From positions 1 through 38,125 of the IMG/VR virus record IMGVR_UViG_3300038809_000043: 38,125 bases of DNA; one strand, given 5' to 3'. This document shows, piece by piece, positions 1 through 38,125 of the stretch (the first letter of the stretch is position 1; each line of letters starts with the position of its first letter). A program made the translations under genes and the position numbers. Below the pieces are notes generated by a model that did not search any database, was not told the origin of the DNA, and saw nothing but the letters and a program-made list of their open reading frames with translations. This DNA is from a virus. Lineage: Duplodnaviria > Caudoviricetes.

Positions 1-303
1 TCACTCGGCAGGGCGAATCTTCCCCGCCTCCTTAGCTGCTAGGAGAGCTGCGACTTCTTGTCGCAGCCTGTCCTGATGCCGGATCACCCATAGCTCCATC
101 CCAGCCCTGCCCGTCCACTGGTTTTCGCAGGGCCTCACAGTCTGCTGCCGGTGGTCCTTGTGGTAGTCCAGCGTAACCTGCCAACGCAGCGTATCCACTC
201 GCTGGCTGATCCTGGCAACGCCCACACTATTGTGGCTGATCGTCACCGGGATCTGCTCAAGGCCAGAGGCGTACTGCCATTTGAAATCGGACGGTAGTTC
301 CAT
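1..303 (-). CDS. hypothetical protein (100 aa), terminal accessory gene
   Basis: Clean ORF downstream of tail genes, with its own candidate -10 box 7 nt upstream of the ATG. Confidence 0.7.
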   Translation of the reverse strand: MELPSDFKWQYASGLEQIPVTISHNSVGVARISQRVDTLRWQVTLDYHKDHRQQTVRPCENQWTGRAGMELWVIRHQDRLRQEVAALLAAKEAGKIRPAE

Positions 304-341
304 CCCGGGGAGGATACGCCTCCCCGTCTCAGGGGCTGCGA
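304..341 (-). promoter_or_regulatory. candidate leaderless promoter with palindromic upstream site
   Basis: Minus strand reads TCGCA-N5-TGAGA, 10 nt, TATCCT (-10), 7 nt, ATG; 8-bp inverted repeat CGGGGAGG/CCTCCCCG (306-326) overlaps the -10. Confidence 0.4.
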
Positions 342-1571
342 TCAGGCCTTGGCTTCTAGGGCCGCGACCCTAGCGGCAAGGTCGTTCAGCTGGGCCTGCT
401 GGGCTTCGATCTTGGCGTACTTCTCGTCAATCTCCCGTGCCAGAGCGCTGACCATACCGCACAGCAGCTCCTCCTTGCGGAAGCTGTACCGGTCGCCAGC
501 CTCTCGCGCGGGCTGGATCAGCTCGCGGCCAGCCTCGACGGCGGGTTCAAGCTCGTTTCCGTCCTCGTCCAGAACGGCTTCCTTCCCAGGCCACTCGTAC
601 CACTGTTCCGGCTCAGCCTCCCACTCTTCGTAGCAGAATGGGGCATTCTCAAAGGCCTCGAGCCCATGATCCTTGAACACCTGCATGGCAGCCTGCACAG
701 TCGGGCCGAAGTGCTTGCGAGCCGCCTGTCCCTCTGCCTCGCAGTTCTCGTCACCGTGCACACGGCTCAGCCAGCGCCACACGGGCGGCAGGCGGCAGAC
801 GGCTGAGAACGCCTTGAATTCAGCATCCTTCAGATGGCGCGGCTCGGTCTTTAGGCGGGCGTCGGATCCAACGATTGGGGCGTTCTGCACATATAGGTTC
901 GACCAAACTGCAGTCGATGTTCCTAGCGAAGTTGTATTGGTGGTGTTTGGCCGAACATTGTTCGCAGGATTATCGACAATCATCCTGTCGCTAATCCATG
1001 TTATGCCAGTTGCATAAGCCCTTAGATTCTTCACAGACCCAGCATAGAGGCCAATAAGCATTTGGCTTGATGTTACTGGAAGATCGTAGTAGATGTTCCC
1101 AGGGAATGAGACGTTGCTGGCGGGGTAGCTAGTAATTCTTGGCCCAGTCGTCGTGCCTCCGGCCACTTGCAATGTCAGCCTGCTCACGCCGTTTAGAACC
1201 AAGTCATCGGCTGAGATAGACGTAATGTCTGTGTTTGCTCCACTTGCTGCTGCCCCAAGTGCCGTCCTCTGCGCCACCTGGGTGGTGGCGGCAAGGAGGG
1301 CGCGGCCTACGCCGGTCAGGTCGTAGGTCGCCCATGCCGAGCCGGTGTAGTAGATCGACTTGTCGGCGGCATAGGTCAGGCCCGCGATTCCGGTCAGGTC
1401 AGTATCAAGAGGCTGGTAGGCCAGTGCGGCAGCTGGGACCGTCAGCAGCGGGGTGACGGTGCCAGCACTGCTCTTGGTCGATGGCACGCCGCTGGCATCA
1501 ATGAACAGCGTCGTCTTGCTCGCAGCCGGGGTAGTGGCCGAGGCGCCAGCGGTATTGGTAAGAACGAACAT
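342..1571 (-). CDS. tail fiber/spike protein with C-terminal intramolecular chaperone (peptidase S74-like)
   Basis: GAAASGANTDITS fiber motif, VRPNTTNTTSLGTSTAVWSNLY, autocleavage-type SDARLK, C-terminal coiled coil; last gene of tail cluster. Confidence 0.8.
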   Translation of the reverse strand: MFVLTNTAGASATTPAASKTTLFIDASGVPSTKSSAGTVTPLLTVPAAALAYQPLDTDLTGIAGLTYAADKSIYYTGSAWATYDLTGVGRALLAATTQVAQRTALGAAASGANTDITSISADDLVLNGVSRLTLQVAGGTTTGPRITSYPASNVSFPGNIYYDLPVTSSQMLIGLYAGSVKNLRAYATGITWISDRMIVDNPANNVRPNTTNTTSLGTSTAVWSNLYVQNAPIVGSDARLKTEPRHLKDAEFKAFSAVCRLPPVWRWLSRVHGDENCEAEGQAARKHFGPTVQAAMQVFKDHGLEAFENAPFCYEEWEAEPEQWYEWPGKEAVLDEDGNELEPAVEAGRELIQPAREAGDRYSFRKEELLCGMVSALAREIDEKYAKIEAQQAQLNDLAARVAALEAKA

Positions 1572-3496
1572 CAGGAAACCTCCACAAGGACGCCATCGAC
1601 CGTCATCGTTGCCCCCGTCCCGAACTCAATCGGGAGCGTGAACAAGGCCTGCCGGTTCTGCGGGACGAGATAGTTGGTGTTGTTGGCGAGGAAGAACGGC
1701 ACGGCGCCGCCCTCGACTAGCTGCGTGTACTGGGCTGAGGTGAGGTGGTAGTACTCGCCCGAGGTGCCGCCCTGCAGGCCTGGCAGGCTGTTGTGGTCGG
1801 GGGTTGCCCCGCTGCTGGCCTGAAGCGCGCCAAACTTGCTGACCGGCGCGAAGGTGGCACTCCCCAGAAGACCAAGCAGACCGCGATTGATGATCAGGTA
1901 GCACCGCAGAATCCCGTTCTCGGCGATGTTCTGCTCGGTGTTGAAGGCATCGATGGTGATGCCGTTGATCGCCGCCTGAGCGCTGGAATAGAGCTGCTGG
2001 CCGTACTGGATACGGGTTTGTCCCGACTGGAACAGGCTGATCCGCTGGACGTGCCACTGGTTTCCAAGGATCGGGATGTTGGTCAGGACACCCGGAGAGC
2101 TCTCGTACTGGTTCGGGTTGATGCTGGTGGTGTCAGCGCCCTCAGTGCCATTGCTCAGCCGGTAGCGGAACGTCAGCGCCGTCTGCGAGCTCTGGCTGAC
2201 AACGTGCGGGTCCAGGTTGTTGGCCTGGAAGTTGGAGCCCATCTTGAAGATGGATCCACCCGTCTTGTTGATGTTGAGGTTCGCGCCATTGGCGCTGTAG
2301 ACGTTGCCCGTCAGGTTCAGCGGGCCCACTGCCATCATCAGGTCGCCAACCTGATTCACTCCGGCTCGGATCGTGGCCGCCTGATCGTTGATCGCGTTGA
2401 GGTTGACGTTGTTGCTGTGCACCAGCACGCCGATCTGGGCGATTGTGCGCCGCTGAGCATTGGAGAACGGGCTTGTCTGCTGGACGATGGTCCCGCCCGG
2501 CATCTGGATGCCGACATAGGTGGCATTGGCCGAGGCGATGTTGGTCACCACCTGGGCTGAGAACGGCCCGACCGTCAGCAGAACCCGGGTTGGCTGCGTC
2601 GGGGTGACGCTCCAGTCCGTGTAGCCGATCACCGCCTGCGCCATATCGAACCGGGCATTGTTGCCCGCGTTGATCGTTAGGGCGCCGCCGTTGATGACGC
2701 CCGTAGATTCGAACAGGGCCGGTCGCCACCAGCCACGCTGACCGGCCGAGTTGGTGCTGTACTCGGTCAGCGCTGCCGGAGTCGCCTGATCGTTGTCCAG
2801 CTGCAGGATGATGCCGCCCGACCCGTTCGGCGTCACCTTGACGCTGTTCGGGCCGGTTACATCGCTGGGCTGCAGCGCAGTCACCGCCTCAGCCAGCGCC
2901 GCCAGCACCTCTGGGGCCAGAGACAGGGTTGGCAGGCCAGCAGCCGCATTCCCGTTCGCCACGTTGATCTGCTGGGCCGTACCGGTGATCGTGGCTGCCT
3001 TGGTGCCAGTGACCCGGCCTTTGCCATCCCGGGTGATCGCGAGCAGAGTGCCGGCGCCAGAGTCGGCCACATCGGCCAGGCCGAACGTGGTCACGCCATC
3101 GGGGCCGACAGTCTTCGTCAGCTCGCCGCCGTTGACCGTGATCGTGCCCGAAACGGGGAACCAGCCCTTGGTGCCAGTCGGACCGGTGCCGTAGTACTCC
3201 GTATTGCCCGGGCTGTCCTCGTCGCCCTGCAGCGTGATGATCACCACGTGCCCTGGCTGCGGGATGCCGTTCACCGCGATGGACTGCTGGCCGAGGATCT
3301 GGAAGCTGCCGCCGTCGCCGTCTTCCAGCGCCGCTACTCGGGCCGCAAGGGCTTCATAGAGCGCGCGCAGATCGTCATTGGATTGGGCCGAAGCCAACCG
3401 CAGGAAGTAGTTCGCCCACGCCTGCGTCACTCTACCTGCCTGATCGACTACCGGCTGGTCAAAGCGCGGCTGCTCGCCAGGGAATCGGTTGACCAT
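1571..3496 (-). CDS. tail fiber/structural tail protein (~641 aa)
   Basis: Start at ATG 3496 (TGATG overlap); Gly/Thr-rich with fiber-type ITRDGKGRVT and ITGTAQQINVANG segments; lies between two other tail genes. Confidence 0.7.
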   Translation of the reverse strand: MVNRFPGEQPRFDQPVVDQAGRVTQAWANYFLRLASAQSNDDLRALYEALAARVAALEDGDGGSFQILGQQSIAVNGIPQPGHVVIITLQGDEDSPGNTEYYGTGPTGTKGWFPVSGTITVNGGELTKTVGPDGVTTFGLADVADSGAGTLLAITRDGKGRVTGTKAATITGTAQQINVANGNAAAGLPTLSLAPEVLAALAEAVTALQPSDVTGPNSVKVTPNGSGGIILQLDNDQATPAALTEYSTNSAGQRGWWRPALFESTGVINGGALTINAGNNARFDMAQAVIGYTDWSVTPTQPTRVLLTVGPFSAQVVTNIASANATYVGIQMPGGTIVQQTSPFSNAQRRTIAQIGVLVHSNNVNLNAINDQAATIRAGVNQVGDLMMAVGPLNLTGNVYSANGANLNINKTGGSIFKMGSNFQANNLDPHVVSQSSQTALTFRYRLSNGTEGADTTSINPNQYESSPGVLTNIPILGNQWHVQRISLFQSGQTRIQYGQQLYSSAQAAINGITIDAFNTEQNIAENGILRCYLIINRGLLGLLGSATFAPVSKFGALQASSGATPDHNSLPGLQGGTSGEYYHLTSAQYTQLVEGGAVPFFLANNTNYLVPQNRQALFTLPIEFGTGATMTVDGVLVEVS

Positions 3497-4272
3497 CAGC
3501 TGGCTACCTTGCCGATGGCGCTCCACTGGATCGGGATCGGGCTGCTCAGGTTGTATTCACTGCCCAGCTGCGGGATGTTCAAATCCCAATAGATGGTCAG
3601 CTGCGTGGTACTGGCGGTCCAGCCCAAGCATCCGATGAAGCCAGCACCGACAACGCCGCTCCCGCGATTGATACCGACTGTGCAATAAGGAACCGCCACA
3701 TAGGCAGTCGGGAACGTAATGACCGTCGAAGAAAGCTTCGTACCGCTGGCCGGGATGCTGCCAGTGCCCCACTGCTGCAGGATGTTGCCTGTCTTGACCG
3801 AGTTGTCAGTGACAACCGGCACCGTCGGATAGGACGGGAACGACTGCAGGACGTACACGCCACCGCTGGCAACCGGAACCTTGCCGTCCGAGCCGGTCGG
3901 GTCCGGCAGCTGGAGCACATCGCCCCACAGGTAGACCGAGCCGTCATTGGTCAGGAACTTGCCAGCCTCCATCGGCGGGATCACGGCTTGGCCGGTCGAG
4001 CCATCGCTCACATCGCGAGTCCAGATCACCGCACCCAGGCTGTCGGTCAGGCGCACCGAGTAGGAGCCAGACAGCCAGATGTTCACGTTGGCCCGGCCAG
4101 AGCTATCCAGCGGCACAGGATTGGCGTTCGGGATCGTCAGCCCCTGATCAGACCACGTGAGCTTCGGCGTGGTCGTTCCGATCTCGTAGAACTGCAGGAA
4201 CCCACCGGCCACCGGCTGGTTGCTCAGCATGTCGAAATAGACCGGATTCGGGTCGTAAAAGCGTCCGCTCAT
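3496..4272 (-). CDS. tailspike/adaptor with P22 gp9-like virion-binding N-domain and small C-terminal beta domain
   Basis: N-terminus (NQPVAGGFLQFYEIGTTTP...NPVPLDSSGRA...YSVRLTD) resembles tailspike head-binding domains; C-terminal GNILQQWG...ITFPTAY typical of fiber tip domains; start placed at ATG 4272, downstream of the terminators. Confidence 0.7.
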   Translation of the reverse strand: MSGRFYDPNPVYFDMLSNQPVAGGFLQFYEIGTTTPKLTWSDQGLTIPNANPVPLDSSGRANVNIWLSGSYSVRLTDSLGAVIWTRDVSDGSTGQAVIPPMEAGKFLTNDGSVYLWGDVLQLPDPTGSDGKVPVASGGVYVLQSFPSYPTVPVVTDNSVKTGNILQQWGTGSIPASGTKLSSTVITFPTAYVAVPYCTVGINRGSGVVGAGFIGCLGWTASTTQLTIYWDLNIPQLGSEYNLSSPIPIQWSAIGKVAS

Positions 4273-4282
4273 GGGATCTCCC

Positions 4283-4343
4283 AAAGAAAAAGCCCGCTCA
4301 GGGCGGGCTTCGGGCATAAAAAAACCCGCTCAAGGCGGGATTT
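4283..4343 (-). terminator. two tandem near-duplicate Rho-independent terminators
   Basis: AAGCCCGC-TCAGG-GCGGGCTT (4290-4310) and CCCGC-TCAAG-GCGGG (4325-4339), each with an A-run on its left (U-tail on minus strand). Confidence 0.75.
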
Positions 4344-4369
4344 CGGGGTTCAGTTCGTGGGGCGGCGGG

Positions 4370-4501
4370 CTACCACCATCTGATTGCATGGATGATTGCG
4401 GCAGCCCCAAAGAGAACAGCAGCCGTAACCCATGCCCATGCCCGAATCTTGGCCGCCTTGGCGGCCCCTTCGGGGGTCATCTGTCCAGTGATCCTGATCA
4501 T
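4370..4501 (-). CDS. small membrane peptide (43 aa, MIRITGQMTPEGAAKAAKIRAWAWVTAAVLFGAAAIIHAIRWW)
   Basis: ATG at 4501 overlaps upstream TGA (TGATG); one hydrophobic helix; ends IRWW. Confidence 0.7.
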   Translation of the reverse strand: MIRITGQMTPEGAAKAAKIRAWAWVTAAVLFGAAAIIHAIRWW

Positions 4502-4632
4502 CACCACCACCGGATCCACTGCAGGGCATACGCCAGGGGTGCAGCTGCAACCAGCACGATCGCTATGCCGATACAGCACCGCATGAACGGCGAAAATGAA
4601 CCGTCAAGCTCGACTCCAGTCAACTTGCTCAT
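4501..4632 (-). CDS. small membrane peptide (43 aa, MSKLTGVELDGSFSPFMRCCIGIAIVLVAAAPLAYALQWIRWW)
   Basis: Not in ORF track; translated by hand; GAGGAAAG Shine-Dalgarno upstream; one hydrophobic helix; ends IRWW. Confidence 0.7.
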   Translation of the reverse strand: MSKLTGVELDGSFSPFMRCCIGIAIVLVAAAPLAYALQWIRWW

Positions 4633-4697
4633 ACGGAACTTTCCTCGTGTAAACTTTGCCAATGCACGCTCCTTGTTCTTGTCAAGGGGTTGATGTG

Positions 4698-4740
4698 AGA
4701 AGGCCTCGCCGGTTGCCGCCGACGGGGCTTTCGCCTTTTT
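4698..4740. promoter_or_regulatory. imperfect stem-loop, possibly terminator or leader structure of the moron
   Basis: AAGGCCTCGCCGG-TTGCCG-CCGACGGGGCTTT followed by CGCCTTTTT. Confidence 0.4.
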
Positions 4741-5080
4741 GGAGCAAGACTTCCCTGCTGCGGCCTAACTCAGGCCACACCTGGAAATCTGGGTTACTCG
4801 TCTCGGATTTCATTCTCCGACCTCCAAACTCGCCGCTCAACCGAGGAGCTGTGGCGTGTTCGGCAGAACCTTATCCTCAGGATGTCTCGGGATCTGCGTC
4901 AGAGTCAGAAATCTTTCTGTTTCTTAGGTACTGAATCAGACGCCCGGCCGGTTCCTTCCCTCCTAGTGTCCCGAAACTCGTGCTGGCGGCTTCTTCCTGT
5001 ATGAGTTCCGAAATAGGCCCCGCCAGCAGCCAGCCCAGAGGGGTGGTAGGATTCGGGCCAGATATCCACAGGCCCGGGCC

Positions 5081-5275
5081 ATGAGTAAGGAAAAGTTCGA
5101 CCTCTCCAACGTCGGCGGACAGCCGAAGGATTGGGCTCAGAAGGATCGTGAGTACCGCCAGGACTTTTCCGCCTGGAGCCGCGCAAAGCTGCTCCTTGTC
5201 CCGGCCATCTGCGTGCTAGCGATTGTTGGCGGCGTTGCCTACTTCGTTCTGAGCGCGTCCAAGTTCGGCAGCTAG
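5081..5275 (+). CDS. small membrane protein (64 aa), counter-oriented moron gene
   Basis: Charged N-terminus plus one TM helix (LLLVPAICVLAIVGGVAYFVL); extended -10-like TGGTAGGAT at ~5044-5052; convergent overlap with the ejection gene. Confidence 0.6.
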   Translation: MSKEKFDLSNVGGQPKDWAQKDREYRQDFSAWSRAKLLLVPAICVLAIVGGVAYFVLSASKFGS

Positions 5276-7336
5276 CTCTGCCATATCTGGGTCTTGCGTC
5301 TTCTCGGCCTGCTGCGTCAGATAGTTGATGAAAGCTGGCACAGATGCTTCCGGCAACGTCGTTGCCCTCGCCAGCATCTGGACAGTATTCGGGTTGGTCA
5401 GCCAGCGAGCCGCACCATTCGCCCCGAGCCCAGATGCGAGAAGCCCTGAAGTACCGCCAGTGAACAGGCTGCCTACCAGCGCAGCGCCATAGGTCATAGC
5501 AGCAGCACGGTTAGCCGTCCCCGACGGATTGGCGAACACCTGAGAACCACTCTTGACGTTGTCGGCCACTCGGGCGATCCGATCCACGTCACGGCTGAAA
5601 TCCTTCCCGTAACGGTCAAACAGGGCGCGCTTGGCCTCCGGGCTGACTCGGTTCCAGTTGGTCAGGAACGTTGCGGCGCTGAACGCCTCGCCGGTTGCGT
5701 CCTGAGCGCCAGGATTGGCTAGGCCCATGCGCTTGATCACGGCGCTGGTCACTGCCTTCTGGCCGTCCTGAGGGAGCGACTGCATCACCGCTCGCAGCGT
5801 GGTGCCACCGTCCCGTGTGCCTGACATTGCGGCGTTGTAGATCGCTTCGCCGCCGCCGTTCTTGTCGATGACGCGCTGGACCTGCTCCAAACGGTCAGCA
5901 GCTGCCCGGGTGTAGTTGTTGGCGCGCTTTGCTGCGGCCACGGCCTGCGGGCCTTGGGACTGCGCTGCAGCTTCCATATCCCGAGACAGCGAGGCATAGA
6001 GCTGCTTCAACTCACGAGTCGGCGTCTCCGGCGACAGCGAAAAGTCGCTGATCTGCTCGCCAATGTCAGTGCGGATGCGCTTGAGCGCCGAGTACGGTAT
6101 CTGGCCGCCACCCGCCTGTAGGTCGGCAGCAAGGTTCTGCTGTAGGGCTGCGATTCGCGGGTTGATCAGAGAGCCAGTAGTCTCTACAGCTCCCGGCATG
6201 GGGGTGGTCAGCTTCTGCACCGTCTGCATGGTGTTGCTCAGACCAACCGGCGTGGACTCAGGGATGAACCTGTCGGCCTGCCAGTAGAGAGCGCGCTTCT
6301 GGGCATTGACGTTCTTGGCGAACGTCTCGGCGCCACGCTCAATGGCGCGCCCTGCCCGCTCGGCGCTGGCTCGCGGAGTCAGGTCCTCGGCCAAACGACC
6401 CAGACCAGCGCCAATGTCTTCGCCCTGACGGGTAGCGAATCGGTTCATCACCCCCGCACTGGTAGGACCACCAGCCAGCAGGTTCTCGACACCCTGCACC
6501 ATACGGTTGCCCGATGCCTGCCCAACGGACGGCGTGGCGCCAAGCCGCTCAAAGTCGGCCAGCGTGTTGCGCATCTGCTCGCCCGAGCCACCGCGTACAG
6601 CCCCGCGCAATGCCGCTCCCGTTCCTGCTGCCAGTGCACCAGGGCCGAGACTTCCAGCTAGACCGGCAAGCAACTGATTCCCCTGTGATGCGCCCGACTC
6701 ACGGGCCAGAGACGACGCGCCAGAACCGCCTGCAGCGGACACCGCCTGCATCGCAGGTTGCGCCGTCAGGAAGCTCGCCAGCTGATTGGTGGCTGGGGCC
6801 GTCGCACCGCGCCCCACGTTCGCCAGGGCGTTGATGCCACCGCCGATGCCGAGGGTAAGGCCGGTGCCGGTCAGCGCCTCGCCTACATCGCCCAGGACGC
6901 GATCGCCAGAGGTCTGAGCCTGCGGCAGGCCAAGACGGTCGGCCAGCGCAGTAGCTTCCTCACGGTACGGGCGCGCCTCCTGCATCCCTACGGCGCGCGC
7001 GATGGGGTTGGCAACATAGTTGTTGAAGGCGTCGCCACCCACAGCGCCGAGCAAGCCGCCAGCACCTTGCAGAACCGACCTGGCTCCATAGGCTAGGTCA
7101 CGGGCAGCACCGGGCATCCAACCATCAGCCTGGCGTCCTGCTGCAGTGCTATCTACGGTGGAAGACACCTCCGAGAAGTCCGGAGGCAGCGCATTCACTT
7201 GAGGAAGATCGGTAATCGGCGTGTCATCCCACACCACCGTTGCCGGATCAATTCCTCCAGCCTGAGCCTGCGGCATGGGAATCGTCCTCTGCTGCGGCTC
7301 GTCATCCCAAACGATGGTGGACGGATCAATTGCCAT
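5216..7336 (-). CDS. DNA ejection/injection protein (P22 gp16 position)
   Basis: 706 aa, Ala/Gly-rich helical, third of three ejection-type genes after the gp14-like gene. Confidence 0.7.
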   Translation of the reverse strand: MAIDPSTIVWDDEPQQRTIPMPQAQAGGIDPATVVWDDTPITDLPQVNALPPDFSEVSSTVDSTAAGRQADGWMPGAARDLAYGARSVLQGAGGLLGAVGGDAFNNYVANPIARAVGMQEARPYREEATALADRLGLPQAQTSGDRVLGDVGEALTGTGLTLGIGGGINALANVGRGATAPATNQLASFLTAQPAMQAVSAAGGSGASSLARESGASQGNQLLAGLAGSLGPGALAAGTGAALRGAVRGGSGEQMRNTLADFERLGATPSVGQASGNRMVQGVENLLAGGPTSAGVMNRFATRQGEDIGAGLGRLAEDLTPRASAERAGRAIERGAETFAKNVNAQKRALYWQADRFIPESTPVGLSNTMQTVQKLTTPMPGAVETTGSLINPRIAALQQNLAADLQAGGGQIPYSALKRIRTDIGEQISDFSLSPETPTRELKQLYASLSRDMEAAAQSQGPQAVAAAKRANNYTRAAADRLEQVQRVIDKNGGGEAIYNAAMSGTRDGGTTLRAVMQSLPQDGQKAVTSAVIKRMGLANPGAQDATGEAFSAATFLTNWNRVSPEAKRALFDRYGKDFSRDVDRIARVADNVKSGSQVFANPSGTANRAAAMTYGAALVGSLFTGGTSGLLASGLGANGAARWLTNPNTVQMLARATTLPEASVPAFINYLTQQAEKTQDPDMAELAAELGRAQNEVGNAANNR

Positions 7337-8708
7337 ATTCGATGGTCCCGTCGCTGTACTGGACTACGGCGCGACCATCGGATGCGCGGCCACGACGAGT
7401 AACTGAGCGGCCTGCCGGAGCCGACGGCGCCCCCTGTGAAGGGGAGGTCTGGATCTGCTGACGAAGATCCTTCATGAAGGCCTTGAGCTGCTCAACGTTT
7501 CTCGCGTTCACTTCGGGAGCGTTATAGATCGACGGATACTTGAGGTTGGCAATCTTTGCTTCTAGATCGGACTGAGAGCCGATGCCAGGAACCCGAGTGA
7601 GAGCCAACATGTCGTTCTGAATTGCACCTACTGCAGCTTCCAACTCCTGCCCCTGCGGCGTCGGGCCAATAATCCGGCCATCGATAGGACCAGTGTCTAC
7701 AAATCGGCCTGACAGGGCTTTCATAGCTTGGTCAATGCGCGTCAGTCCACGATCAACATTGTTCAGCTGAGCAGACTTGGCCCTTTCATTGGATATCCGC
7801 TCCTGCTCTGATTTAGCCTGCTCGACAGCTCGCGCCCTTTCGGCATCGATGCGCGCTTGCTGCTCTTTCAGAATGCGGTCCTGCTCAGCAGTGTTCGCAA
7901 AGTTGTCGTTCTGAGCCTGATTGCGACCAGCTTCTGTACCGTACGCACGCTGGGCAGCAGTAGGGATGGGCACTGGGCCAGAGCGCGGCGGAAGCACCAT
8001 GTTGGACGGAACCTGCTGGCCCGCAGCCTCAGCGGCGCGGATCTGCTGCTGTACTTCGGGCGGCAGGCTCGGGTCGATGGTGTACTGGCCGGTAGCGCCC
8101 TGCATCGTGGCTTGGCCGCCACCGATGTCCACGACGGCGCCAGGGCGGCCACCGGAGGTCACCACGCCGTAAGGCAACGCTCCCTCCTGCTCCATGACCC
8201 TGATCGATGCGTTGTTCGGGCCCAGCACACGCTGGGAGCCGTCTCTCAGGATTGCGACGCGGTTGCCGTTGCCGTCGATGTAGGTCGACTGCACATTGCC
8301 ACCAATGCCCATGCTCGGTGCGTTCTCGGCCACCGCCAGCACCTGGTCGACAATCGGCATGACCGAGGCAGCGTCAAACTCGTCCGGGATCTCCGCGCCG
8401 AAGCTGCGCTTGAGGAACGGGACCGCCGAGCGGTAGATGCCAGCCTGCATCTGCGGGTTCGCCGCCGACTGCTTCAGAGACTTGGCGAGGCCGAAAAGCT
8501 GCTGCTGCTGGCGGTTTCCCTCTGCCTGGAAGGCCTTGGCGCGATCCGGGTCCAGCGCATAGGCGCGGTCTGTCGCGGCAAGGTCGCCCGCAATGACCTG
8601 CGGCCCGATCTGCTGCAGCTCCGCCAGCATGTTGCGCTGCGTTACCGCCTTCTGCCGCTCAAGGCCGTTGGCCTGCCCCCGTGCGAAGGCGTCATAGAAA
8701 TTTGCCAT
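7326..8708 (-). CDS. DNA ejection protein (P22 gp20 position)
   Basis: 460 aa Gln/Ala-rich helical; synteny. Confidence 0.65.
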   Translation of the reverse strand: MANFYDAFARGQANGLERQKAVTQRNMLAELQQIGPQVIAGDLAATDRAYALDPDRAKAFQAEGNRQQQQLFGLAKSLKQSAANPQMQAGIYRSAVPFLKRSFGAEIPDEFDAASVMPIVDQVLAVAENAPSMGIGGNVQSTYIDGNGNRVAILRDGSQRVLGPNNASIRVMEQEGALPYGVVTSGGRPGAVVDIGGGQATMQGATGQYTIDPSLPPEVQQQIRAAEAAGQQVPSNMVLPPRSGPVPIPTAAQRAYGTEAGRNQAQNDNFANTAEQDRILKEQQARIDAERARAVEQAKSEQERISNERAKSAQLNNVDRGLTRIDQAMKALSGRFVDTGPIDGRIIGPTPQGQELEAAVGAIQNDMLALTRVPGIGSQSDLEAKIANLKYPSIYNAPEVNARNVEQLKAFMKDLRQQIQTSPSQGAPSAPAGRSVTRRGRASDGRAVVQYSDGTIEYGN

Positions 8709-9571
8709 CAGGTCCTCCGAGTGGCCCAGTAATCACCGATTGCACCGCCGACACCGGCAAGCGCGTTGTTCCAGGCCTGCCCCTGGCCGAGATAGGCCGA
8801 GGCGCGGGCGTTGCCTGCGTTGGCGAGCTGGTTGCCTACCTGAGCGCCAGTGTTCTGGCCTAGGTTGTTGAGCTCGCTGTTGGCTTGGCTGCCGAGGCCC
8901 GCCAGCCGGAAGAGGTTGTTTGCGGCGTTTCCGAAGGCCTTGGAGCCCAGATTGGAGGCAAAGGTCATCCGGTCTGCGTCGGCGCCACCGGAATACAGGC
9001 CGCCACGGGCTGCCGCCCCCCGGTCCAGCGCGTTGATACCTTCATCTCGGGCAACGAGGAAATCAGGGGTCTGATAGTAGGAGCTGAAATCCGGAGTGCC
9101 GCTGCCCGGATTCAAGACTCCACCGCCAGCCAGAGCGTTCCCGGTTCCGCCACCAGTCGAGAACTGCAGGCCACCCCCGCCGCCTGAGCTGCCGCTGCTG
9201 AAGAACCCCATAGGGTCGTAGCTTGTGCCCCCGAACTGCCCGGCGAGGTTGGCTGGGTCGGTCACCTTGTCGAAGAAGCTGCGCTTCTTCTTCTTGGCTG
9301 GCTCAGGGTTGCTGATCTGGATCCCGCTGGAGATGGGCGCCGAATAGGTCGGAAGCCCATACCACCCAGCCAGAACATTGAGCGCGCCATTGCCAGTCAC
9401 CTGATACGGCAGCGTGTCCGCACGGCTCTGGTTGTACATCGCCAGTTGCGCCCGGATGGCGTCCTGAGAGGCGTTAGACGCCGCATCGCCAGCACGGCCA
9501 GCCGCGTCGGACTGCATCTTGCCGCCGATCAGGCTTCCGGCCGCTCCTACAATTGCACCTGCAGCAGGCAT
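8708..9571 (-). CDS. DNA ejection protein, P22 gp7-like
   Basis: Hydrophobic GAIVGAAGSLIGG start, PYQVTG motif, AAARGGLYSG motif, LANAGNARASAY tail. Confidence 0.8.
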   Translation of the reverse strand: MPAAGAIVGAAGSLIGGKMQSDAAGRAGDAASNASQDAIRAQLAMYNQSRADTLPYQVTGNGALNVLAGWYGLPTYSAPISSGIQISNPEPAKKKKRSFFDKVTDPANLAGQFGGTSYDPMGFFSSGSSGGGGGLQFSTGGGTGNALAGGGVLNPGSGTPDFSSYYQTPDFLVARDEGINALDRGAAARGGLYSGGADADRMTFASNLGSKAFGNAANNLFRLAGLGSQANSELNNLGQNTGAQVGNQLANAGNARASAYLGQGQAWNNALAGVGGAIGDYWATRRT

Positions 9572-9572
9572 A

Positions 9573-10130
9573 TCAGCTCTCCAATACCGAGTAGTCGTCG
9601 TTTGTCACGGCCCAGCGATACGCCAGCCGTAGCCCTTTGTTCTTGTTGTCCAGCTCGCAGCAGCGCTTGAACGCCCACACAGGGCCGTCTGTGCCTCGTA
9701 CCCAGAGATCGATGTCCCAGCTGTAGTGCTTCACGTCGTGGGGCACACCGCCGCGCTGGAAGGCCTTCTCGGCCACGTAATCCAGGCGGAACCCGACGCG
9801 CTCGGTCAGCCGCATGGCCGGGATGTTGTCCACCGGCACCTTCGTGACGATCTTGGTCACCTCAGTGCCGCAGAACAGGTACTCAGCGGCCTGCGCACAG
9901 AACCCCGCCACGCCCTTGGAGTGCGGCAGGAACATCGTGTGCACCTCCACGACCCCATCACCCAGACGGTGGAAGAAGAACCCGCCGCCCTCAAACTCGA
10001 TCCCGATCCCCTGGTCGAAGATCCGAGCAAGCGGCAACGGCCCATCCACGCCGTCCGGGGCAATCCACGGACGCACGGCAGGGTGATCCATGACTTCCTG
10101 CAGGAAGCCTGGATCGGTTGCGATCTTCAT
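9573..10130 (-). CDS. GNAT-fold protein, P22 gp14-like
   Basis: VEVHTMFLP...KIVTKVPVDNIPAMRLTERVGF acetyltransferase-like pattern; position before gp7. Confidence 0.7.
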   Translation of the reverse strand: MKIATDPGFLQEVMDHPAVRPWIAPDGVDGPLPLARIFDQGIGIEFEGGGFFFHRLGDGVVEVHTMFLPHSKGVAGFCAQAAEYLFCGTEVTKIVTKVPVDNIPAMRLTERVGFRLDYVAEKAFQRGGVPHDVKHYSWDIDLWVRGTDGPVWAFKRCCELDNKNKGLRLAYRWAVTNDDYSVLES

Positions 10131-10357
10131 CAGTCGTCCGTCTGTTCCGGGGTCAGCACCGCGCCGATCACGTCGGTCTTGCGGGCAGAGGAAGTGGTGA
10201 ACTCAAAGATCCAGTTGCGCTTGCGGCCTAGGCGCATGTAGCGCTGGCGAACCTCGTACTCACCAGTAGCGCCCAGCGAACGCTCCTTCCAGTTAGACCA
10301 GTTCTGGCCCCGGTCGGTGCTGTACCGAAGTTTCAGGATGTGATCGGTATCGGCCAT
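10130..10357 (-). CDS. separately encoded C-terminal part of gp10-like tail hub (75 aa)
   Basis: LRYSTDRGQNWSNWKERSLGATGEYEVRQRYMRLGRKRNWIFEF matches the pattern of gp10-family C-termini; ATG 1 nt after upstream TGA. Confidence 0.75.
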   Translation of the reverse strand: MADTDHILKLRYSTDRGQNWSNWKERSLGATGEYEVRQRYMRLGRKRNWIFEFTTSSARKTDVIGAVLTPEQTDD

Positions 10358-10358
10358 G

Positions 10359-12731
10359 TCAGAGCACACAGGTTGCGTTGGCGTAGCTGGCCTCGTTTTG
10401 TCCGATAGCCACCATTCGGGCCAAAGACGGGGACCATGCCAAGAGGCGATAGGAATTCAGACCGGTATAGCCGGGCCACGTCAGTCCGCCATCCGTGCTG
10501 ACGCGCGTACTGGGCTGCGTTCCTTGTCCAACGGCTATCAATGCGTCCATCTCTGGAACATAGATCATGCTCGTCAGAGAGAGGCCGCCTACATTCAATC
10601 GAACCGTGAACGTAGAAAGGTCAGCGGTCTCGATGATGATTCCATCGTTCCGGTAGATGAAGAGCTTCTGTAGGCGCTCCACATACAGCAACCCGATAGC
10701 CCTGTTCCCGCCCCAAGATGGAACCTGGGTGGATGAAGTGTAGGGGCCAACGTCAATGGTTGACGTAGCGACCTTCCCGTCAAATCCCGAGATAAAGACG
10801 TACTTCCCGAGATGGGTCATATATGCCCAACTCGGCCCGCTACCTACGAGTGAGGCGAAACTAGTTCCACGCACCCAGTTGATTGCATCTACACCACCGC
10901 TCACTACGTTGGCGCCTTCGATTGCCAGGAACCCGCCGTTCACGAACTGCATTGACGCCAGGCTGATAATGAAGCTTGATCGGAGCGTTACGGTCTGGCC
11001 TCCATCGTCCGAGGACACAATCCCAGCATCACCAGCAAATGCCAGCACATGATTGGACGGATTCTCAGCTCCACTGAAGTAGTTCGCAGTTCCACTTTGC
11101 GGCCAAGAAATTCCGTCTGCACTGATCTTCCTCCCTGGGCCTGTACACGAGAAATACTTGCCCCAGAACGCGGACCAAAAGACCTGCCCAACGCCATAAG
11201 GTGATGCATACGGTCCACCTGCAAACCACGTGGTGAAGTTCCACGTCAGCGGCTTGATGGTGAACTGAGCTTGGAAGTTGGCGATGCGGCCGACGGCGTC
11301 GCGGGCCTGCGCAGAGACGGTGAAGGTTCCAACCTCGGGGCTAGGCCAGCTCAGGGCGCCGGACGGGCTGATGGTCAGCGTTACAGGGCCAGCAGACTTG
11401 CGAATGGTTACCGGAGTGGATCCACCCGTAGCCGTCAGGGTGGCGGTGTAGGTAGGGCCTGCGCAGGCATTGGCGAGAGTTCCGGACAGCGTCGGAGCGC
11501 CAGGGTACTGAGGGGCTGGGCCAAGCGGCGCCTGAGGGACCGTCGGCAGTGTGCCGGTGCCGAAGATCAGCTCGGCATTGGGGATGATCAACTGGCTCTG
11601 GTTGTCGTGCAGGACGCCCGTCACATGACGCCGGATCATCGGATCCCGGCCTTCAAGATAGTAGTCCCACTCAATGACCCAGATGCGGCCCGTCTGGAAG
11701 TCACCGCCGTACCACGTGTTTCCAGACTTCACGATGTGGCTCAGGCGCCAGCGATCCATGCCGAAGGATTGGCGGCGGGTCCACAGGCCGGTGACCACGT
11801 CATAGCCGAAGGTCAGCCCGCCCGGGAACGTCAGGTAGTAGACCTTATAGCCGCGATCCTCCCACACGTAGGAGATGGCCTCGGACCAGTTGAGTACGGC
11901 GATTGCCTTCTCAAGCGGCTGCGTCGAGATCCTCCGGGCTGCGTAGCCATCTGCCAGTCGGTAGACAATCCCATCATCGCCAAGCCAGAAGACGCTGTTG
12001 TCCAATTTCTGAATGGTGTGACGCGATGCGCATCCTCGCGCGATGGAACTCCTGCGATTCTGGAATGTCCCAGTGCTCTGCCCAGTATTGAAGAAGAACT
12101 CGGTAGTTCTCTGACCGAAAACTACTACCTCAGAGGCGTTTGATGCCAGGCCAACGATCTTGTCGGGCGATGCCTCAGCCTCATACCGATCAAGAGTGTT
12201 GTAGTCGGCGGCATCCGCCAGATTGGAGTGGAACCAATACCGGCCAAGCGGCTCGACCCCGAGCATGTAGGAGTCGAGGTAATCCGACGAGATCGAGCCC
12301 GGATAGCCCTCGTCCGTGATCTTGGCGAAGGTGTTGTCCACCGTGCTGTAGACGTACCCGCCACCACCCTGCCCGTTCTCGACCAGCAGCTGATAGCCGG
12401 TCTTGAACTGGTTGTGCGTCATCTGCACGCGGCTGACGCCAGGAATCAGACCGAGCGCGTCGACGCCGCCATCCACTCTCTTCCGGTACAGCGTCTGCCC
12501 AGAGACAAAGTAGAGCTGCCCCTCAAGATCGTGCATGCCACGGATCGGCGCGGAGCCAGCCCCCAGCCACAGGTTCTCCCGAAGGCCCGGGCACGTTTCC
12601 AGCTTCCACGGCGTGCGCGTTCCAGCAACCTCGGCACGGGTTGGCAGCCAGTTCACCGTGTCCTGGCACGACCACGGCAGGCTGTCGTCGGTGTAGAAGC
12701 CGCCAATGATCTCGATGGGGTTTGCGCGCAT
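10359..12731 (-). CDS. gp10-like tail hub N-terminal part fused to Ig-like domain and Asp-box beta-propeller (790 aa)
   Basis: Start ATG 12731 (TAATG); gp10 motifs PIRGMH, AEASPDKIV, VFGQRTTEFF, LDNSVFWLG, YYLTFP..TFGYD; after ELIFGTG comes a Pro linker, Ig-like strand pattern, then SxDGxxW repeats. Confidence 0.85.
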   Translation of the reverse strand: MRANPIEIIGGFYTDDSLPWSCQDTVNWLPTRAEVAGTRTPWKLETCPGLRENLWLGAGSAPIRGMHDLEGQLYFVSGQTLYRKRVDGGVDALGLIPGVSRVQMTHNQFKTGYQLLVENGQGGGGYVYSTVDNTFAKITDEGYPGSISSDYLDSYMLGVEPLGRYWFHSNLADAADYNTLDRYEAEASPDKIVGLASNASEVVVFGQRTTEFFFNTGQSTGTFQNRRSSIARGCASRHTIQKLDNSVFWLGDDGIVYRLADGYAARRISTQPLEKAIAVLNWSEAISYVWEDRGYKVYYLTFPGGLTFGYDVVTGLWTRRQSFGMDRWRLSHIVKSGNTWYGGDFQTGRIWVIEWDYYLEGRDPMIRRHVTGVLHDNQSQLIIPNAELIFGTGTLPTVPQAPLGPAPQYPGAPTLSGTLANACAGPTYTATLTATGGSTPVTIRKSAGPVTLTISPSGALSWPSPEVGTFTVSAQARDAVGRIANFQAQFTIKPLTWNFTTWFAGGPYASPYGVGQVFWSAFWGKYFSCTGPGRKISADGISWPQSGTANYFSGAENPSNHVLAFAGDAGIVSSDDGGQTVTLRSSFIISLASMQFVNGGFLAIEGANVVSGGVDAINWVRGTSFASLVGSGPSWAYMTHLGKYVFISGFDGKVATSTIDVGPYTSSTQVPSWGGNRAIGLLYVERLQKLFIYRNDGIIIETADLSTFTVRLNVGGLSLTSMIYVPEMDALIAVGQGTQPSTRVSTDGGLTWPGYTGLNSYRLLAWSPSLARMVAIGQNEASYANATCVL

Positions 12732-13144
12732 TAGCGGTAGTGCCCCTCGTACCAAGCGCCCCACGGCTGGCCTTGGCCGACCGGGAGATCAGGGTAGGAA
12801 ATGCGGGAGTAGTCAGCAGACGCGACCTGAGCGCGGAGATTGCCCAATAGGTCTTGCGCCATCTGGAACACGTCCGGATCCAGCGCAACGCCGTACTTAG
12901 CGCGCAGGCGTGTGGCGAGAAGGTACGTGATCGCTTCCTCAGCTTCCGGAAGCACCGGCATCACATCGTCGGGCACCGAAACCGGCGACCAGCCAAGGCT
13001 CAAGCCCTCAGCCTCCAGCGTGGTCATCATCAGGTTCAGAGCGCGGATCGCGTCCTCTGCATCCTTGGCTTCCGGTGCTTCATCAGCGTCAACGACGCGG
13101 AGAAGCAGCAGAGAATCGCGGATGACCTCGCTGACCTTGCTCAT
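12731..13144 (-). CDS. head-tail adaptor, P22 gp4-like
   Basis: VIRDSLLLLRVV...DAIRALNLMM...AITYLLATRLRAKYG; synteny between coat and gp10. Confidence 0.8.
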   Translation of the reverse strand: MSKVSEVIRDSLLLLRVVDADEAPEAKDAEDAIRALNLMMTTLEAEGLSLGWSPVSVPDDVMPVLPEAEEAITYLLATRLRAKYGVALDPDVFQMAQDLLGNLRAQVASADYSRISYPDLPVGQGQPWGAWYEGHYR

Positions 13145-13353
13145 TGGGCGGCCTTCGGCTTCGGACCGGGCTTCTTGCGCTCCTTCACCGGCTCGTCAGC
13201 GGTGGCAGGCGCAGCTTCAGCCTTGGCAGCGGCCTTCTTGCCATAGGCAAAGAAGCCATCCTTCGCAGCCTCAGCCTCGCACTCGGCGTCGTCCACGATC
13301 CGCCACTCAGCAGCTAGATCGCCGCCGAGATAGATCATCTTGGGGAATTCCAT
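13141..13353 (-). CDS. hypothetical virion-cluster protein (70 aa)
   Basis: EFPKMIY...IVDDAECE...RKKPGPKPK; GGAGG SD; typical small gene after P22-like coat. Confidence 0.7.
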   Translation of the reverse strand: MEFPKMIYLGGDLAAEWRIVDDAECEAEAAKDGFFAYGKKAAAKAEAAPATADEPVKERKKPGPKPKAAQ

Positions 13354-13362
13354 GAGCCCTCC

Positions 13363-13395
13363 AAAAAGAAGGGGGCGACCAAGACGGCCGCCCCC
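13363..13395 (-). terminator. Rho-independent terminator after coat gene
   Basis: Minus strand GGGGGCGGCC-GTCTT-GGTCGCCCCC-TTCTTTTT. Confidence 0.75.
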
Positions 13396-13403
13396 GTTGG
13401 GCG

Positions 13404-14612
13404 TTACTGGGTGACGCGGCAGGAGTGATCCGGACGGACGGCTGCCGGAAGGGCGAACAGAACGTCGATTCGGGTGTTTTCCTGGTCGGTGAGGCCGTTA
13501 CCGAAGCTCATCACGCGGCACGACACGTTGCCGATCTTCGAGGTGTAGCCCTCGCAGGACGCCAGGACCGGCAGCGGGACGAACGCCGAGGCGAACGCAT
13601 CGCGGTGGAACACCAGGTTCTGGACGCGGCCCGAGGAAGCGGTGCCGAAGATCGTGATGACGGCGGAGGCCGCAGGCGAGGCGGTAACGGTGCCGATGAC
13701 GCTGGCGCTGGTCGGGATGATGGCCGGGAAGATCTGCACATTGCCCGCGCCGCCCGCATAGTTCGCGGTCACACGGAAGTAGCGCGGAACACCCATGTCA
13801 GCGCCGGTGATCGGATGCACCGCATTGACGCCTGCGATGCTGATGATCGAGCCAGCGGTGATCGCGCCCGTACCAGCGGTGACAGCCAGCGAGGTGCCGG
13901 TCTGGCCTGCAGCGTTGACGGTGTAACCAGCACCAGCGCCGTTGGTCTGCACCGGCAGCGACAGCTGCTTGTGGAACTCCAGACCAGCGAACTTGCCTAC
14001 GGCGTTCTCGCTGAACTCGCCACGCAGCTCATCAGCGGTGTGGAACAGCGGCGCATTGGCCTCGGCCAGAGCGTCGTTGGCATCCACCGAGAAGTGCGCG
14101 TAACGCTCGTCTTCCGGAGCCAGGAAGCGATCCAGCATCGAAGACGCATTTCGCCACGGGGTGCGGGTGGCCGGGACGGTGCCCCAGGTGCCGACGACGT
14201 TGGAGGTCTGCGCCACCATCGAAGCCAGCAGCACCTGGTTGATCTTGCTGTTCAGCGACGACATGGCCGGACGCAGGAAGCGCTCGCGGAACCGGCTCAG
14301 CTCCAGCTTCTTCTCCTTGGCGGTGAAGGTCAGCGGGACGTGCAGCTGCTGGTCCACGGTCAGGTTGACCGAGGTTTCGTTGACTGCCGGAGCAGCGCCG
14401 CCGCCAGCGAAGTTGGAGCCGGTGTAGGTGACGGGGGTCGGCGGGATCATGACCCGGACCGAATCGCCCTTCTTGTAGCCGTTCACTTCCTCGCTGAACT
14501 CGACTTCTCGGTCCAGGTTGATGTTGCGGACAACGCTGTTCTCTTCCCACAGGATCTTGGCCGCCTCGCGGGCGATCATCTGGTGGGTCAGCGCCTGATT
14601 GACGTTTGCCAT
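13404..14612 (-). CDS. major capsid protein, P22 gp5 family
   Basis: KKGDSVRV, QQLHVPLTFT, ERFLRPAM, NLVFHRDAFA, RIDVLF; position after scaffold. Confidence 0.9.
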   Translation of the reverse strand: MANVNQALTHQMIAREAAKILWEENSVVRNINLDREVEFSEEVNGYKKGDSVRVMIPPTPVTYTGSNFAGGGAAPAVNETSVNLTVDQQLHVPLTFTAKEKKLELSRFRERFLRPAMSSLNSKINQVLLASMVAQTSNVVGTWGTVPATRTPWRNASSMLDRFLAPEDERYAHFSVDANDALAEANAPLFHTADELRGEFSENAVGKFAGLEFHKQLSLPVQTNGAGAGYTVNAAGQTGTSLAVTAGTGAITAGSIISIAGVNAVHPITGADMGVPRYFRVTANYAGGAGNVQIFPAIIPTSASVIGTVTASPAASAVITIFGTASSGRVQNLVFHRDAFASAFVPLPVLASCEGYTSKIGNVSCRVMSFGNGLTDQENTRIDVLFALPAAVRPDHSCRVTQ

Positions 14613-14630
14613 TGCGTATTCCTCGATTGG

Positions 14631-15497
14631 TTATCGCTTGCGGCGCTGTTCGCGATCCCGGCGATACCACTCGTCATCGGTCAGCTTTTCCGAAGGGGTT
14701 TCAGTCGGAGCGCGACCACTGACGCGTGGAGCCGGTGCGGGCGCCTGCGAAATGGGCTTGTTGGTTGGGGTTGGCGCGAATGCCGGGGGAGCCGTTTCGG
14801 CTTCCTGAGTCGGCGGCGCTGCGTCCAGGCGCGATGCGTAGCGGGCGACTGCCAGCTCCATCAGTTCCGGCCGGGTTGAGGCCAGCTGGAACAGCTCGTC
14901 CTCGTTCAAGGCGAGCTTGTAGGCGATCTCAGGGCCACGTTCGTGGACCATCACCGCCTTCTGCAGCTCAACGGGCAGGAGTTGCTGCGGGATGCCCGAA
15001 ACGACCTCTTCGAAGTCCGGGTTCTGCGATGCGAAGGCCTGCGCACGATTCATGTACGTCTGGACCTTCTCCTGCTCCGAGCGGGCTGCAGACTCGGATT
15101 TCTGCTGCTCTTCCCACTGCTGGCGCGCCTGCTGGACCTCGTAGCGGGCCGTCTGTCGGGCCAGCTCTTCGGGGTCGAAGCCTGCGGTTTCCATCGTGGG
15201 CGGCTTGGCTTCCTGCTTGGGGAAGCGGGACTCAATCGCGTCGAGGCGCTTTCGCAGCTCGGCGTTTTCGCGGCGTGTCGCATCTGCGTCGCCCTTCAGC
15301 CGATCGATGTATTGGCTGGTTCGGTTCTTGCGCTTGGTGGCCTCTTCCTCTGCCTTCTTGGCTTCGGCCTCCTTCGCCTTGTCAGCCTCTTGCGTGGCAA
15401 CCTGTTCCTGCTGGGCAGCTTCCGCATCGTTCTTGGGCTGAGTTGCTGGCAATGCTTCGCCGCCACCCTGTTCAAGGGTGTTGTTCTCGTCGCTCAT
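14631..15497 (-). CDS. scaffolding protein
   Basis: Highly charged helical protein, GPEIAYKLA, C-terminal TDDEWYRRDREQRRKR; between portal and coat. Confidence 0.8.
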   Translation of the reverse strand: MSDENNTLEQGGGEALPATQPKNDAEAAQQEQVATQEADKAKEAEAKKAEEEATKRKNRTSQYIDRLKGDADATRRENAELRKRLDAIESRFPKQEAKPPTMETAGFDPEELARQTARYEVQQARQQWEEQQKSESAARSEQEKVQTYMNRAQAFASQNPDFEEVVSGIPQQLLPVELQKAVMVHERGPEIAYKLALNEDELFQLASTRPELMELAVARYASRLDAAPPTQEAETAPPAFAPTPTNKPISQAPAPAPRVSGRAPTETPSEKLTDDEWYRRDREQRRKR

Positions 15498-15536
15498 GTC
15501 TTCCTCTCGGGATTCGGCCTGACCGGGCCGATGCGG

Positions 15537-17549
15537 TCAGACGGGGAAGCCGCCTGTTTCTTCGGACACAAAAAAACCGCCCGGAGGCGGTTGATTCATC
15601 TGCATGGGTTGCGGCTGTGGCGGAGGCCCGAGAAGCGCCATTCCGGCTGCGTTCTCCAAGGCCTGACCGATGGCCTGTTCGCCGTAGAGCTGGGCCTGCG
15701 CCTGAGACCTCTGGGCGTCTGCATCGTCCTTCTTTGCTTCGGCCAGCATCTTCGGATCGGGCTGCTGCGGCTCTGGCGGCTGCTCTCCTTCCTTGGGCTG
15801 CAGGACGCCACCGCTGACTAGGATCTGGCGGAAGGCGCTGTCTACATCTTCCATGCCAGGGAGGTCCATATTCTTGATTGCCGAGTAGGCCATCAGAGAG
15901 GCAATCGGCGGCGGCAGGCCTGGGCCCATCTGACCCAGCAGGGTGGTGAAGGCATCGACTGCCTCCATGCGCTGCGTGGCGAAGCTGGGGCCGACCGTGA
16001 TCGTCACGTCGTACTTCCCCTTGCTCAGGTCGTTCAGGGTGACCGTCTGGCCGGTCCGAGGGTCAGTCACCTGCTGATACAGCTGCTTCCACTTCTCGCC
16101 GCCATCGGGCCCTAGAATTCGTACGACCCGAGGCGTGTCCATGACGCGAGGAATCATGTCAACAAGGATCTTGTAGGTGTGGCGCATGGCATAACCAAAG
16201 TTGTCCACGTAATTGAACGTGGCCGTGGCTCCCTGCTGCTGACGCGCCAGGATCCCGCGCCCGCTGGTTTCGTTCGACCGGGCGCCAAGGCTGGCGTCAT
16301 AGATGCCGGTGTTGGCCTTGATGTCCTCGTTGTCGAGGGCCGACAGCTGGAGGAGGGCTGCGGGGATTTCTGCCTGGGCAGCGCGCTGCGGCATGGCGTC
16401 TGCCTCGTCGTGCACAGGCAGATAGGGGTAATCCTCAGCGTTCGCGTTACGCCAGAATCGCTCGAATCCCTTGATCCACTTGCTCTTTACAATGAACGGC
16501 GCCTTGGGGGACTTCGCCACCGCCTCAATGGCGGCCGTCCGGTGGACGTTGTGCAGGCGCTGCTGGTCCTTGCTCGGGCGCACCATGCCGAACCAGTAGT
16601 CTTGGCCATCGATGCTGGTGATGTTCCCCCAGCACGGAACGATGGGGATGTACTTGGACGGGAACTCGTATGGATCGGTCAGCCACTCATTGCCGTTGGT
16701 CATCCGCATCTTCACAACGTGCGAATCGACCTCTCGGCGCTTGGCGACGGCGATCCCTTCGTTGGCAAGAAGAGCCTCAAGCGTCAGCGCATCAGCCGGC
16801 TGCCCCTGATCCTTGGCGCGCTTCTCCAGCTCCTCGACCGAGACGACTGCGCCATTGGACAGCGCCCACATTTCGACCTTGATCGGATCCTTGTACCAGT
16901 ACTCTGCGATCAAGACCTGGTTCTTCTCGCGCCAGGTGACGCAGTCGTGGTTGTCCTCCCAATCCGAGATGCTGGCGTTGGGCCAGCGGCGTTCAAAGTC
17001 GTCCTTGGAGACCAGCTCTTCCACAAAGGCGAAACCAGCGTCGGAGCGATCGATCTCAATGGCGGCCGGGTCGAACTTCACCGCAAACGGGTTACGGATC
17101 GGCTCGATGAAGATGTCCTGCTCAAAGTCCTCGTCGTTCAGGTAGTCGGTGCAGATGCGCCATGCACCGAACCCACCCTTTACCGCGAAGTCATAGCCGA
17201 TGTCATAGGCCTGATCGGCGTTGCTGACCGACTCGATGTTCCGGCACAGGCCCTGCATGATCTCGGCCAGGCCAGCATCGCCCTCTTCCGTACCGCGAAC
17301 CTTGCCCTGAGGCCGGTTCTGGCGCATCTCGTTGACGACCTGGCGCACATGCGAGGCCAGCTTCGGGAACTCATACGTCGGGCGATCACCGCGCCGCGCC
17401 TTGAGCTTCTCGTCCCACTGCGCGCCCGGCACCGTCACAAAACGAACGTCGTCGCGGGCCTTGTCGTACAGCTCCACGCAGGCTTCGGACGCAAGATCCC
17501 TGCGCTTGAGCATTTCAGCCAGCGCATCGTCCCGCTTCTTCTCGGCCAT
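15537..17549 (-). CDS. portal protein, P22 gp1 family
   Basis: GAQW, GGFGAWRI, YIPIVPCWG, GMVRPSKDQQRLHN, SNETSG, GKYDVTITVGPSFATQR; 670 aa after terL. Confidence 0.92.
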   Translation of the reverse strand: MAEKKRDDALAEMLKRRDLASEACVELYDKARDDVRFVTVPGAQWDEKLKARRGDRPTYEFPKLASHVRQVVNEMRQNRPQGKVRGTEEGDAGLAEIMQGLCRNIESVSNADQAYDIGYDFAVKGGFGAWRICTDYLNDEDFEQDIFIEPIRNPFAVKFDPAAIEIDRSDAGFAFVEELVSKDDFERRWPNASISDWEDNHDCVTWREKNQVLIAEYWYKDPIKVEMWALSNGAVVSVEELEKRAKDQGQPADALTLEALLANEGIAVAKRREVDSHVVKMRMTNGNEWLTDPYEFPSKYIPIVPCWGNITSIDGQDYWFGMVRPSKDQQRLHNVHRTAAIEAVAKSPKAPFIVKSKWIKGFERFWRNANAEDYPYLPVHDEADAMPQRAAQAEIPAALLQLSALDNEDIKANTGIYDASLGARSNETSGRGILARQQQGATATFNYVDNFGYAMRHTYKILVDMIPRVMDTPRVVRILGPDGGEKWKQLYQQVTDPRTGQTVTLNDLSKGKYDVTITVGPSFATQRMEAVDAFTTLLGQMGPGLPPPIASLMAYSAIKNMDLPGMEDVDSAFRQILVSGGVLQPKEGEQPPEPQQPDPKMLAEAKKDDADAQRSQAQAQLYGEQAIGQALENAAGMALLGPPPQPQPMQMNQPPPGGFFVSEETGGFPV
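15570..15592 (-). terminator. terminator-like hairpin inside the 3' end of portal
   Basis: Minus strand AACCGCC-TCCG-GGCGGTT-TTTTT (encodes QPPPGGFF). Confidence 0.6.
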
Positions 17550-18856
17550 CAGTAATCCGTCGTGTAGTTGTCCAGGGCCGACATGTCCGGCTCGCTGTGG
17601 TCAGTGCTGAGATAGTCAACGGCCATCAGGCCGAAGGCGTCTGCGCCGTGGCTGGCCCAGTCGTGGTTGGGGCCGAATCCGATGTTTCGCGCTTCGTCGC
17701 GCTTCTCGTGATACCAGCCAAGCGCATCGCGCCCAGGCTCAGTACCGTCTGCGTGGAACCAGATGCTCGGGAACAGCCGGCGCACTGCCTCGATGCGGGT
17801 CATCGCGGCGCCTTGGCCCATGTTCGGGATCACCTTTACCTCAAACCCAGCCTTACGCAGCTCGCTCTCGTAGCTGACCGAGAACACCTTGTCGTGCGCC
17901 GCACCGTCATGTGGCAGCACGCACATGGCGCGCTCGTAGCCATTGCGCCGCAGCCAGTCCACATGCGTTGCCAGCGGCTGCCCAATGGCCTCGTAGTACC
18001 TCAGGACGCGCACCTCTCGCCCGATGAACTGGACGATCCAGATGGCGCAGGCGTCGGCCTTCGCGCCCGTGCCGCCGATATCCCAATAGGCCCGCAGCGT
18101 CATCAGTGGGTCGACGGCTACACGCCCAATGCGGCCCTCTTCCTGAGCCACCGCGATGGACTTGGCGAAGTAGGCGCCAGAGATCGCCACCACAAACCCG
18201 CCATTCCAGATGTGCTCGTACTGGTCTGGCCGCTCCTGCAGATCGCGCTGCCGGTCACGTTCGAGCTTGGCCGGAAATCTCGGGTTGTCCTGCCAGTTCA
18301 GCTCAACAACCTTGACCAGCGGATCGCCCGAGTTGCGGAAGCGCTCAACCGGCGCCGTCTTGCGGGCTGGGTTCCAAGTGATCCACAGCTCGGCGTTCCA
18401 CTGCTCACCCTCTTCACGCAACGTAGGGATCAACGTGTTCCAGGCATGCTCAGTGACCGGCTCCGCCTCATCGACCCAACACAGAAGAATCCGGCCCTTC
18501 GACTTCACCGACCCGATGTTTCGGTCCAGACCAGCAAAGGAGAACCAGACGTTGCCGTCCACGCTCTTCACGTACTTCTCGCCCACCTGCCAATAGGCAG
18601 CCAGCGCAGGCTCGTCCTCGATGGCCCGCTTGACCTCTTCCAGCGAAGAGTCGTCCAGCGAGTTCATGAACTGGCGAGCGCACAGGATCTGGCCCTTGAT
18701 GCCAGCCTGCCCGAACCGCATCCCCTGCACTGCAGCCATCTTGGCAAAGGACCTGGTCTTGCCTGAGCCGCGACCACCGTGAGCGCCGCGAACGTCTGCG
18801 CGCCCAAGGAACACCGGCCGCAACTTGCGCGGCAGCCGGATGGTCAGCTCAGTCAT
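17549..18856 (-). CDS. terL: terminase large subunit (PBSX/Terminase_3-like)
   Basis: Walker A GGRGSGKT, Walker B CWVDEA, WITWNP, nuclease WDIGG and HDWASHGADAF. Confidence 0.95.
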   Translation of the reverse strand: MTELTIRLPRKLRPVFLGRADVRGAHGGRGSGKTRSFAKMAAVQGMRFGQAGIKGQILCARQFMNSLDDSSLEEVKRAIEDEPALAAYWQVGEKYVKSVDGNVWFSFAGLDRNIGSVKSKGRILLCWVDEAEPVTEHAWNTLIPTLREEGEQWNAELWITWNPARKTAPVERFRNSGDPLVKVVELNWQDNPRFPAKLERDRQRDLQERPDQYEHIWNGGFVVAISGAYFAKSIAVAQEEGRIGRVAVDPLMTLRAYWDIGGTGAKADACAIWIVQFIGREVRVLRYYEAIGQPLATHVDWLRRNGYERAMCVLPHDGAAHDKVFSVSYESELRKAGFEVKVIPNMGQGAAMTRIEAVRRLFPSIWFHADGTEPGRDALGWYHEKRDEARNIGFGPNHDWASHGADAFGLMAVDYLSTDHSEPDMSALDNYTTDY

Positions 18857-19164
18857 TCCAGGTCAGCAAGCTTGAACGTGGTGACTGTCTTCACTGGGCC
18901 ACCGTCCTTGCCAACATGCTCGGTACGGTTGAGCTTCGGCGCAGCGTACTCGGCCAGCTTGCACAGCAGGTCAAGCGCCTTGGCGGGATCGGGTTTGCCG
19001 CTGTCGGTCCCGTCACCTTCTGCCACGGTAGTCAGCCAGCGCGCCACGTTCTCGCTGTTGTCTTCCAGCAGCTTGCGCACGGTCTCGCGGAACTCGGCCG
19101 TCTGCTTGTTCGGCGTGCCCTTCTTTCGGCCTCCGGCCTTCACTCGACCCTTAGGAGCGCCCAT
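18853..19164 (-). CDS. terS: terminase small subunit
   Basis: GGRKKGTPNK N-terminus, EHVGKDGGPV C-terminus, directly upstream of terL. Confidence 0.75.
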   Translation of the reverse strand: MGAPKGRVKAGGRKKGTPNKQTAEFRETVRKLLEDNSENVARWLTTVAEGDGTDSGKPDPAKALDLLCKLAEYAAPKLNRTEHVGKDGGPVKTVTTFKLADLE

Positions 19165-19185
19165 ATCTAGACTTATCCACAGTAG

Positions 19186-19578
19186 TTATGCCGTCGCTAC
19201 CAGCTGCGTCGGCCCGTTGATCCAGTTATCCGGCTGCATGTAGCGGGCTGGCAGGACCTGGATGACGTGGTGGGCGACGAAGCGCTCCCCGTTATCGAGG
19301 TCCACTGCCAGGCGAATGCAGGAAATGCCGTCTACCTGTGCGGTAACCATGACCTGACAGGCACGTCCACTCACATCGATAGACGGATCGGCCATCACAG
19401 CTGGGTAGTTGTCCCAGGTGTTCCATGTGGCCTTGGTGATCTTCACCCCAGCAGGCAGCGCCCCATTGAAGTCAGTGACCAGCGCCCGGCGCTCCGGCGC
19501 ATAGATGCGAGCCTGGAACACGCGGTCACGGTTGTAGCCACTGACGATGTTGCGGGTGGCGCGGCCCATGTCACTCAC
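19186..19578 (-). CDS. hypothetical protein (130 aa, beta-rich)
   Basis: Overlaps end of Rz-like gene; phage-like codon usage; no motif recognised. Confidence 0.6.
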   Translation of the reverse strand: MSDMGRATRNIVSGYNRDRVFQARIYAPERRALVTDFNGALPAGVKITKATWNTWDNYPAVMADPSIDVSGRACQVMVTAQVDGISCIRLAVDLDNGERFVAHHVIQVLPARYMQPDNWINGPTQLVATA

Positions 19579-20035
19579 GGTCAGCCCTCACCAAGGCTTG
19601 GAGCCCACGGACTTGGGCGTCACAGGCGGCAGCGGCACGAACAATTCGGCCCGCACTGTCTGCTCGGTCGTCGGTTCTGTCATCAACGGGGCCGGAGCTG
19701 GCGGCAAGATCGGACACTCGGGCCTCACAGCCTGCCCAGCGCTGCTGCAGGCGGAGGTTGCCAGCACGCAGGCCATCAGCGACAGCCGCGCCTTTCGATT
19801 CAGCATCTCGCATCTCCTCAAGGGTCTTGGCTGCGATGGTGTCGGCCCGCTTGACCCGCTGACGCTCTACCGCGATCACGGCTATGGCGTTGTCGCGCTC
19901 TTGCTCTGCGACTGCCTTGGCGGTGTGTGCATGATCCCGAGCGCGCTCTGCCTGAGCCACTGTCCCGCGCTGCCACACGGCGATGCCTGCCAGGAGCAGT
20001 ACAGCTCCCAGCAGGATACGGGACAGGATGCTCAT
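19571..20035 (-). CDS. Rz: inner-membrane spanin (Rz-like)
   Basis: N-terminal TM (ILLGAVLLLAGIAVW), coiled coil, LRAGNLRL, CDAQVRGLQ; start ATG 20035. Confidence 0.8.
   Translation of the reverse strand: MSILSRILLGAVLLLAGIAVWQRGTVAQAERARDHAHTAKAVAEQERDNAIAVIAVERQRVKRADTIAAKTLEEMRDAESKGAAVADGLRAGNLRLQQRWAGCEARVSDLAASSGPVDDRTDDRADSAGRIVRAAAACDAQVRGLQALVRADRE
19588..19806 (-). CDS. Rz1: outer-membrane spanin lipoprotein (Rz1-like), embedded in Rz
   Basis: Lipobox-like LATSA-C, Pro-rich CPILPPAPAPLM, fully nested in another frame of Rz. Confidence 0.75.
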   Translation of the reverse strand: MLNRKARLSLMACVLATSACSSAGQAVRPECPILPPAPAPLMTEPTTEQTVRAELFVPLPPVTPKSVGSKPW

Positions 20036-20036
20036 C

Positions 20037-20303
20037 TCAGGCCTGGTCGATCCGCTGCTTGATCCACGAGCAGGCCAGACCGAACGCAGCCGTACCCCAA
20101 AGGATGTGGCGCATCGAGTCCGGCACTGGGCCGAGGGCCAGGACACTGGTGTAAAGCTCCGGCAGAGCAGCCACGAAGCCCCAGATATAGGTCGTGTACT
20201 TCTTCGCCATCACCTTCGGGCACTCGACGCCCTGCGGAACGACACTGGAGCGCGCCTGTTTCCTGCCTCCACCAATGATGATGGTCTCTTCTTCACTCGG
20301 CAT
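20037..20303 (-). CDS. putative holin
   Basis: Two hydrophobic segments and C-terminal WIKQR, in lysis cassette. Confidence 0.55.
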   Translation of the reverse strand: MPSEEETIIIGGGRKQARSSVVPQGVECPKVMAKKYTTYIWGFVAALPELYTSVLALGPVPDSMRHILWGTAAFGLACSWIKQRIDQA

Positions 20304-20604
20304 CGCTCTTGTCCTTGCTGTTCTGGGGCTTGAGGATGCCCGTGTTGATGTAGGCGCGAATGGCGTTCTCGCCGTCGCGTCGTTCTCGGAGCTGGGCGCG
20401 GATCTCGGCGCGGTCGCTGATCAGCCACATGCCGCCCATCAGGGCGACGGCCAGCATGACCATGCAGCAGGTCCCGGAGATCCAGACCATCCATGAGCTG
20501 CCGCCAACCAAGTTGACGTTGATATTGGAGTCGCCTCCAACCCTTGCGCCCATCAGGCCACGCAACAGGCCGACGCCTTCTGCCATATCTGCATCAGGCT
20601 TCAC
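20293..20604 (-). CDS. membrane protein in lysis cassette
   Basis: One TM segment (WMVWISGTCCMVMLAVALMGGMWLI). Confidence 0.6.
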   Translation of the reverse strand: MKPDADMAEGVGLLRGLMGARVGGDSNINVNLVGGSSWMVWISGTCCMVMLAVALMGGMWLISDRAEIRAQLRERRDGENAIRAYINTGILKPQNSKDKSDAE

Positions 20605-20951
20605 CCTGCGCTCCTTTTGGTTGCAGATGCCGCGCTAGCCCCTTCGATCCGGGCCATCGTCAGGCCCAATGCCTGTAGCTGGGCGCCAGTCGATTCGATG
20701 CTGCTCGCCATCTTGTCCAGAGTCTTGTCCAGACGCTCCAGCGTTGACTGCAGGTCGTGGTCCTTTACGTATTCCTCGACCATCGTCAGGTGAACTTTGG
20801 CGATGTCCTTCTGCAGGCTCCCAATCAGGCCGGTTATCTCGGTGATCTTGGCCCGCTGCCCACTGATGACCCAGCCCGCGATTGACAACGCAACGGTCAG
20901 CAGCAGCCCTAGAGCCGTGCCGCACGTTGCGAGGATCTGGAAGGCATTCAC
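20601..20951 (-). CDS. membrane-anchored coiled-coil protein in lysis cassette
   Basis: N-terminal TM, EEYVK motif, heptad-rich tail. Confidence 0.65.
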   Translation of the reverse strand: MNAFQILATCGTALGLLLTVALSIAGWVISGQRAKITEITGLIGSLQKDIAKVHLTMVEEYVKDHDLQSTLERLDKTLDKMASSIESTGAQLQALGLTMARIEGASAASATKRSAG

Positions 20952-21385
20952 TCTCTGAACACCCTTTGCTCGTCCAGACGCCGGTTGGTAAGGCCCTTCA
21001 TGACCTTTCCGCCAGCCCGGTTCCAGCGGGTGAACTCAGCAGCAGCGCCAGCCACGTCCCCCTCGTTGAACTTCCGCAGCAGGGTCGAATTGGCGAACGC
21101 TTTGGCGCCGATGTTGTACGCCAGGCTGGTCATGGCCCCGATCTGGGCGTCAGTGGCTGGCTTCTTCACCGCCGACTGGACGCCCTTTAGGAACCGGGTC
21201 ACGTCCTGCGCCAGCCGCTCATCTGCCTGCGCCTGAGTCCACTTCACGCCCTTGGCGATCCCGGGGCCTGTAGCGCCATAGCCAATCGTCCAAGGATCTC
21301 CGCCAGTGCCAGGGTCCGGGTACGCCTCAAGCCTACAGCCCTCCCATTTCTTCACTAGGGAAACGGCATAGGCAAGGGCAGACAC
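20948..21385 (-). CDS. endolysin, GH24 lysozyme
   Basis: Catalytic E-x8-D pattern (EGCRLEAYPD), WTIGYG, SLAYNIG, STLLRKFN, GLTNRR. Confidence 0.93.
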   Translation of the reverse strand: MSALAYAVSLVKKWEGCRLEAYPDPGTGGDPWTIGYGATGPGIAKGVKWTQAQADERLAQDVTRFLKGVQSAVKKPATDAQIGAMTSLAYNIGAKAFANSTLLRKFNEGDVAGAAAEFTRWNRAGGKVMKGLTNRRLDEQRVFRE

Positions 21386-21400
21386 GAATGGCTCCTAGGG

Positions 21401-21476
21401 TGGTAGCAGCGCCCCGAGTCGAATGGGGTATCTCCGGGTTATGAGCCCGACAACCTGCCGGTGGTCCACAGCTGCT
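21401..21476 (-). tRNA. tRNA with CAT anticodon, initiator (fMet)-like, non-canonical
   Basis: Minus strand AGCAGCTG TG GACC-ACCGGCA-GGTT G TCGGG-CTCATAA-CCCGG AGATA CCCCA-TTCGACT-CGGGG CGCTGCT A CCA; encoded CCA. Confidence 0.75.
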
Positions 21477-21480
21477 GGAA

Positions 21481-21512
21481 TGAAAAAGCCCCCGCATCTC
21501 TGCAGGGGCTAC
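21481..21512 (-). terminator. tR'-like terminator at start of late operon
   Basis: Minus strand AGCCCCTGCA-GAGA-TGCGGGGGCT-TTTTCA between Q and tRNA/lysis genes. Confidence 0.75.
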
Positions 21513-21562
21513 TTTGGTCGCGCGTAGGATGACACCTAAAACGAGGTCAGGTCACGACCTCA
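21513..21562 (-). promoter_or_regulatory. candidate late promoter pR' / Q-utilisation region
   Basis: Only non-coding gap between Q stop and the terminator; GTGACC...CATCCT boxes and inverted repeat GAGGTC-N7-GACCTC (21543-21561). Confidence 0.4.
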
Positions 21563-22258
21563 TGCTGCCTCCCGTTTTACGGCATCCGCCATCTGGCGGG
21601 CTGCCTCTGCCTCAGCGTCACGGATCCGCTCAAACAGCCACTGGTAGCAGTCCTTCCAGTCGCGCCGGAAGTTGGACGGATCCTTGCCTAGCTTCCTTGC
21701 CCGCCAGCCGTCGCTATTCTTGGTGTGGCCCGTGCCGTCGCAGTCAGTGCAAGCCTTGACCAGCTCCCCGGCCAGAATGGTCCCGCGCCCCTGGCACGCC
21801 CCGCAGTTCCTCGGGCAGGCTATCTCCTCCACGATGACGCGCAGCAGTGTGGGCAGCATCTCAGGCATGCGCTCAGGCCATTGATCCTCTCGGGCCTTGT
21901 CCAGCGCAGTCTGCGCCCTATAGACCTCTGACCGCTGGTCGGCGGTGTCAGCGCGGTGCCACTGCCGCAGAGCCATCGCGATCCCGTAGGTGATTCGGGC
22001 ATCGGTTACTTGCCCTTCCCTGCGTCGATACTCGGTCAGCGCCAGGTGGGTGAACAGGGCATCCAGCCTGCGTCGGCTCAATGCTGCCCCATCCGGCCAA
22101 TGGCAGGCAATGAACACCTCCCTGCCCAGTCCTGCCGGAACGAAGGCAAGGGCGGCGGCGATGTCCTGGTTGGTCAGCTCCGGAATCCCGCCCCGCCCAG
22201 TGTCCAGCCTGACGGTCTGCTGGTTGAGCCGTGCGGGCAGTTCGCGAACGTCAGTCAT
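21560..22258 (-). CDS. Q: late-gene antitermination protein Q-like
   Basis: ELTNQDIAAAL, CGACQGRG...CTDCDGTG zinc finger; last gene before late promoter; start ATG 22258. Confidence 0.75.
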   Translation of the reverse strand: MTDVRELPARLNQQTVRLDTGRGGIPELTNQDIAAALAFVPAGLGREVFIACHWPDGAALSRRRLDALFTHLALTEYRRREGQVTDARITYGIAMALRQWHRADTADQRSEVYRAQTALDKAREDQWPERMPEMLPTLLRVIVEEIACPRNCGACQGRGTILAGELVKACTDCDGTGHTKNSDGWRARKLGKDPSNFRRDWKDCYQWLFERIRDAEAEAARQMADAVKREAA

Positions 22259-22487
22259 TGGATGCCTCCAGTCTTGTGTATAGACGGGCCTGACGCCCGA
22301 AGGTGTATCGCTTGGTGCCACGATTGCCGGTTTCGATTACATGGCCGACTTTTGCCATGCGGGAGACGCTCTGGGCGAAGTGCAGGCGCTCGGCCTGCTT
22401 CACTCCAATCCCATCCACGATGTCCCCCATGAAGTGCCACCCCGGGTTCTCTGCCAGCCACTGCCGGATCTGCTGGGCGCGGCTCAT
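22251..22487 (-). CDS. small winged-helix-like protein (78 aa)
   Basis: MSRAQQIRQWLAENPG...SRMAKVGHV...RYT; ATGA overlap. Confidence 0.55.
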   Translation of the reverse strand: MSRAQQIRQWLAENPGWHFMGDIVDGIGVKQAERLHFAQSVSRMAKVGHVIETGNRGTKRYTFGRQARLYTRLEASND

Positions 22488-22957
22488 GCGGCTCTCCGGC
22501 TGTTCTCCGGGGTGATACCAGCCACGGTCACGGCCACCCCCAGCGCAGCCCATGCGTGCGACTTGACGCCATAGGTCGGTCCCGGAGCCTTCTTGGTGCC
22601 CTGCGGACCGATCAGGTCCAGCAGCGCCTGCCGGATGTTGGCGTCCTTGGCCTTGGCGTTACCGCACAGGTGCAGCTTCACGTCACGACGGTAGACGAGC
22701 CTGACCGATGCTGGCACTCTCCACGCCTGCTGGAATCGCCCGACCCACACGCAGGTCTCGAACACCTCGCGGCCCACAGCCATGCCGTAGCTGGCGATCA
22801 TCTCTATGGCCAGCTCGTCCTCGCTGTAGCGGCTCCAGCCAGCCACTACGGTCAACAGCTCATGGTTCGGCATCACGCCGGATTCCTGGACGCTGCCATC
22901 CCTCAGCAGGCACCACCCGCTTTCCTCGGTGCCGGGGTCGATGGCTAGGATTCTCAC
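22484..22957 (-). CDS. RuvC-like Holliday junction resolvase
   Basis: RILAIDPG, LAIEM, GNAKAKD, HAWAALGVA; GTG start overlapping upstream TGA. Confidence 0.75.
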   Translation of the reverse strand: MRILAIDPGTEESGWCLLRDGSVQESGVMPNHELLTVVAGWSRYSEDELAIEMIASYGMAVGREVFETCVWVGRFQQAWRVPASVRLVYRRDVKLHLCGNAKAKDANIRQALLDLIGPQGTKKAPGPTYGVKSHAWAALGVAVTVAGITPENSRRAA

Positions 22958-23325
22958 GCCGCCTCCCCGATGCCAAGCATCTTGTTCTGGCGCTCCAGCA
23001 GATAGGCGTCGCTGCCGAACGCCGCGTGGAACGTCTTGCTGCCGTCCATGAGGCTGGGGCCGTAATGGGCCCTCATTTCCTGATGGGTGCAGCCCCAGTT
23101 GACCAGCCCACGGTGATGCCAAGCACAGAGACCCACGCCAGCCATGTGCCCAATGCGCCGACCGCCACTCAGCAGGTGGTGGTAATCACAGCCCGGGTGG
23201 ACCATGAAGAACTGCGGCGCGTCCTCCTGCTCGCTGCGGATGACGCAGGCCACGCACAGGCCTTCCTTGCAGGCAACGATGCGCGCAGCCTCGGCTTCGG
23301 TCGGGGTTCCGGTGGAGTGCTTCAT
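22954..23325 (-). CDS. Ref-family recombination enhancement nuclease (HNH-like)
   Basis: CVAC, YHH, GLCAWHHRG, FHAAFGSD. Confidence 0.75.
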   Translation of the reverse strand: MKHSTGTPTEAEAARIVACKEGLCVACVIRSEQEDAPQFFMVHPGCDYHHLLSGGRRIGHMAGVGLCAWHHRGLVNWGCTHQEMRAHYGPSLMDGSKTFHAAFGSDAYLLERQNKMLGIGEAA

Positions 23326-23648
23326 CGGCGGCGCTCCCAGCGGTATCGGGGCTTCTTTAACTCATAGCCCACCAGGTTGTGGCCCTCCCAGGTTTCGTAG
23401 AACCCACCCGGAGATACCTCGACCCACCTACCATCGGCGCACGTCCGGCGATCAGTGATCGTCGCCCATCGGAGCCTGGCCTTGGCAATCTGTGCTGGGC
23501 TGAACCAGTACGGGTGGCTGATCGGGTTGATTGCATTCGCCATGCCACGCAGTTGCAGCCGATGCCATTCGACGCTCTGAGCGTTTGCGACTCCCTGCAT
23601 AGGGTCAATGGCCGGGCTAGACCAATCCTGACGGAAGATGTCCATCAC
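23322..23648 (-). CDS. hypothetical protein
   Basis: Tiles the operon with 4-nt overlaps on both sides. Confidence 0.55.
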   Translation of the reverse strand: MMDIFRQDWSSPAIDPMQGVANAQSVEWHRLQLRGMANAINPISHPYWFSPAQIAKARLRWATITDRRTCADGRWVEVSPGGFYETWEGHNLVGYELKKPRYRWERRR

Positions 23649-23833
23649 ACCCTCCCCTGTCGCCGATGTTCGTCCTGATCCGCCCGGCCCCAGTAGTGCT
23701 GGAACGCCATGGCCTCGTCCGTCCCTTCATCGAACGGGCACGAGGTGATCGGCTTGCGGTCGAGCCTGGCGCTGTAGCCTAGATTGCTCGCCTCAGACAG
23801 GCGGCTGCGGTCCTTGTAGCTGGAGAGGTTCAT
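23645..23833 (-). CDS. Rmf/CrpP-fold-like small protein (62 aa)
   Basis: GYSARLDRKPITSCPF...AFQHYW resembles the RMF pattern GYxAGxxGrsxexCPY...WxxGW; start ATG 23833. Confidence 0.5.
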   Translation of the reverse strand: MNLSSYKDRSRLSEASNLGYSARLDRKPITSCPFDEGTDEAMAFQHYWGRADQDEHRRQGRV

Positions 23834-24144
23834 TCGCCCTTCTCCCCGGCGAGGTCGGCGCGAAGGTAGCGGACCACGTGCAGGCCATGCGCCTCCGCAT
23901 ATGACTTCGCAGACGCTTCTGTCAGGGCAGGGATACTGTGATCGATGACCACCCACACCTCCTCCGGCCCAACCGGCTCGGAGATGATGGCGTACTCAAC
24001 CTCAGCCCAGTTCCAGTAGGGCCGGCTATTCTCCATCCAGTGGCTAGACATATGGCGAACAGCCACCCTCCGCCCCTCAGCCGCAAGCCGCATGACCTCG
24101 GCCTTCCCCGCCGTAGTGCTGGTGTCGATCTGTTCAAGATTCAT
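23830..24144 (-). CDS. hypothetical protein
   Basis: GGAGAGG SD before ATG 24144; PYWNWAEVEY motif; ATGA overlap. Confidence 0.6.
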   Translation of the reverse strand: MNLEQIDTSTTAGKAEVMRLAAEGRRVAVRHMSSHWMENSRPYWNWAEVEYAIISEPVGPEEVWVVIDHSIPALTEASAKSYAEAHGLHVVRYLRADLAGEKGE

Positions 24145-24367
24145 GACCGACCTCTCCTTTAGCGCAAATCTCAATCATTCGATCTGCCCACTTATGCGCA
24201 GATCCGATTTTCTTGACCAACGTGCGCGGCGAGTTGATAAACCAGCTATTGAAGAACTGCAGGCCAACACGGCGGCCGTCGGCTGCGAACACCGAAGCCA
24301 CGACCATGCCTGTGTCGGTAACTTCAATCTTCTTTCGATAGCAGGTACAGATATGTTCGAGGTTCAT
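24134..24367 (-). CDS. hypothetical protein (77 aa)
   Basis: Tiles the operon. Confidence 0.55.
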   Translation of the reverse strand: MNLEHICTCYRKKIEVTDTGMVVASVFAADGRRVGLQFFNSWFINSPRTLVKKIGSAHKWADRMIEICAKGEVGHES

Positions 24368-25047
24368 GCGGCGTCTCCGTTGATTTGCAGCATGGTCAAG
24401 GCGCGCCCGAACACGCAGCCGGTGTCGATGTAGCAGACGTTGCCGAGCCTAGTTGGCTGCTTCACTGGTGTGTGACCTACGAACATGAGGGCCACTCCCT
24501 CAACGCCTGATTCGTCCATCTCGCGGATACGGTCACGAGACCACATCGCGAACTCAGCCAACGACTTGGCGTGGTTGTTGGATCGCGGGGCCTCCACCTG
24601 ATCGGTAAAGGCTTTCCAGTCGTTGCCAGCGATGTCGGCATGAACGATGCCTACCAGGCCTGACGCCGTATCCACTTCGATGCACAGCGGAAGCGTGTCC
24701 AGAGCGGCAGCCATCCGCTGCTGGCGCTCCTCCTCCATCGATAGGAACCAGCCGCCGCCGTTCTGCAGATAGTTGGCTAGGTCGTGCCTGCCCGCAGCTA
24801 CGCCGATAGCCATCTGTTCATGGTTTCCGCGCACGGCGTGAAACCAATCCTGTCCGATCCAGTTGATTGCGTCAGCGGAGAGCGGCCCTCGGTCAACGAG
24901 GTCGCCAACGGAGAAAATCCGATCCCTCGCTGGGTCGAACTCCACGCGATCCATCTCGCCGCACAGTTCATCAAAGCACCCGTGAATGTCACCGACCACG
25001 AAATCGCGGCCAGACTCGTTCCTTTCAAATCTCTGGACAAGACTCAT
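24364..25047 (-). CDS. Ser/Thr protein phosphatase (lambda NinI/PphA-like metallophosphoesterase)
   Basis: GDIHG, GDLVDRG, RGNHE, GHT, IDTG motifs. Confidence 0.93.
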   Translation of the reverse strand: MSLVQRFERNESGRDFVVGDIHGCFDELCGEMDRVEFDPARDRIFSVGDLVDRGPLSADAINWIGQDWFHAVRGNHEQMAIGVAAGRHDLANYLQNGGGWFLSMEEERQQRMAAALDTLPLCIEVDTASGLVGIVHADIAGNDWKAFTDQVEAPRSNNHAKSLAEFAMWSRDRIREMDESGVEGVALMFVGHTPVKQPTRLGNVCYIDTGCVFGRALTMLQINGDAA

Positions 25048-25487
25048 GCTACTGCCCTCTGAAGGTTGTACGAACGGTCCGGATCAGGGATGAACACCCC
25101 AGCGCGGGCGCCGACTCGTTGGCAAAATTCGACGTAGCCCCAGAAGGCGCGACCTTCCAGTACGTCACGGTTTCCGTGTTCGTCGGTGGTTGTGGTGCGG
25201 ATCGGGACCTGTTCGGTTCGGCCACCTGGGAGTCGCTTCTCACGCCAGCCGAAGTGGCAGCCCAGCAGGTACTCGTGCACGTCGTCGCGCTCGTAGCCCT
25301 TGGCATCTGCCAGCAGCGGGTACACGACAGCCCACAGGTACGCGCACTGCGGCGGAGTCCGCTCAGGCCGAGCAATGCTGATCTTCACGTTCACCGGCTT
25401 ACCGGCATGGGCGAAGCGCAGCATTTCCGACAGGTTCTTGATCGCCGATTCGCGTCCGTTCGGCGGAAGGGTGACGATCTGGGTCAT
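25044..25487 (-). CDS. NinB-family recombination protein
   Basis: RTPPQCAYLWAVVY, VHEYL, RTTT, YVEFCQ pattern; nin region. Confidence 0.65.
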   Translation of the reverse strand: MTQIVTLPPNGRESAIKNLSEMLRFAHAGKPVNVKISIARPERTPPQCAYLWAVVYPLLADAKGYERDDVHEYLLGCHFGWREKRLPGGRTEQVPIRTTTTDEHGNRDVLEGRAFWGYVEFCQRVGARAGVFIPDPDRSYNLQRAVA

Positions 25488-25798
25488 GCCGCAGCCTCCG
25501 GCGGAGCAGGCAGCGGCTGCCAGTGGGTGATCGTCTCGTGGTCATCGGCGCTGCCGGCCACCCACGCGCCTGTCACGGCATATCCGCCTGCTCGCGAGTC
25601 CCACAGCATCAACCTCGTTCCATCCTTCGGCGCCGTCTCAATCGGCCGCCACTGTGGTGCGCGGGTGTTCCAGCTATCCACCCCGCTCACGGGCCCTACG
25701 CAGCATCCCGGAGTTAGGCACTGCGCATGGGTTCCTTCCTGAACCATGAAGGCGCTCCCTCCACAGAACGGACATTCCTTCAGTTCGATTGCGCTCAC
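25484..25798 (-). CDS. Lar-like zinc finger fused to DUF551-like domain
   Basis: LKECPFCGG...WNTRA then WRPIETAPKDGT...ITHWQPLPAPP; GTG start. Confidence 0.7.
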   Translation of the reverse strand: MSAIELKECPFCGGSAFMVQEGTHAQCLTPGCCVGPVSGVDSWNTRAPQWRPIETAPKDGTRLMLWDSRAGGYAVTGAWVAGSADDHETITHWQPLPAPPEAAA

Positions 25799-26058
25799 GC
25801 CATCACCTCCTGCAGGTTGTCCATCAGCTGCTGGAAGGTGTACTCGCTCGGGGCGGAGCCTTCTGGGAGGATAGGTTCCAGAATCCAATCGGCTTCCCAC
25901 TTCTCGCAATACCAGTCATCCCGGCCGATGGCTTCAACATCCCAAGAATCTACGCCTTCTTGGATTGACTCACCGACGATTCGGGCCTCTTCCCCTTCAA
26001 TACGCGGGTCCTCGCAATCAATAACCCGCACCCTCTGCCCCACGAAGAACTTGCTCAC
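25795..26058 (-). CDS. hypothetical protein (SH3/KOW-like start)
   Basis: KFFVGQRVRV; GTGA overlaps. Confidence 0.6.
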   Translation of the reverse strand: MSKFFVGQRVRVIDCEDPRIEGEEARIVGESIQEGVDSWDVEAIGRDDWYCEKWEADWILEPILPEGSAPSEYTFQQLMDNLQEVMA

Positions 26059-26186
26059 TTCTCACCCCCAATCCAGGTACGGATGAACCAGCGCACGTCG
26101 CACAGCTTCCAGCCCACGACTGCGGCGATCTCGGCCACGCTGCAGCGCTCGGCGTGCAGGAGGCGGACGGTTGATGCTTTGCTCAT
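26055..26186 (-). CDS. small HTH-like peptide (43 aa, MSKASTVRLLHAERCSVAEIAAVVGW...)
   Basis: Not in ORF track; fills the gap exactly with ATGA/GTGA overlaps. Confidence 0.55.
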   Translation of the reverse strand: MSKASTVRLLHAERCSVAEIAAVVGWKLCDVRWFIRTWIGGEK

Positions 26187-26539
26187 GTCGGCATCCCCAG
26201 CGCCTTTGCCAGTTCGGCGAAGCGCTTCTTCATTGCGGGAGAATCAGGGTCAGCAGGGAGCGGCTGCTTCGTGAGCGCAAGTTGCTCTCGCGGCGGAATC
26301 ACTTCGAAGAAGTCAGCCGGAGCAGGCCACTGTCGTCGCGTCTGGCTCAGCTTCACGAACGCTTTTCGGAACCGGGGGGCATCGAACTCCTGCTCCCAAA
26401 CCTTGTCGTCAGTCAGGGCATCAACCCACATAGCGGCGGTCCCTTGGATCATGTCCATCGCCGGGGTCCGATCCAGGCCCAAGCAAAGCAACCGGCTCAG
26501 GCCATCCAGAATCTCGTTGTGGATCCATTCGTTGTGCAT
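26183..26539 (-). CDS. replication accessory protein (lambda P position, possible helicase loader)
   Basis: Follows initiator; WPAPADF motif. Confidence 0.55.
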   Translation of the reverse strand: MHNEWIHNEILDGLSRLLCLGLDRTPAMDMIQGTAAMWVDALTDDKVWEQEFDAPRFRKAFVKLSQTRRQWPAPADFFEVIPPREQLALTKQPLPADPDSPAMKKRFAELAKALGMPT

Positions 26540-27290
26540 TGGGTTTCAGGCTCTGTAGGAGTTCGACGCCAGCTCTGGTCTTGCTGGGCTGCTGGGCACT
26601 GGGAGGAACCGATTGAGGCCCTCCCCGCTCGTTCGGTTTCAGCCATTCCGCCTGGAGGCCCTGCGATCCCCTCGCGCACCACACCTGCAGGAACTGGGTC
26701 AGCGTGAGGTTGGCTTTTCGGGCTTCTCGGCGCGCTTGGTCCAGCACCGTCTCCGTGACTGGGGCCTTCTTCGCCTTGCGCAGCGCCAGCCAGTCGCTCC
26801 ACGTCTGCGGATCGACGTCATCCGGGCAAGCGGGGGCGGCAGCGCGCTTGCGCGCCTTCTCTACTGAACGAAGTGAAGTAGAGATATTGGTGTCTGGTGT
26901 CTGGAGAGCATTGCCTTCGCTATGCGTTCGCATTGCGTTCGCATTGCGTTCGCTATCCGATGGCATTGCATCCCTGTTCCAGCGGGCCGCAGCACTGGCC
27001 CGAGCCTTGTCCTGCTTGGCCTGATAGCGCTCAATCTCTTCGTCAGCACGCTTGTTGTGCCAGCCGGTGTCCTTCAGGGTGAAGAACTCTTCCAGCACTG
27101 CCTGGACCGCCTCCAGCTCTTCCTGAGAGCGAGCGCCAGCCAAGCGGGCAACCTGCTTCACATCGGCAGGCAACGCCTCTTCCTGCAGGTAGTACCGGCG
27201 CAGGAGGCGGCTGTAGATGGCGTCCTCGATCAGCGACAGGTGCGCCGTCGCTGCTGCGTAGTCGCCGAGGTGGAGCTCAAAATAGTTCAT
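26421..27290 (-). CDS. replication initiator, DUF1376/YdaU family
   Basis: MNYFELHLGDY...HLSLIEDAIYSRLL..YY, WHNKRADEEI, WSDWLALRKAKKAPVT; contains internal iterons. Confidence 0.85.
   Translation of the reverse strand: MNYFELHLGDYAAATAHLSLIEDAIYSRLLRRYYLQEEALPADVKQVARLAGARSQEELEAVQAVLEEFFTLKDTGWHNKRADEEIERYQAKQDKARASAAARWNRDAMPSDSERNANAMRTHSEGNALQTPDTNISTSLRSVEKARKRAAAPACPDDVDPQTWSDWLALRKAKKAPVTETVLDQARREARKANLTLTQFLQVWCARGSQGLQAEWLKPNERGGPQSVPPSAQQPSKTRAGVELLQSLKPNAQRMDPQRDSGWPEPVALLGPGSDPGDGHDPRDRRYVG
26912..26953. repeat. iteron array, probable replication origin
   Basis: TGC(C/G)TTCGC at 26912, 26923, 26934, 26945 (11-bp period) inside initiator; TGGTGTC doublet at ~26888-26901. Confidence 0.7.
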
Positions 27291-27293
27291 GGC

Positions 27294-27605
27294 TCAGGCG
27301 GCCTTCGGACCTTCGTCACTGCTGATCGGGAACCACGTGCATCCGCTGCGGCCGTTGCTGGCCGAGCACTTGCGGACCATCCCGCGCCGAATGAGGCCCT
27401 GCTTTTCCAGCTCGGGCAGACGACGGGCCAACATGAAGCGATCCAGCCCAGTGGCACGGGCCAGTTCCAGGCTGGTGAGGCCCGGGTACTTGCTAACCGC
27501 CGAAGCGGCCTGCGAGTGCTGCTGAGCCTGAGCGCCAGACGACACGATGTGCGCGGCGGCTTCGTGGCTGCTGCTGGGATCGGTGTAGCGAGCTGGATGG
27601 TTCAT
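27294..27605 (-). CDS. winged-helix DNA-binding protein
   Basis: ARYTDPSSSHEAA, GLTSLELARATGLDRFMLARRLPELEKQGLI. Confidence 0.75.
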   Translation of the reverse strand: MNHPARYTDPSSSHEAAAHIVSSGAQAQQHSQAASAVSKYPGLTSLELARATGLDRFMLARRLPELEKQGLIRRGMVRKCSASNGRSGCTWFPISSDEGPKAA

Positions 27606-27614
27606 GTGGATTCC

Positions 27615-27749
27615 TCAGCCCTTGATTGGGCGGGCGTGGAGCGGGATGACGCGATCAGCGCGGGCCTTATCGGCACCCCGCTGCAACCAGCCGGGGTTGT
27701 TGTGCCGCCAGGGGTGAAGTGGCTTCTTCTTAGGGTTCGGTGCGGTCAC
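27615..27749 (-). CDS. small basic peptide (44 aa, MTAPNPKKKPLHPWRH...)
   Basis: Hand-translated GTG ORF that fills the gap; HPWR motif. Confidence 0.4.
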   Translation of the reverse strand: MTAPNPKKKPLHPWRHNNPGWLQRGADKARADRVIPLHARPIKG

Positions 27750-27918
27750 GCTTCAGTCCCTCAAAGTTCACTACGGAGCCCTGCTGGGCTGGGAGCCGGT
27801 AGCGCCGGTCAAGCTCGGCACGGGCGGCGTGGATCAGTGCTTCATGCAGTGGAAGCCCTTGGGCCTCCGCGTATTCCTCAAGCCTTCGGCGCTCATCGCG
27901 CGACAGCTGTATTTCCAT
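27730..27918 (-). CDS. small ribbon-helix-helix-like protein
   Basis: GGGGAGG SD; IQLSRDERRRLEEYAEAQG. Confidence 0.55.
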   Translation of the reverse strand: MEIQLSRDERRRLEEYAEAQGLPLHEALIHAARAELDRRYRLPAQQGSVVNFEGLKRDRTEP

Positions 27919-27947
27919 AGGCCCTCCCCGGGGACTTGTATGGACCT

Positions 27948-28133
27948 TCAGGCGGCATCGCGGTCGGAGCTACGCTGTTCGAGAGAAGCAATCCCAGCCA
28001 GAACCAGCTCCCGCACGAACACTGCGGGCTGACGACCGTTGAAGTTGGCGAGAGCCTCGATCACTGCCTTTTCCGAATCGTTGAAACGGACCTTGATCGG
28101 GTTGTCGCGGAGGTGTGTGGGGTCTGCGTACAT
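27948..28133 (-). CDS. small regulator at cII position (RHH-like)
   Basis: MYADPTHLRDNPIKVRFND...RQPAVFVRELV. Confidence 0.65.
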   Translation of the reverse strand: MYADPTHLRDNPIKVRFNDSEKAVIEALANFNGRQPAVFVRELVLAGIASLEQRSSDRDAA

Positions 28134-28169
28134 AGATGGAGCCTTGTCAGTGATGGGTACTTACTTAGC

Positions 28170-28228
28170 CCCTGCCCCCGCCGTAGCATTGGAGTTGCGA
28201 CACAACCTCAACTACGACGGAGACAGGG
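28170..28228 (-). other. long RNA hairpin
   Basis: 17-bp arms 28170-28186 and 28212-28228; all three DNA mismatches become G-U pairs on the minus-strand RNA; inner GTTG/CAAC stem. Confidence 0.65.
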
Positions 28229-28405
28229 ATGAACAAAGAACAAGAAGGTCAGCTGATTGCTTGGGAGGCCATCGCTCGGCAGGCGCTGACGTACCTATCG
28301 AGCGAACAGAAACTGGAACTCATTCGTTTCGTTGGGCCGACCTGCTCTCGTCGGGAGCCGGATATCGCTGCGGCTGCGACGAAGGTTCTTCAGCAGGTTC
28401 GCTAA
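28229..28405 (+). CDS. counter-oriented small protein (58 aa, MNKEQEGQLIAWEAIARQ...)
   Basis: Not in ORF track; GGAGACAGGG SD; amphipathic helical sequence; candidate -10 TAGCAT at 28184. Confidence 0.5.
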   Translation: MNKEQEGQLIAWEAIARQALTYLSSEQKLELIRFVGPTCSRREPDIAAAATKVLQQVR

Positions 28406-28574
28406 GCACCGAGGCAGCAATTGCCTTCTGCCTGACCAGCGCTGCATTCAACTGCTCGCTGGTCAGGATTCCAGCGTCGATCAGCGCCCCCTTCAGGGCA
28501 CCAATCTCAACGCTGATCTCGTTGATTTCGCCTTGCAGCCAAGGCAGAAGCCTCATGTATGCATCAGGCAGCAC
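28320..28574 (-). CDS. hypothetical protein downstream of cro
   Basis: ALKGALIDAGILTSEQL; overlaps cro stop. Confidence 0.45.
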   Translation of the reverse strand: MLPDAYMRLLPWLQGEINEISVEIGALKGALIDAGILTSEQLNAALVRQKAIAASVLSEPAEEPSSQPQRYPAPDESRSAQRNE

Positions 28575-28836
28575 GGCGGGCCCCCTTCTTCTTGGGCGCC
28601 GGGTCTTCCTTCGGGAGCACGTTGGCCTTGACGGGCATGGACTGAACCCAGATCAAAACGCTCTCATCCAGGCTCTTGTCCGCAGCAGCCATGCGCTTGG
28701 CGAGAACTCGGCCAATGCCTCGGCTTCCATTGCAGATGCCTGCGATGGTCGAGTACGGGATGTCCAAAGCGGCAGCGGTACGAGCCGCACCGCCCTGTCG
28801 CTTTACGTACTTGTTCCAGTAGGTGCGAGGTGTCAT
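28564..28836 (-). CDS. cro: Cro-like HTH repressor
   Basis: GGAARTAAALDIPYSTIAGICNGSR HTH; divergent from cI across operators; start ATG 28836. Confidence 0.75.
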   Translation of the reverse strand: MTPRTYWNKYVKRQGGAARTAAALDIPYSTIAGICNGSRGIGRVLAKRMAAADKSLDESVLIWVQSMPVKANVLPKEDPAPKKKGARRAA

Positions 28837-28843
28837 GTCTAGC

Positions 28844-28895
28844 CTATGCGTTACGCGTAGTGTCAGAGTATGCATAGCGCATAGCCGCTGTGCAA
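28844..28895 (-). promoter_or_regulatory. OR operators and PR promoter
   Basis: 17-bp palindromes CTATGCG-TTA-CGCGTAG (28844-28860) and GTATGCA-TAG-CGCATAG (28868-28884); minus-strand TTGCAC-17 nt-CATACT. Confidence 0.75.
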
Positions 28896-28923
28896 GCACT
28901 TTCTCTAGGCTGTGTCTCAGCCT

Positions 28924-29253
28924 ATGAGTACGCTATCCGTCAATCTCACAGCCCGTAGAGAATCACTCGGGCTGAACATCCCCCAGATACACGCAGCGCT
29001 TACGTTGCGTGGGGTGTCTGTCGCCGAATCGACCGTCTACGGCTGGTTCAACGGGAGCAGGGGGGTAAGGAAGATGGAGCACTTAAAAGCGCTATGTGAG
29101 GTCCTGCAGACGGACCTGAACAGCCTGACTGGCGATGAGGTAGAGGTGGCTGAAGGCCCCCTCCCAGCTTCTATTGTCCGTGAGCTAGCAGGCCTCAGTG
29201 AGGTGCAGCAGCAGGCTGTCCTAGCAACCATCAAAGCCATGAAGACAGGGTGA
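28924..29253 (+). CDS. cI: CI-like XRE HTH repressor lacking S24 peptidase domain
   Basis: RRESLGL...VAESTVYGWFNGSR...LKALCEVLQTDLNSL; 109 aa (GTG 28912 is an alternative start). Confidence 0.75.
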   Translation: MSTLSVNLTARRESLGLNIPQIHAALTLRGVSVAESTVYGWFNGSRGVRKMEHLKALCEVLQTDLNSLTGDEVEVAEGPLPASIVRELAGLSEVQQQAVLATIKAMKTG

Positions 29254-29256
29254 CCC

Positions 29257-29481
29257 ATGTTCGCGGCTATCACCTCGATGGATTGGAAGATTGCAGGAAT
29301 TGCTGCAGTAGCTCTTTATGCGATATGGGTCGCAAACAGAGCCCTTGAAGAGTGCTCCAGGCTTCGCCGAGAGCTGAACGCTGCGAAGCAATGGACTGGC
29401 GAAATTGATCGCCGGGAGACGTTTCACTCCGATGAGCTGCACGATCGCGTGAAAGAGCTAGAGCGCAAAACTGGATCTTGA
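29257..29481 (+). CDS. small membrane protein downstream of cI
   Basis: One TM helix plus short coiled coil. Confidence 0.6.
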   Translation: MFAAITSMDWKIAGIAAVALYAIWVANRALEECSRLRRELNAAKQWTGEIDRRETFHSDELHDRVKELERKTGS

Positions 29482-29543
29482 ATCGCTGGCCTGATCCGGG
29501 GCGGCAGGCCAGGAGATTTAGCCCCTACTCAAGGATCGATCTC

Positions 29544-29867
29544 ATGAAAAGGGCACTCTTTACGGCAATCGGGCTGTCACTAGCCTTGGTTGCAGGCACC
29601 GCTTCAGCCCAGGACTACGTTAACGGGCACTATCGGGCTGACGGCACATATGTGAATGGACACTACCGGACTGGGTCCAACAGCACCAAGCTGGACAACT
29701 ATTCCACCCGTGGCAACACGAACCCATATACAGGGCAGGCCGGGACTGTAGACCCCTACAAGCCGACACAGCGGAACCCCTACGGCTCGCCTTACAACCA
29801 GCCGCGTCAGAGGAGCTATCCGCAGCCGTATGGCGGTAGCCAGAGGCGGTCAAGTTACGGCCATTGA
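29544..29867 (+). CDS. exported protein with repeated YVNGHYR motif
   Basis: Signal peptide ending ASA-Q; DYVNGHYRADGTYVNGHYRT...DNYSTRGNTNPYTG; AAGGA SD. Confidence 0.75.
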   Translation: MKRALFTAIGLSLALVAGTASAQDYVNGHYRADGTYVNGHYRTGSNSTKLDNYSTRGNTNPYTGQAGTVDPYKPTQRNPYGSPYNQPRQRSYPQPYGGSQRRSSYGH

Positions 29868-29874
29868 GCAACCG

Positions 29875-29899
29875 ACCCCGCTCCGGCGGGGTTTTCTTT
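29875..29899 (+). terminator. Rho-independent terminator of cI operon
   Basis: ACCCCGC-TCCG-GCGGGGT-TTTCTTT. Confidence 0.8.
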
Positions 29900-29933
29900 G
29901 CCTACGAGGCAAGCCTGAACGCCAATTAAACAA

Positions 29934-29997
29934 CTACGCATAGTGAGCAATTCACTACGCGCTACGCATTGACGGCATCCTACGCATAGCGCATAGT
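29934..29997 (+). promoter_or_regulatory. OL operators and PL promoter
   Basis: CTACGCG-CTA-CGCATTG (29955-29971), CTACGCA-TAG-CGCATAG (29980-29996), half site CTACGCA-TAG at 29934; TTGACG-17 nt-CATAGT. Confidence 0.8.
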
Positions 29998-30052
29998 CTT
30001 CTCCAACGCCCCACACCACCCATCCGGGACCAGGGGCTAGGAGACGAAGGCA

Positions 30053-30256
30053 GTGGACAAGACCTTTGAAGTTGAGCTGGCTCAGGTGTCGGAAAGCAAC
30101 GCATACCGCTGTGTTGCACACATTGAACGTCAGGAAGACGTTGTAGCGCTCTCGATCATCACTGGATCGGCCTACTACGTCTGGCGCCTCCTCCCCTCCG
30201 AAGCCGTGACCATCGGCGAGCAGCTGATCGCTGCTGGTAAGGCGGGTGAGGTATGA
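30053..30256 (+). CDS. hypothetical early protein
   Basis: First ORF after PL; GTG start. Confidence 0.55.
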   Translation: MDKTFEVELAQVSESNAYRCVAHIERQEDVVALSIITGSAYYVWRLLPSEAVTIGEQLIAAGKAGEV

Positions 30257-30513
30257 GCGCTCACACGCCGGGGCCATGGAGCGTTGAGGATGACACGCCG
30301 TTCTCGCTGTGGGTCAGCTGCCCGGATGGAAAAAACCCGCTCCACCAAAACAGGCTCAACCGGGATCGGCTCGCCAACGCGCGCTTGATGGCCGCTGCAC
30401 CCGAGCTGCTAGAAGCGCTGGAAAGCATCGTGGCGTCCAGCGCGCTGACAGATACCCAGCTGTGGGCCGATGCCCGCGATGCCGTTGCGAAGGCAAAGGG
30501 CGGTGCCTTATGA
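30253..30513 (+). CDS. phage early protein, HTPGPW...ANARLxAAAPE family (copy 1)
   Basis: Motifs seen directly; ATGA overlaps. Confidence 0.75.
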   Translation: MSAHTPGPWSVEDDTPFSLWVSCPDGKNPLHQNRLNRDRLANARLMAAAPELLEALESIVASSALTDTQLWADARDAVAKAKGGAL

Positions 30514-30881
30514 GCGCGGACTGGCACATTTCCCGCCGCGACGCGGAAGACGACTACGAGGACGCCCGCGAGGTCTACATCGCCGAGCGCTCTGCCGAGC
30601 TTCTGGCTGAGTACCAGCGTGACGACGACAAGGTCACGGAAGCCGTCAAGGAGTTCATGTCCTACGGCGACGGCGAGGACCACATCCGCGCTACCTGGGT
30701 TTTCCTCTGCTCCTACCGCAACACAGAGACAGATCGCGGCATTGCCGACGCGGCAAATGCACTGGCGACTGACCTGCAGTCCTACATCAACCCGATCTTG
30801 CGCGAGTGGGCCGAGGACAAGGCCCGCGAGGAATTGGCGCAGAACGAGACCAACCAATCCGAAGCGAGGAGCGCGGCATGA
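30510..30881 (+). CDS. acidic hypothetical protein (123 aa)
   Basis: ATG 30510 overlapping upstream stop. Confidence 0.65.
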   Translation: MSADWHISRRDAEDDYEDAREVYIAERSAELLAEYQRDDDKVTEAVKEFMSYGDGEDHIRATWVFLCSYRNTETDRGIADAANALATDLQSYINPILREWAEDKAREELAQNETNQSEARSAA

Positions 30882-31099
30882 ACGCTCAGATCATTCCTCT
30901 GTACAGCCAGCCACTGAACCCCACGGAGCGCCACGACATCAGCGTGGTGCGTGGTCTGGCGAAGCGGCATGGATGGGGCGTGTCAGTTGTCCGCGCCTTC
31001 ATCCAGCACGGCTGCCAGCGTAGCGAGATGAACGACCTTGCTGAGGCAGCACGCCGCCAGCGCATGAACCAGGGCCACGGGCCGAAGGGGGTTGCGTGA
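30878..31099 (+). CDS. hypothetical protein (73 aa)
   Basis: GAGGAG SD, ATGA overlap. Confidence 0.6.
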   Translation: MNAQIIPLYSQPLNPTERHDISVVRGLAKRHGWGVSVVRAFIQHGCQRSEMNDLAEAARRQRMNQGHGPKGVA

Positions 31100-31311
31100 T
31101 GGAGGCAATGGTCCGCCTGATTTTCCTCGCTGCCGGTATCTCTGTGGTCTTGTACGCAGTCATTCCAGCGGCAGAGGCCGTGGCCACCTCAGAGTGGATG
31201 AAGTACGCGCTGATTGTCATTTGGGGCGGCATTGCCAGCTGGTACGTCGCGGGACTTGGTCAGGACGTTATCGACTGGATGCGCTATCGCAACAAGGAGC
31301 GCCGCTCATGA
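31096..31311 (+). CDS. two-TM membrane protein
   Basis: Two hydrophobic segments. Confidence 0.6.
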   Translation: MMEAMVRLIFLAAGISVVLYAVIPAAEAVATSEWMKYALIVIWGGIASWYVAGLGQDVIDWMRYRNKERRS

Positions 31312-31415
31312 CCCGCTTCCTCCGCTCCCCCTACGCCCCGCTGGCAGCAATGGCGCTGATCGCGGCCTACGTGCTGACCAAGCTGGCACTGATCGTTAAT
31401 GGAGTTGTGTCGTGA
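31308..31415 (+). CDS. small hydrophobic peptide (35 aa)
   Basis: AAGGAG SD; ATGA and GTGA overlaps. Confidence 0.5.
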   Translation: MTRFLRSPYAPLAAMALIAAYVLTKLALIVNGVVS

Positions 31416-31600
31416 GTAGAACTTTCAAGATTTGGCTGGATAGCGGGGCGAACATCCACTCATGCCGAAAGGTCACTGTGACCCTGGAACAAATGGGCCT
31501 AAGCGACAAAGAGTTTGACGAAATGGATGAAGAAGAGAAGGACGAAATGTTTAAGGAGTACGCCTTTGAACGGGCCGACTGGGGATGGGCTGAACAATGA
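31412..31600 (+). CDS. acidic hypothetical protein
   Basis: WLDSGANIHS...EYAFERADWGW. Confidence 0.65.
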   Translation: MSRTFKIWLDSGANIHSCRKVTVTLEQMGLSDKEFDEMDEEEKDEMFKEYAFERADWGWAEQ

Positions 31601-31722
31601 CTCCCCTCTCTGAACTCGACCGCCTCTTCCCCGCCATCCCGAAGCCCGATCCGCTGGGCGACGAGGTAGACGCCGACGAGACGAACCATGGACCTTGCGC
31701 ACAGGGGGATTGCGATGAGTAA
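31597..31722 (+). CDS. small acidic peptide (41 aa, MTPLSELDRLFPAIP...)
   Basis: Hand-translated; ATGA overlap; fills the gap. Confidence 0.4.
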   Translation: MTPLSELDRLFPAIPKPDPLGDEVDADETNHGPCAQGDCDE

Positions 31723-32011
31723 GCACACGCCGGGGCCGTGGGAAACGGATCGCGACAACATCCACACGGGACAGATCGCGATCATTCACCACTGCCTAAA
31801 CAACAACTGGGTTGAGGTTTGGTCCCCTAACTGGCCGATAGATGAAGCCGAACAGGAGGCCAACGCCCGCCTGATCGCCGCCGCGCCGGAAATGCTGGAA
31901 GCGCTAAGGGCTGCATGGAACTGCATTCTTGATCTGCCTGGCACGCAGGCGCAGGTAGAAGCGACTGAGCTTGTCTACAACGCCATCGCCAAGGCCACGG
32001 GAGAAGCCTAA
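31715..32011 (+). CDS. phage early protein, HTPGPW...ANARLxAAAPE family (copy 2)
   Basis: MSKHTPGPW...ANARLIAAAPEMLEAL...AIAKATG. Confidence 0.75.
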   Translation: MSKHTPGPWETDRDNIHTGQIAIIHHCLNNNWVEVWSPNWPIDEAEQEANARLIAAAPEMLEALRAAWNCILDLPGTQAQVEATELVYNAIAKATGEA

Positions 32012-32232
32012 TGCGCACCCACTACCTTGTACTGGCTTCGTGCATCGGCCTGATCGTCTTCCTCTGCTGGGCTGCTTGGTTCGTGTACCGCTACGAGGCT
32101 TACGAGATCACGGCCAGTTGCGTGCTTCTCGCCATCTTCGCCGCGATGTTCGCCCACGACGAGCTGCACATCATCCGCAAGAAGCGCAACGACCGATTCA
32201 AGCAGCCGCCCTTCACCACCGGGCGGGGCTGA
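32011..32232 (+). CDS. two-TM membrane protein
   Basis: TAATG overlap; two hydrophobic helices. Confidence 0.6.
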   Translation: MRTHYLVLASCIGLIVFLCWAAWFVYRYEAYEITASCVLLAIFAAMFAHDELHIIRKKRNDRFKQPPFTTGRG

Positions 32233-32239
32233 GTTCTAC

Positions 32240-32368
32240 GGAGGGAATGCGGAGTGGTGATCCGCAGCGAGGCAGTTAGCCGCAGTGAGAGAGCCCGGCC
32301 ATTAGGTTCTGCACGTGACTGGAGCCACTCAGGTCAAAGCCGGAAACGCACCACCGGCCCCTCCACCC
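32240..32368 (+). ncRNA. candidate tRNA-shaped structured RNA
   Basis: Closing stem GGAGGG/CCCTCC, hairpin TGCGGA/TCCGCA, hairpin GCCGG/CCGGC adjacent to the closing stem, further internal stems; intergenic. Confidence 0.5.
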
Positions 32369-32396
32369 AATCCCTGAATCAATCAAGGAATCAGCA

Positions 32397-32609
32397 ATGT
32401 CCAACTCTTCCTCTCCCAGCACTGGCGGCATCAGCTTCGTCGGGCTGCTGACCTTAGTTTTCATCACCTTGAAGCTGACCGGCTTCATCGCCTGGTCATG
32501 GTGGTGGGTGCTGTCTCCGATCTGGATTTCAGCGTCGGTCACCATCGCGATCATCGGGATTGTGCTGATCCTCTCGCTGATCGGCGCGCTGTTCGCATCA
32601 CGGCGATAG
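32397..32609 (+). CDS. small membrane protein (LKLTGxIxWSWWWVLSPIW family)
   Basis: Motif seen directly; AAGGA SD. Confidence 0.75.
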   Translation: MSNSSSPSTGGISFVGLLTLVFITLKLTGFIAWSWWWVLSPIWISASVTIAIIGIVLILSLIGALFASRR

Positions 32610-32621
32610 ACAAATCCCCTG

Positions 32622-32663
32622 CCCTGTCGCTCCCCACGACAGGGACCCGCGCCAGACGGGTCC
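32622..32663 (+). promoter_or_regulatory. tandem hairpins upstream of recombination genes
   Basis: CCCTGTCG-N7-CGACAGGG and GGACCCG-N7-CGGGTCC sharing 2 nt; no U-tail. Confidence 0.5.
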
Positions 32664-32693
32664 GCAAGCTGGCAACTATTCAACGAGGCACAC

Positions 32694-33404
32694 ATGAACG
32701 CAGTAGTCGCTACCCAAAACGATCATCCGGTTCAGACGGTAGCTGAAGGCTCCGCGATTCTGGCCGTCATCTCCCGCGCTGCGTCCGATCCGAACACGGA
32801 CGTGGACAAGATGGAACGCCTGATGGGTATGTATGAGCGAATCGAGAGCCGCCGCGCACAGGCCGAGTTTTCCGCTGATCTGGCCGAGATGCAGGACACA
32901 CTGCCCTCCATCGGTGAGCGTGGCAACGCAGCTGGCCGGTACACCTACGCCCTGTGGGAGGACATTAACGCGGCCATCAAGCCGATCATGAAGCGTTTCG
33001 GCTTCGCCCTATCGTTCCGTACCGACTGCTCCAACGGCGTGAGCGTGACTGGCGTTCTGACCCACCGTAGCGGCCACCGTGAAGAGACGACCATCAACCT
33101 GCCAGCGGACGGTAGCGGCAACAAGAATGCCGTCCAGGCAGTGGCATCCAGCGTCAGCTATGGCAAGCGCTATACCGCGTCTGCCCTACTGAACCTGACC
33201 AGCCACGGCGAGGACGACGACGCGTTTGCATCTGTGACTGGCTTCGATATCAGCGAGTGGGCTGCTGCTATCAACGGTGCGGCTGACAAGACCGTGCTTG
33301 ATCGGATTGGCAATGACCTGCGGTCACAGACCGGCATCCCAGCTCAGGCCTTGAAGAAGATCCGCGCCCTTTGGTCGGCCAAGGCGAAGGAGTTCGCCAA
33401 GTGA
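32694..33404 (+). CDS. erf: ERF-family ssDNA annealing protein
   Basis: YTYALWEDINAAIKPIM, LTHRSGH, NAVQAVASSVSYGKRY, EDDDA. Confidence 0.85.
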   Translation: MNAVVATQNDHPVQTVAEGSAILAVISRAASDPNTDVDKMERLMGMYERIESRRAQAEFSADLAEMQDTLPSIGERGNAAGRYTYALWEDINAAIKPIMKRFGFALSFRTDCSNGVSVTGVLTHRSGHREETTINLPADGSGNKNAVQAVASSVSYGKRYTASALLNLTSHGEDDDAFASVTGFDISEWAAAINGAADKTVLDRIGNDLRSQTGIPAQALKKIRALWSAKAKEFAK

Positions 33405-34030
33405 AGGCCAACGCCGCTCAGGAATCACAGGACTGGATTCAGGCAAGGGCGGGCAAGTTCACCGCCTCCCGAGCCGCTGACCTGATGGCGCGAACCAAGA
33501 CCGGCCCAGGTACTGCCCGCGCCAACCTGATCGCCACCCTCGTGGCTGAGCGAATCACCGGGCAGGCAGTCGAAGGCTACCGGAATGCAGCCATGGATCG
33601 TGGCATCGAGCTGGAGGGCGAGGCACGCGATGCCTACAGCTTCAACACCGGGCAGCCTGTGGTCGAAACCGGGTTCATCGCCTGCGAGTGGCTCCCCAAC
33701 ACGGGCTGCTCACCTGATGGGCTGGTTGGAGATGACGGGTTGGTCGAGATCAAGTGCCCGTCCGCAATGGCAAAGCACCTGGACGCGATCCTGACTGGCG
33801 CACACGCCGACGAATACCGCTGGCAGTTGCAGCACCAGCTCATGGTCACTGGCCGCGAATGGGTTGACGCCTACAGCTACGACCCGCGCTGGCCTGAGAA
33901 CCTGCAGCAGGCTATTCGCCGCGTCACCCGCGACGAGGAAGCCATCAAGCAACTGTCCGAAGAAATCCGCAAGGCCGACGCCGAGGTAGAGGCAAAGATC
34001 GCAGAACTCCAGAACAAGGAACAGCAATGA
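33401..34030 (+). CDS. lambda-exonuclease/YqaJ family nuclease
   Basis: WIQARAGKFTAS, MDRGIELEGEAR, CSPDGL, VEIKCP, QLQHQL, SYDPR; GTG 33401. Confidence 0.9.
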   Translation: MKANAAQESQDWIQARAGKFTASRAADLMARTKTGPGTARANLIATLVAERITGQAVEGYRNAAMDRGIELEGEARDAYSFNTGQPVVETGFIACEWLPNTGCSPDGLVGDDGLVEIKCPSAMAKHLDAILTGAHADEYRWQLQHQLMVTGREWVDAYSYDPRWPENLQQAIRRVTRDEEAIKQLSEEIRKADAEVEAKIAELQNKEQQ

Positions 34031-34365
34031 GCGACGTGAAATTCATCAGCGGCCTGACCTTCAAGGCGCCGCACGAGAAAGCCCCCAGTTACATCATGGC
34101 TCGCGGCTCGATCAAGCGTGAAGACCTGATCGCATGGCTTGGCACCGAACAAGGCGAGTGGATCAACTTCGACGTGAAGGTGTCACAGAACGGAAAGTGG
34201 TACGCCGCAGTGGACGAGTGGAAGCCGAACCAGGGCGGCGGCACCAGCTCCCGAAAGGGCGGTCAGGAGCAGCGCGAGCGGCCGAAGAGGGCTACGGACA
34301 ATGCGCCTCAGAACGAGTTCGCCGACGACGACATTCCATTCATCCGCATGCAGGGGGGCTGGTGA
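34027..34365 (+). CDS. putative single-stranded DNA-binding protein
   Basis: Follows erf/exo; beta-rich core, flexible linker, acidic FADDDIPF tail. Confidence 0.55.
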   Translation: MSDVKFISGLTFKAPHEKAPSYIMARGSIKREDLIAWLGTEQGEWINFDVKVSQNGKWYAAVDEWKPNQGGGTSSRKGGQEQRERPKRATDNAPQNEFADDDIPFIRMQGGW

Positions 34366-34625
34366 TGAGCGCGGATACCGATTGGAGCGCCGTGGCCGAT
34401 TCCGTCTATCGCGAGTTCGTGGAGGACGAGCGTCGGGAGAAGGCTAAACAGCATCTGGAAGAGCTGCAGGACGAGATCGCTCGACTGAACGAAGTTGTCG
34501 CGGCTGTGTCCGACTATGCCGATCAGCTGGCCTACGAAGGCAAGTGGGCCAATGCCAGCGACGAGCAGATCGAGCAGAACCGGATCGCGTTGGAACTGCG
34601 CCGAATCTTGGGAGATATCGAATGA
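34365..34625 (+). CDS. coiled-coil hypothetical protein
   Basis: TGATG overlap. Confidence 0.6.
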   Translation: MSADTDWSAVADSVYREFVEDERREKAKQHLEELQDEIARLNEVVAAVSDYADQLAYEGKWANASDEQIEQNRIALELRRILGDIE

Positions 34626-34855
34626 GCAAGATCAAGCGATACCACTGGAACGGGGACGAGTCGCGTGGCGGTGAAATCGTCCTCGACTCCGACCACGAGG
34701 CAGAGGTAGCCCGCCTGCGCGCGGAGGTGGAGCGGCTGAGTAGCTTTGTTGCGGACTACGTCAGCGCTTACCGAAATGGATTCGATGGGGATGACCACCT
34801 GCTAAATCTCGCCAGATCACTGCTCGGTCCAACAGTGGGTGACCAGGATGTCTAG
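34622..34855 (+). CDS. hypothetical protein
   Basis: ATGA overlap; VLDSDHEAEVARLRAEVERL. Confidence 0.6.
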   Translation: MSKIKRYHWNGDESRGGEIVLDSDHEAEVARLRAEVERLSSFVADYVSAYRNGFDGDDHLLNLARSLLGPTVGDQDV

Positions 34856-35015
34856 TAGATCGGACAAACGGAACGCAGAACAGTTTGAGAGACGTGTTGC
34901 TGAGCTGATGGCTGCTGGTCTGAGCGTATCGAAGATTGCCAAAGAGACTGGCAAGAGCTACTTGCACACATCCCGAATAGTCGAACGGATCAAATCTCAA
35001 GGAGCATCCGCATGA
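34848..35015 (+). CDS. small HTH protein (55 aa)
   Basis: Not in ORF track; RVAELMAAGLSVSKIAKETGKSYLHTSRIV; fills the gap with overlaps. Confidence 0.6.
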   Translation: MSSRSDKRNAEQFERRVAELMAAGLSVSKIAKETGKSYLHTSRIVERIKSQGASA

Positions 35016-35839
35016 CCACCGACAACAAGACCCTGGCGGACGTGCGGCCCGGTGGGAGGGTGAGGCTGGGGGATCAGGCCCGTGTCACGATCAGCGACGA
35101 GCTTCTGACCCGAATGGCCTATGCGATTCCCGGCGCAGTCGAGTCGACCGACAAGGCAAAGGCGGTCGCAGCTCGGGTTGTGGAAATCTACCTCTCCGCC
35201 CAGCCCTCCCCGGATGCTCAGGCAGCGCACTGCCCTGTGAAGCACTGCGGCATGACTTACGCCCGGGTGCCCGCCGATGGTAGGTGTCATGCATGCGGCG
35301 CAACTGTTCAGCCCTCCCCGGGTGGTCAGGGGAATGAGCTGACGGAGCTGACAGCCAAGTGGAGGCGCGAATCAAAGGAGCGCTTTGGCAAGAATGAGTT
35401 CAGCGTGGTGGCCGAATCGCTGGACGTGTGCGCGCACGAACTGGAAGCTGCCCTCGCCGCCCGCCAGCCCGTTCGCATCTACGGCTGCTGTGCCCAGCCG
35501 GAGGGTGAGCTGCACACCGCCGAATGCCCGAACATGCGGCACCTCGCCGCCCGCCAGCCGGTGGGGCAGGAGCCGGTTGCGGTGGTTGGCCCCGACTTCG
35601 CTCTGTTCTGGTTCGGCTCGGGTCCGATTGCACCGCTGGTGGAGCGGAACGGCCTGCGGCCTGGCTCCAAGCTCTACGCCGCACCGCCCGCGCAGGCCGT
35701 GGACCTGGGTAAGTACCGGCACGCTCTGCTGCGTGCGAGCGGCTGGGCGCGCCGCTCTGATGTTACAAGCCACGTCGAAGACGCCGGGCTGCTGCGCGAA
35801 CTGCTGGCCCTGATCGACGGAAAGGCGGTGGGCAAATGA
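35012..35839 (+). CDS. mosaic early protein with repeated linker motifs
   Basis: QPSP twice, LAARQPV twice, two Cys-rich inserts, LYAAPPAQAVDLG. Confidence 0.75.
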   Translation: MTTDNKTLADVRPGGRVRLGDQARVTISDELLTRMAYAIPGAVESTDKAKAVAARVVEIYLSAQPSPDAQAAHCPVKHCGMTYARVPADGRCHACGATVQPSPGGQGNELTELTAKWRRESKERFGKNEFSVVAESLDVCAHELEAALAARQPVRIYGCCAQPEGELHTAECPNMRHLAARQPVGQEPVAVVGPDFALFWFGSGPIAPLVERNGLRPGSKLYAAPPAQAVDLGKYRHALLRASGWARRSDVTSHVEDAGLLRELLALIDGKAVGK

Positions 35840-36129
35840 GCGGCCTCTACGAATCAGTGATGAATGCCGTCGCCCTATTGAATCAGGTCCCGCTGACAGA
35901 CGGACGTCTGCTGGATGCCCATGCTTCCTTGCGGCAAGCCCTCGTCGATTTCCCGCCGCAAGAAGAGGCCACACCCAAGCCCTTGGCGATCAAGCGCAGG
36001 ACCCGTGCTGACTACGGTTTGGACGATCCACACGGGCTCCCCGATCCATACAGCAAGGGGCACCTCGATGGCTTCAATGAAGCGATCAGGGAGATACGGA
36101 AGGCAGAGCGAGGTCAGACCAATGGCTGA
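35836..36129 (+). CDS. hypothetical protein
   Basis: ATGA overlap; YSKGHLDGFNEAI. Confidence 0.6.
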   Translation: MSGLYESVMNAVALLNQVPLTDGRLLDAHASLRQALVDFPPQEEATPKPLAIKRRTRADYGLDDPHGLPDPYSKGHLDGFNEAIREIRKAERGQTNG

Positions 36130-36242
36130 CCAGCTGCTCACCGCTGCAATGGAGGACCGCATGACCTGGAAGCCGATCAGCAGCGCGCCGAGTGCTGTTT
36201 CCTATAAAGAACCACGCAAGCTTTATAGAAAGGAGACCGACG

Positions 36243-36536
36243 ATGGACGTTGAACAGAGGGCGCGGGAGATGAGCATGGCGATGACCGTCGGAGAGGTCG
36301 CAAAGATCATCAGCGGAGCGCCATTCCCATCAAAACAATCGCTGGCTAAGGCCCGATCAGTAGTCGAGTTTATGGGCAACCGCGCCGCCCTCACGCCGCC
36401 CGCTGGTTTCGTGCTGGTGCCGGTGGAGCCGTCGCCGGCAATGATCGATGCGCCGCTGGTCATGGATTCGCCTACGAACGACGGTACTCGCCGGACCTGG
36501 GCCTACATGCTCTCCGCTCGCCCGGAGGTGAAGTGA
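36243..36536 (+). CDS. hypothetical protein
   Basis: AAGGAG SD; GFVLVPVEPSPAMI...WAYMLSARP motif common in phage early genes. Confidence 0.65.
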   Translation: MDVEQRAREMSMAMTVGEVAKIISGAPFPSKQSLAKARSVVEFMGNRAALTPPAGFVLVPVEPSPAMIDAPLVMDSPTNDGTRRTWAYMLSARPEVK

Positions 36537-37018
36537 TGGGAATCGCAAGGCCACGGGAAGATGTAGATCTCCCTAAGCAATCCTTCATGGAGAAAGTTGA
36601 TGTCCAAGAAGATGGATGCTGGGAATGGAAGGCCTGCAAAGTCCGGGGGTATGGGATATTTAGAAGGTGGAGAGCCCATCGCGCTTCATGGCTCATCTTC
36701 AAAGGCGAAGATCCTGGCAGTCTACATGTCTGTCACTCCTGCGATAACCCGGGGTGTGTCAACCCGGAACATCTTTTCCTAGGAGATCCAAAGGCGAACG
36801 CCGATGATCGAGAGCGCAAGGGGCGCGGGAACAACCTCAGAGGCCAGTCTCATGGCTCTGCCAAGCTCACCAATCAAGACGTATTAGAGATAAGGGACTT
36901 GGTGAAATCCAGGCAGATGATGCAGAAGGACATAGCAGCAATTTACGGGACCACGCAATCGAATGTGTCTCATATCGGTCGTGGAAAGTATTGGAGATCC
37001 ATCAATGTCGGCAGCTGA
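36533..37018 (+). CDS. freestanding HNH endonuclease with C-terminal HTH
   Basis: CWEW, GYG, AHRASW, VCHSCDNPGCVNPEHL, AKLT, QKDIAAIYGTTQSNVSHI. Confidence 0.88.
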   Translation: MMGIARPREDVDLPKQSFMEKVDVQEDGCWEWKACKVRGYGIFRRWRAHRASWLIFKGEDPGSLHVCHSCDNPGCVNPEHLFLGDPKANADDRERKGRGNNLRGQSHGSAKLTNQDVLEIRDLVKSRQMMQKDIAAIYGTTQSNVSHIGRGKYWRSINVGS

Positions 37019-37370
37019 GAAGTTGATGACCCTGGCGCAGGCGGCTGAACATTGCGCCTGCCACCCCCGAACCCTTCGCCGCGCCATCGACAATGGCGAG
37101 TTGGCAGCCTGCCGATTGGGTCAAGGGCCGAAGTCGGACAGGATTCACCCCGTAGACCTGGCCGTATGGCTAGGCAAGTGCAAGGTAAAGACACAATGCC
37201 AGTCACCAAGCGTCCCAATGGAAGCTATCAGGTTACCGTTGGATTCGGCGGAAGAACGTATCGAAAAACGTCTCGGCATTGGACGCGGAGCACCGCGCGC
37301 GAGTTCGAAGCCGCGTGGCTCCAGCAGCTCCAAGGCATTGCGTCTGGTAAGCAGCCGGAACGAAAGATAA
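37005..37370 (+). CDS. xis: excisionase-like HTH_17 protein
   Basis: LMTLAQAAEHCACHPRTLRRAIDNGEL...RIHPVDL; immediately upstream of and overlapping int. Confidence 0.75.
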   Translation: MSAAEKLMTLAQAAEHCACHPRTLRRAIDNGELAACRLGQGPKSDRIHPVDLAVWLGKCKVKTQCQSPSVPMEAIRLPLDSAEERIEKRLGIGRGAPRASSKPRGSSSSKALRLVSSRNER

Positions 37371-38125
37371 CGGACGCCATCGACCGGTGGCAGGTTGAAC
37401 ACCTTCCCCGGTTGCGATCTGAGAAGAAGACCAACTCACATGTCCGGGCGCTCTACCCTTACGTGAAAGGACGGAAGCTTTCCGAGGTTGCGCAGGTATG
37501 GGCTGAGATCAAGGCGGCGGAGATCGGGAAGGCTCCAGCCACGGTCAACCACAAGGGGCGCATCCTGCGGCAGATCAGCCGGATGGCGTGGCGAGAGTGG
37601 GGATGGCTGGAGCGGCCAGCTGCTATCGGGCTGCTGCCCGAGAAGCCCCGCGAGACGTTCCTGACGCTCGATCAGGTCGAGGCGCTGGCGAGGGCTTGCC
37701 CGAATCCTGCCGTTGGCGACTACGTGCGGCTGGCGGCGTACACGGGCATCCGGCGCGGGCATTTGTTACGACTGACGGCCCATGATGTGCGTGGCGGGTT
37801 CATCCACCTGGACCGCACCAGCAAGACGCGGACGCTGCAGCTGGTGCCGCTGCACCCGAAGGTGGAAGGAATTGCGGCGCGGCTCCCGCTCGGCGCCTCA
37901 GACGATCAGGTGCGCGATTCGTGGGCCAAGGCGCGCGAGGCGTGCGGCCTGCAACACGTCCGCTGGCACGATTTGAGGCACACATGCGCCTCATGGCTCG
38001 TCCAGGCTGGCGTGCCCCTTCACACCGTGTCGGAGGTGCTTGGGCACAGCTCCATGGCGATGACCCGGCGCTATGCTCACTTGTCGCCGGAACACCTGTC
38101 AGATGCCATCAGAAAGATGGCCTGA
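37196..38125 (+). CDS. int: tyrosine recombinase/integrase
   Basis: YTGIRRG (R), SKT (K), HDLRH, LGH, TRRY (Y); start placed at ATG 37196; stop at window edge. Confidence 0.93.
   Translation: MPVTKRPNGSYQVTVGFGGRTYRKTSRHWTRSTAREFEAAWLQQLQGIASGKQPERKITDAIDRWQVEHLPRLRSEKKTNSHVRALYPYVKGRKLSEVAQVWAEIKAAEIGKAPATVNHKGRILRQISRMAWREWGWLERPAAIGLLPEKPRETFLTLDQVEALARACPNPAVGDYVRLAAYTGIRRGHLLRLTAHDVRGGFIHLDRTSKTRTLQLVPLHPKVEGIAARLPLGASDDQVRDSWAKAREACGLQHVRWHDLRHTCASWLVQAGVPLHTVSEVLGHSSMAMTRRYAHLSPEHLSDAIRKMA

What the first reader, a model, noticed from the sequence alone, without database searches (positions are those of the whole stretch)
10130..12731. Split tail hub: gp10 broken at a loop, with an Ig + beta-propeller appendage and a separately encoded C-terminal piece
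Seen: gp10-like sequence runs ~393 aa to ELIFGTG (~11553), then ~397 aa of Pro linker, an Ig-like domain and SxDGxxW repeats, then a stop. A 75-aa ORF starting 1 nt later, in a different frame, supplies the typical gp10 C-terminus (LRYSTDRGQNWS...GEY...RLG). 393+75=468 aa, close to the ~472 aa of P22 gp10 (established). Inference: the hub may assemble from two complementing polypeptides, freeing a C-terminus to display six copies of an exchangeable receptor- or glycan-binding module on the hub itself.
Basis: partly seen in the sequence, partly recalled or inferred. Interest (0 to 1): 0.85.

Follow-up and report, generated by a model that had tools for sequence, protein, structure and literature searches.

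The report
Split phage tail hub, swappable arm
In this short-tailed bacterial virus the tail-hub gene is cut in two, into a long protein ending in an arm that differs between close relatives and a 75-residue protein that likely snaps in to complete the hub, so the hub likely carries exchangeable host-binding arms; two-piece hubs are already known from other phages, and this is a variant of them.

Summary
Observation confirmed. ORF-A (790 aa) covers positions 1-400 of the P22 gp10 hub profile; ORF-B (75 aa, one base after the stop) covers 409-466. The split is real: all 28 of 33 related loci that hold both halves are split, in 46 of 47 same-type loci the second start lies -8 to +3 nt from the stop across all three frames, and ORF-B is under purifying selection. 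The break maps to a loop inside the beta-sandwich that docks on the gp4 ring. The arm (Ig plus predicted propeller) is swapped between hubs up to 99% identical. Relatives show intact, in-frame-insert and split-on-either-side forms at the same loop. Assembly of the halves is inferred (the complex prediction could not be run); host binding by the arm is about 60% likely. Two-piece nozzles are published (phiRIO-1; cryo-EM of A1002 and PhiXacm4-11), and this scan already reported the same system on other DNA (e1-3416117). New variant of a known kind; the distinctive part is a hypervariable cassette on a P22-type hub.

The parts
10359..12731 (-). ORF-A, 790 aa: gp10-type hub lacking its last 75 residues, plus C-terminal arm
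11553..12731 (-). Hub part, aa 1-393: N-terminal strands of the apical beta-sandwich, hub propeller (about aa 45-356 by homology), and strands leading to the break
   Evidence: PHROG 578 profile 1-400; 43% to intact P0151 1-393; P0151 model vs Sf6 gp8 Z 37
11502..11552 (-). Proline-rich linker, aa 394-410, at the break loop
   Evidence: sequence; low pLDDT up to aa 407
11253..11501 (-). Ig-like stalk domain, aa 411-493 (He_PIG-like in relatives)
   Evidence: pLDDT about 90; this segment clusters together in 118 of 120 homologs; He_PIG above cut-off in many relatives, only Big_5 E 0.077 here
10362..11252 (-). Variable distal domain, aa 494-790, predicted beta-propeller (likely seven blades); the swapped cassette
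   Evidence: pLDDT above 90; best fold match YncE Z 24.3, rmsd 2.8, 276 aligned, among many generic propellers; DNA identity to L001 drops to 35-50% here; GC3 0.62 vs 0.79 in the hub part
10357..10361 (-). Junction TGA-C-ATG with no Shine-Dalgarno match upstream; likely translational coupling
   Evidence: anti-SD pairing +0.9 kcal/mol, weakest of nine window genes scored
10130..10357 (-). ORF-B, 75 aa: the hub's normal C-terminus, five predicted strands of the apical beta-sandwich
   Evidence: pN 0.020 vs pS 0.276 against L001
12731..13144 (-). gp4-like head-to-tail adaptor, the ring on which the apical domain docks in Sf6
   Evidence: PF11650, PHROG 637; PMC9728967 passages
9573..10130 (-). 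GNAT-fold morphogenesis gene, followed by gp7-like and other ejection genes: the P22-type gene order around the hub
   Evidence: PHROG 651 and 598

Best explanation
The P22 gp10-type tail hub of this prophage is encoded by two adjacent genes; the two products likely reassemble by beta-strand complementation into one hub subunit, and the freed end of the long chain carries an exchangeable Ig-plus-propeller arm that likely binds the host surface. Steps: (1) shown: two ORFs with complementary coverage, conserved and under purifying selection. (2) Inferred: reinitiation at the stop-adjacent ATG makes the two chains in matched amounts. (3) Inferred from the model of an intact homolog and from Sf6: ORF-B supplies five strands of the apical beta-sandwich, whose other strands come from ORF-A; that domain docks each of six subunits on two gp4 adaptors, so ORF-B would be essential. 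(4) Shown: the distal domain, or the whole arm, is replaced between close relatives, with crossovers in the conserved flanks (Ig or hub upstream, ORF-B downstream). (5) Inferred: six arms project from the top of the tail and act as accessory adhesins beside the separate tail fibres. (6) Inferred origin: domains were first inserted in frame at this tolerant loop, then the gene broke before or after the insert; with a free end a passenger no longer has to return to the loop or keep frame with the last 75 codons.
For: Split in all 28 of 33 loci that hold both halves and in Xylella phage Xfas53 (gp36 642 aa + gp37 72 aa). Among the best 80 viral loci found with ORF-B: 46 split like this one, 7 split otherwise, 26 intact, 1 in-frame insert. 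Start-to-stop spacing -8 to +3 in 46 of 47, spread over three frames 29/14/4, behind unrelated upstream sequence. 0 of 120 ORF-A homologs contain the C-piece. ORF-B dN/dS median 0.31 over 210 of 253 pairs. Intact homolog P0151: pLDDT 92, strand 381-391, weaker loop 391-400, five strands 401-467; TM 0.85 to P22 gp10, Z 37 to Sf6 gp8 over 438 residues. Sf6 apical domain is built from N- and C-terminal extensions and inserts between two adaptors (PMC9728967, passages). 14 unrelated distal-domain clusters among 120 homologs, with hub pairs 99.2% identical carrying different ones. Passengers include a ConA/LamG lectin-like domain above the Pfam cut-off, BNR and WD40-like propellers, DUF7483, weak SPRY matches, and a GTA TIM-barrel that phage records name host specificity protein. 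Same loop holds in-frame inserts of 113-524 aa in 13 of the best 150 hits; the GTA TIM-barrel occurs both in frame (P0153) and fused only to the C-piece (P0136, L119). Published two-piece nozzles assemble this way (A1002, PMC13730344 sections 9 and 12; PhiXacm4-11, section 13).
Against: No expression, virion or binding data for this phage or any relative of this type. The window's propeller matches only generic propellers, with no ligand-specific relative, and a search for the propeller in shorter proteins found one 153-aa near-copy only. The phage has separate fibre or spike genes, so the arm need not be the main receptor binder. In A1002 the appendage freed by the split is a fibre dock, not a receptor binder. 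The trees do not resolve the order of events or the number of origins: split, intact and insert forms interleave on weak branches. A Shine-Dalgarno-like site of -4 kcal/mol or better precedes ORF-B in 25 of 47 loci, so coupling is not the only route to its translation.
Confidence: 0.62

Rival explanations
1. The split is real and the halves assemble, but the arm is a dock or scaffold for another virion protein (a fibre), as in A1002, T7 and SU10 nozzles.
For: A1002's freed appendage (rope plus Ig-like domain) docks fibre dimers; T7 gp12 has an outer fibre-dock domain between propeller and platform (PMC6702177 passages); SU10 has a short-fibre dock loop (PMC9509320 passages).
Against: The arm changes class while fibre attachment parts stay nearly identical: spike-head region 99% (L061/L063) and 97% (window/L066), N-terminus of the 651-aa fibre 94% (window/L084); median spike-head identity 0.68 for same-class pairs and 0.64 for different-class pairs. 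Unrelated folds could hardly dock the same partner.
Confidence: 0.12
2. The halves assemble and the arm is displayed, but it is a low-specificity adhesin (biofilm matrix, surfaces) or a nearly neutral decoration with little effect on host range.
For: Separate fibre genes exist; hubs with no passenger at this loop are common (26 of 80 loci intact); Ig-like domains on phage particles are often weak accessory binders (own knowledge).
Against: All 46 same-type loci keep an open passenger of 150-460 aa and it is replaced wholesale between near-identical hubs, the pattern expected of a domain under host-driven selection.
Confidence: 0.17
3. A programmed frameshift or readthrough joins the two ORFs into one chain, so the arm is an in-frame insertion at protein level.
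For: True in-frame inserts at this loop exist (13 of 150; L122); 4 of 47 junctions are in the same frame.
Against: Offsets fall in all three frames, upstream sequences are unrelated, and ORF-B begins with its own ATG (45 of 47) or GTG (2 of 47) next to the stop; in five or more loci whole genes lie between the halves.
Confidence: 0.03
4. ORF-A forms a complete hub without ORF-B (the Ig domain replaces the lost strands), and ORF-B has another job.
For: For VpV262 the displaced C-terminal homolog was proposed to have been reused in a fibre module (PMC4819975, figure legend passage).
Against: The Ig domain folds as its own confident unit; split forms without an Ig domain exist (L019, L020, L058); each of the 80 loci and the window has exactly one C-piece; ORF-B keeps the length and motifs of the intact C-terminus.
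Confidence: 0.05
5. Sequencing error or a decaying prophage gene.
For: The record is a provirus; one related locus, L030, has its hub frame closed after 66 codons near a contig end.
Against: Independent contig spans the junction unchanged; same break in dozens of loci and in a cultured phage; purifying selection on both halves.
Confidence: 0.01

Closest known systems
P22 gp10 / Sf6 gp8 / cyanophage Pam1 and Pan3 tail hub (PF11134, PHROG 578)
   Same: Sequence profile, gene order (portal, scaffold, coat, gp4, hub, GNAT, ejection genes) and, through an intact homolog, the fold: interrupted propeller plus apical beta-sandwich.
   Different: These are single chains of 442-472 aa with no appendage at this loop; here two genes and a 397-aa arm.
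Pseudomonas phage A1002 split nozzle gp42 + gp39 (PMC13730344; abstract, sections 9 and 12 and passages read)
   Same: Nozzle made of two proteins that complete each other by beta-strands; a freed terminus carries a long appendage with an Ig-like domain.
   Different: Break leaves propeller blades 1-2 incomplete and the C-half is 620 aa; the appendage is on the C-half and docks fibres. Here the break is inside the apical sandwich, the C-half is 75 aa, and the arm is on the N-half and varies between relatives.
Xanthomonas phage PhiXacm4-11 nozzle gp30:gp31 (bioRxiv 10.64898/2026.02.16.706137; section 13 and passages read)
   Same: Hexamer of heterodimers; extra radial beta-sandwich domains, two of them built from strands of both chains.
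   Different: Compared by its authors with T7 gp12 and described as circularly permuted; no small C-terminal plug, and no variation between relatives in the parts read.
phiRIO-1 tube B gp44 + gp40 and VpV262 tube B + gp52 (Hardies et al. 2016, PMC4819975; passages and Table 1 read)
   Same: Tube B split in two, both halves found in virions; in VpV262 the C-terminus is replaced by unrelated sequence and its homolog is encoded two genes downstream.
   Different: RIO-1 group, halves of 35 and 44 kDa; the paper calls such splits uncommon and lists Xfas53 gp36 as the tube B without noting a split in the passages seen.
Xylella phage Xfas53 gp36 + gp37 (NC_013599)
   Same: Same architecture: 642-aa hub part with Ig and distal domain, then a 72-aa C-piece overlapping the stop by four bases.
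   Different: Different distal domain; the record names gp37 only 'conserved phage protein'. The genome paper was not available to check.

Membership tests
P22 gp10-type tail hub (PF11134 / PHROG 578) | Profile match over the full family length | tested here: met
   PHROG 578 positions 1-400 by ORF-A and 409-466 by ORF-B; met only by the two ORFs together
P22 gp10-type tail hub (PF11134 / PHROG 578) | Pfam PF11134 gathering score | tested here: inconclusive
   ORF-A 21.2 bits vs cut-off 25, ORF-B no match; some relatives pass
P22 gp10-type tail hub (PF11134 / PHROG 578) | Position after the gp4 adaptor and before the ejection genes | tested here: met
P22 gp10-type tail hub (PF11134 / PHROG 578) | Interrupted propeller plus apical beta-sandwich fold | tested here: met
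   Shown on intact homolog P0151 (43% and 39% identical to the halves): TM 0.85 to P22 gp10, Z 37 to Sf6 gp8. The direct model of ORF-A's hub part was low confidence
P22 gp10-type tail hub (PF11134 / PHROG 578) | One polypeptide supplies both ends of the apical domain | tested here: not met
   Two ORFs; hence a split variant, not a canonical member
P22 gp10-type tail hub (PF11134 / PHROG 578) | Hexamer docked on the gp4 ring in the virion | not testable with these tools
   Taken from Sf6 (PMC9728967)
Two-piece podophage nozzles (phiRIO-1, A1002, PhiXacm4-11) | Two genes with complementary coverage of one nozzle | tested here: met
Two-piece podophage nozzles (phiRIO-1, A1002, PhiXacm4-11) | Chains complete each other by beta-strands | not tested
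   Complex prediction could not be run; inferred from strand positions in the intact model
Two-piece podophage nozzles (phiRIO-1, A1002, PhiXacm4-11) | Both chains present in virions | not testable with these tools
   No proteomics
Two-piece podophage nozzles (phiRIO-1, A1002, PhiXacm4-11) | Same break position as A1002 | tested here: not met
   A1002 breaks with propeller blades incomplete; here the propeller (about 45-356) is whole and the break is at 393-400: likely independent origin
BNR/Asp-box or WD40-like beta-propeller (arm) | Propeller fold | tested here: met
   pLDDT above 90; Z 24.3, rmsd 2.8, 276 aligned
BNR/Asp-box or WD40-like beta-propeller (arm) | Pfam BNR repeat score | tested here: inconclusive
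   No BNR match for the window protein; Atlas neighbours at 0.90-0.92 carry BNR or DUF6242_C; one relative passes the cut-off
Phage receptor-binding protein | Binds a host surface ligand | not testable with these tools
   Indirect only: passenger families and swapping
Programmed frameshift | Conserved frame offset and signal at the junction | tested here: not met
   Three frames, unrelated upstream sequence

The most novel reading that the evidence does not exclude
One loop of the P22-type hub is a general plug-and-socket site: the last 75 residues work as a portable strand-donor tag that locks into the hub, so either half (or both, or a third gene as in L124) can carry a passenger. In Stenotrophomonas-type prophages this has become a hypervariable cassette that places six host-recognition heads on the hub itself, a second host-range locus independent of the tail fibres, and a natural split-protein display system.
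Probability: 0.4. Interest if true: 0.75.

Novelty: new variant of a known kind. Interest (0 to 1): 0.52.

Why it matters
P22 gp10 is treated as one of the most conserved single-chain tail parts, and host range in these phages is read from spikes and fibres. If the reading holds, a widespread group of Xanthomonadaceae prophages carries a second, fast-swapping adhesion module on the hub, which annotation misses (the long half is often named Ig-domain protein, the short half hypothetical). The series intact, in-frame insert, split before or after the insert at one loop gives a testable case of how gene fission frees a terminus for domain shuffling. The principle of a two-piece nozzle is already published, which limits the surprise.

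Tried and rejected
Complex prediction of hub part plus ORF-B: not run, the queue was full; no verdict. AlphaFold of ORF-A alone gave a low-confidence hub part (pLDDT 25-69 over aa 1-407); this may reflect a shallow alignment or the missing strands, so it is not used as evidence. Foldseek on that model gave only generic propeller proteins. No RNA holder listed for the stretch; runs X1 and X2 may be the source of the window and were not counted as independent. Search for the propeller in proteins of 30-433 aa: one near-copy only; longer proteins were not searched. Trees of the hub part (70 rows; 39 rows) did not settle one origin against several: same-type splits were never one clade in 200 bootstrap trees, but strong branches force no more than one origin. 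ORF-B's similarity to sialidases and sortilin comes from one Asp-box-like motif and was rejected; 16 of the 150 hits were such repeats and were set aside before classing the rest. The break-motif script missed 31 of 120 proteins and was replaced by an alignment-based cut. The Xfas53 genome paper was not held. Literature searches found two-piece nozzles but no description of this P22-type split with a variable arm; subscription papers and supplements were not seen.
Full report
Setting. The window is a whole IMG/VR provirus record of 38,125 bases, estimated complete. The minus strand carries a P22-type virion module: terminase, portal, scaffold, coat, gp4 adaptor, the hub region, a GNAT-fold gene, ejection genes and fibre genes. 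The closest cultured phage is Xylella phage Xfas53; the closest named full-length homologs of the hub are from Stenotrophomonas, which is therefore the likely host (inference).

Observation. ORF-A (12731..10359, 790 aa) is followed, one base after its TGA, by ORF-B (10357..10130, 75 aa). PHROG 578 is matched at positions 1-400 by ORF-A and 409-466 by ORF-B; the Pam1 hub chain at 50-361 and 367-409; an intact homolog, P0151, at 1-393 and 400-469. The SxDGxxW repeats are few and under Pfam thresholds, but AlphaFold gives aa 411-790 at pLDDT about 90 or more, as an Ig-like domain and a propeller whose best fold matches are generic (Z 24.3, rmsd 2.8, 276 aligned).

The split is real. Of 33 loci found with the hub part, 28 hold both halves and all 28 are split; 5 are cut by contig ends, and one of those (L030) also has an early stop. 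At least three pairs among them are the same or nearly the same prophage seen twice. Xfas53 has the same arrangement (gp36, gp37). Searching with ORF-B gave 158 confirmed viral loci, of which the best 80 were kept (many overlapping the first set): 46 are split like the window, 7 are split with other layouts, 26 are intact and 1 has an in-frame insert. In a sample of 401 genomes of the host family, 15 had a match (a floor, since 14 candidates were scored per genome): 8 split and 7 intact. In the 47 same-type loci, window included, the ORF-B start lies at -8 (5), -4 (13), -1 (10), +1 (9), +2 (6), +3 (3) or +24 (1) from the stop, in all three frames. That excludes a sequencing error and a single programmed frameshift, and points to selection for stop-start coupling; in the window there is no Shine-Dalgarno match, though 25 of 47 loci have one of -4 kcal/mol or better. 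A contig from a different study spans the junction without a gap. ORF-B is under purifying selection: pN 0.020 against pS 0.276 to L001, and a median dN/dS of 0.31 over 210 of 253 pairs among 23 loci, against 0.21 for the hub part. None of the 120 best of 332 ORF-A homologs contains the C-piece.

Where the break lies. The intact homolog P0151 folds at pLDDT 92 and superposes on P22 gp10 (TM 0.85) and Sf6 gp8 (Z 37, rmsd 2.3, 438 residues). Generic propellers align to about residues 45-356, so residues 1-45 and 357-470 form the apical domain. The break falls between strand 381-391 and strand 401-408, in the weakest-confidence loop; ORF-B corresponds to the last five strands. In Sf6 this domain is made of N- and C-terminal extensions and inserts between two adaptor subunits (PMC9728967, passages); in T7 the equivalent platform also mixes N- and C-terminal strands (PMC6702177, passages). 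ORF-A alone would therefore have an incomplete sandwich, and ORF-B would be needed to dock the hub. This step is inference: the two-chain prediction could not be run.

The arm is a swapped cassette. Among 120 homologs the segment after the break clusters together in 118 (the Ig stalk), but the distal domains fall into 14 unrelated clusters, and hubs 99.2% identical carry unrelated ones. Families seen in a picked set of representatives: WD40-like and BNR propellers, ConA/LamG, DUF7483, weak SPRY. DNA identity between the window and L001 is 76-96% through the hub and Ig, 35-50% over most of the propeller, and 90% or more again in ORF-B; against L003 the drop starts at the Ig. A contig of run X3 has 814 bases of the propeller replaced by 805 others between near-identical flanks. 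The propeller has lower GC3 (0.62) than the hub part (0.79) or ORF-B (0.80). Arm class changes while the spike-head region stays 97-99% identical and the fibre N-terminus 94%, which argues against a dock for those proteins and for an outward-facing binder. No ligand can be named; host binding is about 60% likely.

Origin. A profile search with ORF-B over 1.84 billion representatives gave 4,124 hits; of the best 150, 16 are Asp-box repeat proteins (set aside), 58 are intact hubs or fragments of them, 13 have an in-frame insert of 113-524 aa at this same loop, 35 are stand-alone C-pieces and 28 are C-pieces behind another N-terminal part (no context, so some of the last two classes may be contig-end fragments). 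A GTA TIM-barrel occurs in frame in P0153 and fused only to the C-piece in P0136 and L119, where the N-half carries a second passenger. In L020-type loci a glycosyltransferase-like gene lies between the halves and the passenger is on the C-piece. This series fits insertion followed by fission on either side of the insert. Trees place in-frame-insert forms next to the split group but interleave all forms on weak branches, so direction and number of origins stay open.

Comparison with what is known. Two-piece nozzles are published. phiRIO-1 tube B is two virion proteins, and VpV262 has a replaced C-terminus with its homolog two genes downstream (PMC4819975, passages and Table 1). Cryo-EM of A1002 shows two chains completing each other by beta-strands, with a rope and Ig-like appendage that docks fibres (PMC13730344, abstract, sections 9 and 12). 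PhiXacm4-11 has a heterodimeric nozzle with four radial extra domains (bioRxiv 10.64898/2026.02.16.706137, section 13). These raise confidence in the mechanism and lower the novelty. What differs here is the P22 gp10 lineage, the break inside the apical sandwich, the 75-residue plug, and the hypervariable arm. Nine searches found no description of this form; the Xfas53 genome paper was not held, and supplements were not read, so a passing mention cannot be excluded. Two earlier notes of this scan describe the same system and a related layout on other DNA; my reading was recorded before seeing them, and they are not counted as evidence.

Verdict. Real, conserved and functional split (about 0.95); assembly by strand complementation (about 0.9); arm as host-surface binder with an effect on adsorption (about 0.6). 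New variant of a known kind, interest 0.52.

Noticed in passing
L124:7462-10219: Possible three-piece hub: the N-half stops in the middle of its Ig domain (Ig profile 13-71 of 104); the next ORF, LamG-like, carries a weak match to the missing Ig strands (profile 67-100, E 5e-4) inside it; a stand-alone 73-aa C-piece follows. One locus only.
   Followed up: partly
L020:4001-6488; also L092, L093, L097, L104: Hub N-half without an arm, then a 209-212-aa glycosyltransferase family 2-like gene, then a C-piece with about 140 extra N-terminal residues; a glycosyltransferase-like gene inside a tail module is unexplained.
   Followed up: partly
L119:6773-10216 and proteins P0136, P0153: GTA TIM-barrel domain (named host specificity protein in Xanthomonas phage records) found in frame in one hub and fused to the C-piece alone in another, where the N-half carries its own 155-aa passenger.
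   Followed up: partly
L101:6769-10219: N-half with a short repetitive tail, an unrelated 315-aa ORF, then a 268-aa protein ending in the C-piece.
   Followed up: no
window 342-4317 (-): Fibre or spike functions are spread over three ORFs: 273 aa with a weak match to the Pam1 tailspike head-binding domain (E 0.006), 651 aa with tail-fibre PHROG matches, and 409 aa with an S74 chaperone domain. Their N-terminal parts are conserved and the rest varies among relatives.
   Followed up: partly
window 9573-10357 (-): No separate tail-needle gene lies between the hub and the GNAT-fold gene, where P22 has gp26 (gene order recalled); Xfas53 also shows none there. Which protein plugs the channel was not worked out.
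   Followed up: no
L061-L089, coat and gp4 columns: Loci with hub parts 64-87% identical to the window carry coat proteins from 28% to 99% identical or with no match, so head modules are also exchanged around the hub.
   Followed up: no
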